Of a DNA stretch of 64,000 nucleotides, positions 1 to 64,000 are shown in pieces. This DNA comes from Leidyana gryllorum EB-2025a (lineage: Eukaryota; Protista; Apicomplexa): positions 62,001 to 126,000 of the forward strand of contig JBLWGC010000216.1 of the NCBI GenBank assembly GCA_048772705.1, written 5' to 3'. How positions within the stretch are numbered: the stretch's first letter is position 1; each line of letters begins with the position of its first letter. The notes below the pieces were generated by a model that was given only the letters and a program-made list of their open reading frames with translations, was not told where the DNA came from and made no database searches. Both the position numbers and the translations under genes were made by a program.

Positions 1-387
1 TCGGAATGGGAAACCGTTTCCACTGAAAGTGAGGAGAAAGGTTCCTCCAGCCCATTCGAACATGTTGTTCTGGACGGCTGCTCCAAATCACCCCCCCGAA
101 TGGTCCGCCCTGACAAGCGCATACGCACTCGACTCGCGTCGCGCAGCAGGGCGCTGTATGAACAGAATGTTTGGAGAGCCGAAGCACTCCTGATCACCTC
201 AGAGATCTTAGGTGGATCGTCCAAAAAGTATCTATTCATTCTCTTACCCCAACATGGCATGACCCAGCCATCATTGCCCTGCCTCGAATTTCTTTACATG
301 GCACGAATAGTTGGCCTGTCTAAAGCTGAACATTTTACTCATGAACTGCTCCAGCAAGCCCTTCAGGATTCCACCCTAACACCTTGA
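1..387 (+). CDS. 3' end of a hypothetical protein (5'-truncated by the window)
   Basis: Frame 1 is open from base 1 (SEWETVSTESEEKG...) to TGA at 385-387. The next ATG is 12 nt later, typical packing for this window. Confidence 0.55.
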   Translation, partial: SEWETVSTESEEKGSSSPFEHVVLDGCSKSPPRMVRPDKRIRTRLASRSRALYEQNVWRAEALLITSEILGGSSKKYLFILLPQHGMTQPSLPCLEFLYMARIVGLSKAEHFTHELLQQALQDSTLTP

Positions 388-399
388 AGAAAAAAAATC

Positions 400-1135
400 A
401 TGTTTCCGACCGAGGACCTGTTTGGCGCCTCGCCACCACCCCAGCTACCAGCACCTCCTAAGCCTGCCAAAGAGACCAAAAACGAGAAAAAGAGGCCTCG
501 TGATAAATCAGAACCCGTGCACCTACGCAAAGCAGCGGGAAAGGTCTGGAATGATCCCACACTTCTAACGTGGCCAGAAAATGACCATCGGTACGTACAA
601 TGCCTTGAACTACGCCGTTGAAACACACGTGTGCTCCACATAACAGGGTGTTCTGCGGAGACTTAGGCAATGAAGTAACGGATGAGATGCTCGCAAATGC
701 ATTTCGTCATTATCAGAGCTTTAATCGGGCTCGGGTGGTGCGTGATAACCGCACAGGCAAGACCAAAGGCTATGGTGAGTACCGTTCTCATAGTGATCTG
801 CATGAATATTGAACCCAGGCTTCGTGTCCTTCAATCGACCGGAAGACATGCTTGCCGCCATGAAAGAGATGAATCGGAAGTATGTCGGCAACCGTCCGAT
901 CCGCGTGCTTAAGTCGAAATGGAAAGTGCGCGAAATTGACTCTGAGAAGAACAAGGCGGATGCTGGCCACCTGAAAATCTTGCCGACCAATTCGAAACAT
1001 CTAAGACGCTTCAAGGTGTTGCAGCGTCAAAAGGACCAGGCAGGATCAGTGAAGAAAGAGAGCACAGTCAATAAGACCTTCGCCACAGAGTACTGGCTCA
1101 ACCGATTCAAAGAAGGCCAAGGGTCCCAGCCATAA
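400..1135 (+). CDS. RBM42: RNA-binding protein RBM42 homolog (single RRM), 2 introns
   Basis: The spliced product reads LRKAAGKVWNDPTLLTWPENDHRVFCGDLGNEVTDEML...KTKGYGFVSF...KYVGNRPI, matching the RBM42 signature. GT-AG introns near 592-646 and 775-818. Confidence 0.9.
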
Positions 1136-1214
1136 ACAATAGCCACTGAGTATAGTTAGACAAGCCCAATTTGTTGGAGGAATTTGATTGAGAGTTCCTT
1201 GGAGTTCGATCCAA

Positions 1215-2175
1215 ATGCAAGCTACCAAATACACGGCCTTTGTAGTCAGCGTCGACAAGTTGGTGGGGTATCTGGAACCCACCAAGCCAGCTTCACTATG
1301 CTGGTATGTGGGCGAGGACTTTGCCAACCTCCACATGACGGACTACATTGCGCCCACTGGTGGTGCTTACCACTTCGCCCACACTGGTTGGGATTACAAG
1401 GTGGAGGGCCCAGAGGTTAGGATGAAGAGGAACTACATCACCTTTGAGTTGCGGATTCGCGGTGAAGGTTGCGTGGCGCGTGGTGTTATGCCTGTGGAGA
1501 TACCGTTCAAGGCTAATGTCCAAATGGCGCCTGCCGGTGTGCTTGGTGTTCGCATATCTACTGGAACAATCGTGTACCCTCGGAACCTTATGGTATTCCC
1601 TGATCGCCCCATTCCTCCCTCCATTAGCGTCCAAGTTTCACTGGTTGATAAAGATGGAGTTGAGCGCCCTATCGGAACAGTTAACGACGCAGGTCTTACG
1701 TTCAACTATGGTGGAGAGCCGCAAATGATGTAAGTTGTGGACAAGCGTACCCGTAGTGTAGTGTCATCACAATTGGTAGAGTAACGTTGAGGTCCGGTAA
1801 CATTGCCTACAAGGCTTTTGGTGAGCTGTGGGAGATGGCGGTCGGACACGCTCGAATGTTCCACAAGCCGAGCTACGTAAGTGTATGCTGAGAAAGTCGC
1901 TTTGTGATTGTGGCTGCGCACCCCTGCGTGCGTGTCTGTTGCAGCTATTCAAGAAGGATTTGCCGGAAGTATCGATTCTGGGAATGTTTTGGGATCAGAG
2001 TGAGGATCTGAAGCGGGGAAAGCCCACCATTACCGCGGAGGCACGTTTCCTGGATGATGCTGGGAAGCCGTTCATCTATCCATCGATGCTCAAGATCTCC
2101 CAGAAGGTGAATGACTATCTCGCGGATAGCATCTGTCCGACGGATCAGTACAATCACCGAATAACTTTCCCTTAA
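1215..2175 (+). CDS. Hypothetical beta-rich protein, possibly C2-like; 3' exon structure uncertain
   Basis: ATG 1215 opens an ORF to 1733. GTAAG/GTGAG donors near 1730 and 1821 suggest continuation into the 1828-2175 ORF, but I could not resolve the phase. Confidence 0.45.
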
Positions 2176-2346
2176 TTCGAATTGTCCCAATCACCGTCAT
2201 CGGTCAAATGCAAAGTATTTTAGCCTTTTTGTCTTGTGTGTTGGGAAGTGCTCGTCCGGAGACTGACTGACTCTTTTTGACACTCTCTTCATTTCGTTTC
2301 ATTTCACTCGACTCTCCTCTCTCTTGATTCTACTCACTCGGCAACA

Positions 2347-3002
2347 ATGTCCATCCTGGCCTGGCCCTTCAAGTTTTTGCAGAAGCACAAATCGACTTTG
2401 ACAAAGGAAGATGCTGACGCTACGCTGTACGACGTCGCCTTCCCTGAATTGATCGACGGTGAAAAGTTCGATCCCAGTGTGCTCAAGGGCAAAGTTGTAA
2501 TTCTGAGCAATACCGCGAGCAAATGCGGGCTTACTGACAATCACTACAAAGAGTTCAATGAACTATACGAAAAGTATCACGATAAGGGCCTTGAGGTGAG
2601 TGCACACTTGACTTGGAGTCGTCATTTGTGGTCTGCAGATCCTCGGCTTCCCGTGCGGCCAATTCAATAACCAGGAGCATCAAGACGTATGCAGTATCAA
2701 AGATCGCGCCAAGGGTGCCAAGGTGTCCTTCCCTCTATTCGAGCGGATCGAGGTGAACGGACCCGAGTCGCACAAACTGTTCCAATGGCTCAAGTAAGCT
2801 CACACACAGTGTGTGTCTGAGACAGTTGTTTATTTCCAGATACAAGAGTGGTTCATTTGGAACGCTCGAGGGTCAGGGGAACATTGGTTGGAACTTTGGG
2901 AAGTTTTTGGTGGACCGCGAGGGCAAAGTCATTGGTTACTATGGCCCAAACACAAAGCCATTGCGCATGGAGGATGCTATCAAGCAGGCTTTGGGTCTCT
3001 AG
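2347..3002 (+). CDS. GPX: Cys-type (non-selenium) glutathione peroxidase-like thioredoxin peroxidase, 2 introns
   Basis: Motifs NTASKCGLT (Cys encoded by TGC), ILGFPCGQFNNQE, a candidate resolving Cys (DVCSIK) and IGWNFGKFLVDREG. Introns 2596-2638 and ~2794-2839. Confidence 0.92.
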
Positions 3003-3022
3003 ATTTCAAAAATTTAGTTGAG

Positions 3023-6000
3023 ATGGAGGTGAACTCCTATCTCAAGACCTTGAGGGAGGGAGGATACCAACAGATAGACAGTTTGGCAGCACATGGAGTG
3101 CTAGAAGAAGTGGCACTACCTGTTTTCGAGCGGATATTCATTCACAATGAGACCAGTAGCCAATGCCCCCCCAACGATGCTCTGGCACTCTCCGTCATAC
3201 TGCTGCAACAGAGGGTAGAAGCAAAACCGGCCACAGGCTGGCAACCAACAGACAAGTGAGCCAGACTTCAACACACACACACACACCCATATCTGATTAT
3301 CTCTCTGCAGCCCCTTGACTCTCAGCTACCTATTGGCTGGTGCCACAGACGTCATTCGACAGTTTTGTCAGACCGGAGCAGAAGTACTACCGGTGCCGGA
3401 AATAGGTCTATGTCTAAAGTTGTTGGCTTTGGCCTTCGAGGCCTTAGAACGCGCGGAGGTCCGTCGTTTTGTATTCAAGGTCGTTGGACTGCCGTCTTGG
3501 TGGCCACTGAGTGACGCCGTGCGCGACCAACTGTTCGAGACGAACCCCACGCTACGGCCTCATTGGGAGAAAACAGCTGCAGTGCTGAAACGACTCGAAG
3601 TAAAAGACGATCGACTGCCGTTGGGCGCCCAGGAGAAGGAACTCACCACATATACACTGCATCAGAGCAAATCGTTCTGGGTGGATCTGATCAACAAGAC
3701 TCTGGAAATCTCCAAGAGTCCAGAACTGCTAAGTCAGTATGTCTTGTTGATGGAGAGGGCACTAGAAGTGTTTATCGCCGCCTACTCGCAGCTTCCGATC
3801 CGACGTATCGCGAGGCCCGTCTGTTTATCCTTCCAGCTGCTCTGTCGTCTATCATTCAGTCCAGTCAAGCAACGATGTGCCTTTTTCTTCAATCGTCTCG
3901 AGGAACTCGATCGCCTTTTTCAAGAAGAGATGTGGACATCTTTGGACTCGGCGGCTGAAATCAATCATCTTCAACGCATCGGCAAGTTGCGGAGAGCCCT
4001 CTTCAATGCTCGTGACTCGGCGGTGTGCCGCAAATTGGCACAAACTCCCGCACATCGGTGGCAAAAAGTGGACAAACTTCAATCGGATCTCCAGACTCTC
4101 TCCGTCAACGACTTGGAGAAACTGGTTGTCGAACTGCATCTATTGACAAAAGAGAATCTCGATCTTCTCAAACAACAGGAGGGCATTGTTCAACAAGCCG
4201 CAGTCGCCTCCGCTGATGACGATACTTTGACAAAATGGAAACCACTCTTGATCTCCATCATTGTCTACAATATATCCCAAGTTAATCTGCGGCTCCAAGC
4301 GATCAAACAATCAGTCACAGTCCCCAACGAGGAGGGATTGTGGGGAGACATCGAGAGACTGGCGTCTCCGTCGGTGGAGACACCGACCCCTCTGCCACGA
4401 CTGGGTGTTCAGTATCTCCATCTGCGCGATGTGTTCCTGAGGAACTTTGAATTATACAGATTGGAGACATTCTATGAAGTGCGTCAGGACATCGAGAAGG
4501 CTATCTTCTTATCTCAGCCCAGAGCCTCGGAAGAGGATCCGGAGATAACACTCTTCTCCACCAACTATCGGATGGCCCTTCCGTTGCGAGCCATATCGCT
4601 GGTCTCAATTGTGCCGCCGCGACTGGGAGAACAGATCCCACAGTGTGTTCGGGGCGAGTTGACCTTTGATCTGCAGCCGTTCAGCGCCAATGTGAGATCA
4701 GACTGGGACGCGCTGCGCAACGGAGACCTCTTATTCGCTGTACAAATTAAGCCGCCGAAACCAAAAACAGTCTTCCCACAAAGGCTCGGTGAGGCTCAGC
4801 AGGTAGAGGACTTCCCGTCGCTCTACTCTGTGCTGACGGTGCGCACGCTCGAAGTTTCGGAGGTCGTTGATGAGGAGGGCAAAGTTTTGTCCAACGCATC
4901 CGACTCCCAACAGAGCCCGCCATATGGAACCAACCGGACTGTTCGATTCACAATGGATCCTCTGCAATACTTTTTGGATCTCGAAGCCATTTCTCGAGGA
5001 GAGCTTCCCGACAATTATCTGAACACCTGTAACCTTCTCATCAGAAGACGACCGGAAACTAATAACTTTAGAGGAGTTCTCTCCTGTCTGAAGACGCTGA
5101 TTCTGAACTCTCCCAACAGTCTGCTCCCCCCCGCGGTCGCCGATCTCATCGTGGGCTTCGGAGGGAAAGATGCCGCCCACCCACTCCGCAGGCAGGCGGG
5201 ACGTGAAGAGCACTTTAGCTTTGGACGAACCTTCGAGGATTTGAACCATCTCAAAGACTGTTTCCCCCACGCCGAAGTTGTTGCCCCCGAGGAGGGAGAG
5301 GGATCGTCAGAGACCCCATTCTCCGTGGCTCTCAAGTTTGTCCCGTCGGAGAAGGCGACCACTCCAACTACGGAGACTGATCCGCTCCTCGAGTTCCATC
5401 CAGTCAAAGAGCGCATAATCGTCGAGCGGGAGCAAGTTGACGAGGATTCTGACAACAGCCAAGAAGATCACAAGCCGCTCGTCAAGTTCACAGCGACGCA
5501 AGCGATGGCCCTGCGAGCCGGGCTGAATGAAGGAGTGTCAGTGATTGTGGGTCCTCCGGGGACCGGCAAAACGGACACTGCTGTGCAATTAGTGTCTTTG
5601 CTATTGAGGAACAGTCCACACGAACGTATCGTCATTGTTGCCAGAAGCAATCAGGCGTTGAATGATCTCTTTTCCAAAATCGTCGCTCTCGGGATGGACG
5701 AGCGCTATCTCCTCCGTCTCGGGATGGGGGAGAAAGAGCTGCGAATATCACAGGACGTAATGTTGTTGGACAAAGACAGCGACGACGGCCTCGACTTCCA
5801 ACGAAAAGACTTCAGCAAAGCTGGCAGAGCCAATCACGTGTTGGAGTTGCGAAGCATTCTGCTCAAAAAGATAGCCAAGCTGACCAAAGCCATGGGAGCC
5901 GACCCCGATACTATGCACAAAGCACCTCCCGGCGAAGTCGGGAGTGAGTGGGATTGCGAAGTCGCTGCTCAAGTTCAAAAGTGGGTGTTGCCAAGCCGAC

Positions 6001-7909
6001 GTGAATTTGCGGCCATAGCCCGCAAACTGGTTGAGGAGGAGATATCCAAGGGCACTTCCTCCTTTGATGCCGTGTGCAAAGCACTGGAGGTGGCCAAGAC
6101 GTCGGCACACCCCTGGTGGACTTCTTTTACCCATCTGCAGTCGCTATCGGCGTGGCTCGGAGCCGCGGAAAAGGATAGAGCCGCGGCTTTCAGAGATGAA
6201 GCAAACATGGGCTCAGATGTAGATAACGCTGAACAAACTGCCACCAAAGAGGGCTCGAGCAGCGGAAAGACTGAGCCTACCAACACGAAAATGGAGAGCG
6301 CTGACGAGGAGGAGGAGGAGGAGGACGACGACAACATGGAGGAGAAAAAGGTCGCTGCCCCGCGCTCCGCCGACACACGTCGGGCTGCTCCTGTGTTGAG
6401 TAACTCACTTAAGCTGCAGATCCGGCGGGGTTGCGAACTTGAACGCCGTCTCAAAGTGGAAGGAGGCAAAGGCCAGTTTGCCCCCGACAGAGATGTGTCT
6501 CTCTGGGAGCTGTTTTGCCCGTATCTGGGATACTGGGATGATGACGAGCACGAAGGCTCCCCCTTCGAAGAGGCCAAGTCTGAAAAAGACGCCGAGAAGA
6601 TACACCGAAAAATGGATAAAAGTGTCGATGCCATGTTTGCCGAAGCTGCAGATTGCCGACCATTCGAACTCCTTCGATCTATGGCTGATCGTGCAGAATA
6701 CATGACCTCTTCCTTCGCCAAGGTGGTGGCCATGACCAGCACTCATGCGGCCTTGATTCGAGACTCACTATTGAAAAGCAACTTCCAGTATCATTCATTG
6801 ATCATAGAGGAAGCTGGGCAGATACTCGATGTGGAAACCATTATACCGATGCTACTCCAGGAACCCAACGAGAGGCACAGACTGAAGCGAATCATCATGT
6901 TGGGAGATCATTTGCAGCTGGCACCAGTGATTCAAAACAGAGTGGTTGCTGTGCAAGGCAACCTCGAACAGTCACTGTTCTCACGTTTGATCAGACTCGG
7001 TGTGCCGTACCTTCAGTTCGATTCGCAAGGAAGGTGTCGTACAGAGCTGGCTAAACTGTTCAATTGGCGGTACACTCGACCACCCCTGAAGGACCTTGAC
7101 CACGTGGGCACAGATCCGCTTTTCCTGAGAGGCAACCCCGGATTGGCCTATACTTATCAGTTTATAGACTGCGCAGAAGGACAGGAAATCGCTGTAACTC
7201 CACACTACTACCAGAATAAAGGTACGGAACTGTACATGGAGGCGTTATAAACACGTGTGTGCTTGCAGCGGAGGCGGAATATGTTGTCTCCTTATATCTG
7301 TATATGCGGCTGCTGGGTTACGCTGCCCGGGACATCAGTATCTTGACGACCTACAACGGTCAGAAAGACTTGATAAAATCTCTCGTACAGTCACGGTGCG
7401 GATGGAACCCCCTGATTGGACTGCCTGCCCGTGTAACTACCGTGGACAAGTATCAGGGTCAAGAGAATAAATGTAAGTCATTCATTCTATGCTTCACCAG
7501 GGAGATAATTTCTTCGTCAGATGTCATCATCTCGTTGGTGCGGACCAATAGAGTGGGCTATTTGGCCGATGAGAGTCGCTGGACAGTGGCTGTGTCACGC
7601 GCGAAGCTTGGATTATATGTAGTCGGCCACCTCGGTCTGTTGAACCGATGTCACGCAGCGAAACCATTCCTCCGACAACTGACGCTTGATAGGCCGAATA
7701 AGTTGGCTATCCTTCCAGAGGAGCGGTGTGGGCCACAATTCAGTCGCCTGGTACGTCTCACGCATTCAACATTACTACCCAATCAATTATAACAGAAATA
7801 TGAGCAATCGAGGCCATTGCTTGTCCAGTCTAGTGCCCAGCTTGCCGCTTTGGCCGCTCAATTGGCGCAGAAGGAGATAGATGCCTCCCAGCAGAGTACT
7901 TCTTCTTAA
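3023..7909 (+). CDS. AQR: Aquarius/IBP160 intron-binding SF1 RNA helicase
   Basis: LPRLGVQYL..RNFELYRLE, RRRPETNNF, Walker A GPPGTGKT, ARSNQALN, IIEEAGQ, GDHLQLAPV, QGRCR and TTVDKYQGQ. Four short introns; last exon KYEQ...STSS* with TAA at 7907-7909. Confidence 0.93.
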
Positions 7910-9723
7910 GAGGAAAAGTAGAACTCGACGATTCTCTCTCGACAATGATCTCAGCTTCTCGTTTCACAATGAACCATGAAACCTGGACTGAGGGGTCAGA
8001 GGACACCATTATAGCTCGTCGCGACTTGAGCTCCCTTTTCTGCTCGCTGCGGTAACTTTGAACAGGCTTGCTAGGTGTATCATTATTGGCGGCTCCCGTT
8101 GCAGTGGCACCACCCTCCGCAGCAGAACCGCCATCGGCTCCGAGTGAAGATCTTCGCATAGTCCCACTCTGCTGCTTCTCGACATCTGCTTCCCCAGTGT
8201 TGACAGAAATGTCCGAATCCGAAACGTAATCACTGTTCTCAACGTCATGACATGTACATCGACAACGTAAAGCTTTGATGGATAACTTATCCCAAGCCTT
8301 ACACCACCCCTTCGGCCACATGAAATTATAAATCAAGTGGCCGCTGACGGTCAAGATAATTCCGAAGAAAGGCAGAAAAGTAAACTTCTCCCAGCCAAGA
8401 GACAGCTCTGTGATCCATATCGGAATCTGCCGCGATGACGATACAATAGAGGTCAAGATCGCAGCCCCCAGCTTCGTCACAGCCAGCCCCGTAGACATAA
8501 ACAATGCAACTGACAAAGTAAAGAACGCCCACTCTACTTGCAGAGCAGTGTAATGGCTCAATGAATACCTGTTCGACACCAAAGAGACGTCAGTGCAGTG
8601 AAAGGATGCATACCAATACCACCACTCGTCTCCAATCTCACAAAGCGCGGGACCCGTCTCCTCATGTTACCCCAGACGCCGACGCACACACACCGACACA
8701 AACACTTGCGTACAAATACAACACGTCTAGACACTCACCAGGTGTCTCCGAAGCGCTCCCATTTGAATATGTGCGCAAATACCATAGTTATCAGAACAAA
8801 AATAGTCTCCCATATGCCAATCCAGCCAACTCCTCTAAAGGGGGCAATTCGATAATGTTGGAGGAGGCGTTCTTGGAAAATCAATTGACAGACCTATCAA
8901 TGGTCAGTATAAACAGATTTGCAATCACAGAGTGCAGTGCAAGGATCGATCCATTGATCGAGTTACTAACTTTTGTACCCGTTTGCTCACCTGGCTGGTC
9001 GCACTAATCAAAGTCAATACCACGGCAGCCCAAGCACGAGAATCATCTTCCTCATCAAAGGCAAGCCAAATTGACTGTACACCCGTGAGAACAAGTCCAC
9101 ACGAAATAAGGCAGACCCCAATCCAATGTGCGATCCTAAAGTCCGTTTTTAGTATTACCACAGAGAAGATGGCACACAGAAGGACGGAGAAGTTCCGTAA
9201 TACTTGAACGGCAGTAGCAGATTCACGAAAGAGTGCGATGACAAGCGTCAGCGAGGCAACATAGTCACAAATAGCTGGGAATATCCACATCAGGGGACCG
9301 GCTTCCTCTACGTTCTCGCCGAGGTCATACTCGAGCCAACCTTGTACTCGACCGGCCGCGTGTGCTATCTTCCGGTCCATGAAGTCTATCGCAATGCAGC
9401 ACAATTCTGCGGACGGCAGATGGGGCACGAGCGATTGGAGGCTTACGGCCAAAGCTGTTGCCAAATTGGAGCAAGAATGGGGCTCGAAATGCAGTCCTCG
9501 CACAGTCAGCACAGGATTGAACATGAGTGGTCGTGAGTTGCTTCATGAGAATCATGTTCGCTGTGCCGGCTGTCAGCATACAGACTCCTGTCAATGGTAG
9601 TACCCACCCCCGTAGCACTTGTAGTGACAGTGTCCTGAGCTTGTGGACGGGCACATCAATCCCACCCGTGGGAGCGAACGCCTGGCCGTCGATGTGGTGG
9701 CCCTCTGAGGGTAGCTTCTGCAT
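7830..9723 (-). CDS. SLC35F6-like DMT-superfamily transporter, paralog 1
   Basis: GTANMIL..CADC..FRAPFLLQ, IFPAICD, QVLRNFSVLLCAIFS, QERLL..PFRGVGW, GLAVTKLGAA, RQIPIW. About 10 hydrophobic segments over 4-5 exons. Confidence 0.82.
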
Positions 9724-9756
9724 CTGGACTGCTCCATTCTCGCAAAAATGTGCTAG

Positions 9757-11753
9757 CTAAGGATGTATAACTATGTGCTCGTCCGGATCAATCGTCCGAT
9801 CTATGATGCCAGCTAATATGCGCTTGCCTTCTTCCTCGTCATCCTCTTCTTCCAGCATCGACCCGACGTCCTCTTCGACTTCAGGGTGCAGAGGTTCGGA
9901 GTGCCTCTTTACATAGATCCAAGCGGTGTCATCTGACAGGCCGCCATAACCGAGGTGTCGCGTTGTAACAACAGCATTTTTGACGACGTTGTCTGCAATC
10001 TCGAAATCCTTAACAACAATGTCGCAACTCGCATTGAGACCGGACGCGCAACTATTGGACGATTCATCGCTGCTGCTGCTGCTGCTGCTGTCCGAAGATC
10101 CGTAAAAGGATGTATGAGTCACACTTGAGTCGATCACTGTTTCCTGATCCTCCTTGCGACAGTAACACCGCACTCGTACTTCTTTCATGGCGCGACGCCG
10201 GTACCAGGGGAAACAAAACCGATCCGACCAAACGTTGTTGTATATAGCATGGCCCAAACAGCACAACATTAAGCCCACTAGGCTCAACGTTCGGAAAGGA
10301 ACCCACCGCATCGACGTTTCCACAACCCAGATTGGCACCTGTCGTGTGGCGGCTATCACTGATGTCAAGATAGCCGCTCCTAGTTTGGTAACCACTAATC
10401 CTGAGCTCATGAAAACTCCAACCGACACAGCAAACGCTGCCAGTAGTAATCTAACCCGTGACGAGACTTTGATTTGATACCTATGGACAGAAGTGGAGTC
10501 AAAGATGGTCACTGAAGTCAGAGGAGAGGAGAGGACGATGCCGAATCACAGACGTCCTTATCACCAGTAAGACAGCGATCCGAAAGTGCGTGTTTCGTCA
10601 GTGCGTGTGCTGGAGACATGGGACTTGTGATGACTCACCAATCAAAGGTAAAAGATTCAATCCCAGCGAGATGGGATACCACCAAGGCCAACAGGGTCAT
10701 TAGGACTTCCCAGATCCCTGTCCAGCCAATTCCCCGATAGGGGGATGCCAACTCATATTTGTGCATTAGGCGTTCCTCATAAATGAGCTGTGACACCTGG
10801 ATCAGGCAACTCAGCAGCGTCAGCCATGTACCTTCGTAGTTTGTGATGCCGTCCGAGGATAGAAAGCTTCCGGCCGCAACACATATCAGGCCGAGGGTGA
10901 TCACAATGATGCCAAACCAATGGAACACCCGCAAATCTCTTCGTAGCACACTGATGGATAAGATAGCGCACATTATGACAGCAAAATTACGATAGATCTG
11001 TATCACATAGGCCTTGGACTGCTCAAGGGCGATAATTAGAGCGATTGACGAACTGAAGTCTGCCGCCGCGGAAAATATATACCGTGCGGGTGGGGCGTCT
11101 CTACGCCTCCGTCGTCCTTTCGGCTCGTCCTTGCTAATTCGCACGCTCTTCGTGATGCTACCATTATCGCTATCACGGGTACGAGGAGTACTTGGTTCCT
11201 GACCCCCGATATCCAAAAAGCCACGCCGCGCGTGTCGTCGTTTGGCAAGCCATTGATCGAACATATATATAACTAGGCAGCACGCCTCTGCACGAACAAG
11301 ACAGATCGGTTGATCGATTTGTTTGAACTGTGGACTTACGACCCAAACTGTTGCCCATCTGAATGAGCAGAGGTCCTCTGAACAACTGCACCTCACCCTC
11401 TTCTGCAGGATCATCCGGTGGTGTACGGGGAGGGATAACAGTGCTGTACAGCATCTGCGTCAGCAACATGTTCATGGTCCCGGTGAGAAGCATAGCTACT
11501 GCAGCTGTTGGGAGAATCCAACTCCCCACTGTGCTTCCATCGTTCTTGAAGAGGGTGAGGTCGTATGGCTCAGCGTTTTTGTTTCTATGTATCCGCAAGG
11601 TATCGAGGTGTTCAGCGAACCTGAAACGGAACGGCCATTGGCCGGGCAGCGGTTGTTCGTGGCTGTCGGCCGAAACTTGGAAACTATTCATTGACAAACT
11701 TTGAGTGGGAGGTAAAGTGGGCATCCGTCCGCCGAGTACCTCTCACTCCTCAT
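9757..11753 (-). CDS. SLC35F6-like transporter, paralog 2
   Basis: Same motif set and intron positions (GTMNMLL, FRGPLLIQ, QIYRNF, EERLMHKY, GLVVTKLGAA). Start is either ATG 11753 with a 41-nt intron or ATG 11724. Confidence 0.82.
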
Positions 11754-11766
11754 GGCCTCCAAAAGC

Positions 11767-13585
11767 TTATTTCTTTCTAACTCCATCTAAGTCAGTGATC
11801 CATTCCTCCGACCGTCGAATATAGATCCACGTTGTTTGTCCACTCGCAGAGTCACCGCCACTTGAAGCATCATTTTTGGCCCCACCTCCAGTCACGACCG
11901 CTGTTTTCAGGACAACCTCTTCCTTCTTATTCTGTTTTTTGCTATGAAGCTTTTCCCCCGCGGCTGTGAGCGGCGAACTGATAGCAGACGGAGTCGGTTC
12001 CACCTCTTCCTCATATTCCTCATAGTCTTCACTCCAATCCTCCGAGTCCTCCGCATCCACATCGTGGCAAGTGCAGCGCATCCGCACTTCGAACAGACTC
12101 ACGCGGTCCCACCACGGCCAACATCCACTAGGGATGAACTGGTTGTAGATCAAGTGGCCGCAGACGCAGCATATGATACCGACAAGGGCCATAATGTGGA
12201 ATTCCACCCATTTTAAGCCGAGCTCAATCACCCAAATGGGGATCTGCCGAGTAGAAGTCATGATGGATGTCAGAAGCGCGGCTCCCATCTTTGTGACCGC
12301 CAATGCGCACGATGAGAAGCAGCTCATCGAGAAGGCGTAAGCCGTCAGACCCCATTTGAGTTTGTTGCTCAATCGAATTTGGTGCCTGCGCCAAGCCGTT
12401 TACAGAGAAGCACTCTTTGCCAGCCCAAACTCACCACCACTCCAGGACGTCTACCACGGCGCTGAGATGACACGTGACCGTCACTATCAATACTATACAC
12501 ACATGCCATAGACCAATGTAACCAATTCCTCTGAATGGCGAACAGCGGTAGTTTACCAACAAACGCTCCTCGAAGACCATTTGAAAGACCTGAGGACCAA
12601 TCAACCGTGAATCGTATATTCCTCTGGTCACCTGTGCACTTGAACCCAGCAGAGTCAGCGCAGGGCCCAACCAGCGAGCTCGAAAATCGTCTTGATGAGA
12701 GGAGGTGACCGACACCCAACTTGTGAAGATTAGCCCAATTGTAATAATGCAGACACCGATCCAGTGGAATAAACGCATATCCCGACGCAGGAAAGTGACT
12801 GAGAGGATCGCACAAAGCAATACGGAACAACTCCTCAGAGCTTGAATCTGCGACGCCGCAGCCTCGTGCAGAGCGAGTACCAAAGTAAGGGAGAAGACGT
12901 AGTCACAAATGGCCGGAACAATCCAAATGTAAGCTCTCGCTTCTTCAAGTACCTCTTGCTCTGCCTCAAACTCAAAAACGCCACCTTTCACTCCTCGCCT
13001 TTTAGCAGCCCATTGATCCAGAAAATGGAATACGAAGCAGAAAATCTCTGCAAAGACCGTCAAATAGATCATCTCTTCAGGTGATACCCACCCCCGACAC
13101 ACATAGCAAACTGCTGCACGAAAGGAGCTACAAATGGCTCCGGCTCACAGTCTTCGCATTTGGGAGCGCTCGTCCTGTTAAGCATTTCTAGGAGCAGCAT
13201 ATTTGCTGCTCCACAAACTAATAGAATCAATCCCGTGGTAGGCAGAATCCATTTGGGTAATTCCGCGATCTTCCCACCGAATAAGTTCTGTTCGAACCGC
13301 GCAGGCTTGATTTTAAGATTAGCGGGAGTGACAGAGTCTTGTCCGTAATTATCCTGGACCCGACCACTGCGAATCGGGGCTCCAAAACCCCCCTCCCATT
13401 CATTGACCTATGGAGACATTCATGTTGATAGTAAAGGTCAAATGGTGATTCCAGGTTGCACACACGTGTGTTTAAGACAGCATCTCTGTGACCGGGCAGC
13501 GTACCGTATGTACATACTGGTGTCGCGGGGGTACAACAACTTTCTTGCGCTTGTCAACTCCAAAGCCTAATGCATGTGTAGCCAT
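11767..13585 (-). CDS. SLC35F6-like transporter, paralog 3
   Basis: CGAANML..CEDCEP..FVAPFVQQ, IVPAICD, QALRSC, EERLLVNY, AVTKMGAA. Inferred first exon MATHALGF... from ATG 13585. Confidence 0.82.
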
Positions 13586-13615
13586 TGTTCCTCCCTCTTT
13601 TGTTCATCTAGGTTT

Positions 13616-15310
13616 TTATTGTACGCGTTTGCCTTCCTCATCAACCACCCATTCATCAGACCGGCGCACACAGATCCACGTGCTGCCGGAGTCTAATCTA
13701 TTCAGATCTGCAGGATTGTCGGTTGGTTGTGGGAAGGTGTTGAGGATTCGAGTACGAATCTTTCTTCTTCGCTTTCGTTTGCGCCTTGGCTTGAATCTGG
13801 TGGTGGTGGTAGTGGTAGCTGCCCAACTGGACATATCACCGGATGCCCACGAGTATTCGTCTTCATCGACGTCAGCGCAACGGCATCTAATTCTGAGTTC
13901 GTGAGCAAACTTGTCATCGAGCCATGGCCACCAGCTTGTTGGCATTAGATCATTATACATCATGAAGCCGACGCATGCCAGCAGCAGTCCAAACATTGCG
14001 GCCAAATCGAACTCTCCCCATCCCAAGGCAAGATTGATGATGTAAATGGGTACCTGTCGCATGTTGAGGATGATGGAGGTGAGCATAGCTGCACCCATCT
14101 TCGTCACTGCCAGTCCCGCAACCGTGAATATGCACAAGGCCGCTGTGAAAGCAATCAGGGCCCAGCGGATGCGCACATCATTTCTCAATGCATATCTGAT
14201 GTGTGTGGATTGTGGAGAGGGCTGGCGATGGAACTCACAAATTGTTGCCCATATCTTCAATCCCGGTAAAATGAGCCACCGCAAGGGTCACGATAGTGAA
14301 GGCAACTTGCCAACAACCAATCATTCCAACGCCCCTGAACGGGGCGCATTGGTAATTGAGCAAAATGCGTTCTTCCGCGACGAGCAAAAATACCTGATGA
14401 GAGTGTCTGAGCTTCTGGTCGGCCGACAGCTTACTTGCACAGTGCTCGAGACCAGTACTAGCATAGGCCCCATCCAGTCCACCCTCCCAGGTGTGCCGTT
14501 TGACGCAATTGAGGAGTATGCTGTAACCACCAACCCTGTGGTAAGTATGGCTATTCCGGTCCATTGGTAAACCTTGAGATCCCGTTTGAGGAATGTTATG
14601 GAGAGCAGAGCGCAAAGAACTACAGTGAAATTGCGCAGAACCTGGGCAGTATCAACCTCCGTGATCCTGAGCGCATATAATAGTAGAAGGGATCCGAAGA
14701 AATCGCATAGTGCTGGAACCAGCCAGAGTAGGGGCCCAGCCTGTTCTTTTTGAGAGCTTTCGCTCGAGTCGAAATCCAAGAAGGGCTTGCGTTTATTACG
14801 CATCTTCGCAACAAACATATCAGTCCAGTATATGGGCATACACACAAGTTCTGTGGTCGAAAGAGGGGTGTGTGCGTGTGTGTGTGTGTGTGTGATGGCA
14901 CGAGGCTTTTGCTTACGTCCAATACAATTGATGGCAAGTTGGAGATATTGAGCATCAAAATGTTCGAGTGGACATCCGTCACAGGGATGATATTCGTGTC
15001 GATTCATCCAGCCGACAATGACCATGTCCAGCGTGCCACATGAGAGCATCATGAAGGCCGCAAAGGGCAATAACACTTCACGACGTTTGAGGTTCCACAC
15101 GCCGTCATTTGAGGGATTCTCGGTGATAGTGATGGGCCCTCCTTCCAGCGTCGTTGAGTCAACTTCTCGTTGTGAGCTGGACGGCGGTGCAGCTGTTGAT
15201 GTCTGCTACGTCTCTTGAGAACACACTGGAGCATATCTCACCTCACCAGGGGCTGTAAAGTCAGCGACCAGAGAGTGCTCAAACTTATAGAGGTCGAAAC
15301 TCGGTTCCAT
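13616..15310 (-). CDS. SLC35F6-like transporter, paralog 4
   Basis: CGTLDM..CDGCP..FDAQYLQ, LVPALCD, QVLRNF, EERILLNY, GLAVTKMGAA. Inferred first exon MEPSFDLY... from ATG 15310. Confidence 0.82.
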
Positions 15311-15333
15311 TCACAGATATAATTTTGACGTTG

Positions 15334-15887
15334 ATGTTGCTGCGGACGATCGTATTGAGTAGCAGCTTGTGGAGATTTCTGGTGTTGAGTGATCGGTTTC
15401 GGTGCGATGAATTCGAAGATGCAGAATATCTAAATCAAGCTAAGGATCTGGTCACACAATATTGTGATCCAAAAGGAACCAAACAGATCGATGGTCGGTG
15501 CTCGAAACGCTCCCACACTATCGGCCTTGTGTGTGTGTGTAGGCGTGCCTGCTTGTTGGCTCGATTCGGGGAACGGGGCGGTTCTGTGGACGATAGAATG
15601 TGAGTGTTTGCCAGATCGGACTCTTCCAGATTGTTCTATGGGTGGGTCTCCTGTTTGTTCCTTCTCGAAATCCGCAATGTATCATGTGGCGGCTGACAGA
15701 ATTGGCGGATGTCGACATTGTTGAAGGTAAGAACAATGGGACTACTAAACAACCATATTGACCGCCAGAGGTCACCAACGAGACCCGTAACACGTGCCTA
15801 TTGGAGGACATGCTTCAATTGAACCAATGGAAGAACAACTTTGACGAGTATGGACACCTGGTCCGACGTGATGAGGAGACACGATGA
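15334..15887 (+). CDS. Small Cys-rich, probably secreted hypothetical protein, 3 introns
   Basis: Hydrophobic N-terminus MLLRTIVLSSSLWRFLVLS. Spliced exons give ...YCDPK..GVPACW..CECLPD..CSMELADVD..TCLLEDML..EETR*. Confidence 0.55.
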
Positions 15888-16124
15888 CGGACGCGGCCAA
15901 AACAACAGCCAACAGATCGACCAAAGTGTCAGTAGTCAACGAGTTTGCTGACAGCGGCGGGGGCTCGGTGCCGGGGGCCCGCCGGAAGCGAACAGTGGTG
16001 ACGAGAAGGCTTCTCGCGCAAAGGGGAGCATTGGGAGGTCAGAGGGGGAGCCGAGATGGTCGGAAGGAGAGACCCTTGTGTGATTGATCATGGCCTCTCT
16101 CCCAGTCTCAAACTCGGCAGTGGG

Positions 16125-16228
16125 AGGCAGACAGAGAGTGAGACGGAGAGACAGAGAGCAAGCGAGCGAGCGAGAGAGAGGGAGAGAGGGAGAGAGGAAC
16201 ACAGAGAGCGATACAGAGAGAGAGAGAG
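16125..16228. repeat. GA-rich imperfect microsatellite
   Basis: (GA)n and (GCGA)n tract just downstream of transporter paralog 5. Confidence 0.8.
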
Positions 16229-16244
16229 CGTCTTGGCGGTAGGA

Positions 16245-18221
16245 CTAGATGAACTCTTCGGACCTTCTAACATATATCAAAGCTGTGTCACTGTCGGTAT
16301 GCGTCATCTCGGGGCGCTTGGTCGTCACAATTACTGTCTTCAACCCTGCATTGGCTGTCTTGCTGTCCATCGACTCGACATCTTCGTCGGCTTCCGCAGA
16401 CACTGCCTCCGACGCAACGGTGCTAACTTCACTATCGCTCTCTTCGGCGTCGAGGTCGATCACAGCGCAGCGTATTCGCACCTCTAACAAAGCTATCCGA
16501 TCGTACCACTTCCACCAACCGTGTGGAACTATGTGATTATATATCATAAACCCTCCCAAAACAAAGGTCATCCCGACCAACCCCAGCAAATCGAATGTGG
16601 CCCATCCCACTGACATCTCCAGCACCCAAATAGGTACCACACGGAGACCCACCATCACAGCTGTCAACAAAGCCGCTCCCATCTTGGTGATGGCCAACCC
16701 CGCCACTGTGAAAACACACATTGACACGCCCAGGACAGAAAACTTCCATCGCAGGCTCGGGCTGGTCGTCAGCGCGTACCTGCATTCCAAGTCACATTGG
16801 TCCTCGTTCAGGGGGCAAAGGGGACAGAGGGAAGATTGGACATTTCGATATGTACGGCCGGGAACGGGGGACACATCATGTAGCTCTCCGTCGCCAGGGC
16901 CACCAATAAGTGGTGCCACCGCAGCCTTTAGATTGAAGAGTGAACGACGGCCGCCGTAGATGTAGTGTAGCGCGTACTGGACGACTGATCAACTCACCAA
17001 TCCTCTTCTAACTTTTCTAGTCCAGTGTAATGAGTGATAATCATAGATATCCCGACCATTCCTATTTCCCAGATACCGGTCCACCCAACGCCGTAGAAGG
17101 GTGGACACTTATATCGTGTGACTAGTTTCTCTTGAAATACCAATTGTGAGACCTGAAGCGGTGTGGACCCATTGAGTTGCTCCAGGGAGACTCACTTGAC
17201 AAAGACTGCTACAAACACTGAAGAGAAGTCCATACCAATTCTCAGCGGAATACTGAGAGTCAGGGCCACTAGTCACCGATACGTACGCCGAAAGGATCAA
17301 TCCAATCGTAATGACAAATATACCTGCCCAGTGGAAAACTCGCAGGTCCCTTCGCAAGTAAGTAACAGAAACAAATGCGGTGATAAGAACACCTGTATTC
17401 CTAAGCATTTGTACGACAGCACCATCAGCATTATACAGAGCGAGCGACAAACACAACGAATTGAGGTATCCGCTTAATCCAGGCAGTACCCACACATACA
17501 TAGGGGCCATCGGCTTCTCATCATCCTGTTGATCGGCGTCGATCTGATTCAGATCGAGCCACCCTCGGGACGATCCACGGCGGCGTCCGAGCCAGAGATC
17601 AAAATGGTGAATCGGCAGACACACAGTCTCTGCAATCGGGACACAAGTTGCGCGGAGACGGCGGAAAAAAACGTGTGCGATCGATCGATTTTCAGGTGGA
17701 TCGATCGGGTGATCGATCAAAGGGAGTGTTAGATCAGTTTAATCACACACAAACCGGTTTGTGAGGGGTGTTGGAGGCAGATAGACTTACGGCCGATGGC
17801 ATTAATGAGTTGCTGAAGGAACGGTGCATAAAAGATGACCGGTTCGCACCCTTCACAAAGCGGTACAGCGGTGTTGTTGATCCACTTGATGAACATAATA
17901 TTGGAGCACCCCGAGACCATAAGAGCTGTAGCTATGACAGGCAGGACCCATTTGGGGACATTGCGAAGTTTATTCCCTCCGAACACATTGACGTCAAACT
18001 TGGCCTTCTGAAAACCACCGGGACCAACGGATATGTGAGACCCTTCTTCACCCTGCGAGTCATACTCGTCGCTGTCGTCGTCGACTTTGCGAAACGTCCT
18101 GCGTTAGTTATTGTTACACAGTCGTCTGCAGCAACAGAGAGAGAGTCTCTGTTGCTCACCTGTCTCCGGGTTTCTGAGTGGGGAGATAACGGATCTCCTC
18201 ACTTTTGAGAGGGTTCGGCAT
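16245..18221 (-). CDS. SLC35F6-like transporter, paralog 5
   Basis: SGCSNIM..CEGCEP..FYAPFLQQ, QMLRNT, GLAITKMGAA. First exon MPNPLKSEE... from ATG 18221; ~215-nt intron at ~16780-16996. Confidence 0.82.
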
Positions 18222-18248
18222 TGCGGGGTTTTTGGACCTTTTGGCATC

Positions 18249-18893
18249 ATGGCGTTGGTGGGCCGTGAGGGTGAAAGAAAAATCCGTCAACTCAAACTGA
18301 ACGAGATGGTAGCGCTTTCTCAACCCGCTTCCCCAGCCAGAGGCTCGCTCTACTTGGACAAGTCGAAGCCAGGTTTTGCAGTGTTGGAGTGTCAAACGGG
18401 GCCGTTGAAGCTGCAAGTATTGCTACACACATTGAGCTGCGTAGTTGGACGCGACCAGGGCTTGGAGCAGGTGGCAGGCGAAATCCAGAACAAGCAGTTT
18501 CTGGGCTTGCGGACCCTCGAGGTGTTCAGGAAGGACAATTGTTCCTTGTCAATCACGCGACCAGCTGGACTCCCCCCCATAGCCACTGGAGATGCTGACG
18601 ACTCTGAAGACGCAGTACCATGGACTGTTTTTGATTCTACACGGCTGTCATTCCACATGTTGAAGAAGCTTTCACGCACTCATTTTGCTATAGCATGGAA
18701 TGCTGATAAAGGTGCCTGGGAGGCCATATGTTTGAGTGCAAATGGCATTACGATAAATGAAGACCTCCGTTTGCGCGAAGGCGAAACCCACGTGCTGGAC
18801 AACAACACGGTCATCTCGGCCGCCACAGGCAGTGTTCGAATATCCCTGACCCTTGCAAACACACCCCCTGCCCCTGTGGGACTTCCCTCCTAA
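18249..18893 (+). CDS. FHA-domain protein
   Basis: FHA motifs VVGR, then LSRTHFAI and LSANGITIN, with a long insertion after GR. Confidence 0.7.
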   Translation: MALVGREGERKIRQLKLNEMVALSQPASPARGSLYLDKSKPGFAVLECQTGPLKLQVLLHTLSCVVGRDQGLEQVAGEIQNKQFLGLRTLEVFRKDNCSLSITRPAGLPPIATGDADDSEDAVPWTVFDSTRLSFHMLKKLSRTHFAIAWNADKGAWEAICLSANGITINEDLRLREGETHVLDNNTVISAATGSVRISLTLANTPPAPVGLPS

Positions 18894-18921
18894 CTCATTA
18901 ACCCTCCAAAATTTCTTAGTG

Positions 18922-19404
18922 ATGGCCGCTGAGATCTCTGCCCAAACTACTGTCGATGGCGAAGTGGTCCATGAGACCTCTGTCGTCGCCGAGAAGGTAT
19001 CAGAAGCCCTCGAGCAAACCCACAAGAGCGTCAATGCGGCCATCACCGAGCAAGTAGAGGAAACCAAGGCCGCAGCCGCCGCAGATCCAGCCACCGAACC
19101 CACCGAAGGCGAAAGTGACTCTCGTGCTGCCGACGAATCGGCCCCCGCCACTGAAAACGCTTCCGCCGAAGCATCAGCCGCTCCCGCCGAGGAGAAGAAA
19201 GAGGAACCCGCTGATGCTACTGACTCCGCTACAACCGAACCCGCCGCCAAGGGAACCGCCGAGCCAAAAAGCGATGACCCAAAGGAGGAGAAAAGCGAGC
19301 AGAAGGAGGATACCCCTACATCTGACAAGAAACGCCCGTTGGATGCAAAGGAAGCTGAAGCTGACGAATCAGAGGCTAAGAAGCCCAAGACTGCCGACGA
19401 GTAG
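18922..19404 (+). CDS. Acidic Ala/Glu-rich disordered protein with C-terminal bipartite NLS-like motif
   Basis: Intronless 160-aa low-complexity ORF ending KKRPLD...EAKKPKTADE. Confidence 0.7.
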   Translation: MAAEISAQTTVDGEVVHETSVVAEKVSEALEQTHKSVNAAITEQVEETKAAAAADPATEPTEGESDSRAADESAPATENASAEASAAPAEEKKEEPADATDSATTEPAAKGTAEPKSDDPKEEKSEQKEDTPTSDKKRPLDAKEAEADESEAKKPKTADE

Positions 19405-19461
19405 AACAGTGTGCACGTTTGTGTGTGGGAACTCTTCTCAAACTTACCAAATTCTAAGCTA

Positions 19462-20359
19462 ATGGCCCGTTCTCGTTCTCAGCGTCAACAACGATTGCAT
19501 AAGATACACGTCTCCAGAACGTGCTCGGGGGGTTCCATGGACAATTTCAGCACCCCTACCTCACACTACACGTCGCAGTCCAGTCCCATCCATCCTTTTC
19601 TCAAATCCGACCTTGAGCCACCAATTCCGGAGCTTGAGCATGCTGTGCCGCCGGTAGATGTTCGCTACACGTCCGATGACGTGTTCGATCGTGCTTCAAT
19701 GGCCGAGCCGCCGCTCTGTAGTCCTGCAGCAACCGCGACTGCGGACACTTTTCCGCTGGTCAACAACGAGCCTGGATCCTGGATGAGGAGGGCAATGGAC
19801 CTCATCATCCAGGTAAGTGCCGAGCGCAGTACGTCCTGAAAACTGCTAAGCTGTGTGACACTGTATACTCCAGATGAACGATCGCTGATATTATGGGTCG
19901 CGCTGGCGCCTATAGGGTGTTTGCTAATCTTTCCAGTTCTCGTGGTATTGCGGTTGCTTATAGTTTTAATCTTTCCGGTAAGTGCGAGCACACCCTCCCT
20001 CATGGGAACACACATGTGTGTCTCTCCGTAGTTGGTTGCACTGGCCCCGATCATCCCGATTAGTCGGCGGATTGGGTCATCCCGACGGCAGAAGATACTT
20101 TTTATATCGGCCTACATTGGAAGTCTGTCTCTGGCAGCAATTCCATACGGATTGGTATTGCCAGTGTATCTCATCTTCGAGATCTTGCCAATTTGCTTAG
20201 TGTCAATTCCGCTCCTGCTGAGCTTTGTACCGCTACTGGTAAGAGAATGCGTCGAGCCCCACATGAGAGATGACGCTTTGCGTTGATCAGATTATCGCTA
20301 TATCTGCTTCTTTAATTCTCTGGCACACCTCACCTAACCGAAGTATCAACAAAGGCTAG
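19462..20359 (+). CDS. Hypothetical multi-pass membrane protein, 3 introns
   Basis: Exons joined by GT-AG introns give several hydrophobic segments (LILWVALAPIGCLLIFPVLVV...; ILFISAYIGSLSLAAIPYG...). TAG at 20357-20359. Confidence 0.6.
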
Positions 20360-20396
20360 TTTTGTAATTGAGCCACGCAAAAATTTTGTTGCCGAT

Positions 20397-21427
20397 ATGG
20401 CGGTCCAGAAGGTCAAGAAGAGTTCGGTAAAGAAGTCCACTAAGTTGGACTTCCCCAAAAGGGTGGAGAAACGCATCACATTGTTGAAACAGTATGATGC
20501 CAAGGAACAGGCAGAAAGTCCGGACATCATGGGGGATGATGAGAAGCGATCCGTTTTCTTACAGTTCCAATTCACTCGGTCGAAGACCAAACCTGATGTA
20601 GTCGCGACTCCTATGTAAGTCACCATGCGCCTCACGTGTTTTCAATCATGTCTGGGGTTGCAGAAAGGTGCCCAACTTTGTTTACAATCCTGAAAGCACT
20701 GAAGTTTGCCTTTTCGTTCGTAAACCTCAGAGGCAATGGAAAGATAAGTATGAAGCCGAGCGGGAAGACTTTCCAGCCATCCAGAGGGTAAGCGGTCAGC
20801 GTGGCCGTGTGTGCACACACAATCATTCTCAGATTATCGATCTGGAACACTTTGTCAAGAAGTATCCCACTCCGAAGGATAAGCGCTCATTCGTACAATC
20901 TTATCAATTGTTCTACTGTGATGACCGGATAGCGCACAAGGTGCCGTCCTTGTTGGGGCTTGAGTTCAAACGGTGTCGCAAGTGAGTGATCCTGCGTCTA
21001 GGTTGTCTGCATATATTACTTGGACAGAGTGCCCCGCGGACTCCGACTGCGGTCCGACAAGACTCTGAAGGAAGTGGTGTTACCGGCGATGTCCGAGACG
21101 TCTCTTCTGATGAAAGTTGGCTCGACGACGTCTGTTCGTATCGGTGACGTTAGTTTTGGAGCGAAGCATTTGGCTGAGAACGCCGTTGCAGTGATGAAGT
21201 ATATGGAGGAGTTGATGAATACATTGAACAAGGAGGAAGAGAGTGATGTGAAAATTGAAGATGCAAGTGACGGCGAGCCCAGAATCCCTTGGAGGATAAT
21301 GAACGTTGTAGTCCAATTGACTAACTCCATATCGATTCCATTGGTTGAAAGGGAGGCGGAGATTGCTGACGAAGTTGTTGCAATCGCCAAGAAGGAACTT
21401 GAACAATCAGCTTCGAATCATTCATAA
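20397..21427 (+). CDS. RSL1D1: Ribosomal L1 domain-containing nucleolar protein (RSL1D1/Cic1/Utp30 family)
   Basis: EVCLFVRKP, YQLFYCDDRI..PSLLG..F, SVRIG..LAEN, NSISIPL. Confidence 0.8.
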
Positions 21428-21972
21428 TCTTCCTCTTCATCTGCCTGTGCTGCGGCCTCAGCAGCTTTTGGTTTCTTATCATCAGAGGGCATTTCCCAGC
21501 CTGAGAGGCCTTCATCTTGTCTTGTGACCAGACTTGCCGCCACACTGCGACCATAATCCAATATTATAATGACAAGAACCGCGATCAATGTGTAGAGGGT
21601 CATCATGGTGATATTGCCAGCCGAAGTGTCGAAATTGGAGTTCTTCTTGAAGATCAGATAGAACCACTGTATCCATTGTGCGATTAAGCTGAGGATGACA
21701 GCTAATTCCAAAATAGCCAGTAGTGATTGGTACTTGCTCGTCCAACTTGAGTTCTTGGCGTTCGCCACGATTATACCCAGTATTCCGGATATCAGGAAAC
21801 ACACATCCACAATTATGGCGATGATGGCCCACGCGTCCAGTTTGGTCGCCGTCAATGCCAACGCCAGCGCAAAGCCGCCGTACAGAAAGAGTGCACAACT
21901 AATAATGATCACTCCCAGTGACAGAGGGAGACACATGAAGCATTTTTGCTTATCAGAGTCGGGCTCGAACAT
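21418..21972 (-). CDS. Four-TM membrane protein with Cys-containing N-terminus (LAPTM/tetraspan-like topology)
   Basis: MFEPDSDKQKCFMCLPLSLGVIII followed by four hydrophobic helices and an acidic tail. Its stop overlaps the RSL1D1 stop region by 10 nt. Confidence 0.65.
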   Translation of the reverse strand: MFEPDSDKQKCFMCLPLSLGVIIISCALFLYGGFALALALTATKLDAWAIIAIIVDVCFLISGILGIIVANAKNSSWTSKYQSLLAILELAVILSLIAQWIQWFYLIFKKNSNFDTSAGNITMMTLYTLIAVLVIIILDYGRSVAASLVTRQDEGLSGWEMPSDDKKPKAAEAAAQADEEEDYE

Positions 21973-22019
21973 TCTCCTCCTCTCGCATGCAGCGTGGGTG
22001 CACTCAGCTGGTGCCCTTC

Positions 22020-22803
22020 CTACCACCGCTCAATCACTGGGGTGATGTACCATCGACTCAGACAGTCTTGGGGGATCTGTTCCGATCCCGTCTGCTGCTC
22101 CGTGGTTGGTTCTGGTGGTAATAAGCTATCCAGATATTCGGCTTTGGGTGCTAGTCCTCGAGGCGACTCGCTTCGTCCCTTATGCGTTCTGGAGTGAAGA
22201 TACATGCGTGAGTAGCCAGCCTCTCCGTCTCACTCACTGTGTATCGGCAGCGTCACCGGGGTAAAGGGCAGGTTTTGTCTGGCTCTCCATCAGCAATTTG
22301 ACCCCCTGCAAGGGTAGTCGATTGTGTTATAGCAGAGTGTGGCGTCACCATACATTGGAGGAGATAGCCGAGACGTGGATCCACACACCCGGTATCCATT
22401 GACTGTCGCTCATCCGTACACTGTCCAATACAACCAGTGTTTTTATCTCAATCTCATTCTTTGGAACACTTCACATACCAATTATTGTAGTCCTCCATCG
22501 AGTCGAATCGGACGCACACCCAATTGCATCCCTCATTTCGGGCTGTAGGCACAGCGAGTAGAGGAAAGATTGCGACTTCAGCTCACCTTCCTCAACGATT
22601 CGGCCGCAGCGCTGCTCAGTCAGGTTTCTGATAGCGGGCCAGTGCTCTGCGATGACACTGGAAAGCAAATGCTCGGAGCTCGATTCTCTTTACCCGACTA
22701 GTTGCACCCAGTAGTGGGTGTCCGATGCTTTGCGAACTGATGTTGGTGGGGCACCTCGCCGGTGGATACCGTCACTGACTTCGGTGACTTTATTTTGAGA
22801 CAT
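22020..22803 (-). CDS. Nup35/Nup53-like RRM nucleoporin candidate (multi-exon, fragmented in the ORF track)
   Basis: Manual splicing from ATG 22803 gives HYWVQLVGVIAEHWPAIRNLTEQRCGRIVEEARNEGCNWVCVRFDS, resembling the Nup35 RRM (WVTVFGF...YG.I......NWMHIRY.S). The protein ends ...ITPVIERW*. Confidence 0.5.
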
Positions 22804-22875
22804 TGTGACTTCAATTTGTGACTAATGTTCTGCAAACTATGGGGTCACAAGTGTCCACACATAACAACCCTGCGC

Positions 22876-24077
22876 ATGGGTCAGGTATTCCTGGCGTCAA
22901 CCCGACAAGCAGTGAGAGAAAGTGACTCGTACCTTAATGTCTATTTGGGTTTTGGGTTATCAGCGTATCTCGCAACCGATGGTTTGACTAACAATGAACT
23001 TGCCTTACATCCTGCGACAGAGCATCCGAGTAAGCCAGCCGTCCTTACCGCTCCCCTTACATCTTGTTCCAGAGATAGCTTACGGGGTGGGCCGAAAAGG
23101 GGCGGGTTGCATTCCGGCAGTCCCAACGGAGGTGGGAGACGTCAAAGGCGAAGACTCCAAGGCTCTCAAAGAGCCCGAATGTGATACTGTGACATGTGTC
23201 TTCACTTGGACACATGGGGGACATTCTGTATTTCTCACCGGGAGCTTCACTGAATGGTCCACAGACAGGAAGATCCCACTTGTCAAAGCAGGCCACGAGT
23301 TTGTGACAGTACAAGAGCTCAAGCGAGGTCGACATCTATACAAGTTTATTGGTAATGGAAAGCTCATATCAAATTCAATCATCCCTTCTCAGTTGACGAT
23401 GTATGGAAATACGCCCCCGATCAAGAGACTGCAACTGATGAGAATGGTCACGTGAACAACATTATTGATGTCTCGAGCCATCAACGATTTGACTATCATG
23501 TTACTTCTGACTTAGAAACAATGCGAAGGTCGCAGTTCCATCAATATATTCCCGATACCAACGAGTACACATCGGATGCCCCTCAAATCCCAGTTCTCTT
23601 CAGCAAGACGTAAGGTTCGATGGATCTTCCCTCACATCAGCTTCATCAATCTCAGAGCGTGTCCAGCGTCCGACCCCCCTCCGAGAATGACCGCCCCTTT
23701 ACATAGTGTGGCTAATCACCTCTACCATGATACCTTAGCCCCTAACATCTTCGGGTGAGCAGCTCCACCCGATCCCAATTATTTATGGACTTGTTGCAGT
23801 CCACATATCTCAGTTGTGGCCACGACGCACCGATGGCGCGGAGGGGACCGCTACAATATGGTCACCCAAAAGTAAGAACATTACACCTTTCAAACTATGA
23901 ATTGGCATTAGGCATTGTACATCTGTTCTGGTCACTCTCAACCCGCTATTCCTCACCGCTGCTCCTCATGCCGTGCACGAATACGCACCGCCAGATGCAT
24001 TGCGGGAGCTCATCACTAAACAGTTCTTGAAGAAGATGGGAATTCAATCCACCAACACCACATCCGCACCCAAATGA
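22876..24077 (+). CDS. PRKAB: AMP-activated/SNF1 kinase beta subunit
   Basis: N-terminal MGQ (myristoylation-like). CBM48 reads VFTWTHGGHSVFLTGSFTEW...YKFIVDDVWKY...NNII; the C-terminal region has PLHSVANHLY and ATTHRW. Confidence 0.9.
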
Positions 24078-24083
24078 GTCGAT

Positions 24084-24499
24084 TCAGTATTGATCATGAT
24101 GATTGCGGATGGTCTTGCTGCGTAGCCGACGCAGGGCGTTCTCAGGGCTCGCCCTTTTCACCTCAACCCACTGCTCGTGTATTCGTGTGTGCCATCGTAT
24201 ACAAGCTATATCCTACCTGTCCTCGAATGAAATGGCTGTTGAAGTGATTCATCACAAGATCGACACTTTCAGCGTTCTCAAACTCTGCAAAGCCAAACCC
24301 ACGACCACTGCCGTCGCGATTGGTCATTATCACACAGTCTACCAAACGGCCGAAAGCAGCAAAGTACTTGTGCAATTCTTGCCTCGAAGCAGCTGGTGGC
24401 AAGTTACCAACCTATGAACGCCAATGACAACTGTCTATATTGTCCCCAACTCACGAAGATTTTCTCAGTTCTGAATTCAGGGATAGGATACTCCATCAT
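24084..24499 (-). CDS. Small single-RRM protein (Musashi/DAZAP1-like)
   Basis: KIFVGNLP (RNP2, split by an intron), GRGFGFAEF (RNP1) and WVEVKRA. Confidence 0.82.
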
Positions 24500-24602
24500 A
24501 TACGATAAAAGAAGGCTAGATGCCCAACTATATAAGAGTACCGAGTATGTAACTCGTCAATCAGATTATGTTTTCCGCCATACAGCTAGACGATCTTTTA
24601 CG

Positions 24603-26252
24603 CTACATCAATTTCGGCCCCAACTCTCCAACCGCAGCAGCCTTGCGAGCTTCGTGACTTGAGATAGCAGCTTCCATTGCGTTCACACGGGCCACACATG
24701 CCTTTCGGGCTTGCACCAACTGCTGGGCTTGCAACTGCATATCCTCGATGGTGACGTTGGGGCGTTCACTCTTCTGCTCTTCGCCACCAGACATACTCCC
24801 AATAGACTTCGGAGGGTTCAGAGAGGCCTCCTGTGCTTGCGCACGACGAGCCGTCAAAGACTCAATCATCCCAGGGGGCGGGCCTAACTCGTCCTCCTCT
24901 CGCTTCTGACGAGCTTCACGTAAATTCTGAGCCATTTCATCCGGGATCTGAGGCCCTTGGGGCTTTGTGCGGCTAATTGGAGCTGGTAATTTGCTCTTCT
25001 CCTCAGACTCTAGCTGGTCCCGACCTGCCTTTTGACTTCTATTCTCCTCGTCCGCGTCCCTGTGCCTCCGACCGTGCGAACTAATCGATTCCGCATGACG
25101 TCGGCTTCGGTGGCCGTCTTCTGATGTTGAGATTGACCGCCTTCTATGGGGACGGCGAGAGTCATTGTCATCCTCGCGATTGTCATATCGCCCTTTACTT
25201 GACACCTTTCCTCTTTTACTTGAGTGGCGCTCGTCATATGAATCCTCATCATGACGACGCCGATGGCGCCTGTCCTTTTCGTCTTCCACATGCCGCGACC
25301 GCTCTCTCCGCGGCGATACTGCGGTCCGACGACGGGTGTCATCACGCCGGCGATGGCGGTCACGGCCCTCTGATCCACTCTCCTCTCGGTCAACATTCTC
25401 CAATCGGCGCCTTGTCCGTCTTTCGCTGGGCTCATCATCATGATGTGCACGCTTCCGTTTCCTCTTGTGACCATCTTCATCTATGGATGCTTTGCGATGT
25501 CTGTGGCTCCGTTTCGCCGTCGCATCACCATCAGAATCAGTGAAGAGGTCAGCGTCCCTATGCTTTCTCCGCCGCTCTTTTTCCTTCTTGTGGCGCTCCA
25601 GCCGTCGTTCCAGCTTCTCTATGCGGGCCAAGTGTGCAGCTTCTCGCTCCTCTTGCTCCAGCATCTCTTGGGCTCGCAGGATGGGGTTTGATTGTACCGT
25701 CCGCTTATGTTGAGCTTCTGCTTGACGTATGGCGAACATGGGGTCCTCTCTCATCTTTCGCAGAAGATCCTCATTCCCAGCAGGACCTCCCCGACCGAGC
25801 ATGAGCGAGCCAGCTGCCCCTCCTTGCTTTAGCTCCTTGACTCTCTTGACGTCCTCGTCTTTCGCTGCTGGTGCTGCTTTCTCGCCCAAAAGGTACTTCT
25901 CTTGATCAGCAGCTTGCTGTTGGAGCGGACTGCGATGATACATCCAGTCTAGCTTCGCATCCGTTATTTGCCGAGCTATGTGTGCCGGAATATCATCCCC
26001 AAGAGTGGTGTTTTCGCTCACCCACTGGGTGCCCTGGTTTGTGGCATGGTCCCCAGCATAGTGGGCGCGTCTAAGCTCCTCAATATTCGACTCCTGCTGC
26101 CTTTGTTCGTGTAATTCCTGCTGACGACGCTGGGCAGCTGCGTGCTGGTTCTCCACCATCCAGACACGCTCGAGATTCCGGAAACTGCCAACATGGAAAG
26201 GCTTATGGTTGATAAAGGCGGCAGACTTCTGCCCAATCTTGCCCATATACAT
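24603..26252 (-). CDS. CWC25: Pre-mRNA splicing factor CWC25
   Basis: HKPFHV..RNLERVW, KLDWMY, EKYLLG and KMREDPMFAI, then an R/H/D-rich tail. Confidence 0.88.
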   Translation of the reverse strand: MYMGKIGQKSAAFINHKPFHVGSFRNLERVWMVENQHAAAQRRQQELHEQRQQESNIEELRRAHYAGDHATNQGTQWVSENTTLGDDIPAHIARQITDAKLDWMYHRSPLQQQAADQEKYLLGEKAAPAAKDEDVKRVKELKQGGAAGSLMLGRGGPAGNEDLLRKMREDPMFAIRQAEAQHKRTVQSNPILRAQEMLEQEEREAAHLARIEKLERRLERHKKEKERRRKHRDADLFTDSDGDATAKRSHRHRKASIDEDGHKRKRKRAHHDDEPSERRTRRRLENVDREESGSEGRDRHRRRDDTRRRTAVSPRRERSRHVEDEKDRRHRRRHDEDSYDERHSSKRGKVSSKGRYDNREDDNDSRRPHRRRSISTSEDGHRSRRHAESISSHGRRHRDADEENRSQKAGRDQLESEEKSKLPAPISRTKPQGPQIPDEMAQNLREARQKREEDELGPPPGMIESLTARRAQAQEASLNPPKSIGSMSGGEEQKSERPNVTIEDMQLQAQQLVQARKACVARVNAMEAAISSHEARKAAAVGELGPKLM

Positions 26253-26341
26253 CCTGGCGAGCCTTGAAGTGCACTTCTGCTACATATACCGATGAGTGTG
26301 TCCACCAAAAAAAGCGTGTGCTACTTATCGCAGCCCCGCAA

Positions 26342-27621
26342 ATGAAGGTGGCGGTGCTGCTAATTATTGTCTTCAATGTTGCTAGTGGGTTTAGATTATC
26401 CCCACAAGGCTCAGTGATCATCCCCGTCGCACCATCGAACATTGGCGGCTTGGATACCCATAGTGAAAAAATAGACCATGCAGGAGGAACTGAAGAAGTG
26501 CTAGCCAAAGGTCTGACATCTGTGTTACAAAGTGACGCAGAAGCTACACATAATGGTGCGTTATTAGTGTGTCTCGCTTCAGTCTTCGTGTGCAGAACAC
26601 AATATTGGGGAAGAGGCACTTCGTACTGCAACGTTACGATCTCAGAGTCTGCTAACGCAGGGAGCAGAGAAAGATGCATTGAGTGGTAGGATTTGGCACA
26701 CTGTGCACGTATTATGCTGTGTGTGACTACCAGCCACTATCGCTGAGAGGAAGGCGGAGCATGAGCTCAATGTGGAGAAGGAAGAAGGTAGGTAAACTTC
26801 GGTGTCGGTGGGTTAGGTCGCTCAGATGCGCACAAATTGCGAATGGAGGAAGCCCGAAATGAAAGACAAGAGGAAGAGGTTAGTGGTCAGTGTACTTCTG
26901 AATGTTGCTTTTGTGCAGGACGCCCATACGATAGATAAGTTAGCTGACGAGGAAGCGCATTTGGCCTCCATAGAAACAGGTGATCAATCTCAGATGTCGT
27001 GCGACGACCAGTTCGCAGCTTTGGACGGGAAGATCCGATCCAGTGAACACGCCCTTTTGGACCTAGAACACGAAGGTGCTGCCGAACTCGAGGAACAGGA
27101 AGCTCATCACAGCATCGCCCTACAAAGAGCAATAGCTCATGCTAAGGTTGGTTTGATAATCGCTCGTCAGATTTCTCATCCGTGCAGGAGCTGCAAGCTA
27201 ACGGCGAGCTCGAACATCTTCCGACCAGTCCCGTAAGCGACTCTTTTCTCGCTCTGATCAGCGATCACTCTCCCAGGAGCATATTTTGCGTCAAATGGAG
27301 GAATGCGAAGTGGAGATGGAGGTGCCAGTGGAGGCTGAAGCTGAGGCGGAGCCTGATGAGCTGCAAGAACTGGAGGTAAGATATTCACTGCAAGATGCCG
27401 TACTTGTGATTTTCACACTCAAGGATGAACTTGGAGCCGATGAAGTCAAGGCAGAGGTGGAGCTGGAGCACCCCGATTGTATTCCCGCGGTGGATGAGAA
27501 ATCAGTGCGGGACCTCCTCTCTGAAGCAGATGCTGTCCCACCCGAGGACCCGGAGACTCAAGAAGCGATCGGGGAAGGTGTGCTGGCCGAAGAAGATGAG
27601 GCAGCTAATGCTGATTTTTGA
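26342..27621 (+). CDS. Hypothetical secreted acidic/coiled-coil protein (multi-exon)
   Basis: Signal-peptide-like MKVAVLLIIVFNVASG, several short GT-AG introns, and Glu-rich exons ending ...ANADF*. Confidence 0.55.
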
Positions 27622-28440
27622 TCATATTTCACTCTCCTGAGTGGAAGGTACCTCTTCTTGAGATCGAACGGTGGGGCCCTCAGACACAGGTTCTGCTGAC
27701 GGGAGTCTTCGATGCGCTCTGTGGGGTCTGGCGTTCGCAGTGTGAAAGTTTGCGGCGAGTTGGTCATCATCAGCTCCCTCTTCAAAGTAACTGAATACAA
27801 ATCTCGCCAGTAGGAAAGGCATATGCTGCATGAAGACTGGGTAGGGTTGGGAAGCGTATGGCAGATCCCACAATGGCACCGCTTTCAGGTTGTAGCCTTC
27901 CGGAACGTGAAAGGCGCATTCAGGGGGTAGTTGCACTTGATATAGCCGTATTTGCTCGCGAGGACGGGTACAGTGGGTTGGTAAGTAGGGCATTGGGTGT
28001 CCCAGGTCGTTCGCCCCTGTCACCCAGAGGCTGCCGAGAAACTCTCCGACGGTCGCTTGGAACTGTGTTGGTGGAAAGTTCTCTTTGGGGTCGTAGCTAG
28101 TGGCAGGCTTCAGGTAGAGGTTGAGACGATCTTGGAGGACTTGACGATAGTTTGCGCCAGGGTGGGACGATGTAGCGAAGAGTCCCGATACATCTGGGCC
28201 TCCATTTACTCTGGGTTTTTGGAGGATGAGGATATGTGGAGTCAGCCATCGATGGGCAAGCATAACGCCAGCCAGGGTGGTTCTCATCCCTTTTCGGAAG
28301 AAGGCAGCATTGCGTTTGGCTGCGTCGTCAGCTGGGCAAAGAGACATTTTCTTGACTTGGGCTTGATTGACAACCTCGTAGCCATCCTGAGGGTAGAGTC
28401 TCCATTCGCATTGTTCAGATGTTTCATGATGAGCGGACAT
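27622..28440 (-). CDS. NUDT21: Cleavage factor Im 25 kDa subunit (divergent)
   Basis: LYP..Y, GMRTT..GV..HR...PHILILQ, VGEFLGSLW, PYLPTHCTRPREQIRLYQVQLP and LKAVPLWDL. Confidence 0.85.
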   Translation of the reverse strand: MSAHHETSEQCEWRLYPQDGYEVVNQAQVKKMSLCPADDAAKRNAAFFRKGMRTTLAGVMLAHRWLTPHILILQKPRVNGGPDVSGLFATSSHPGANYRQVLQDRLNLYLKPATSYDPKENFPPTQFQATVGEFLGSLWVTGANDLGHPMPYLPTHCTRPREQIRLYQVQLPPECAFHVPEGYNLKAVPLWDLPYASQPYPVFMQHMPFLLARFVFSYFEEGADDDQLAANFHTANARPHRAHRRLPSAEPVSEGPTVRSQEEVPSTQESEI

Positions 28441-28464
28441 TGTCAAAATTCCTTTTTTGGTTGA

Positions 28465-29355
28465 TCAGATGTTCCTACAGCCCAGTTCTATGTGGGCTTC
28501 CCAGTACTCTACGCTGGCTGAGTACTTTGTACGGTCGATGTCGACCCCGCTTCCTCCCTCAGAGATGAGTGCATTTCGCATCATAGTGATAGGTTGCATG
28601 GGAGTTTCGTAGTCCTCCAATTGAAACTAATGGCAAGAGTGTTGTGGGCTCTAGGGAGTGCGTCCACCTACTTTGAGACTTATCAGGTAGTAATCCGCGG
28701 GCTCGAGGTGATCAGCTATGGCCAATGGAAGGTATTATTGGCGTGTGGCCCGTCTTACCTGACTGTTTCATAGCTTGATACTCCTTGAGAATTTGTTCGC
28801 GACTGTAGAGGATGCAGTCTGGATGTGTGGACTGTGAGAAAGGTCGGAGAGACAGGAAAGTCTTACCAATATACTTTGCGGCGAATTGACGTAAGTCGAA
28901 ACCTTCATTCTTGAGGTCCTCAACCTCTACCCAGCGTGATAGCACTGCTAGTTCTTCGGGACGACGGCTTTTGTAACCGCACCTGAGAGGAAAGTGTATG
29001 TGAGCTTTGAGAGTGGCGTTGTATGGAGACTCACTTGGACAGTTTGCGAACTTCGGGAGAGATATTGATAGCAGAAGCGTAGAGTGGATAGGGGTTGGGA
29101 AGGAACAAGTGTTTGCAGAAAGGGGCATAGCCGTCTTTCAGTTGTGATGGAGAGACAAAGTTATCCCGGACATATTTCATAAAGGTGTCTGAAGTGAGGG
29201 GAATGGCCGTCTGCAGGTCGGGCAGGTCTCTGAACTCCTGGTCACTGATTGTGGGTTCAGTGAAAGACCGTTTCGCAAAGTCATCTGAAGTCAGTGTGAG
29301 AGTTGGGAGGAATCGACAGACGAGGCTCACCAAAGCCAATGGTGGGGAGTGTCAT
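28465..29355 (-). CDS. DUF3228-family protein
   Basis: Spliced [73 protein letters not shown]. Confidence 0.82.
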
Positions 29356-29898
29356 TCCCAGGGTCGACAACAGCGCTCAATTTGCTCAACCTGAATAGGC
29401 AAAATTTGATTGGGAGTGAGGAAGACTGCTTACTATACTCCAGGACTCGCCTGCCGCAGCAACACGCTCTTTGTCCTGTGGAGAGAAGCGGTCCATAGTG
29501 AGGCGGCGGCTTACATACGTTGAGCTGACGGTTGACTGAGAGATTTGAGACTTAGTGACTATTGAGTATCTGTGCTTACTGTCCTTCCATTGGACGTGGC
29601 TGCCATTTTTGAGCAGAACTCGCAGGTGATAGGGGAAAGGTTTGGTGCGGAGATATTGGTTCGCACGATGCCATATAGCTAATCCAATGATGCTTGCCTT
29701 GCTACAGTGTTCAATGGTGGGTACAAATTCGATAGTTACAATGATGAGATCAGTCCTTGGAGTTTGAACACTCACAGAATTAGTCTCGTTTAACACTCCA
29801 AGTTCGTCTAAGGATCGATTGATGAATTCAGGGTCGCGTATATCGTACACTTCATAGTACACCTCTTTGACTAAACTAGCTATCGAGTCCGGGCTCAT
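29352..29898 (-). CDS. CIA2: Cytosolic Fe-S assembly protein CIA2/FAM96/MIP18
   Basis: [27 protein letters not shown], and spliced [16 protein letters not shown]...VEQIERCC. Three short introns. Confidence 0.88.
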
Positions 29899-29931
29899 GG
29901 CGGACCAGATGGTGGAATTTTTGTATTGGAG

Positions 29932-31419
29932 ATGGCAGTCGAGCCGAAGGCCGTAGTTGAGGACTTTGGCGATGAGGAGGAGTTGGACCCCACCCTCCTG
30001 GAGCTAATTGACTCTAAGACTATGCAATGGATATTCGTCGGAGGCAAAGGAGGTGTTGGCAAGACGACCACTTCTTGCAGTATCGCCATTCAGCTGGCCG
30101 CCAGGCGCAAGAACGTGAGCTTCCGACCCCTGACTGATTTGGACCTTCTGCTGCCTACAGGTCCTCATCATCTCTACTGACCCTGCGCACAATTTGTCTG
30201 ATGCGTTCAGTCAACAATTCAGCAACTCCCCAACACCGGTGCAGGGCTTTGAGAATCTTTTCGCTATGGTACGACGTCCCAATCGAAATGCTCGCGATCT
30301 CACCTTCTCCTCTATCCACAGGAGATCGACTCCAGCATGAAAGTGGACACAGCTTTCAAAGTGCAATCAGAGGATGATTTTGGACTCATGCGAATGATAC
30401 CCGAGCTCATGTCTGCGTTCCCGGGGGTCGACGAGGCTCTCGGATTTGCGCAACTCATGGAGTAAGTGTGTCGTTCTCCTCCTCATCTCCACCTCCAGAG
30501 CTGTGCAAACAATGAATTACTCTGTCATTGTATTCGACACCGCTCCAACCGGCCATACCCTTCGGCTGCTGTCTTTCCCCGACTTATTGGAGAAAGCCAC
30601 GAAGAAATTCCAGGAACTCAAGGACAGTTTACCCGGCGTCTTTTCGGTAAGTCGACGTCATTTCCAGTCAACACTCGCTCTTCTGCAGATGTTCGAGTCT
30701 ATGGGAAAGGCAGAAGACGGCTGGTCCTCCAAGTTTGACAACATGAGAGCGATCACCGCCTCCATCAGACAAGTGTTCAAGGATCCGTCCAGAACCACCT
30801 TTGTCTGTGTTTGTATCCCCGAGTTCCTCTCGCTATATGAGACGGAACGCTTAGTCCAAGAGTTGACAAAGTAAGCGACACCGAGCAATTCCCGGGAATG
30901 AAACTTCCTCCATCAGGAACGATATGGACGCATCTTATATTGTGGTGAATCAAATCCTTTTCCCCATCGGTGAGACAACTGTTCCAACACCTTCACTCAA
31001 AGGTTGGCAGAGGAGTGCAATGCCATCTTGCCGGACGAGTACGACCTCCCCAGAGCTTTAGAGGACGCAACCAGCGATCCCGCTGTCGCGGAACTCAAGA
31101 AAAAGTACGCTCTGGTGGTTAAGAAGGTGGGTGTCACCCCAATAGTACTGTGATCACGACGGTTGTTTCAGGCCTCCGCCTTGGAGAGAAGCCACGTGGC
31201 CAGACGGAAGATGCAGTCAAAGTATCTCGCTCAAATCAGGGATCTCTATGCGTACGACTTCCACGTTGGTAAGCTATCACTCGGCAAAGACTAAATTCCG
31301 ACTCACTCACTCATGCAGTCCCGATGCCGTTGCGCTCGGATGAGGTTCGCGGTCTCGAGAGCTTAATGGCGTTCGGAAAGGATCTGCTGTCCCCAAGGCC
31401 GCTTCCAATCATTGAGTGA
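29932..31419 (+). CDS. GET3: GET3/TRC40/ArsA ATPase
   Basis: [57 protein letters not shown] and IVVNQ. Confidence 0.93.
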
Positions 31420-31430
31420 GACATCAGGGG

Positions 31431-33503
31431 TCACTCGCTGCTGGGAGGCATCCATGTCGCATGGGCATCGTCCATAAAAGCTATACCACTGGCCAGATAA
31501 GGATCTCCCAACGACATTGTCAACGAGTTGGTCTTCTTGAGCAGCCCTGAATCAACTATGAGCTTCAGTAGCCTCAGACGTCCTCCGTAACCCGCAGTCG
31601 CTCTCACATAAAGCTCATCCTCAGCTTGCACTTTCCAGCTGCTCCCTGGAGGACCTTCGCTCGAACCGACACAGACACTCAAATCTGCCCCTCCTAGGCG
31701 ATCGATGGTATCCAATGCGCGCCCCTCCGAACCGAACATCCACTGGTCAAATCTCACACTCCACTCGTAGTGTTTCCGCATCAGTTGAACGGGAGCCCCT
31801 CGATGTCTCGTCAAATACTGATGTAAAATAGTCTTGCGACAGCCGACTGGGTTGTTCCAAATATCAGGGCATTGCAGTGCACGGCCCCACTTCCCAGTCA
31901 CCAACAATTTCCCGACTTCCATTAAGGACAAGAATGGCAGGATGGACCCAATCAGTATTCGCTGTCGGGTGTCTAATTCCGGAAGTTGTGGGTCCTCCTC
32001 CATTTTCGTTGCCGGCACGTGTGCCCGCCGGATGCAGACATAGTACGGATTGACAACCTCGTGAGGTTGCCGAGGAGCTGGCTTCCCTTTGCCTTCGTCG
32101 CCTCTATAATAGCTGCCGTCGAAGTCTGGGTCTCGCACCGCGTCGGGAGTTACGAAAAAATCTGTACCAATTGATGTGATCTCAAAGTCGACATTCGCGG
32201 TAGAGTGCGCATGTAAGCTCAGTTCGATGGCCGGTGGCCGGGGGAAACATAACGTGAGATCAATGGGCACCATTGGTGCTGTCACTTGTGTTGTCGTTAT
32301 GTTTCGGGGTCCTGGAGCTTGATCAGCTCGCACAGATGTCATGACAATGTATGATTTAGCCGCATCAGGAGCCTTGGGGGTGGCTCGCAGACCTACTGTG
32401 ACGCAGCCTTCAGCTGTCCTTTCCGCTTCTGGGACTATATAGATGTAATTTAGCACAGACATATCGATGTAATTTAGCATAGCCATGCTGTCTACAAATG
32501 TTTTCAAACTAGTCCGAAATTCCTTTGGTGAGACTTGAAGACTAGGGCATCAGTATGTCACAGCGAGCAGGAAATACGATCAACGTACCATCGAACTCCG
32601 AGGGAGTCAAGTTTGTTAGAAATGCTTTGATGGTGTCACCAGACTGACCATTCATGATAAAGTCGTATTCAGATGAATAGTTGGGATCGGGCATTATAAA
32701 GAGGTCGTAGGTTGGATCAGGCCCTCCTCCTTGCGCATTTAAGAGTGCGTGAAGTCCCTCCTGCTCTAAATGATCATTTAAAGCAATCAATGACGCGTGC
32801 AGCTTTGTTGTTTTGGTTCCGTATCGGTTCATCACACCGTCAAAGCGCTGTGCCGCCTGTATATCTGGGATCTGAGGGACACGCGTGTGTGCATTGTACT
32901 CACGAGGCGGATCGCTGCTTTGCAGCGCTCAGAAAGAATCCGCACCAAGTCTCGTTCTAAGTTTGCGTCCTCAAGACTATGGATACCAATCATATTGAAA
33001 CCAGCGACTTGCGTGTCTCACAGGCATGCCATAAGGAATCCAAATTCAAAGAAGGCGGGATTGGCTGCTTTAAAGTCAACTAAGCAGCACGATTCACGGC
33101 TGAAACGCGCTTTGATGGCGCCAATGATGCCGTCTGGTCCCAATACGGGTGGTAAAAGCGGGCGAACGAGAGGTTGAGGATCGTGTTGTAGCAAAGTAGC
33201 AGCTGCAACTGTGACTGTCATCTTGCGACCGCGCATAAGCTGGGCAGTGATTGAGAATTGTGTAGATATGAAGACTGGGGCTTACATCGACCGTCTCATT
33301 TTCGGCGAGTTCTCGATCATATAAGCCCGCTAGGGGGGCGTCCATAAGCAATTCCACATCGACTGGCTGGCAGGTCGGTCGGCGTGATATGTGTTGGTGC
33401 GTACTGTCTGGTCAGCCACGAAGCTGTATGTATTGAAGTAAGTTCCGAGAGGTGCAAGGCCTAACGCCTGACGGTTCCGATCGTCGGCAATGTGTTCGTC
33501 CAT
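31431..33503 (-). CDS. Hypothetical protein (multi-exon, no recognised domain)
   Basis: The ATG 33503 exon splices in frame to the 33357 ORF. Further protein-like ORFs at 32542-32835 and 31431-32507; internal exon boundaries are uncertain. Confidence 0.55.
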
Positions 33504-33566
33504 GTTTTGTTTTTGGCAAAATTTCGAATGAATAAGTGACGGTTGCCGGGTATGCAGCAGCTGTGA

Positions 33567-34886
33567 ATGACCACCCTAAATCCTATTGACATAGACAAGC
33601 CGTCGCTGGAATGCGTCGCTCTCATTGACCTCGAGAACATTCGGTTGTCGTGGCAGCGTACCTATTCCCGAGTGTTTGAGTATGCTGATTTGGTGCTCTT
33701 ATGTGGGTTGACAGAAAAGTTGATGGACACTCGCATGAGCCGCATCGTTGTATTCGCTACAGACCCTACAGAGTATAAAGGGCGGCAGGTGCAGATAGTC
33801 GCCAACCGCTTGGGTCTCTTACAGGGCGGAACTAATCGGAACCTCTCGGAACACGAAGTTCGGGTACTTTGTGAGGAGCTCAAGAAGCGGCAAGTGCCTC
33901 TGAGCGACGACGTTGACGCGGGATTCAGAATAATTAAGTCATTGACTGAGGACGCTAAGGCGTCAGGAGCTTTGCAGCCAAAGGGCACGGCGCCTGCCGC
34001 GCTTCACCAGCAGCAGCAACAGCAGCAGTCCCCCATAAAATTAGACGACGACGATGATGATGATGATGACGACGCCATGAGTTGTTTGTCCTCTGTATCC
34101 AAATGTTCCACGCCCACATCGGACGATTCTTCTTCGTCCTCTTCGAGTGACGACTGCGAGATTATAAATGGCGATGATGGCGACGAGGTGGTCTTTTTGG
34201 GCGAGTCTACTACTACTGCTACAGCGGTAGGAGACAGCCGACAAAAGACCCCTGTCCATCAAAATGGAAGCCGAAAACGAGCCCGATTGGCATTGTCAGC
34301 TCAACAGCAGGTTGGGCCATTGCAACTGGGTGGTAAACTTTCTCTTCCACAGGTTGGACCATCAAGGAAATTTGCCAAAACGTCAGCTGGCGGCAGCAGC
34401 AGCGGCGGGTCTACTAGTCTCATGGAACGGCGGCTTTCCGATGAAGGACGACGGATTGAGCTGCGTCTGTATGGTTTCAAGGTAGCCAAAGGCCGCGCTG
34501 TGCAGCGTGGCTGCGACGTGGCATTAAGTGCCGAGTTGACAAAGACGTGTTTCCATCCGAATGTTGACAAGATTGTTCTTTTCAGTGCGGACTCGGACTT
34601 CCAGGAGATTATGCATAACACTATGGAAGCCGAAAACGTGGGCGGGGTCCTCAAGTATGCCAAGACTGCCTGGGTCTGTGGGTTTCGTCAGGCCTTCAAT
34701 CAGGCTAACATACGTGCCCTACGTAGTAATCGCCACAAGATCTTAGGTGGTCATCATGAACGTGGAGTCATAGTTAACGGGAATCTGAAATACGTCGTTA
34801 TCGACGAAGTCTTCCCTCAGATCAAATATGATTTAGAGACCCAAAGAGCCAAGCGGATACACTGGGCACCCCAACCTTTCCCCTAG
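33567..34886 (+). CDS. NYN/LabA (PIN-like) domain putative ribonuclease with low-complexity insert
   Basis: LIDLENI, QRGCDVALSAEL and IVLFSADSDF match the NYN acidic motifs. Intronless. Confidence 0.8.
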   Translation: MTTLNPIDIDKPSLECVALIDLENIRLSWQRTYSRVFEYADLVLLCGLTEKLMDTRMSRIVVFATDPTEYKGRQVQIVANRLGLLQGGTNRNLSEHEVRVLCEELKKRQVPLSDDVDAGFRIIKSLTEDAKASGALQPKGTAPAALHQQQQQQQSPIKLDDDDDDDDDDAMSCLSSVSKCSTPTSDDSSSSSSSDDCEIINGDDGDEVVFLGESTTTATAVGDSRQKTPVHQNGSRKRARLALSAQQQVGPLQLGGKLSLPQVGPSRKFAKTSAGGSSSGGSTSLMERRLSDEGRRIELRLYGFKVAKGRAVQRGCDVALSAELTKTCFHPNVDKIVLFSADSDFQEIMHNTMEAENVGGVLKYAKTAWVCGFRQAFNQANIRALRSNRHKILGGHHERGVIVNGNLKYVVIDEVFPQIKYDLETQRAKRIHWAPQPFP

Positions 34887-34899
34887 AGCATGCGCACCA

Positions 34900-37800
34900 A
34901 TGACCTCCAAAACCTCACCCATTAAGTTAGCTGACCAATCCAAAGCCCCCAAGCTCCCATCCTTCGAGCCGGCTGCTCCAAAGCTCACGCCCAAGAAGGT
35001 CCTCAAGACTTTGCCCGCCTCCGCCAAGCTCGTTCCGGTAACCAAGAAGACAGGAGTACCAAAGAAGGAGTCTGGGGCTGGCAGGCCACTCAAAGAAGTC
35101 TCACCACCTCCTTGGACACGCGCCGGCCCCAGGTTCAATACCCCATCAGATGATGCAGAAGACGAAACAGCCTCTACATCAAGTGACGGTCAACAAGACA
35201 TTGGCAAGATTATCAAAAGTATACAAGCAGACATTGATCCAAGAGTCAAAGCAGGCGGTCAGTTCCCTGTTGATGGAATAGTTGAAGACGGTATGTTGCC
35301 CAAACTCACACACACACGAGACACCTTCATATTTAGCCCTCGGAGATCTCGAGAGAAAAGCGCAATACTACTTCCTCCTATTCAGCCGTGAGCGCAAGCG
35401 CAAGGCGGATCTACAGAATCAGAACTACTACCTAGTCAACGGTATGATTTTGATCACGTACTATATATACATTACACGAATGCCAACAGAAAATCAAACA
35501 TTACAATCGCACCTCTCGGATGAGCAGACTAAACTTGCTATTCTGGAACGCAAGGTTTCAGAAATCCGAGCTGACCCTACCACTATGAGACAAATATTCG
35601 AACGCTTGCATCTTCTGTACTATCAGTTAGACACACTCACACAATCGTTAGCCGGCGTCTGTGGGAACATAGCTTTCAACCCTCCCATAAAACAGGAAGA
35701 GCTGTATAAAATACTCCTAGACTACCTATTTCCGTGCAGAGCACTCGACCCAAGACTAGATGGTACGTAGAGACACACACGATCACACACACCGCTCATC
35801 GTGCCTCAGGTCTCTTCGGGGCAGTTCTTGAGTACGCCACTGGCGCCAAGAAGCCTCCGCAAGCCTTAGTGCCACCTCCACCGGCCTTCGCGGCTCTTCA
35901 AACACAGAGTACCTATCCGTGGGTACCTGGTGGTGAGGCGCCGATCGTCGTTGTTAAGAAAGGTGCCGATGGAAAGGCCGCAGGTCCTCCTGCGGCTGGT
36001 GGTTCCACTAGCTCTGTCAGAGACCCCGGGCCACGGAAAGACGATGTTAAACTCACTGGTTTTGCATTGGAGATTGTGTACGTCAAAGTCAGCAAGGAAG
36101 GTGTCAATAAGGTCACACTGGTTGTCCGCTATGATAACGAGAAACTCGAAGAGATCCGCAAGAAGCCAGATCGTCAAATCCAAGGCATCGACCTCCAGGG
36201 CGGGGAAGCGACTTTCCAAAAGGTGATCACACTGACAGAAACACCTCCCAGAGTCAAAGGGGTTACTCCTTCCTTTGTTGTCGATGTCATCGAAGAGGGA
36301 AAGACACCAGACTCGGTTCTCGGAGCAGCAACTATCGGCTTCTTAGATCCTCTCACCATCAAAGAGAATGCGGAGTTCGAAGTCAAAGATTCCAAGAAGG
36401 AGAAGATTGGTGTCGTGCGCTTGACTTTGGGCGGCATACCCAAGGACTCGATGCTCCCAGCCGAACGGCGAGCTGTTCTATTGGCTGCCGAAGCGAAGGC
36501 AAAGGAGGAAGCCAAAGCCAAGGTGGCCACAAAGGTCATCGAGAGTAAGAAAGACGAGGCCGGCAAGAAAGCTGAGGAGCCTAAAAAGGCTGAGGCCAAA
36601 CCGGGCGAAGGCAAGAAGGAGGGTGATGCTAAGCCTTCCGGGGTCAAAGCCCTGGCGGCTAAGACTGATGACTCGGCTAAGAAGGCGGCTGAACTCAAGC
36701 CAGGTGGTCTCAAACCGCCGGGCGAAATCAAGAAAGAAGCTCCCAAGTCTCCCGGTGGGTTGAAGCCGCCAACAGAACTCAAGAAAGTGGAAGCGAAACC
36801 GGCTGGGCCTCCGCCAGCCAAGACTGACGCGTTGAAGAAGGTGGAGCTGAAGAAAGTGGAACCTCCGAAACCCGCCGAAGTCAAGAAAGAAGAAGCAAAG
36901 GGTGTTCAAATGAAGAAAGTTGAAAGACTGAAGCCAGCTGGTCTACAGGACGAGCGCGGAGAGGAACAGGGCTCCTGGAAAGCAAGTGATCTGCGGAATA
37001 AGTACAAAGCTATGGAAGCGGCCAATGCGAAGACCGCGGGTGCTGTCAAGAAGGAAGAGCCTGGCAAGGCACCCGCCAAAGGAAAGGAGGACGCCAAGGC
37101 AAAGGCTGACGCGGGGGCAACGGCCGACCCCAAAGCTAAGGAAGATGCAAAGGCAAAGGGAGACGCTAAGGGCAAGGAGGACGCCAAGGCGAAAGATGAT
37201 TCCAAGGCCAAAGCCGACGCCAAGGGCAAGGCGGATGCCAAAGGGAAAGCAGATGCCAAGGCCAAAGCGGATGCCAAGGCCAAAGATGGCGAGGCGGATG
37301 ATGCCAAAGCGAAGGGACCAGCGGCCAAGGGAGGCAAGGCGCCCAAGGAAGCTGCAAAGAAGGGTGCAGAGCTCAAGTCTTTGAAGATGCCGAGCAAGAA
37401 GGAGGGAGATGCTGGCAAAGCGGCGAAGAAAGGACCGACTAAAGATCCGTTCAAAGACGACACGCCATTACTCAGCGAGGCCAAAGTTCAAAAGAAGCCG
37501 ACAGAGAAGAAGATCTTGGGCAAGTCCAAGACCGAACCCAAAGCGGGCAAAGGAGGAGCCGAGGGTGATACTCCCGCCAAAGCTGCCAAGGGCAAGATGG
37601 ACGCCAAAGCCGCTAAGGAAGATGGCAAAGCCGCAAAGGACGGCGCCAAGGCGGGCAAAGTAGCCAAGGACGCCGGCAAGGCGGCCAAGGAGGGTAAAGT
37701 GGCTAAGGACGCCGGAAAGGCAACAAAGGAGGCGGGTAAAGTGGCCAAGGACGTCGGGAAGGCGGCCAAGGACGTCGGGAAGGCTACAAAGGACGCTGGG

Positions 37801-38289
37801 AAGGCTACAAAGGACGCTGGGAAGGCTACAAAGGACGCTGGGAAGGCTACAAAGGACGCTGGGAAGGCTACAAAGGACGCGGGGAAGGCGGCTAAGGACG
37901 CTGGGAAGGCTACAAAGGACGCTGGGAAGGCTACAAAGGACGTCGGGAAGGTGGCCAAGGAGGGTAAAGTGGCCAAGGACGTCGGGAAGGCTACAAAGGA
38001 CGCTGGGAAGGCTACAAAGGACGCTGGGAAGGCTACAAAGGACGCCGGGAAGGCTACAAAGGACGGCGGGAAAGCCACAAAGGAGGCGGGCAAAGTGGCA
38101 AAGGACGCTGGGAAAGCAGCAAAGGGGAAGGCAGAGAGTAAGGGGCCGGCCAAGGTTGCAAAGAGCAAAGCTGAGGGGCCAACGGCCAAGACTTCTCCTG
38201 AGGAAGGGGAGGGGGAAGAGACAGTTGCTAAGGCAAAGGTAGCGAAGGGAAAGGATGTGAAAGCTGCTAAGAAAGTTGGGAAGAAGTAG
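34900..38289 (+). CDS. Large protein: Pro/Lys-rich head, coiled coil, C2-like domain and Lys/Ala-rich repeat tail
   Basis: ORFs 34900, 35282 and 35734 join through GT-AG introns. Beta-rich segment LEIVYVKV...ATFQKVITL...LGAATI...GVVRLTL. Confidence 0.7.
37669..38121 (+). repeat. 21-bp coding tandem repeat (GACGCTGGGAAGGCTACAAAG, peptide DAGKATK)
   Basis: About 20 exact or near-exact heptad copies. A looser ADAKGK/EDAKAK repeat lies at ~37090-37290. Confidence 0.92.
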
Positions 38290-38312
38290 AGGTTTTTGAT
38301 CTTGGTAGCATA

Positions 38313-39365
38313 ATGTTCAGTGTCTTGATAAATTGGTCCCTGGCGGTGTGCTTCGGCCTGATCGGAGGTGTGTACTCTATCCGTGCAGTGGAGACTGTAG
38401 GAGGGCCGAAGACAGAAGTTTCCCCGGAAGACTATGTGGTTCGGACGGTGAAGGGTCCAGGGACCTCAGAGGGGAGAGCGTTAGAATCGTGTTCGTTCCC
38501 GTTGGAGATATTGCTGTTACAAGACACCACATTCAACATGGATCATTCGTGGGGGAAGGCAGTGAACGGCGGGCTTCAACAGCTGCTGACGGCCGTTGAC
38601 CGATTTCATCCGCAGACATCTTTTGGATTGGCGACTTTGCGCGACAAGCCCTTGTGGCCTCACGGTGATCCTGACAAGGATTACTGCGTTAATTTAGTGG
38701 TTCCCTTGAGCCGGGAGGACAGCCAGCAGCACCGAATAATCACTAATTATGAGAACTTGAAGGCTGAGAGTGGGGGAGATCCGGCTGAGAATCAAGTGGG
38801 TGCTCTCCTATCTGTTTTGGACGATGATAAGGTTGGATGGGGAGATGAGTCTGACGCAGTGCGGTTGGTATATCTGATAACTAATTCAGTTGGACATTAC
38901 TATGGCGATGGTACGAATGTCCACAATTTGCCCCCTTTCTTTGGGCCGGGTAAGGTGGGAAGTGACGACCAGTGTCAGAAGATGTATTACCCCTCCCTGG
39001 ATATGCTGAAACAAGCCCGTGAACATCGTGGTGCATCAATTGCTTTCTTAGTGATTGACGATCTCTATTATAAACAAACTCCTCTGAACTTCTGGAGGTA
39101 CATAAATGCATTCTTGGGGCAGAGTGAAGAATTCGTTCAACAATTGAATCCCGATGGGAGCAACTGGTTTGAAGCAGTACACAACGTTCTGGAATACCTC
39201 GAACGCAGTGAATGCCCTGACCACGACCCAACTTTGCTTCCCACCGCGCCCCCAACATCCTCATCCACTTCGTTTTCAAGTACGACGACGGCAGCGACCA
39301 GTTCCACAACGGTGACCACCAGCAGTACCACAACGGTGACGACCAGCAGCAGTACCACAGCGTAA
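38313..39365 (+). CDS. Secreted integrin-beta-like vWA domain protein with Thr/Ser-rich tail
   Basis: Signal peptide, CSFPLEILLLQDTT, FGLATLRDKP, DYC, SGGDPAENQ, VGW, RLVYLITNS..H and YYPS. A possible extra 3' exon extends to 39433. Confidence 0.82.
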   Translation: MFSVLINWSLAVCFGLIGGVYSIRAVETVGGPKTEVSPEDYVVRTVKGPGTSEGRALESCSFPLEILLLQDTTFNMDHSWGKAVNGGLQQLLTAVDRFHPQTSFGLATLRDKPLWPHGDPDKDYCVNLVVPLSREDSQQHRIITNYENLKAESGGDPAENQVGALLSVLDDDKVGWGDESDAVRLVYLITNSVGHYYGDGTNVHNLPPFFGPGKVGSDDQCQKMYYPSLDMLKQAREHRGASIAFLVIDDLYYKQTPLNFWRYINAFLGQSEEFVQQLNPDGSNWFEAVHNVLEYLERSECPDHDPTLLPTAPPTSSSTSFSSTTTAATSSTTVTTSSTTTVTTSSSTTA

Positions 39366-39425
39366 ACCGCGAGTGGCCGTAATTACTTCTTCTTGTTAAG
39401 ACTGACAGCATAGAAATCCCATTGC

Positions 39426-42400
39426 ATGCCTGAGGGAAGCGATTTTCTTAATCTTGTTGTTCCACCAACACCCCCCACAAACAATGTCAAACGGCCTGAC
39501 GAGGACTCCTCGTCCTCTGCTATTGTTGTCAACCCGTCCCCTTCGCTTCTCTTTGAACTTCTCGCTCAGATAACGGACCAATGCAACACAGCCATTGCCG
39601 CATCCAACTTTGATGATACAATAAAGGTGAGACCGCCAGCGACACCATTATCACACCCCCGGCCGGCCAGTGTCTCTCCACCAATCTCCCCGCGAGTATC
39701 GTATTACACACCTATTTGGGTACACATCCCAAATCGGCTGTCAGCTTGCGACATGCCCTCCTCGAGAGAGTTTCAGAGTTTGTGACCTATGGACGCGAGA
39801 CGGACATTGTTGACACTCTCTCGAGCCCGCTCATCCCCCCACTCAAGGAGCTCGGGTGCCTCGCAGCCATAACCGACAATCACCAAACGGCAGAACCGCC
39901 GTACACAGCCCTCAAATGTCTGCTCTCCTCTGTCGATGAGCACTCAGACACCGCTGCAGCCTCTGACGAAGACATTCACGCCATTCAACGTTGCCATAAA
40001 GCCATAGTCCAAAGTCTCGCCAAGTCTGCCGACGGCCTCTGGAGTTTGGCCACTGCGCTTGTCAGAGAGTCACAACTCTTCGATGTCGCCAAAGACATCA
40101 CTGCTCGGCAATCCTGCGATGGTCTCCACCCCGGCGCTGCCGAGAAGATCACCTGTATCCTCGGCTCCCTGGCTGCTATCGACCCTCCGCCGTCAGTCGA
40201 CTCTTTGCCGGAACCCATTGCCGAGTTCTCGCGAGACTGTGTCTCGGAGATCACAGCCATCACCAATGCTCTCCAGCAGTTGGGAGAGGACGGACTGTTG
40301 TTTGCCGAGATTATATCCCACGTGCGCTGCGAGATGTGGCATTGGCCCGTCATTTTACGCATGATGGCGCTGGAGACTGCCCTGATGGCACGTCAAAAAG
40401 CCACTGATGAGAACGACCAACGCTTCACCGCCCTCCTCCCGGGACTCATCACTCATTTACGGTCCGCTCAGGTGAGAGACAGTGCATTGTATTGCAGTGC
40501 AGTGCAGTGCAGCGCGATGCAATAACTATCCATAACTATCAATCACTCTCTCTCTCGTGGCAGAAAGTGACGTACAAACTGATTCTGTCGTACAAAGATC
40601 ATTCTGCCCACGCACTGATGGCGACGGCTCTCGACGCTTATGACGTCGGGTTCAATTATGCTATGGACATAATGCCGAACCCCGCTATAGCCGTCCGTAA
40701 GGCTTTGTTCTCTTTTGAGTGAAGGGTCGATCAATTCAATATTTTCCCCCACAGAGCTGTTTGGCAGATGGGCGACTGCCTTCCAAGAAGGACGGACTGG
40801 GATCAGTGAGGCGCTCGTCGGCCGATTTCCTATTTTATTCGCGGTGTGTCCGGTGGCGGTTGTGGAGGTATTGTCCAATGCACCGAGGGCTGTCTCGGCG
40901 TTCCTGAGTAACGTCACTCTGGCTGAGACCCTTGTGCAACTCAGTCTCGGAGACGACAGTCTCCCGGTTCCACTGACAAAAATGCTCGTATTGGCGATGA
41001 GTCAGGCGGCGTACTCTATCTGTTCGGCCAGTGGGACGAGCGTAGCTGACCAGGAGTTACAGAATGCTCGGCCGGTTTGCGGGTTTGTCATCAAGTCGCT
41101 ATTCAAACTCGGCCAGCGCTATCCCAAACTCCTTTTCACCGATCTGTTGGAAAAAGAGGTCCATTTGATAGTTGGGAAGAACTGTGCCACAATGACGGAA
41201 TTGGTTGGTGTGCTGTTAGTGATGTTATTTGTCACTGAGCACGAACTTCTGACTCTCCAGCGGTTATTGTCGTCTTCTTGCGCTTCGTATGCCGATCGTC
41301 GCAGTATCATTTCGGCTCTCAAGGCAGCAGTGCAGAATAACAGAGTCAATGTGAATCCGCCGTATCTCCAGCGATACATCCGACCGCATTTCCTGCTGGC
41401 CTGCGGTCGGTTGAGAGAAGACTTGAGTTGGATATTCGAGTCGTATTGGCGTTTGACATCGTTAGAGACTGAGGGAGGAGTAACGACGAGTGGTGGTCAG
41501 CCCGCGAGTGCTTTGGATATCAGTCTGCTGCGACGGCGAAGACTCGATGCATTGGGAGAACTGTACGCGAACGCTGACAAAATCGTGCCGGGTCCCACCC
41601 AGGACAGTCTTTGTTTGATTGACCGACACAGCGTTATAGATACATATCTAATGACCCAAGAGGCCTTATCGTACCAAACAGCGACTCTGCAGTGCCAAGT
41701 TTTGTTACTGCTCCATATTCGGGAGTTCCACAAGGCAGCCACTCTGGCCAACTGCCACGATCGTCTCGAACTGCTGAAAATGGTGGCCGCCAGTGCACCC
41801 CCCAGTACGCATTTGAGTGAGTTTCAAAAATGAGATCTCCTCATTGATGGATTCGACCTTTTCCTCCTCTCCAGAAACCCGGCGAGTATTGTGGAGTACA
41901 GTGCTGAATCGGGGAACCAGTCTGTTGGGGTCGGTCGATGAGTCGACAGTTGTGAACAACCTGACTCAGCTGCTGGCAGAGTCGATGCTGCGACCCGAAG
42001 AGGCGGCGTACTTTGCTTTCAAAGATCGCGAATTGCCAATGATAATGAGCTGTGGAGACCTGAAGGAGGGAGAGCTTTTGGAAAGTTTGGCCACCAAGTC
42101 TCAGTCGTGTGTGGGTGTGTTGACGCTGAGCGACTGTATAGACGGCTTAGAGGGGGCGGTCCCGCTGATGAATCAGAAGCTGTTGTCTCGTTTACAGACG
42201 GCCATCTGGACGAGCGCAGAGGAGTCAAAAGCAATATGTGGTAGTTTGATGCCGACATCAGGTGTCGGTAGTACCGAGAAGCCGGTGCGTAAATCCATCG
42301 AAGTGTCTTTTCCTCATGCCTGTTGCGATCTGTGCTCCGCTCCCCTCATGGCGCCGCCGACGTGGATGTTGGATGGTGAGGGCGCCGGGAGTAACAGATC

Positions 42401-42708
42401 GACGCGGTCGGTGGACTGCGAGTACTTTCGGCACAAAGTGCTCTTGCTGAACTGTAGTCACCACTACCATACGCTGTGCGCACGTACGGTGCATTTGCGG
42501 AGCAGTCCTGAGGCGTTGGGACACTATCGAGTGTTGCTGGAAGAAGCGGAACTGCAGGTGAGTGGTGGGAGGCACAGGGAAGGGCGTGATCTATTGGCGG
42601 CAGATGGTACATAAGGACGAAGAACGGCTGAGAGAAGTATATGTTGCGATGGAAAGGATTTTGTCAACAGCGTGTTTAGTTTGTGGGCCCCGGATAGCTA
42701 ATGTGTAG
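39426..42708 (+). CDS. Vps18/Pep3-like HOPS/CORVET subunit (divergent), 5 introns
   Basis: Helical body of ~990 aa. C-terminal split RING: CDLCSAPL...LNCSHHYHTLC, a helical insert, then ERILSTACLVCG (compare the Vps18 ECxxCG). Every frame change is explained by a GT-AG intron. Confidence 0.62.
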
Positions 42709-43177
42709 TTGTGAGATTGTGAAACACACGGATCTGAGTTTGTGAGGGACATACCTCATTGGAGGAAAAAAAAACTGTTTTGGTGAATCTCCTTCGAGAG
42801 GGACTATTGTTCTGGTTTTCGGTCATTGCTCACCACTCCCATTGAGACACACGCTCGCTCGCTCGCTCGCTCGCAACTGCCAAGAAATATCACACAGACA
42901 GACCTATATCTGTGTGTGTGTGCGCTGAATAAGTGTGACTTTCGTACTCTGTGGTGGTGTCGTCGTCGATCAACTCGGTTCCTGCCGTGCACAGAGACAC
43001 ACACTCTCTCTCTGTCTCACACACACTGACACACACTCTCTGAGGGTTGGTGTTTCAACAGCGGTGTTGATCTGCATTGTGTCGGTTGAGCGATCTGGCT
43101 GTCATTTACGGAGGCAGTTTTTTGAGGTTCAGAGATTGGAGTCACAATTGTAGAGGGCGCGCATTCGGTGAAGGCGG

Positions 43178-43201
43178 ATGATAAATCACCCACATTCTTG
43201 A
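43178..43201 (+). promoter_or_regulatory. Tiny uORF1 (MINHPHS*) in the AdoMetDC leader
   Basis: ATG ATA AAT CAC CCA CAT TCT TGA. It is the first ATG in the leader and in frame with uORF2. Confidence 0.55.
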
Positions 43202-43225
43202 ACTGAAGACACAAGTATTCTTACT

Positions 43226-43348
43226 ATGACGAATTTCGTCCCCCAGTTCATTCTGACCACTATGCTCTTTATCAGTAACAACGAGAGTGAGGCTGTAACT
43301 GGATCACGTGTGGAGCTGTTCCCTCCTCGCTGCCGCGAACCATCCTAA
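43226..43348 (+). promoter_or_regulatory. uORF2, 40 aa ending Pro-Ser-stop (putative polyamine-responsive uORF)
   Basis: MTNFVPQFILTTMLFISNNESEAVTGSRVELFPPRCREPS*, ending CCA TCC TAA, 388 nt upstream of the AdoMetDC ATG. Confidence 0.7.
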
Positions 43349-43736
43349 TAGCCCCTCACCCCCGACGCCCGAGAAGCTCCCACTACCTGCCACCCTACAA
43401 TTTATCCCCACCACATTCCACTACGTGTACCTGACTCCGCACAATACTACCTGCCATCCCATCCTTGCCTGCCAAGACCGCATTCACACATTCCACACAC
43501 AAGCTACACCATACTTGCACACCTTCTGACCTCTTGCCACGAGACCGAAATCCCCGCCAGAGCAATACTTCCCGTCCTGCAACGACTGTTACTCGATTGA
43601 TATCCAAGTTCACCCCCAAGATCACTGTCACTTACTTCTTATTCCCCCGAGCGTGCCCTTTGTTGCCAACAAGGACCACTACAACCACAACAACTAACAA
43701 GATCACCACTTTTCTCTCTTCCTCTCAGACAAGAAG

Positions 43737-44966
43737 ATGACGACGACGATGAGTCGACGATTCTTTGTTCCCCCGTGCGATCCTCAACTCGCCCCTCCCA
43801 CCGATATTGATGTTCCCTTCGAGGGGGTGGAGAAGAGACTGATTGTGCACCTAAAGCCCGGACTTCCATGGAGACCCTTTGACTTTTCCAAGGCTGAGTG
43901 GCAGTCGATTCTCGACTATGCCCACTGCGATATTGTTTCGGAAAGACATCTCGAAGACACCAGCGTTTATCTTCTTTCAGAATCCACTCTGACGGTATGG
44001 CCCTCAGGCTTCCTGCTCAAGACCTGCGGGCGAACCACCCCCTTCCTGGTATTGGACGTGCTGGCCAAATATGTGTATCCCGAACAACCGCTGGTCGATA
44101 TCGTGGACTGGCTGCTGTATTCAAGGTTGGACTTCTTGCATCCACAGTTCCAGGTGTGGCCGCATCAATCGCACACACAGGAGAAGGAGTATCTGGAAAA
44201 GATTGTACCTGGAGCTCAGCCGTTCCATCTTTCCGCTGGTCAACATGCCCTCGTCGGCTTTGTCTATAGCCCGGCCCCAATCGCTGATAATATAGAGTTG
44301 GAGGAGGCTCTGATGATGCAGATCGATCGTCATTGTGTGAGGGCATTCTCCGGCTTTGACACCCCAGAGGAACAACAGAATCTCGATGATGGAAGCGCTC
44401 ATCACGGCTTCCTGCGTCCCACTCTCGCTGCTGCTTCTTCAAAGGAGTTGGACGAGTTTTGGTTCTCTCCCTTTGGATACAGCTCTAATGCTTTGGCAAC
44501 TGGGCCGTCAAACCCGAGACACGCAGCTTACTTTAGCTGCCACGTGTCTCCCGAACCCGAGACCAGCTACGCTTCATTGGAGGTCGGAGGACGCGGAAAT
44601 AACAGCGACCTCATTCCAATTGCTAAACTGGTCCCCGCCTTTAATGCCAAGTTCGTCCACATCACTAAAGTGTGTGTGCGGTCTCAGAAGGTCTGTGATC
44701 TCGAAACTCAACTCGAGGAGGCCACATCCACGCTGAAGACACCGGGCTATTATCTGCGAGAGTCGTCGTCAGTGACAATCGGTCATTTGGCGATCCATCA
44801 CATATTGATGGAGCGCCCTGGCGCGAATTATCTATCTTTGGCGGATATCCCTGCCCTGAGCTTTGCAAACAAAGCCGGGCACCGTGCCAACAACGATCAG
44901 ATAACTAATGCTCTCACTACCGCCAGTGGAGACGAACTATCCGATAAAGTTAATAGCCAGGACTGA
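43737..44966 (+). CDS. AMD1: S-adenosylmethionine decarboxylase proenzyme (eukaryotic type, stand-alone)
   Basis: FEGVEKRL, YLLSE-STL self-cleavage/pyruvoyl site, LKTCGRTTP, PHQS, GYSSN and HVSPEPETSYASLE. Confidence 0.93.
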   Translation: MTTTMSRRFFVPPCDPQLAPPTDIDVPFEGVEKRLIVHLKPGLPWRPFDFSKAEWQSILDYAHCDIVSERHLEDTSVYLLSESTLTVWPSGFLLKTCGRTTPFLVLDVLAKYVYPEQPLVDIVDWLLYSRLDFLHPQFQVWPHQSHTQEKEYLEKIVPGAQPFHLSAGQHALVGFVYSPAPIADNIELEEALMMQIDRHCVRAFSGFDTPEEQQNLDDGSAHHGFLRPTLAAASSKELDEFWFSPFGYSSNALATGPSNPRHAAYFSCHVSPEPETSYASLEVGGRGNNSDLIPIAKLVPAFNAKFVHITKVCVRSQKVCDLETQLEEATSTLKTPGYYLRESSSVTIGHLAIHHILMERPGANYLSLADIPALSFANKAGHRANNDQITNALTTASGDELSDKVNSQD

Positions 44967-45195
44967 CGACAGAGAGTCACTTTTGATCGAATGTGAAGAT
45001 CTCTATCTTAATCTCTCTGAGAAACGGTGAAACCTCGTTGTGTGCTCAGGGCCGCTTGGTGGGTGTTTCTAACTCCACGCGCCATATATTCATGAATTCT
45101 CATTTCGCATCGAGGCTTTCCTGTCATGGAGCCCGAATCGATCTTTTCTCTGACTGATACAACTGTTGTCTCCCAGATGACAAAAACATCCACAT

Positions 45196-45627
45196 CTAAA
45201 TCAGCAAATATCTGGCAGTCTTGCTGTGGGAAGGAACATAACTACTCTCAGATGTGGCAAACGATCCTCTCCTTCTTTTCCCTCCCCTCCGTTCTTGATG
45301 CTTTCTCCTTCTGTAGAACCGAATCCCGTGCCACGTCCACAGCCCAGCGATCAGCGCACTCAGCACACACAACGCAGTATTGGCCCCATTACTTCTGCTC
45401 GGGGGTCCGTCTTGGAACAGCAAATGCTCGGTATATGGTGGTGGTGGTGGTGGTGGTGGTGGTGGGGGGGGAGGAGGTGGGGGAGGCGACGCTTGGTGGT
45501 GGCAGCAATGGGCGGCCGCCGTCATTGGGGCGGCAGCGTGCTTCTCCGCTTGCAACTCGATATAAGTATGAAGGCTTCTCACCAAGTCATCCAAGGCTCC
45601 CTGCTCGCTTGTGCTGTTGGGGGTCAT
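45196..45627 (-). CDS. Small poly-Pro single-TM hypothetical protein
   Basis: MTPNSTSEQ..., a long Pro run, then hydrophobic ALCVLSALIAGLWTW followed by basic RRRKH. Confidence 0.45.
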   Translation of the reverse strand: MTPNSTSEQGALDDLVRSLHTYIELQAEKHAAAPMTAAAHCCHHQASPPPPPPPPPPPPPPPPPYTEHLLFQDGPPSRSNGANTALCVLSALIAGLWTWHGIRFYRRRKHQERRGGKRRRGSFATSESSYVPSHSKTARYLLI

Positions 45628-45670
45628 CGGCACTTCTTTTTTTTGACACCTCTAACTCCCACTGAGCACC

Positions 45671-48446
45671 ATGGAGTACATGCCTTCCACAGTGTGGGGG
45701 CAAATAGTCCAATTTGTCGATCTCAAGACAGTCCTGACTCTCCGACAGTTGTCTAAACGTTGCTGTAAGATCCTCGACGATCCTGTTTTGGAGTTTTATT
45801 GGGGTGACTTGGTGCGAACACACGACCTCACACGACTCAAGAAAGTTAGTGCTCGCACATCGTGCCGATTTCTCATCCTATTTGGACTCAATTCGGGCCG
45901 ATGGCGTCGAAGGGACTTTGCGTCTTCTGCTTCGTACAGTCTGCCACCCATGCTGCAGGAACAGTGCTCAGTGGCAGTAATAGACGCTCATGACGGAGTC
46001 CATGCTGCGGCTCCTCCTTGGGGACAACTGCGGGTCGCGCGGGAAAGAAACCTCTTTGCCGAAGCTGACGGTCAAATCCACTTTCCTATCTGTCTCGAGG
46101 AGCGACCGAAACGTAATCGACGTCTGCATATCTTCTGGCCTACCGAGCCACATTCCGATGCGACATGGCACGGATACACCACTACGTATCTTTGTGGTAG
46201 CCCCTTAGCGACGTTGCCTCCGGCAGTTAGCGCTCCCTTTGAAAACCCGTACAGCGCCGTCAATCCGGAAGCGGTGTGGGCTGTCTCGGTGGGGCAGCAA
46301 GACACTCAACACTATCGACATATTCTAATACTTAATTGGAGTACCGTCATGATGAACGAACCGGTCTCGGGCGAGTCCGCTCACTGTCGAATATCCGTCC
46401 ACGACATTGTCCGGACCCCAACTCCTGGCGGTTGGGATGGCCAGAAAGCTTTGCCTCGCCCGTTGTGCCTCTTCTGTTTCAGTTTGACGGTATCTGCAGC
46501 AGCGACCAGTCAATTATCTCCGGCTGCTCCGGCAGCCGTCACAGCTTTGGATGCGCTTTGGTGGTCTGACGAAGGTATTTGTATCGTAGCTGTGGGAACG
46601 AGCGAAGGTGATGTGCGACTGAGCTGTGCCAAAGTCGCAGAAGAAGGTACTGAAGTGGTCACCATCACCCACAGTAGATGGTTGGGGAAATCACGGGATC
46701 GTGTCAAAAGAGTCGGCCTCTCTGTCGACGAGGCCGGCTATCTACATGTCTTCGCCGAATGGGAACCGGCACAGTACTGTGCGGTCTATCGAGCCCAAAT
46801 GAGCCCCGATATGGGTACCTCCGAATATCCCTGGAAGACACTCTGCGAGGTCGGATATGACCATCGAGTTTTACCCAACCCGATATTCACATTCTGTCAC
46901 ACTATGAAACAGCTTCTCACCGTCACTGCAACGGGATCTATCGCCCTCATAGATCTCACTCAACAAGTTGAACAGCCAACTCACACTGCAATAGGGCCAT
47001 TGACCTTCACAATAGGCGGCACCCTCGAGGAGGCGCGCTGGAATCTACAACAGAGCCCCCCATGGCTCTCCGAATACAGAGTCAATTGTCGTCCAGCATT
47101 CGTCACAGCCATTCCGTCGCTGGGCCATTGGGCCATAGGTGAGTGATATTTTCCTTTCTCTCCACAACTTTCGAGTTTCCTCAGCTGTCGACAAGAATCT
47201 AAGGATCGTCGCACTCAAAGATGGAATACTCAGATTGGTAACACTGATGACTGGACATTATCACAAGATATATATGGGAAAGTATGACGGGGCCTACAGG
47301 TTCGTCACAATCGATCGAGCAGAAATGCTACTGATCTGGGATCTTCGCCGAAGACAAAAGGTGGCACACATTTCTCTATTGGACCCAACTGGTCAATCGG
47401 ATCTACGCAGAGAGCTCTCAGCCCTAAGTTTGAGCAGCGCGGCCCGGGAGCTATCCGCTACACTCTCCCCATCACACACCAGTGTCAATATCTCCCCTCC
47501 AATGGCTGCCGTACACCCCCCAGCGCCTTCCATTCCCGATCCCAAGATGGAGTTCCCCGACTTGGCTCAGCCATCAGCTTTCCCCCCTCTCCCGGGCGAA
47601 GATGACCCCCTCCGACTATCTTGTGTGCCTTCGCGCCCCTCGCATGGCTGGGGCAAAACTGCACGCGCAGCAATCGATCTCACAGAAGACGCAGGTGGAG
47701 GCGGACGTCTGGTCGAAGATGTGGAAGGCGGCTTGGCGCCCACAGCTGAACCAGATCGACCCAGCAGTGGAGGTCGGCCTATGACCTGCCTGGAGATCGC
47801 TACTGTTGAGTTGGGCAGACGCCTGGGTCTGAGTGGAGACGACCTTGAGAAATATCACGAACTCTTAATCGAAGAGGCCAATCGACGGGAAGTGGAGCGT
47901 TTGGTGGAGGAGGTGGAGGCGGCTGTTGCCGCCGAAGCTGTGGCAACCGCCCCCACTAATCCAACTCCCGGTGCGGAGGAGCGACCCGGTGCACAACGGG
48001 ATACGGGTCCAACAGACATGGCAGAAATACAGTCTCAAGTCACTCGCAGTCTCTCAGAGCGGCCCGGCAGTGGCCGCAGGCCCTCTTTAAAGCCTCTGGT
48101 CACGTTGATAGCTCAGAAGGTCTACGGGCTTCCCTGTCCGCCTCATCTGGTCGTCGAAGCCTTGACCGCCGATGAATCCATGCCGATGAATCGTAGACTA
48201 CAAGCGGCCGAAGCTGACTTTGCTGGGAGCCGATCTGAATGGGTTTCGAGAGGAGAGAGGAAACTAAAGCAGAAGCTCCTAGTGAGAGCCGAGTCCGAGC
48301 GACATGGTGGACAAGCCGAAGATACCCCCATGAATCTCCTGCGCCGGCTGAATGCAGACCGTGCTGTCTCAGCAATCTCCTTTTCGGAGAGGCACTTGGG
48401 AGTCTTCTTCCAAAGCTTGGGCACCTGGGAGGTGTGGCGTATGTAG
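45671..48446 (+). CDS. F-box protein with beta-propeller-like C-terminal region, 1 intron
   Basis: N-terminal MPSTVWGQIVQFVDLKTVLTLRQLSKRCCKILDD..YW fits an F-box. Intron near 47139-47183; WD-like LLIWDL. Confidence 0.72.
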
Positions 48447-48454
48447 ATCTCTTG

Positions 48455-50271
48455 TCAGCCGTTTGGTGGGGGTTGCATATGGTGATCAAAGGGGGGACGT
48501 GGACCCATAGCACCCTGCATTGCCGCCATCCGCATTTGTCGCTGCTGCTGGGCTGCTGCTGCCATTTGTTGTTGCTGAGCCACCATTTGCTGCTGCTGGG
48601 CCGCTGCCATGTGATGCTGTTGCGCAGCTGCCATTTGATGTTGCTGGGCAGCCGCCATCTGATGTTGTTGGGCAGCCGCCATCTGGTGCTGCTGAGCGGC
48701 CGCCAATTGGTGCTGTTGAGCTACCGCCGCCATCTGCTGCTGCTGCGCTACCATCTGTTGATGGTGATGCATCTGCTGTGCCATGTGCATTTGCTGCTGG
48801 GGCATCCCGCCCACCCCCATGTGCTGTTGGGACATCATGGGGTTGGGAGGCATTCCTGGCATGCCGTGTTGAGCCATCATAGGCTGCTGTGGTGGTTGCC
48901 CCGCCATCATAGGGGGTCTTCCTCCCATTGCCATGTTGGGATTCACTTGATTCGGGGCTTGTTGCATCGGGGGCACCCCATATCCAGGGGTCGCGGGTTG
49001 GCCAGTCGGCTGCGGACCTGTTGAAGGCATATTTGGGGGAGCAGCCCCTCCGGGTTGCATCTGAGCTTGTCCCACTGCCCCCTGAGGCTTGAAGGTGGTG
49101 CTTCCAACCGAGCTGGGAGGGCCAACGGAAGGAAGTGGAACCACATTTTTCCCCCAAAGATAGTTGAGGGCATTATCCAGATGGGTCAACGGTGCCACGA
49201 AGGCCTGGAGGATGGGTAGTAGAGTTTGCCATGCATTGCTGATCTCGTGATCATCCTAAAGCGAGGCAGAAAATTGATATAGAACACGTGCGTGTGTGAA
49301 TGGTGTCCCACCTGCGCGTGATGTACTGTGACAGTTTTCGCATCACACATAAATACGCAGCTTCGGCCCGACTTTTGAAACATGGCGGACCAATCCACTG
49401 GAACTCCTGGCGGTTGATACCTGGCAAATTGCAAGGCTTGTTGATCGTCCATCGCCTCCTTGACACGCAGATCATAAACGGCACGCTGCAAAGGAGTCAA
49501 GGCGGACAGTGATTGTGGTGGGAGAGCGATCGGTTGACGTTCGCGGGGCAATGGCTCTTGATGTCTTTGGAACACGAGATAGTTCGACACTTCGGGATCA
49601 TATGCCTGAAGCAGAAATGGCATTATTGGCGACTTGAACTCACAATTGTCCAGTGTGGGAAATGGTGTAAGAGGAAATGGTACAATTCAAAGATCCTGAG
49701 CTCGCCCTGGTGCACTTCACACTGGATGCTGGTATTAACAACTCGTGTCTCCAAATCGCTTTGGTCACTACCAACACCTTTGTGTTTGCGTCGCAACCTG
49801 GGGGTTGAAAAGCAGCTGAGCTAGGAAGACCGGCCCAGGCGTACCAAGTTAGGGACTCTTCACAGGCCTCGGGGCTTTCCCCAACAGCTAGAAAGTAGCA
49901 GGAGTTGCCGAAAGAGCAGATATAGCCGCCGGTCCTGAGTCCGTTGCGGCGAGGGGGCACGACTAGTAAGGCATTCCGCTGGAAGGAGGGTATGCTGTAA
50001 GGCAGAGGCAGGCAGACAGGAATGGACGTACGGCTTGGTCATACATGAAGTTGTCAATATTCTTCCGTAGGGAATTGCGGAAGATATTGACTTTGTTGTT
50101 GCCTGTGTTACTGGCTTCGACAGCATAGCGTCTGCGCGGAAGGTTGAGGTTCTTCTGAGGATGGGTTCGGCATACGTACCGTCGTTTACATGTGAAAGGC
50201 CCGGACTGTTGGAATGGGAATGGCTTATAGGGCGGATTGGCAGTCTTGGGCACCCATGGATTGGGCAACAT
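48455..50271 (-). CDS. Hypothetical protein with Gln/Met/Ala-rich prion-like C-terminus
   Basis: Four ORF segments join through GT-AG introns. The tail has AAAQQHQM repeats (24-bp unit, ~48575-48760). Confidence 0.65.
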
Positions 50272-50335
50272 TTATGAGGTTTTTGCGTACCATATGGCCA
50301 CCTTCCGGTGAACTGCTCTAGTCCATTTGAAAAGA

Positions 50336-53300
50336 TGACTTCCACACTTCGCTGGCGGTCCCCACGACCGGTCTCACGACCCAAATCACATGGCCGCCAG
50401 TTTGATGTGCCCGAAGAGACTACTAGGCGCAGCCCACTAATCCACAACAGGGGCAAGGAACGGCGGTTGCCGACCAAACATGCTTGTGCCGTGCGTCGTA
50501 TCCTTCAATCCTCCACCATACTCAGCATCATGACGGAACGTACGCGTCGCCGTCTGATGGACTCATTGGATTTTGCTTCTACCCCTACTGGGGGCTTTGC
50601 TTTGTCCCCTACCCGCAAAGAGACACAGGGCGTTCCAGCGGAGCCTCTGCTGCCAGCCGGGATCAATCACATTCGGCACTCTCGCAAACTAGCACGGGTA
50701 GTGCACGCTTCACCTCCACTGTTCGTGAACCCCGAGTCACTAGGATTCAATGTGGTTACTGACAGGCAACGACTGCCAGGCAAGCTCTTCTGATCGCACT
50801 CTTGAAGGCTTCTTTGCAGCTGGGCGAGCAGGTCCCAACGCCCCCAACATGATAGGCAAGTCCCCCATCCGAAGAGAGCTGAATCTCTACGAACCCCCCA
50901 TTAACAATCACCCATTGTCGTCCCCCAAGGAGACGAACAAACTTCACCACTTAATACTGACGTGGTCCACGTCCGCTGCACACTATGTTGAAGTGGCGGG
51001 CACTTTCACAGAACCGCCCTGGGCCGTCAAGGTCCCTCTCTATTGGTGCGGAGAAACCCAGACTCATTGGGTAGACGTACATGAAGTATCCCCTTCTGCT
51101 TGCGGAGTGCAACAGTTCAAGTTTATCGTCGATGGCGTGTGGAAATGTGATCCTACCTACCCCATTTGTGACGACGGCAGGTAGGCTGCTCCCTCACTCG
51201 ATCGAAGCTGACACTCGCACTCGCACTCGTAATGTGTGCATTAACAAATTACAACTGGCAACGCCCCATGCCCCATGCCTTACAATGCCCCGCTTCCCCG
51301 CACCCCTCATCTGTCTCTGTTCTGCAGCGTTTCGCATCATCTCAACAATGTTATGGTGATATTCCCTCATCGTTTACGCTTACGGTTATCCAATCAAAAA
51401 CTGCTCCGTCGTCAGAGTCATCAGCAAGGTTTCGTGACTCGACCCTCGAACCCTCAACAAGAAGGTAGAAAAAGTCTTCCCACCACGCCCCAGAATATTG
51501 ATACACCTGTTGCCGAAATGCTCTACGACCTACAAACACCCGAAGATCACACAACTGCTCATCCGACACAATCGATAGCATTGCCATTGCCGCTGCCTGA
51601 GCCCTATGACCCAACATCCAATGGACTGTATGGACATAAGATCTCGACGAGTGCCGATGCTCACGAGAACGAAGCTGGCGAGGATTTGATGTTGTCTACG
51701 GATGGGCTTTTACGCATTCCATCATGGGCTTGTAGGTAAGTCCTTTGGCCACCACGAAAAGGGTGGGCGTCAAGCGTTGTGGCTGCCATGCCGGCGGTCT
51801 GTAGCAATCCGACTTCTCTCAGTCTCTCTTCAAATGTGCTCTCTGACTCTCTTTACTGACTTCCTCGCTGCAGGTCCACTATGGATTCGAACACTGCTGC
51901 GCAGACGACCCCGGCCGCTTTGTCAAAGTCCAACAGTCGTGCTGTATTGGAGAGTCGGTGGCGGTTGGCAGTCAACTTGGAGAGTCACAAAGTATCAACA
52001 CCAAAGGAAGCTCCAAATCGGTTTGCGCTGGACAGACAGTCAACCACACCGCCGGAACTCCCCCGAAAAGATCCAAGAAATAGATGTTCCGGGAAACCAC
52101 CGATAGTTTCTGCTCACGGTGCCGCTTGTGGACAGAAGTGTCGGAAATTACTGGTTCAGTCTTGTGCTCAACCATCGTTAGATGACGAAGAACCCCAGAA
52201 GCGGCGTCGCCGACGTCAACAACGTCCTGCAACTACGGACGGTACCTTAGTGAGGTGTCTATCTCACCATGGGGGTCGTCGAGACATGGGGTATTCGACC
52301 GACGGAAGGTCGGTTCGTCTGACTGAATGGCCACCACTAGTCACCGATCTTCTCCATACCCCCGAGATCCTTCTGCAACTCCTGCTACCTTCGAATGTGG
52401 TCAAAATGAGGAAGCAGGAGCTGGGCTTATCCGCTGGTGAGATGCCAAGAAAGAGGCGCAAAGTCACTCTTGACATCCGCAGGATGGGCCATGACCCCAC
52501 ACCCGGAGAAGGTTGCAACTGGAGGAGCTGATTCATTCTATATCTCTTCTGACTTTAGATGTCTCGCGCTGGCAGATGGAGTCGGTGAATGGGATGATCT
52601 CGGATTCTCCCCCCGTAGCTATGCGGATGAACTCATGTCCGCTGTCCAATCCGTATGGGAAAATAAACAGCATCCCGTTCACCGATTGTGTGGGCGTATG
52701 GCCCCATCTGTCGTCGCCCGTGAAATAATGCGTCTTGCCCACACGGAGCCCAGAAGTTATGGTTCGGCCACCTGCTGCGTGAGTCATCCCTCAAAGAGCT
52801 CTGACAAACAAAATCCCCCTCCGATCCCAGATTGCGATATTCGATCCCAAACGACAGCAACTTGGAATATGCAATCTTGGTGATAGTGGACTTTGCATAT
52901 TGCGCAGAGGTCGAAAGTATCAAATGGTTGAGCACTTCCGCACAAAGGATCAATCACACTTTTTTAACTGCCCTTATCAATTGAGCAGAAGTCCCCCTCC
53001 ACAAGTTTTGGCTAAGATCTTCGGAATCGCAAATATTGAGAATGGGAAAGGCTTCGTTTTGCCTTCTGAAGTAAGCGGAGAGGGTAGCAGTGATGGTATT
53101 TTGGGCTCACAGGACCTGCCCAAGCATGCCAACTGCCACGATGTACCCGTGGAGGAAGGAGATCTTATCCTCATGGCTTCAGACGGATTATGGGACAACC
53201 TGTGGGACTTTGAGATCCGAGGGCTCTGCAACCTGGCGCTGGCTCCTTTTGAGGCATTGATTTTGCACGACGAAACGCTAGTGACAGGGGCAGACACCCT

Positions 53301-53980
53301 GGCTCGCGCAATAACAGAGGCGGCTTCCCTCCGAAGGTGAGTCCTCACACTTACTTCTCACTCATCTGCTGATGACTCATGCCTCGTGATCATTGCGTTC
53401 AATGTCGTTCTGCGTCCCGTGGTTACGGTGTGCCAACATTCTTTGCCATGCAATTCGCAATGATGTGCCCAACCAATGGCGTCTCCTAACGGTGTGTGTG
53501 CGTGCGCGCGCTCACTGTGTTTGATGTGGCGGTGTGACATGGCTCAAGCTTAGTGTTTCTACCGAAACGTGATTTGTGTGCAGCCGTGATACTCAAGCCC
53601 GAACCCCGTTTGCCAAGTCATACACGACGGAATGCGGAATGCCCGCCTACACTGGTGGGAAATGGGATGACATTACAACGGTTGCTGCGTGGGTGGCAAG
53701 GAGGAGCTTTAACAAGAATTGTGGGGCAGGACCTTCTTTACCCACAGTCTCAACCGCAAACCCACCCACCGTACTCTATCGTTTCCCCTACCATCCTCAG
53801 ACTGACCCTGAAAGTGACTATGACAGTGACACAATCTTCCAGAAAGACTTGGAGCGACGGCGAGAGGGCAAGATTCCCACCCCTGCTGCTCAGAGTGGCA
53901 GTAGTCGAGGTCGTCCGCGCCGTGGCCGACCTCCTAACGCCAGTATCTTCCCTATGGGGGCGAAATATGGAGAATTCTGA
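50336..53980 (+). CDS. CBM48 (glycogen/starch-binding) plus PTC7-type PP2C phosphatase fusion, 6 introns
   Basis: CBM48: LTW..VEVAGTF..PW...FKFIVDGVW..D...NNV. PP2C: PHPEK..GGADS, LADGVGEW, GSATCC, NLGDSG, FNCPYQL, ASDGLWDNL and GGKWDDIT. The frame is continuous across introns 50698-50743, 51181-51327, ~51736-51873, 52437-52482, ~52779-52830 and 53337-53583. Confidence 0.85.
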
Positions 53981-54548
53981 TCATTTTTAGACATGTGCCT
54001 GACGGTCATGTTCCGAGTATCGAGGCGAATCTATGAGGTCGAAATGCATACAAACATGAAACCATATCTTCTTTTCCTCGTAAGTTGGTTGTCCAGGAGG
54101 TCAGCTGCAATACCACGGTCCATTCCCTTATCCGAATTACGTGTCCTTTCTCGTGGTGGGTGCGCTTTTAGTCGTCGATCGTCCATTGACTAACCTTTGT
54201 TGCTGTTGTATGTAGAGGCTGCGCAAGCCATATTACCCGATTACGTTTGGTCTCGCTTTCATCCCTCATTGGGTACCCCATTGCGTGAGTGACACACGTT
54301 TGATTTCTGCTTCTGGGGTATATGTTTAAGATGTGTAGTATACTGCTCATTTCCCCTCATTTGTACCCTGGTGGGGCCTGAATTACGCTTTGACACGCGG
54401 CAGTGTCATAGACGAGCTCGTAAACGTTGGTCGGTCATCTCAGATTACGCACATAATTTGACCCGGCTTTGCTACGGCGAGCAAGATTTTCAGTCTTTTG
54501 CCGTGTCGTGGTGACTTATCAATCACCATTGCACACCACACCACCTTC

Positions 54549-54944
54549 ATGCCCTTCTTCAAGATCTGGATTTTCTGGCTGACGCATTTTGCCTGCCTTG
54601 CAACTAGCCAAGTAGCACAACTGACAGCGGCGATCACTTCCTCGGCGAGATTGGGTACTTCAACAGACGGATTTTACACTCTTGCAATGGACGTGATGAG
54701 CTCTGTTGAAGCCGATCTGCACCAGCGCATCTTGACGGGTCCCATGTTCCTGCAGTGCCTATCACCATTTGTGTGTGACTTGATAGGCGGGTGGCCGGAC
54801 GTACGGAATCCTTTGGATCGATGTAAAACTCTATCGTTGGTGGAACAAGTGATGCCTGGATCAGCCAAAAAAGCAAGAGTCAAACGACAGGAGGCTATGC
54901 AAGAGATCCAAACAGCTTGCGCGGATAACGTTTTACTTGGGTGA
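54549..54944 (+). CDS. Small secreted hypothetical protein
   Basis: Signal-like MPFFKIWIFWLTHFACLA, with four spaced Cys in the mature part. Confidence 0.55.
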   Translation: MPFFKIWIFWLTHFACLATSQVAQLTAAITSSARLGTSTDGFYTLAMDVMSSVEADLHQRILTGPMFLQCLSPFVCDLIGGWPDVRNPLDRCKTLSLVEQVMPGSAKKARVKRQEAMQEIQTACADNVLLG

Positions 54945-55014
54945 CCAGCCGAGTAGAGCCGAAACGTCAGCAAGACTGGACTTACTGAAGCGACTTTTAT
55001 GGTTCTCTTCCACG

Positions 55015-55080
55015 CCTCTCTCTCTCTTTCACACTCACTCTCTCTCTGTGTGTATAACTCTCTCTCACTCACTCTCTCTA
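55015..55080. repeat. CT-rich microsatellite
   Basis: (CT)n tracts in the convergent intergenic region. Confidence 0.75.
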
Positions 55081-55408
55081 TCTTCGCGCTTTGATCGATT
55101 CTATATCCACTGAGACCGATGAAATGTGATGATTTAAGCAGCCGTTGGATGTCGTTGTTCGTTCGTTCTTTCCACTCCAAGAAGACAAGGAAGAAGATTA
55201 TGATATGAGGGCTGCTGCTGCTGCTGATTTGGAGAGATCCTTCCTGCTCCTCACGCAGTCTACTCTCGCACACTCTCGCTCGTTGGTCCGTTTTCTGGCG
55301 TTGATATACCAATGATTCGCTCACCGACTTACACAAAGTGGCTAACTGGCTGAGAAAGTGATTGCTGGGAGAGTTGAAATTTGTTGTTCAACTCATCTCT
55401 CGTCACTA

Positions 55409-58400
55409 TTATCTGTCCTCGAGCACCATGCTACCTTTGACTTCATCTTCCTCCCAGAAGTGGTGCAATGGTCCTTCGAGGAGTCCGAGCGGTGTTGCTG
55501 TTGAGGCGGCACTGTGTTGTGCCCATTGGATTTCTCCGTTAGCTGAAACTATAAAGGAGCCATAGTGATGCTGAGCAGCACCAAAGAAGATCATCTTGGT
55601 GATGGGGGTGTAAGACACCGCTCCCCCTTCCAGAACGTGCAGAGTGTCTGATCGATGTTTAACACCATATCGCATTTCTTCGAGACCCGCTGTCTCTTTA
55701 TTGTACCTAAAGTGACTGAGGATCAGTTCACCACCCAATCCACTGCATAGGAACTCTGCGCTCGAATATTGGGCGACGCTCTGCTGTTGTCAGTCTCACT
55801 TACCCAACCGACTTGAGAGCACCAAAGGTCCGCACGTCAGAGCAGGAGTGTGTATACCTTTCAGAGGGAAACTCGCCCCTAGACGAATGACCTTGAGATT
55901 GACAAAATGAGTATGCGTTTTCATCGGTGCTACACGGAACCTGAGCGTAATATATTGAAAGTATAGAAGATACGTAACCAACTGGACACTTACATGCTGA
56001 ATTCCAGACCCTCCATGGTGGCAATCACAAAGTAATTACGCACCGTCTTGACATCGCAAATGTATCCCCGAGCTTCAAAGAAGGACCCTCCACTAATCGT
56101 CACTCGATTCGCGCTGTCAATGTTCGCCTCTTGAACGTACAGACGACTCCCTCCAGAAAAGTGAATGAACGTTCGCCCACTCACATCCACTTGACCCGCC
56201 ACGGGTACCGGAATAAACCGGCCAATGTTCGAAGTCGCTCCATGGATTGTCGTCGCCGCAAAACTTCCCAATGTCAATTGATTCTCCGGACAGTCGAGCT
56301 GACGGACCAATAACCGCCCACGCGGCAAATTCAACTGATACTGACACATTGAAGTCCCAATACACAATATTGGAGACGCTGCAATCGGGAGATCATAACA
56401 TAAATCAATCAATCAATCAATCAATCAATCGCCTTACAATCCATAGTGAAAGTCGCCACATCCAGCGGTATCTCGCCTGGCACCGCTGGTATCACTACGC
56501 ACCGATTATGTTGCGGACTACATATCATTATGCTCCAGTGCCACTCTGACCCTTGGAGGGTACCACCGCCATCGGCCGTCCACTTCTCTCTATTTCCTCT
56601 AGTCAAGTTGGTCAACTCGGCCGACCTCGAATCGGATTCAATCTCATCGGAATTGAGGTACTGATCCAACGCCTCCGATCTCGAAACGGGCTCCCGCACA
56701 ATACAACAAGTCCGAAGACCCTCAGCACTGGGAATCAAACAGCACCGCGTTGCTTCTCGAGACCCCATATCCTTCATCAACGTGCATTCCTCCATCAGAC
56801 AACCCTTTTTCACCCGATAACTCCCATTCGATAACGCTTGGGGAAACCGTGCCATACTCAAAGTACCTATGCTATTCGCCAATAGAAACATCAGATGATT
56901 CTCGCCATTCGTCTGAACAAAAGGAGTCACTGCTGTCAACTCGCCCCAATCAGAATGCATCTCAGCCTCCCATCCGTACAGGCCGCCCTGCTTCCGATTC
57001 TCGCACACCAACCAAGGCACACGCTTCGAACCCGGAGGCAACAGTAACCACGCGGGAACACCCAATGCTTCCTCAGACAACGCTTGGGCTCGAGGCCTCA
57101 ACATGACAGAACTCTGTCCAACCACTGTGGTTGGAGTGTATACTCTGCTCGATAGGCGACTCAGGTTCGGCATCCGGGGTCGCCCCCAAATCACCAAAGG
57201 CAACTCGTCCTTTACATACACAACCGCAATCAGATATTCTCCGGGCACCGACTTGATCCAAGTCACTCCCAAAATCTCAGGTACATTGGGTCCTGAAGTG
57301 GACGGGATACCACCACTGCTCCCACCTCTGTCACTCATCTCCGACGTCCGTCTGAGATCGTCCCGCAGCAAGGCTGGCGTGAACAAACCGCCTCGAACCA
57401 AATTGTTCATATCCTTCAAAGTGGTCGCATTGGTATTCAATATAGGCCAACAACGCAATAGCTTCAGATCATCTTCCATCCGATAGAGACACACGCACAA
57501 AGCTTTCTCCAACTCGGAATACTGAACTCCCGGTCGGACTTCACTCAATTGTCTCACAATTAGTATCTGACCGCACGGACTCAAACTTAAGGCTCTCCCA
57601 CGACACCCGGGCAGCTCAGTGAGTTTGGAATCCTGTAATCTCCAGATTCGGATCGATGAATCTTCATATCGGGCAGCCACTAACGATCCTTCCACATGGC
57701 CTTCCACAGCCAGCTGGAAGTTCCCCTCCTCGTCACACGATATATCTTCAACAACAATCTTTTCTGCGTCGTCAGAGCACAAAACTCTGATCTCGGTAGG
57801 AGTCATCTGAGTAATGAACGTCACTCCAGAAACGGCGTCCGTGACTTCTCCGACTTCGAGGGTATAATTGTCCGGATCGAATCCTGCAGGAAGTTCGGCT
57901 TCGCCGCCGAACCCGTCCACCGCTATGGAGATACCCATTGTGCGACCTATCGGCACCAATTCCATGGATTCACTCGAAACCACAGCCGTCCGCCGGCCTG
58001 GAAGCGGCCAGACAGAGGTGGTTTCAGGGAGCCGCAATGAAGCCAATATCTCCAGTTTCATCCTGAGATTACACCGGCTGAGCATCAAGTCTTTGCGACG
58101 GCTCTGCGGATCTGTTTCTTCGGTCAACATATAGATCGACTGCGATTCCACCGGATTCTCATAGGGGTCCGATATGCAGTCCCTTAGCGCACCTACAAAG
58201 ACAGTCTCTATTTGAGCCCGGCCGGCCACTTGGGGCTCAAACTTACATTGACGAGCAGTGAAACGATGGGATTTCTTCAATATGGGCAGAGTTATGACGC
58301 GTTTACCCTCCTGACGCGGTAGCTCCAATAAGAGGTGAGCGAAACTGCTCTTCTGGGACGACTCTTCCATACTGTCATCCTCCCCATTTTCATCCGCCAC

Positions 58401-60301
58401 CGTGACAGACTCTGCCTCTTCTTTCTCCTGTTGAGACTCGAATCCGCAGTTCACAGTGCTGGCGAGATCGTCCACAATGCTTGGATCCACATAACAGTCT
58501 CCAATTCGTATGCCAAGTCCTGTGACGTCGTTGAGTGTGACTTCCAAATTGTCGCTGCCCACAACCCTTAGAATTCGATCCGTCCGTTGCTTGTCAAATA
58601 TGAGAAGCAACGGGTGGCCACTGTAGCCCTTCGCAGTCTCGGACGACAAGAGATACGTATGACTGGTGACATTGACGACCTCAGACCCACAGTATACGCT
58701 ATCTTCACAAGGATAGAAGCTGAAAGGTTGCAGATAATTACACTCTCCGCTATTAACTGCTCACCAATAAGGACGTCCCGTAATCTTTCCGGTCTTTGAA
58801 ACGCGATCTACGTCTTCTCCGCATATCAAGTCGCACATTGTTGTCCATTGAAAGTCGCTCAGCGTCGTCGCAGACACCCGACTCAGCACACCAAGCGTGG
58901 GGTCAAAGACTGTACAAGTTCGCCATACTCCCCGAGAGCTCAGTAAGAATATGCCACTACTACTGATGATCCACAAAGTGTCGTCTCCCTCTTTCCGGAA
59001 ACTCTGCTCCCCGCTTAGAGCACCAGGGGTCACAGAAGCCGCCGGCAGGGGATTCCGGAACAGAGTGTGGGCACTCCAAGGCAGATTCCCTGCCAACAAT
59101 TTCAGAATCATCACCAGCCCGTGGTCGCGGGGGCGCAGGGCGACGGAAGCCACCCAGGCTGTGTTCTGATGACCAGATGCATAGACTTGCTGCGTCAAGG
59201 TCATAAGTAGAAAGAAACAACGACAGTGTACCTACCGCGGAGCTCTGGAACAGCCCCTCCAATTGTATTTCCTCCACTCCTCGATCCGATATTCGCGGGG
59301 TTATCAACCAATCAGCCAGCCGGATGTCTGATCGGCGCTTGTATCGTTTGGTCTGAAACAAATCCAGCCCGGCTTTCCTGCTCGTCATGTCAATGACAAA
59401 AGCATCCAGCAGTCGAATATCAATTTCCGCTGCGCCCAGTTCCAAGGAACATCGCAGTCGTGCCACATCATGAGCTCCATGTGACAAACCGGCATCATCA
59501 TGTTCTTCAGCTTGACATTCACACGTCTTGACCAACTCCTCTATCTCCGCGTGATCTGACATATTGCTACTCCCATCACTCAGTGTACTGTGATCCTCAA
59601 AATCATTCTCCAAGCCCATGTCATCACCCGGCAGCTGGGTCACAGTGGCAGATGCTGACCCCGTGTCACCCATTAGACTATCCACAAACGATATTGAGAC
59701 ATTAGCATGGTGATCAGGAGGCTTGTCCCCCAGCATCAGCTGCCATTCAACCCATACAAACAGGGATGGCAGAACCTCAGCGAAAAGCAGTACTCGGGAG
59801 TCCTCAACATTCAGACAATACAACGGGTTTCGCTTAAGTGGCCACGTCGATGCGTTAGGTCCGATGCATGGCGAAAACCCGCTTGTGTCCAAATATGCAT
59901 CTCGAACCCTTTGATCCGATAGCAGAGACATGCGAGCCAGCACCGAAGGCGTCAAAGTGTCGCTGTGCCACACATAGTGAATAAGCTACAAGGTTCAGTA
60001 TAGGCAGAGCACATCAAAACCTTACCACCAGCTCTCGAGTCAATACAATCAGACCATCATGTGTCACCGTGCGAGGCCACGCACCAGCGGCTACTGGGTT
60101 CCGCCATACGGCAGCGGCAATTATATCCCAGCGTGCACCCTTGATTGAGCCATTGTGTGATACGAAACGCCAGCAGTCCCTGTTTACACGCAGTTCATAA
60201 ACGATAGAGTCCTCCACCGAAACTTGGAAGTCTTTGATGCTCAGCAGCTCGCTCTGACAACTATCAGCCTCCCTAAACTGCTGGATACTGACGGCTTGCA
60301 T
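55409..60301 (-). CDS. CPSF160/DDB1-family triple beta-propeller protein (CPSF1-like, divergent, multi-exon)
   Basis: About 1500 beta-rich residues. The C-terminal CPSF_A-like region reads GEIPLDV...ILCIGTS...RGRLLV...YICDVKTVRNYFVIA. The ORF ends at TAA TAG TGA. Confidence 0.65.
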
Positions 60302-60344
60302 CCCGCCACCACACCTTTATTTTTCCACACATGTTTGTCACCCG

Positions 60345-61808
60345 ATGAAGCTGGAGGGCATTCAAGTTCAAGATGTGCAAACGGCGAGGATCTTGTATCA
60401 GAAACGATTCCCCCTATGGACAAATAGTTCTTCGGACTGGATAACTAGCAAAGACCGGTCGAAACATGATTGTGTCAAATTGATGGGGCCCTCAACACAG
60501 GCAGCTGAGGTTCAACAGATAGCGCAGGATTTTTCTGACACAGCTGCAAGTCTGGGAGTGAACAACGCGGTTGGAGCTGCACTTCTGGTAGAAACTGCCC
60601 TCGGACCAGATGGCTCCCCCAGCCTATCCTTCCCTGATTTCGTACACACCCTCTTCCCGTCCGAATTTGGATGCAAGGAATCACTTTTAGACAAAATGAA
60701 GGAGACCATCATGGCAGATAGTGTGTCAAAAAGCAAGGACAAGCCTCGTCTGGGACGCGGCTCAGGGGTCGGTCTAGGAGGAGGAGGTCTACTGGACTCG
60801 GGGTCCAATATATGGTGGCGACGCAGCGGTTGTCAGTACCCACAGGTAGATCCGATCATGTTACTTACGTGAACAGTTCAGCCAGAACCAATTGCTCATT
60901 GACGTGGAAGAAACTCTGAAATGCACATTGAGCGACGACGAGGTGATATGCTCTGTCCTGGATGGGCGACTGTTGGTACAAGTAGGTAGTGAGGCCATTC
61001 GACTACGTGTATTTCCCTACTCAGGCCTCCCTAACCGGGCTGCCGGATGTACAGGTCATCATGGAAGGCAGGAATATGATGGAAGACATTACTTTACACC
61101 CTTGCGTTCTCGCCAAACAACGCAATGACAGCCTGGCCTTCGATGGCTCGATCGCGAAGTCAGATTCCCCGAAGGCATGTGAAACAAGCCTCGACATGAG
61201 CTTCGTTCCACCTGACCATCCATTCACCTGTTTGCGATACCTCACCCCCCCAGGCGTCTGGAGACCCCCAGTGTCTCTTAGAGGACGATGGCAATGGACA
61301 GAGCAGGGGGATTGCACCCTCACTCTGCAAATGTCGCGACCGGTGAGTAGTGAAACCTTCCATCGTCTGACACGATGTAGATGCATATCGGGTTCACCAA
61401 CAAACTTGGAACCGGGGAACCGTGGTTGCTCGATGATGTAACCATCATGCTACCGCTCAGCCCTCAGGTGATCGATGTTCGCTCGTCAGCAACAGTCGGA
61501 ACACCACTGTGGCGAACGGCGGCTCATGCCATAGAGTGGCAGATCGAAAGTCTCGATGCAACGAAGGCAAACGCCAAGCTTACTTTACACTTCTCCTCTG
61601 TCACCCGCCTACCTCTTTCTCACAGATACGAAGGTAGGCCGTCTTACTGGATATGCTCATTTGCCCCTCAGCCCGCATGACTTTCAGAGCTCGCCGGTGG
61701 TCCCTCAGCGGCGTGCGGCTGGCGATGGTAAACTGTAGCAAGATGGAAGGAATTTTCACGAAAGGCGGTCGTCATACGGTGCTTGGCGACATTCAATTTC
61801 TTCTATGA
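60345..61808 (+). CDS. AP3M: Adaptor complex medium subunit, AP-3 mu-like
   Basis: IWWRRSG..Y..NQLLIDVEETL, LTGLPDV, LHPCV, SFVPPD..F..Y, LSGVRL and KGGRH. Confidence 0.8.
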
Positions 61809-61881
61809 TATTTCAAGCATTCTTTCTTGCCAGAACTTGTTGATATATAAAGCTTAAATCAAAAAATCATAGCTCAGTCGC

Positions 61882-62446
61882 TCAAACAGAGAAGTTGGGT
61901 ACATAGAATGTGTTGAAGTAGGTGAGGAAGGCTCTGCATCCGTCGAGTCTCAGTCCGTAGACCGAATTGAGTGTGCAAACCCGGTTGGCCATGGCGGCTT
62001 TAACAGCCAGGCCAACTTCAAGCATGGAAGCAGACAGGTCCTCCGAGCCAGCAATAAACTTACGGATCCAGCGATCAATGACAACCATCTAAAGAGAATT
62101 TCGACCCGCTTCATGACCGATTGCTCACCATTGCGTTAAAGTCTTCATTTCGTTGAGTGAGATTATTTGGATCTTCCTGGAACCGGCGCTGGATCTGGCG
62201 GTAAAGCGGTTCGATAGAAGCCAGTTCGCGCCACTTTTTGGACAACGTTTCCTGACACACAAAGGTCAGAGCAGGCTTGGGAAGGTATGACATGATGTCG
62301 TGTGTGAGGTCCAGATCGCGGTGCATGGCAGTCAAGATCCAGTTGGACAGATATTCTTGGGTCGTCAGGTGGCAGTCATTGGCTGCTACGGGGTTGAAAA
62401 GGGTGGCAAAAAGCCAGATTGCACAAGTTAGAAGTCCGCGGAACAT
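61882..62446 (-). CDS. Small secreted hypothetical protein, 1 intron
   Basis: Signal peptide MFRGLLTCAIWLFATLFNPVAA; two exons with spaced Cys. Confidence 0.6.
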
Positions 62447-62511
62447 TGCACACACGTTCGCAGATCTGGTTACAAGGAGACGTGACGCAAGCACGAGTAG
62501 GATGTAGTATA

Positions 62512-62994
62512 TTACTGATCTTCGTTGTGAACCATGTTGGGGATACCATGCAAAATGGGATACTCATGATTACATTTAGGGCATTTCAATGACCCTTCCA
62601 GTATATGCAACTCAATCAACGCTTTGTGCACTGCTTTCAGAATAGTTTCGTCCTCCATGTCTTGATCGGTGAGGTCATTTGGGACAGCGAGTTCGAACTG
62701 CAGGGGATGGTTTAGTAGATTAGAAGCAGCGTTTTACCTTGGCGGCGGCTTGGACGAAGGCTTCCCATTCCAATCTCTCTCTGATATGTTTCAAGAAATT
62801 TGGTTTGAGCTCTGCTTCGATCATGTCATGCGATTTAAGGTCTGTGCCTTCGAGCTGGGCCAGCTCCTCAGGAGTGGCCAACTTAATATCCAGAGGGAAT
62901 CCGCCACATCCCTTCTTATTGCTGGAGTTGGGTAACATTAATATCTCATTGACGATCCCTACCACTGCATCACATTGTGGGTTATGAGTCGCAT
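62512..62994 (-). CDS. TRM112: Methyltransferase activator Trm112
   Basis: Spliced MRLITHNVMQC..GFPL...FLKHIRERLEW...HKALIELHILEGSLKCPKCNHEYPILHGIPNM. Confidence 0.9.
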
Positions 62995-63004
62995 GGCTGA
63001 AATT

Positions 63005-64000
63005 TCAGAATTTTGGACTGTCTAAAGTTAATCCGTCAGTGGCAGAGAGTTTGGCTCCTTCCAAAGCTTCTTCCAGGAGGCGTTTGCGTTCCACGGCCAG
63101 AGCATCTTGAACAAAAGCACTGTCTTCCATAACTGTTTTGACTGCGTCTTGGACAACCAGGAAGTCGCCCTTGATGACTTCCCAGACAGCCTGCATCATT
63201 GAATGTGTTGTGAAAGATTTGGACTGAGTGCTTACTCTAAGATCGAAGCCATATTCAAAGAGTGTGACGCCGACCATGGCTTCGTAGAAGTCTGCGATAC
63301 ATTTATATTTGTTGTAGGAGACCTTCGGGTCGACAAAGTCGGGGAACCCTTCTGTACCGCCAGTCAGCTGAGGCAGACGAGCGACTTCCTCGTCTTCGTC
63401 GTCGTAGGTGCCCATATCAGGCTGCTTGATTCCCCACTTCTCCTCCTGCTCATCAATGATCTCTTGTTTACAGCGATCGAAATCCTCGGCGGGTGGAACG
63501 TGAGTGAGTCTCAGTTGTAACTGATCGAGATCCAGCCACCGTTTATCTCTGGGACCGCCCTCGTAGAACATGAGGGCACTCGCTTTGATTCTGCTTCTGT
63601 CTTTACGGTTGCCGAGCAGCTTGCGAAGCATTACACGAGTCAGATACCGATTTGACTGTAAAATGCCCCTCACAACGGACAGATGTCCCTCACGGGCGTC
63701 CGGGAAGCTCTTGTTGAGCCACTCGGTCATCAGCAAGGCGAGTGCCGCATCTCCGAGATACTCTAAGCGTTGGTAGTCTCCCCAGGGCAGCTCGTCAAAG
63801 TATTTCCGAGCGCTCGGCTCGACGCGAGCTTCGGACAGCAGGCTGTAAACATCATCCCTCACTGACGTTTTCCCCGCGATCGGCGCAAACCAGGCCCTCA
63901 ACACCTTCGCGTTTGACTCGCGTGGCGCTTGATGAGTGCTGAGTAGGTAGTGGTCTAACCTCCATTTCAAAGAGCGATCAAAGTCATATCCCATCACAGG
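63005..64000 (-). CDS. RNase III domain protein, Dicer-like C-terminus (5'-truncated)
   Basis: YQRLEYLGDAAL, FPDAREGHLS..R..SN and KCIADFYEAMVG. The frame is open to the window edge; no dsRBD follows the domain. Confidence 0.8.
   Translation of the reverse strand, partial: PVMGYDFDRSLKWRLDHYLLSTHQAPRESNAKVLRAWFAPIAGKTSVRDDVYSLLSEARVEPSARKYFDELPWGDYQRLEYLGDAALALLMTEWLNKSFPDAREGHLSVVRGILQSNRYLTRVMLRKLLGNRKDRSRIKASALMFYEGGPRDKRWLDLDQLQLRLTHVPPAEDFDRCKQEIIDEQEEKWGIKQPDMGTYDDEDEEVARLPQLTGGTEGFPDFVDPKVSYNKYKCIADFYEAMVGVTLFEYGFDLRVSTQSKSFTTHSMMQAVWEVIKGDFLVVQDAVKTVMEDSAFVQDALAVERKRLLEEALEGAKLSATDGLTLDSPKF

Follow-up and report, generated by a model that had tools for sequence, protein, structure and literature searches.

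A putative AUG-depleted leader with a conserved Pro-Ser-stop upstream open reading frame precedes a gregarine AdoMetDC gene: a candidate polyamine-responsive brake

Why should a gene that lies among closely packed neighbours be preceded by about 1 kb of DNA in which ATG is almost lacking? This question is raised by the AdoMetDC gene within the 64,000-nucleotide stretch of Leidyana gryllorum DNA analysed in this work (hereafter the window; features in Table 1). The identity of the gene is clear, as its ORF matches Pfam PF01536 (E=1e-42) over profile positions 4-328 of 343, the span of the match indicating a complete N-terminus, and it carries the self-processing motif LLSES at residues 79-83, the AdoMetDC motifs being invariant in 16 gregarine-type homologues. 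No other ORF in the genome matches this profile, and the gene is thus single copy. The last exon of the upstream gene, preceded by a 46-nt phase 0 intron (42558-42603, GTGAGT...CAG), ends at 42708; the intergenic stretch is therefore 42709-43736, i.e. 1028 nt. A preliminary description of this DNA had reported that length, three ATGs sharing one frame out of the main frame, and genes that are mostly close-set in the window. Its coordinates and sequences are all correct, and the packing is borne out by the spacing of the ORFs (34886/34900, 38289/38313 and 45665/45671, with an overlap at 47146/47139).

Table 1. Positions of the features at the AdoMetDC locus, numbered from the first letter of the window
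Feature	Position	Strand	Remarks
Upstream gene, last exon with TAG stop (42706-42708)	42604..42708	+	Cys-rich, RING-like tail; 5' limit of the intergenic stretch
Distal part of the putative leader	42709..43177	+	469 nt without ATG; (CGCT)n, (TG)n and (CT/CA)n runs
Tiny uORF (uORF1)	43178..43201	+	7 codons, MINHPHS-stop; ATG in weak context, C at -3
Conserved-peptide uORF (uORF2)	43226..43348	+	40 codons and TAA; ATG in strong context, A at -3
ATG-free spacer	43349..43736	+	388 nt; 12% G, 40% C; weakly structured
AdoMetDC proenzyme gene	43737..44966	+	409 aa, intronless, PF01536

The 1028-nt stretch has ATGs at 43178, 43226 and 43262 only, each of them in frame 2 as counted from the main ATG; 12.8 are expected from base composition and 14.8 from dinucleotides. 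The scarcity claimed in the preliminary description is not a matter of chance: none of 2000 dinucleotide shuffles had three ATGs or fewer (Poisson P 2e-4 to 1e-3), and ATG is the most under-represented of the 64 trinucleotides (observed/expected 0.20). Its complement, CAT, occurs 16 times, which equals the window average, and the depletion is thus strand-specific. The distal part has no ATG against 7.5 expected (0/2000 shuffles), and its unalignable counterpart at a second locus, L001 (positions 2133-2445), from a relative whose AdoMetDC is 75% identical, has none against 4.7 expected (P=0.0015). In the spacer only about 3 ATGs are expected (P=0.015 for none), because G makes up such a small share of it. 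The fold of this region (-44 kcal/mol over 412 nt, z=+1.0 versus shuffles) revealed no structure beyond that of shuffled sequence. At L001, the spacer between the 40-codon uORF and AdoMetDC is reduced to 172 nt and likewise lacks ATG, so that in both species uORF2 lies on the strand of AdoMetDC, 388 nt upstream in the window and 172 nt upstream in the relative. In the window, AUG is depleted on the sense strand to either side of the uORFs, and L001 shows the same independently.

What these flanks enclose is a single-copy ORF, uORF2, which ends in FPPRCREPS-stop (Pro-Ser-stop at 43340-43348, read CCA TCC TAA) with its Pro-Pro codons at 43322-43327 and an internal in-frame ATG (43262) encoding Met13; the spacer opens with a second in-frame stop, TAG (43349-43351). 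The counterpart at L001 (2493-2615) shares 37 of 40 residues, the last 30 being invariant, and the two differ at 16 nucleotides (89% identity), with a dN/dS of 0.058. Its end reads CCC TCC TAA, and the Pro-Ser-stop, whose lack of conservation in relatives had been named beforehand as a refutation, the Pro-Pro pair and the tandem stop are all identical to those of the window. The conserved block consists of uORF2 and TAATAGCCC at the start of the spacer; alignment is lost beyond TAATAGCCC, and the flanks are unalignable. A closer relative, represented by contigs from the runs X1 and X2 (CDS about 90% identical in nucleotides; an X2 contig extends back to about 42800, in the putative distal leader), has three substitutions in the 123 nt of uORF2 (43232, 43250 and 43318), which change residues 3 and 9 alone, and dense substitutions and indels right after the uORF2 stop. 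The low dN/dS (0.06), ten synonymous changes without a single replacement in codons 11-40 (P about 6.5e-7), the unalignable flanks and the X1/X2 pattern together indicate that uORF2 is translated and constrained as a peptide.

It could be argued that the conserved segment is instead an untranslated DNA or RNA element, such as a promoter, an enhancer or a structured RNA, in which the ORF is incidental, since nucleotide identity is high and synonymous changes are fewer than in the CDS. We regard this as very improbable. Third codon positions account for twelve of the 16 differences (P about 8e-4), the coding-type pattern that a check for codon-level constraint, proposed in the preliminary description, was meant to look for; replacements are absent from 30 codons that have accumulated 10 synonymous changes; the other two frames contain stop codons; and an Rfam scan of 42500-43900 gave no match. 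The synonymous sites are nevertheless constrained as well (pS 0.44 versus 0.84 in the CDS, P about 8e-7), and this constraint, as estimated from the two sequences, is left unexplained by a purely peptide-based model. With a dN of 0.039 for uORF2 and 0.189 for the AdoMetDC CDS, the peptide evolves at about one fifth of the rate of the enzyme itself.

Such strong conservation of the peptide, together with the constrained synonymous sites, would also be expected of a separate small gene, encoding a free 40-residue micro-protein with its own function and merely located upstream of AdoMetDC in a conserved gene order. Synteny is indeed generally kept, the upstream gene also being common to L001 (its last-exon peptide is retained at 2024-2131), and the N-terminal third of the peptide is moderately hydrophobic (peak Kyte-Doolittle value 1.67 over 11 residues), but this stretch is below membrane-span length. 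Moreover, the ATG-free sequences that flank the ORF in two species are in keeping with one leader scanned as a whole, and conservation increases toward the C-terminus, whose end, PP....PS-stop, resembles that of arrest peptides. An exhaustive, profile-free search of 1.84 billion representative proteins found no homologue of the peptide, and the genome holds no second copy. We thus consider a free micro-protein improbable and retain the view of uORF2 as part of the AdoMetDC leader. The sole match of the exhaustive search (P0016) was rejected as spurious, being a translated tandem repeat with 18 weak stretches.

The distribution of uORF2 is narrow. It is absent upstream of AdoMetDC at four more distant gregarine-type loci (L002, L003, L008 and L004, the last from Gregarina niphandrodes), and is therefore not general to gregarines. 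A scan of metagenomes for the peptide pattern returned 226 pattern matches and no relative, and two matches to back-translated FPPRCREPS-stop look like chance, as neither is a short ORF that opens with ATG and closes with Pro-Ser-stop. No chromerid or diatom AdoMetDC locus, in which deep homology of the uORF might be sought, was returned by a profile search. At L003, the AdoMetDC leader is not ATG-depleted and has an unrelated uORF, MSQKSPPF-stop.

The tiny uORF is conserved in few respects. Its L001 counterpart has its ATG 47 nt before that of the conserved uORF (48 nt in the window), and the start contexts are common to both species, with C at -3 for the tiny uORF and A at -3 for the conserved uORF and for the main ATG. 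Only the position and the weak context of the tiny uORF's ATG are shared: at L001 the short uORF has 11 codons, encodes a peptide unrelated to that of uORF1 and occupies a different frame, and its stop lies 11 nt from the ATG of the 40-codon uORF, versus 24 nt in the window. We also considered a link between uORF1 and uORF2 by an in-frame UGA and rejected it as unconserved, since the frames differ at L001 and, in the X1/X2 relative, the sequence between them is altered by indels of +1 and -3.

Both uORFs are placed on the AdoMetDC mRNA by inference, the question being whether splicing could separate them from the main ORF. The X1 and X2 contigs are colinear with the window from a point before the uORFs as far as the CDS, nothing having been cut out; the runs they come from are not on record as RNA, and their RNA nature is a guess. 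One of these contigs carries the GTGAGT start of a neighbouring intron, which means that they hold unspliced or genomic sequence. A pyrimidine tract and a CAG seven nt before the main ATG resemble a splice acceptor, and TCAGAC is common to L001. A splice-acceptor or trans-splicing reading is unsupported, as the leader has no GTRNGT donor outside a (TG)n run and the sequence of the relative's contig is replaced, not deleted.

What, then, might such a leader do? We consider it fairly probable that uORF2 is translated as a conserved-peptide uORF within the long, AUG-poor leader of the AdoMetDC mRNA and responds to polyamines and eIF5A through its Pro-Ser-stop, and it would probably act as a feedback brake on AdoMetDC translation, like those described in plants and yeast. 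Scanning ribosomes would mostly skip the weak-context tiny uORF and start at the strong-context 40-codon uORF. At its stop codon, the invariant C-terminal 30 residues would occupy the exit tunnel, Pro-Ser then lying at the peptidyl-transferase centre and Pro-Pro at a point seven to eight residues behind. Release at the Pro-Ser-stop would require eIF5A, and high polyamines would interfere with eIF5A, so that the ribosome stalls, blocks its followers and prevents reinitiation, and AdoMetDC synthesis drops. When polyamines are low, fast termination would let the ribosomes go on scanning across the ATG-free, unstructured spacer until they meet the main ATG. After translating the tiny uORF, ribosomes may have stopped too near the inhibitory uORF, at 24 or 11 nt, to reinitiate there, and would bypass it. 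The genome encodes an eIF5A with the STSKTGKHGHAK hypusine loop, deoxyhypusine synthase and spermidine synthase; judged by these genes, it appears to hold the hypusinated-eIF5A machinery and spermidine synthesis.

The choice of effector deserves more caution. Selection on the peptide and the architecture of the leader show a peptide-dependent uORF and are silent on what it senses, and with many conserved-peptide uORFs no arrest is seen in standard conditions (PMC5587730). The uORF might thus regulate AdoMetDC without any polyamine or eIF5A sensor, as a constitutive brake, as a trigger of mRNA decay or in response to another signal (SAM, methionine or life-cycle stage). Against this, which we judge unlikely, the downstream gene and the Pro-Ser-stop match the two traits found repeatedly among polyamine-responsive uORFs (PMC2811004, PMC11550727). 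The uORF peptides of plant and mammalian AdoMetDC cause polyamine-responsive ribosomal arrest (PMC5587730), and AdoMetDC uORFs have been said to have "always" a penultimate proline, except in vertebrates and the sea squirt (PMC2811004; Ivanov, Atkins & Michael 2010). Compared with this class, uORF2 has the penultimate proline, in a peptide conserved across three lineages.

The closest parallel to the polyamine-responsive reading is the dual arrangement of plant SAMDC/AdoMetDC, a tiny uORF and a small one of 48-55 codons, the homology group 3 CPuORF (Hanfrey et al. 2005, through the summary in PMC2811004). The same enzyme is encoded downstream, the long conserved uORF ends in Pro-Ser-stop in a leader otherwise free of ATG, and the ATG of the preceding short uORF is weaker than that of the inhibitory one. 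The preliminary description had proposed a plant-like pair; what holds of it is the ATG position and weak context shared with L001, while peptide, length and frame are unconserved and the overlap is missing, as the 7- to 11-codon gregarine uORF ends 11-24 nt before the next ATG, whereas that of land plants overlaps it by one nucleotide. The peptides themselves are also unlike. The plant ending, ...YSNC(S/A)(K/R)(R/K)PS (PMC7106846 supplement), stands beside ...LFPPRCREPS in the gregarine, and by eye only the Pro-Ser-stop, a nearby Cys and a basic residue are shared with ...EAPLGYSIEDVRP.GGIKKF....YSNC..(R/K)PS, so that the earlier claim of a likeness confined to the C-terminus agrees with the sequences of that supplement. 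Neither has the Pro-Pro pair been seen in plant peptides, and the gregarine spacer is 172-388 nt.

Other systems share single elements. The yeast HOL1 uORF, MLLLPS-stop (Vindu et al. 2021, as reported in PMC11550727), has the same Pro-Ser-stop end, which is conserved in the gregarine pair, and belongs to a gene of polyamine homeostasis; high polyamines impair release of its peptide (PMC11550727), and the logic proposed here is the same, with impaired release at Pro-Ser-stop queuing ribosomes. HOL1, however, is a transporter gene and its uORF has 6 codons, whereas the gregarine uORF has 40 codons with 30 invariant residues, implying contacts along the whole exit tunnel. Mammalian AMD1 encodes the same enzyme, and its MAGDIS-stop causes polyamine-dependent, peptide-specific stalling at termination (PMC2811004), but it is a cap-proximal hexapeptide without penultimate proline. 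The uCC of AZIN1 and ODC homologues has two adjacent prolines near its C-terminus and, in several animal phyla, a Pro-Ser end (PMC2811004), and is regulated via eIF5A and polyamines (PMC11550727); it differs by its non-AUG start and its ODC-family genes, uORF2 having an AUG in good context upstream of AdoMetDC. Within Apicomplexa, the arginine-responsive uORF of Toxoplasma TgApiAT1 is the only peptide-conserved regulatory uORF covered by a 2021 review (PMC8383288). It too is a metabolite-feedback uORF, but with another metabolite, gene and peptide and no described link to Pro-Ser-stop.

We found no literature report of a Pro-Ser-stop AdoMetDC uORF in Apicomplexa, in which uORF2 is apparently unreported. 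The preliminary description nevertheless rated its novelty too high, as a penultimate proline has already been described in AdoMetDC uORFs of animals, fungi, plants, algae and diatoms. If our reading is true, uORF2 would carry this "penultimate proline" rule into a further eukaryotic supergroup, and would provide a natural arrest peptide of unrelated sequence (30 invariant residues, Pro-Pro and Pro-Ser-stop) for tests of nascent chains, eIF5A and polyamines in termination. More generally, where genes adjoin within a few bases or overlap, a 1-kb AUG-free gap can flag translational control.

One might tentatively go further and suppose that a gregarine lineage independently evolved the two-uORF polyamine sensor of plants, a weak short uORF and a long Pro-Ser-stop arrest peptide before the same enzyme, with an unrelated peptide; we give this somewhat less than even credence. 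Sensing by Pro-Ser-stop and eIF5A would then be a convergent solution, and the extra constraint on the synonymous sites would suggest a second component, acting at the RNA level or through codon speed. To our knowledge, the regulation of polyamine synthesis in apicomplexans is little understood, and such a sensor would be the first metabolite-feedback control of this pathway known in the group.

The window belongs to a compact gregarine-type apicomplexan genome (15.5 Mb), in which both AdoMetDC and the 40-codon uORF preceding it are single copy. The LLSES processing motif and the other AdoMetDC motifs are invariant among 16 gregarine-type homologues. Searching proteins by word index gave a single close relative of the enzyme, P0001, which is 73% identical in the local alignment made by the search and 75% identical over 396 residues aligned globally. 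P0001 is encoded on L001, a Logan contig of 4966 nt that is genomic, since it retains the intron of the neighbouring gene. The end of the gene upstream of AdoMetDC (Cys-rich, RING-like) lies beyond its longest-ORF prediction, which misses both the intron and the last exon; both are conserved in L001. As the intron joins this gene to its last exon, the non-coding stretch before AdoMetDC is 42709-43736, just as the preliminary description had delimited it. The downstream genes are separated by a 5 nt gap (45665-45671) or overlap by 8 nt (47139-47146), an extreme packing that sets off the 1-kb gap before AdoMetDC.

Features of the AdoMetDC locus (window positions unless prefixed by L001)
Feature	Position	Details
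Upstream gene, intron	42558-42603	46 nt, phase 0, GTGAGT...CAG
Upstream gene, last exon	42604-42708	35 codons; exon peptide kept in L001
Distal leader	42709-43177	
Short uORF	43178-43201	MINHPHS-stop
Conserved uORF	43226-43348	40 codons
Spacer	43349-43736	
AdoMetDC proenzyme ORF, complete, eukaryotic type	43737-44966	Pfam PF01536, E=1e-42, profile positions 4-328 of 343
40-codon uORF in L001	L001:2493-2615	172 nt 5' of AdoMetDC ATG

The reported scarcity of ATGs in these 1028 nt was confirmed: there are three (43178, 43226 and 43262), in one common frame that is not that of the main ORF, whereas base composition predicts 12.8 and dinucleotide frequencies 14.8 (Poisson P = 2e-4 to 1e-3), and none of 2000 dinucleotide-preserving shuffles gave so low a count. 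Of all 64 trinucleotides in the leader, none is as depleted as ATG (observed/expected 0.20), but its complement CAT, with 16 occurrences, is at the window average, so that the depletion is specific to the sense strand. The distal leader (469 nt) has no ATG against 7.5 expected. It is partly simple repeat, with microsatellite-like (CGCT)5, (TG)6 and (CT)n/(CA)n at 42850-43050, which adds to the absence of ATG there without explaining it; its counterpart in L001 cannot be aligned to it, yet its 313 nt lack ATG as well (4.7 expected, P=0.0015). The 388-nt spacer likewise has none against about 3 expected, which taken alone is weak evidence because its G content is only 12%. Rich in C, the spacer has little predicted structure (-44 kcal/mol over 412 nt, z=+1.0).

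Both uORFs read as originally described, the second ending in FPPRCREPS-stop (CCA TCC TAA), with a TAG directly 3' of the TAA in the window. It is this uORF that is conserved. Between the window and L001, the peptides agree at 37 of 40 residues and throughout the last 30, 12 of the 16 nucleotide differences fall at third codon positions, and dN/dS is 0.058 (Nei-Gojobori); all 10 changes in codons 11-40 are synonymous (P about 6.5e-7). Its other two frames are interrupted by stop codons. The conserved nucleotide block runs from the uORF's ATG through TAATAGCCC, in surroundings that are unalignable, and the peptide's rate of evolution is about one fifth of the enzyme's (dN 0.039 versus 0.189). 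A third and closer lineage, present in two public runs (X1 and X2), is about 90% identical to the window within the CDS. Its uORF differs at 3 of 123 positions, two altering residues 3 and 9 (43232 and 43250) and one synonymous (43318), and from seven bases past the stop onward the sequence is dense with substitutions and indels. The Pro-Ser-stop ending, whose conservation in relatives had been set as a test of the original proposal, is thus kept in L001 and in the X1/X2 lineage. This pattern is the signature of a translated, peptide-constrained uORF, and we regard the structure of the uORF and the selection on it as solid. Synonymous sites of the uORF are also far less diverged between the window and L001 than those of the adjacent AdoMetDC CDS (pS 0.44 versus a saturated 0.84, P about 8e-7). 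This points to a further constraint, on codon choice or on the RNA, that goes beyond the peptide-arrest model and may involve codon speed or an RNA element.

What the two species share of the short uORF is the position and context of its ATG rather than its sequence. Each leader has one other ATG, placed 48 nt (window) and 47 nt (L001) 5' of that of the conserved uORF, with C at -3 in both, versus A at the conserved uORF and the main ORF. Peptide, length (7 versus 11 codons) and frame are unrelated, and 24 nt (window) or 11 nt (L001) separate its stop from the next ATG. The in-frame UGA link joining the two uORFs of the window is kept neither in L001 nor in the X1/X2 relative.

We infer the transcription start, and propose that uORF and CDS share one mRNA, because the uORF bears the marks of translation, AUG is depleted strand-specifically to either side of it in two species, and the leader lacks any plausible splice donor. 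Among runs recorded as RNA, none holds the AdoMetDC locus, and that X1 and X2 are RNA is only a guess. From about 42800-43050 their contigs extend colinearly across both uORFs, enter the CDS and break off about 96 nt past its stop, with almost no coverage of the neighbouring genes, a pattern that looks transcript-like. One low-depth piece carries the GTGAGT that starts the neighbouring intron, breaking just past it into unlike sequence, so that the runs contain unspliced or genomic sequence. A 3'-splice-site-like ACTAAC, pyrimidine tract and CAG lie at 43693-43731, with the CAG seven nt 5' of the main ATG, but the leader yielded no donor to match. A TCAGAC is common to the window and L001 (L001:2773-2778), 7-9 nt from the ATG.

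The best-supported reading is a cis-acting arrest-peptide uORF that would couple AdoMetDC translation to polyamine level, and we propose polyamine as the effector. AdoMetDC uORF peptides of mammals and plants cause polyamine-responsive ribosomal arrest (PMC5587730), and at the yeast HOL1 uORF high polyamine levels hinder release of the peptide at Pro-Ser-stop and make ribosomes queue (reviewed in PMC11550727). The gregarine peptide ends in Pro-Ser-stop, preceded at seven to eight residues by a Pro-Pro pair, and its invariant 30-residue block would be about as long as the ribosomal exit tunnel. The genome encodes eIF5A with the STSKTGKHGHAK hypusine loop, deoxyhypusine synthase and spermidine synthase. 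The weak-context short uORF, ending just before the inhibitory one, could let some ribosomes bypass the latter.

The uORF appears to be of limited distribution. Four gregarine-type AdoMetDC loci that are more distant, with enzymes 41-46% identical to that of the window, lack it in their upstream region; one of them is from Gregarina niphandrodes. Two metagenome scans gave only matches resembling chance hits, and HMMER, run exhaustively against 1.84 billion representative proteins, gave a single, spurious hit, to a translated satellite repeat. One of the four loci, L003 (a SRR5171258 contig), has a leader that is not ATG-depleted and a short uORF, MSQKSPPF-stop (L003:3034-3060), which lies about 230 nt 5' of the AdoMetDC ATG, contains Pro-Pro, has proline as its penultimate residue and could be an independent case or chance. 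A profile search for AdoMetDC loci returned no chromerid, diatom or red-algal locus. The gregarine profile also retrieves three AdoMetDC-ODC fusions of about 800 aa (P0019, P0020 and P0022; PF01536+PF02784+PF00278), named from ferns (Adiantum, Ceratopteris) and on chromosome-size contigs; the same fusion of two enzymes is known from Plasmodium.

The AdoMetDC uORF probably works in the manner of plant SAMDC and yeast HOL1, and at the sequence level it has what defines the class of penultimate-proline AdoMetDC uORFs. It falls outside the plant SAMDC uORF peptide homology group: by-eye comparison with the supplement of PMC7106846 found only Pro-Ser-stop in common, which bears out the earlier view that the likeness is confined to the C-terminus. 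The short uORF would be functionally like the plant tiny uORF in the proposed bypass, but does not overlap the inhibitory uORF. In our literature search we came across no polyamine-linked uORF reported from Apicomplexa; in a 2021 review of apicomplexan uORFs the only conserved-peptide case is that of the Toxoplasma arginine transporter (PMC8383288). The gregarine uORF adds a variant to an already known kind of AdoMetDC/polyamine uORF.
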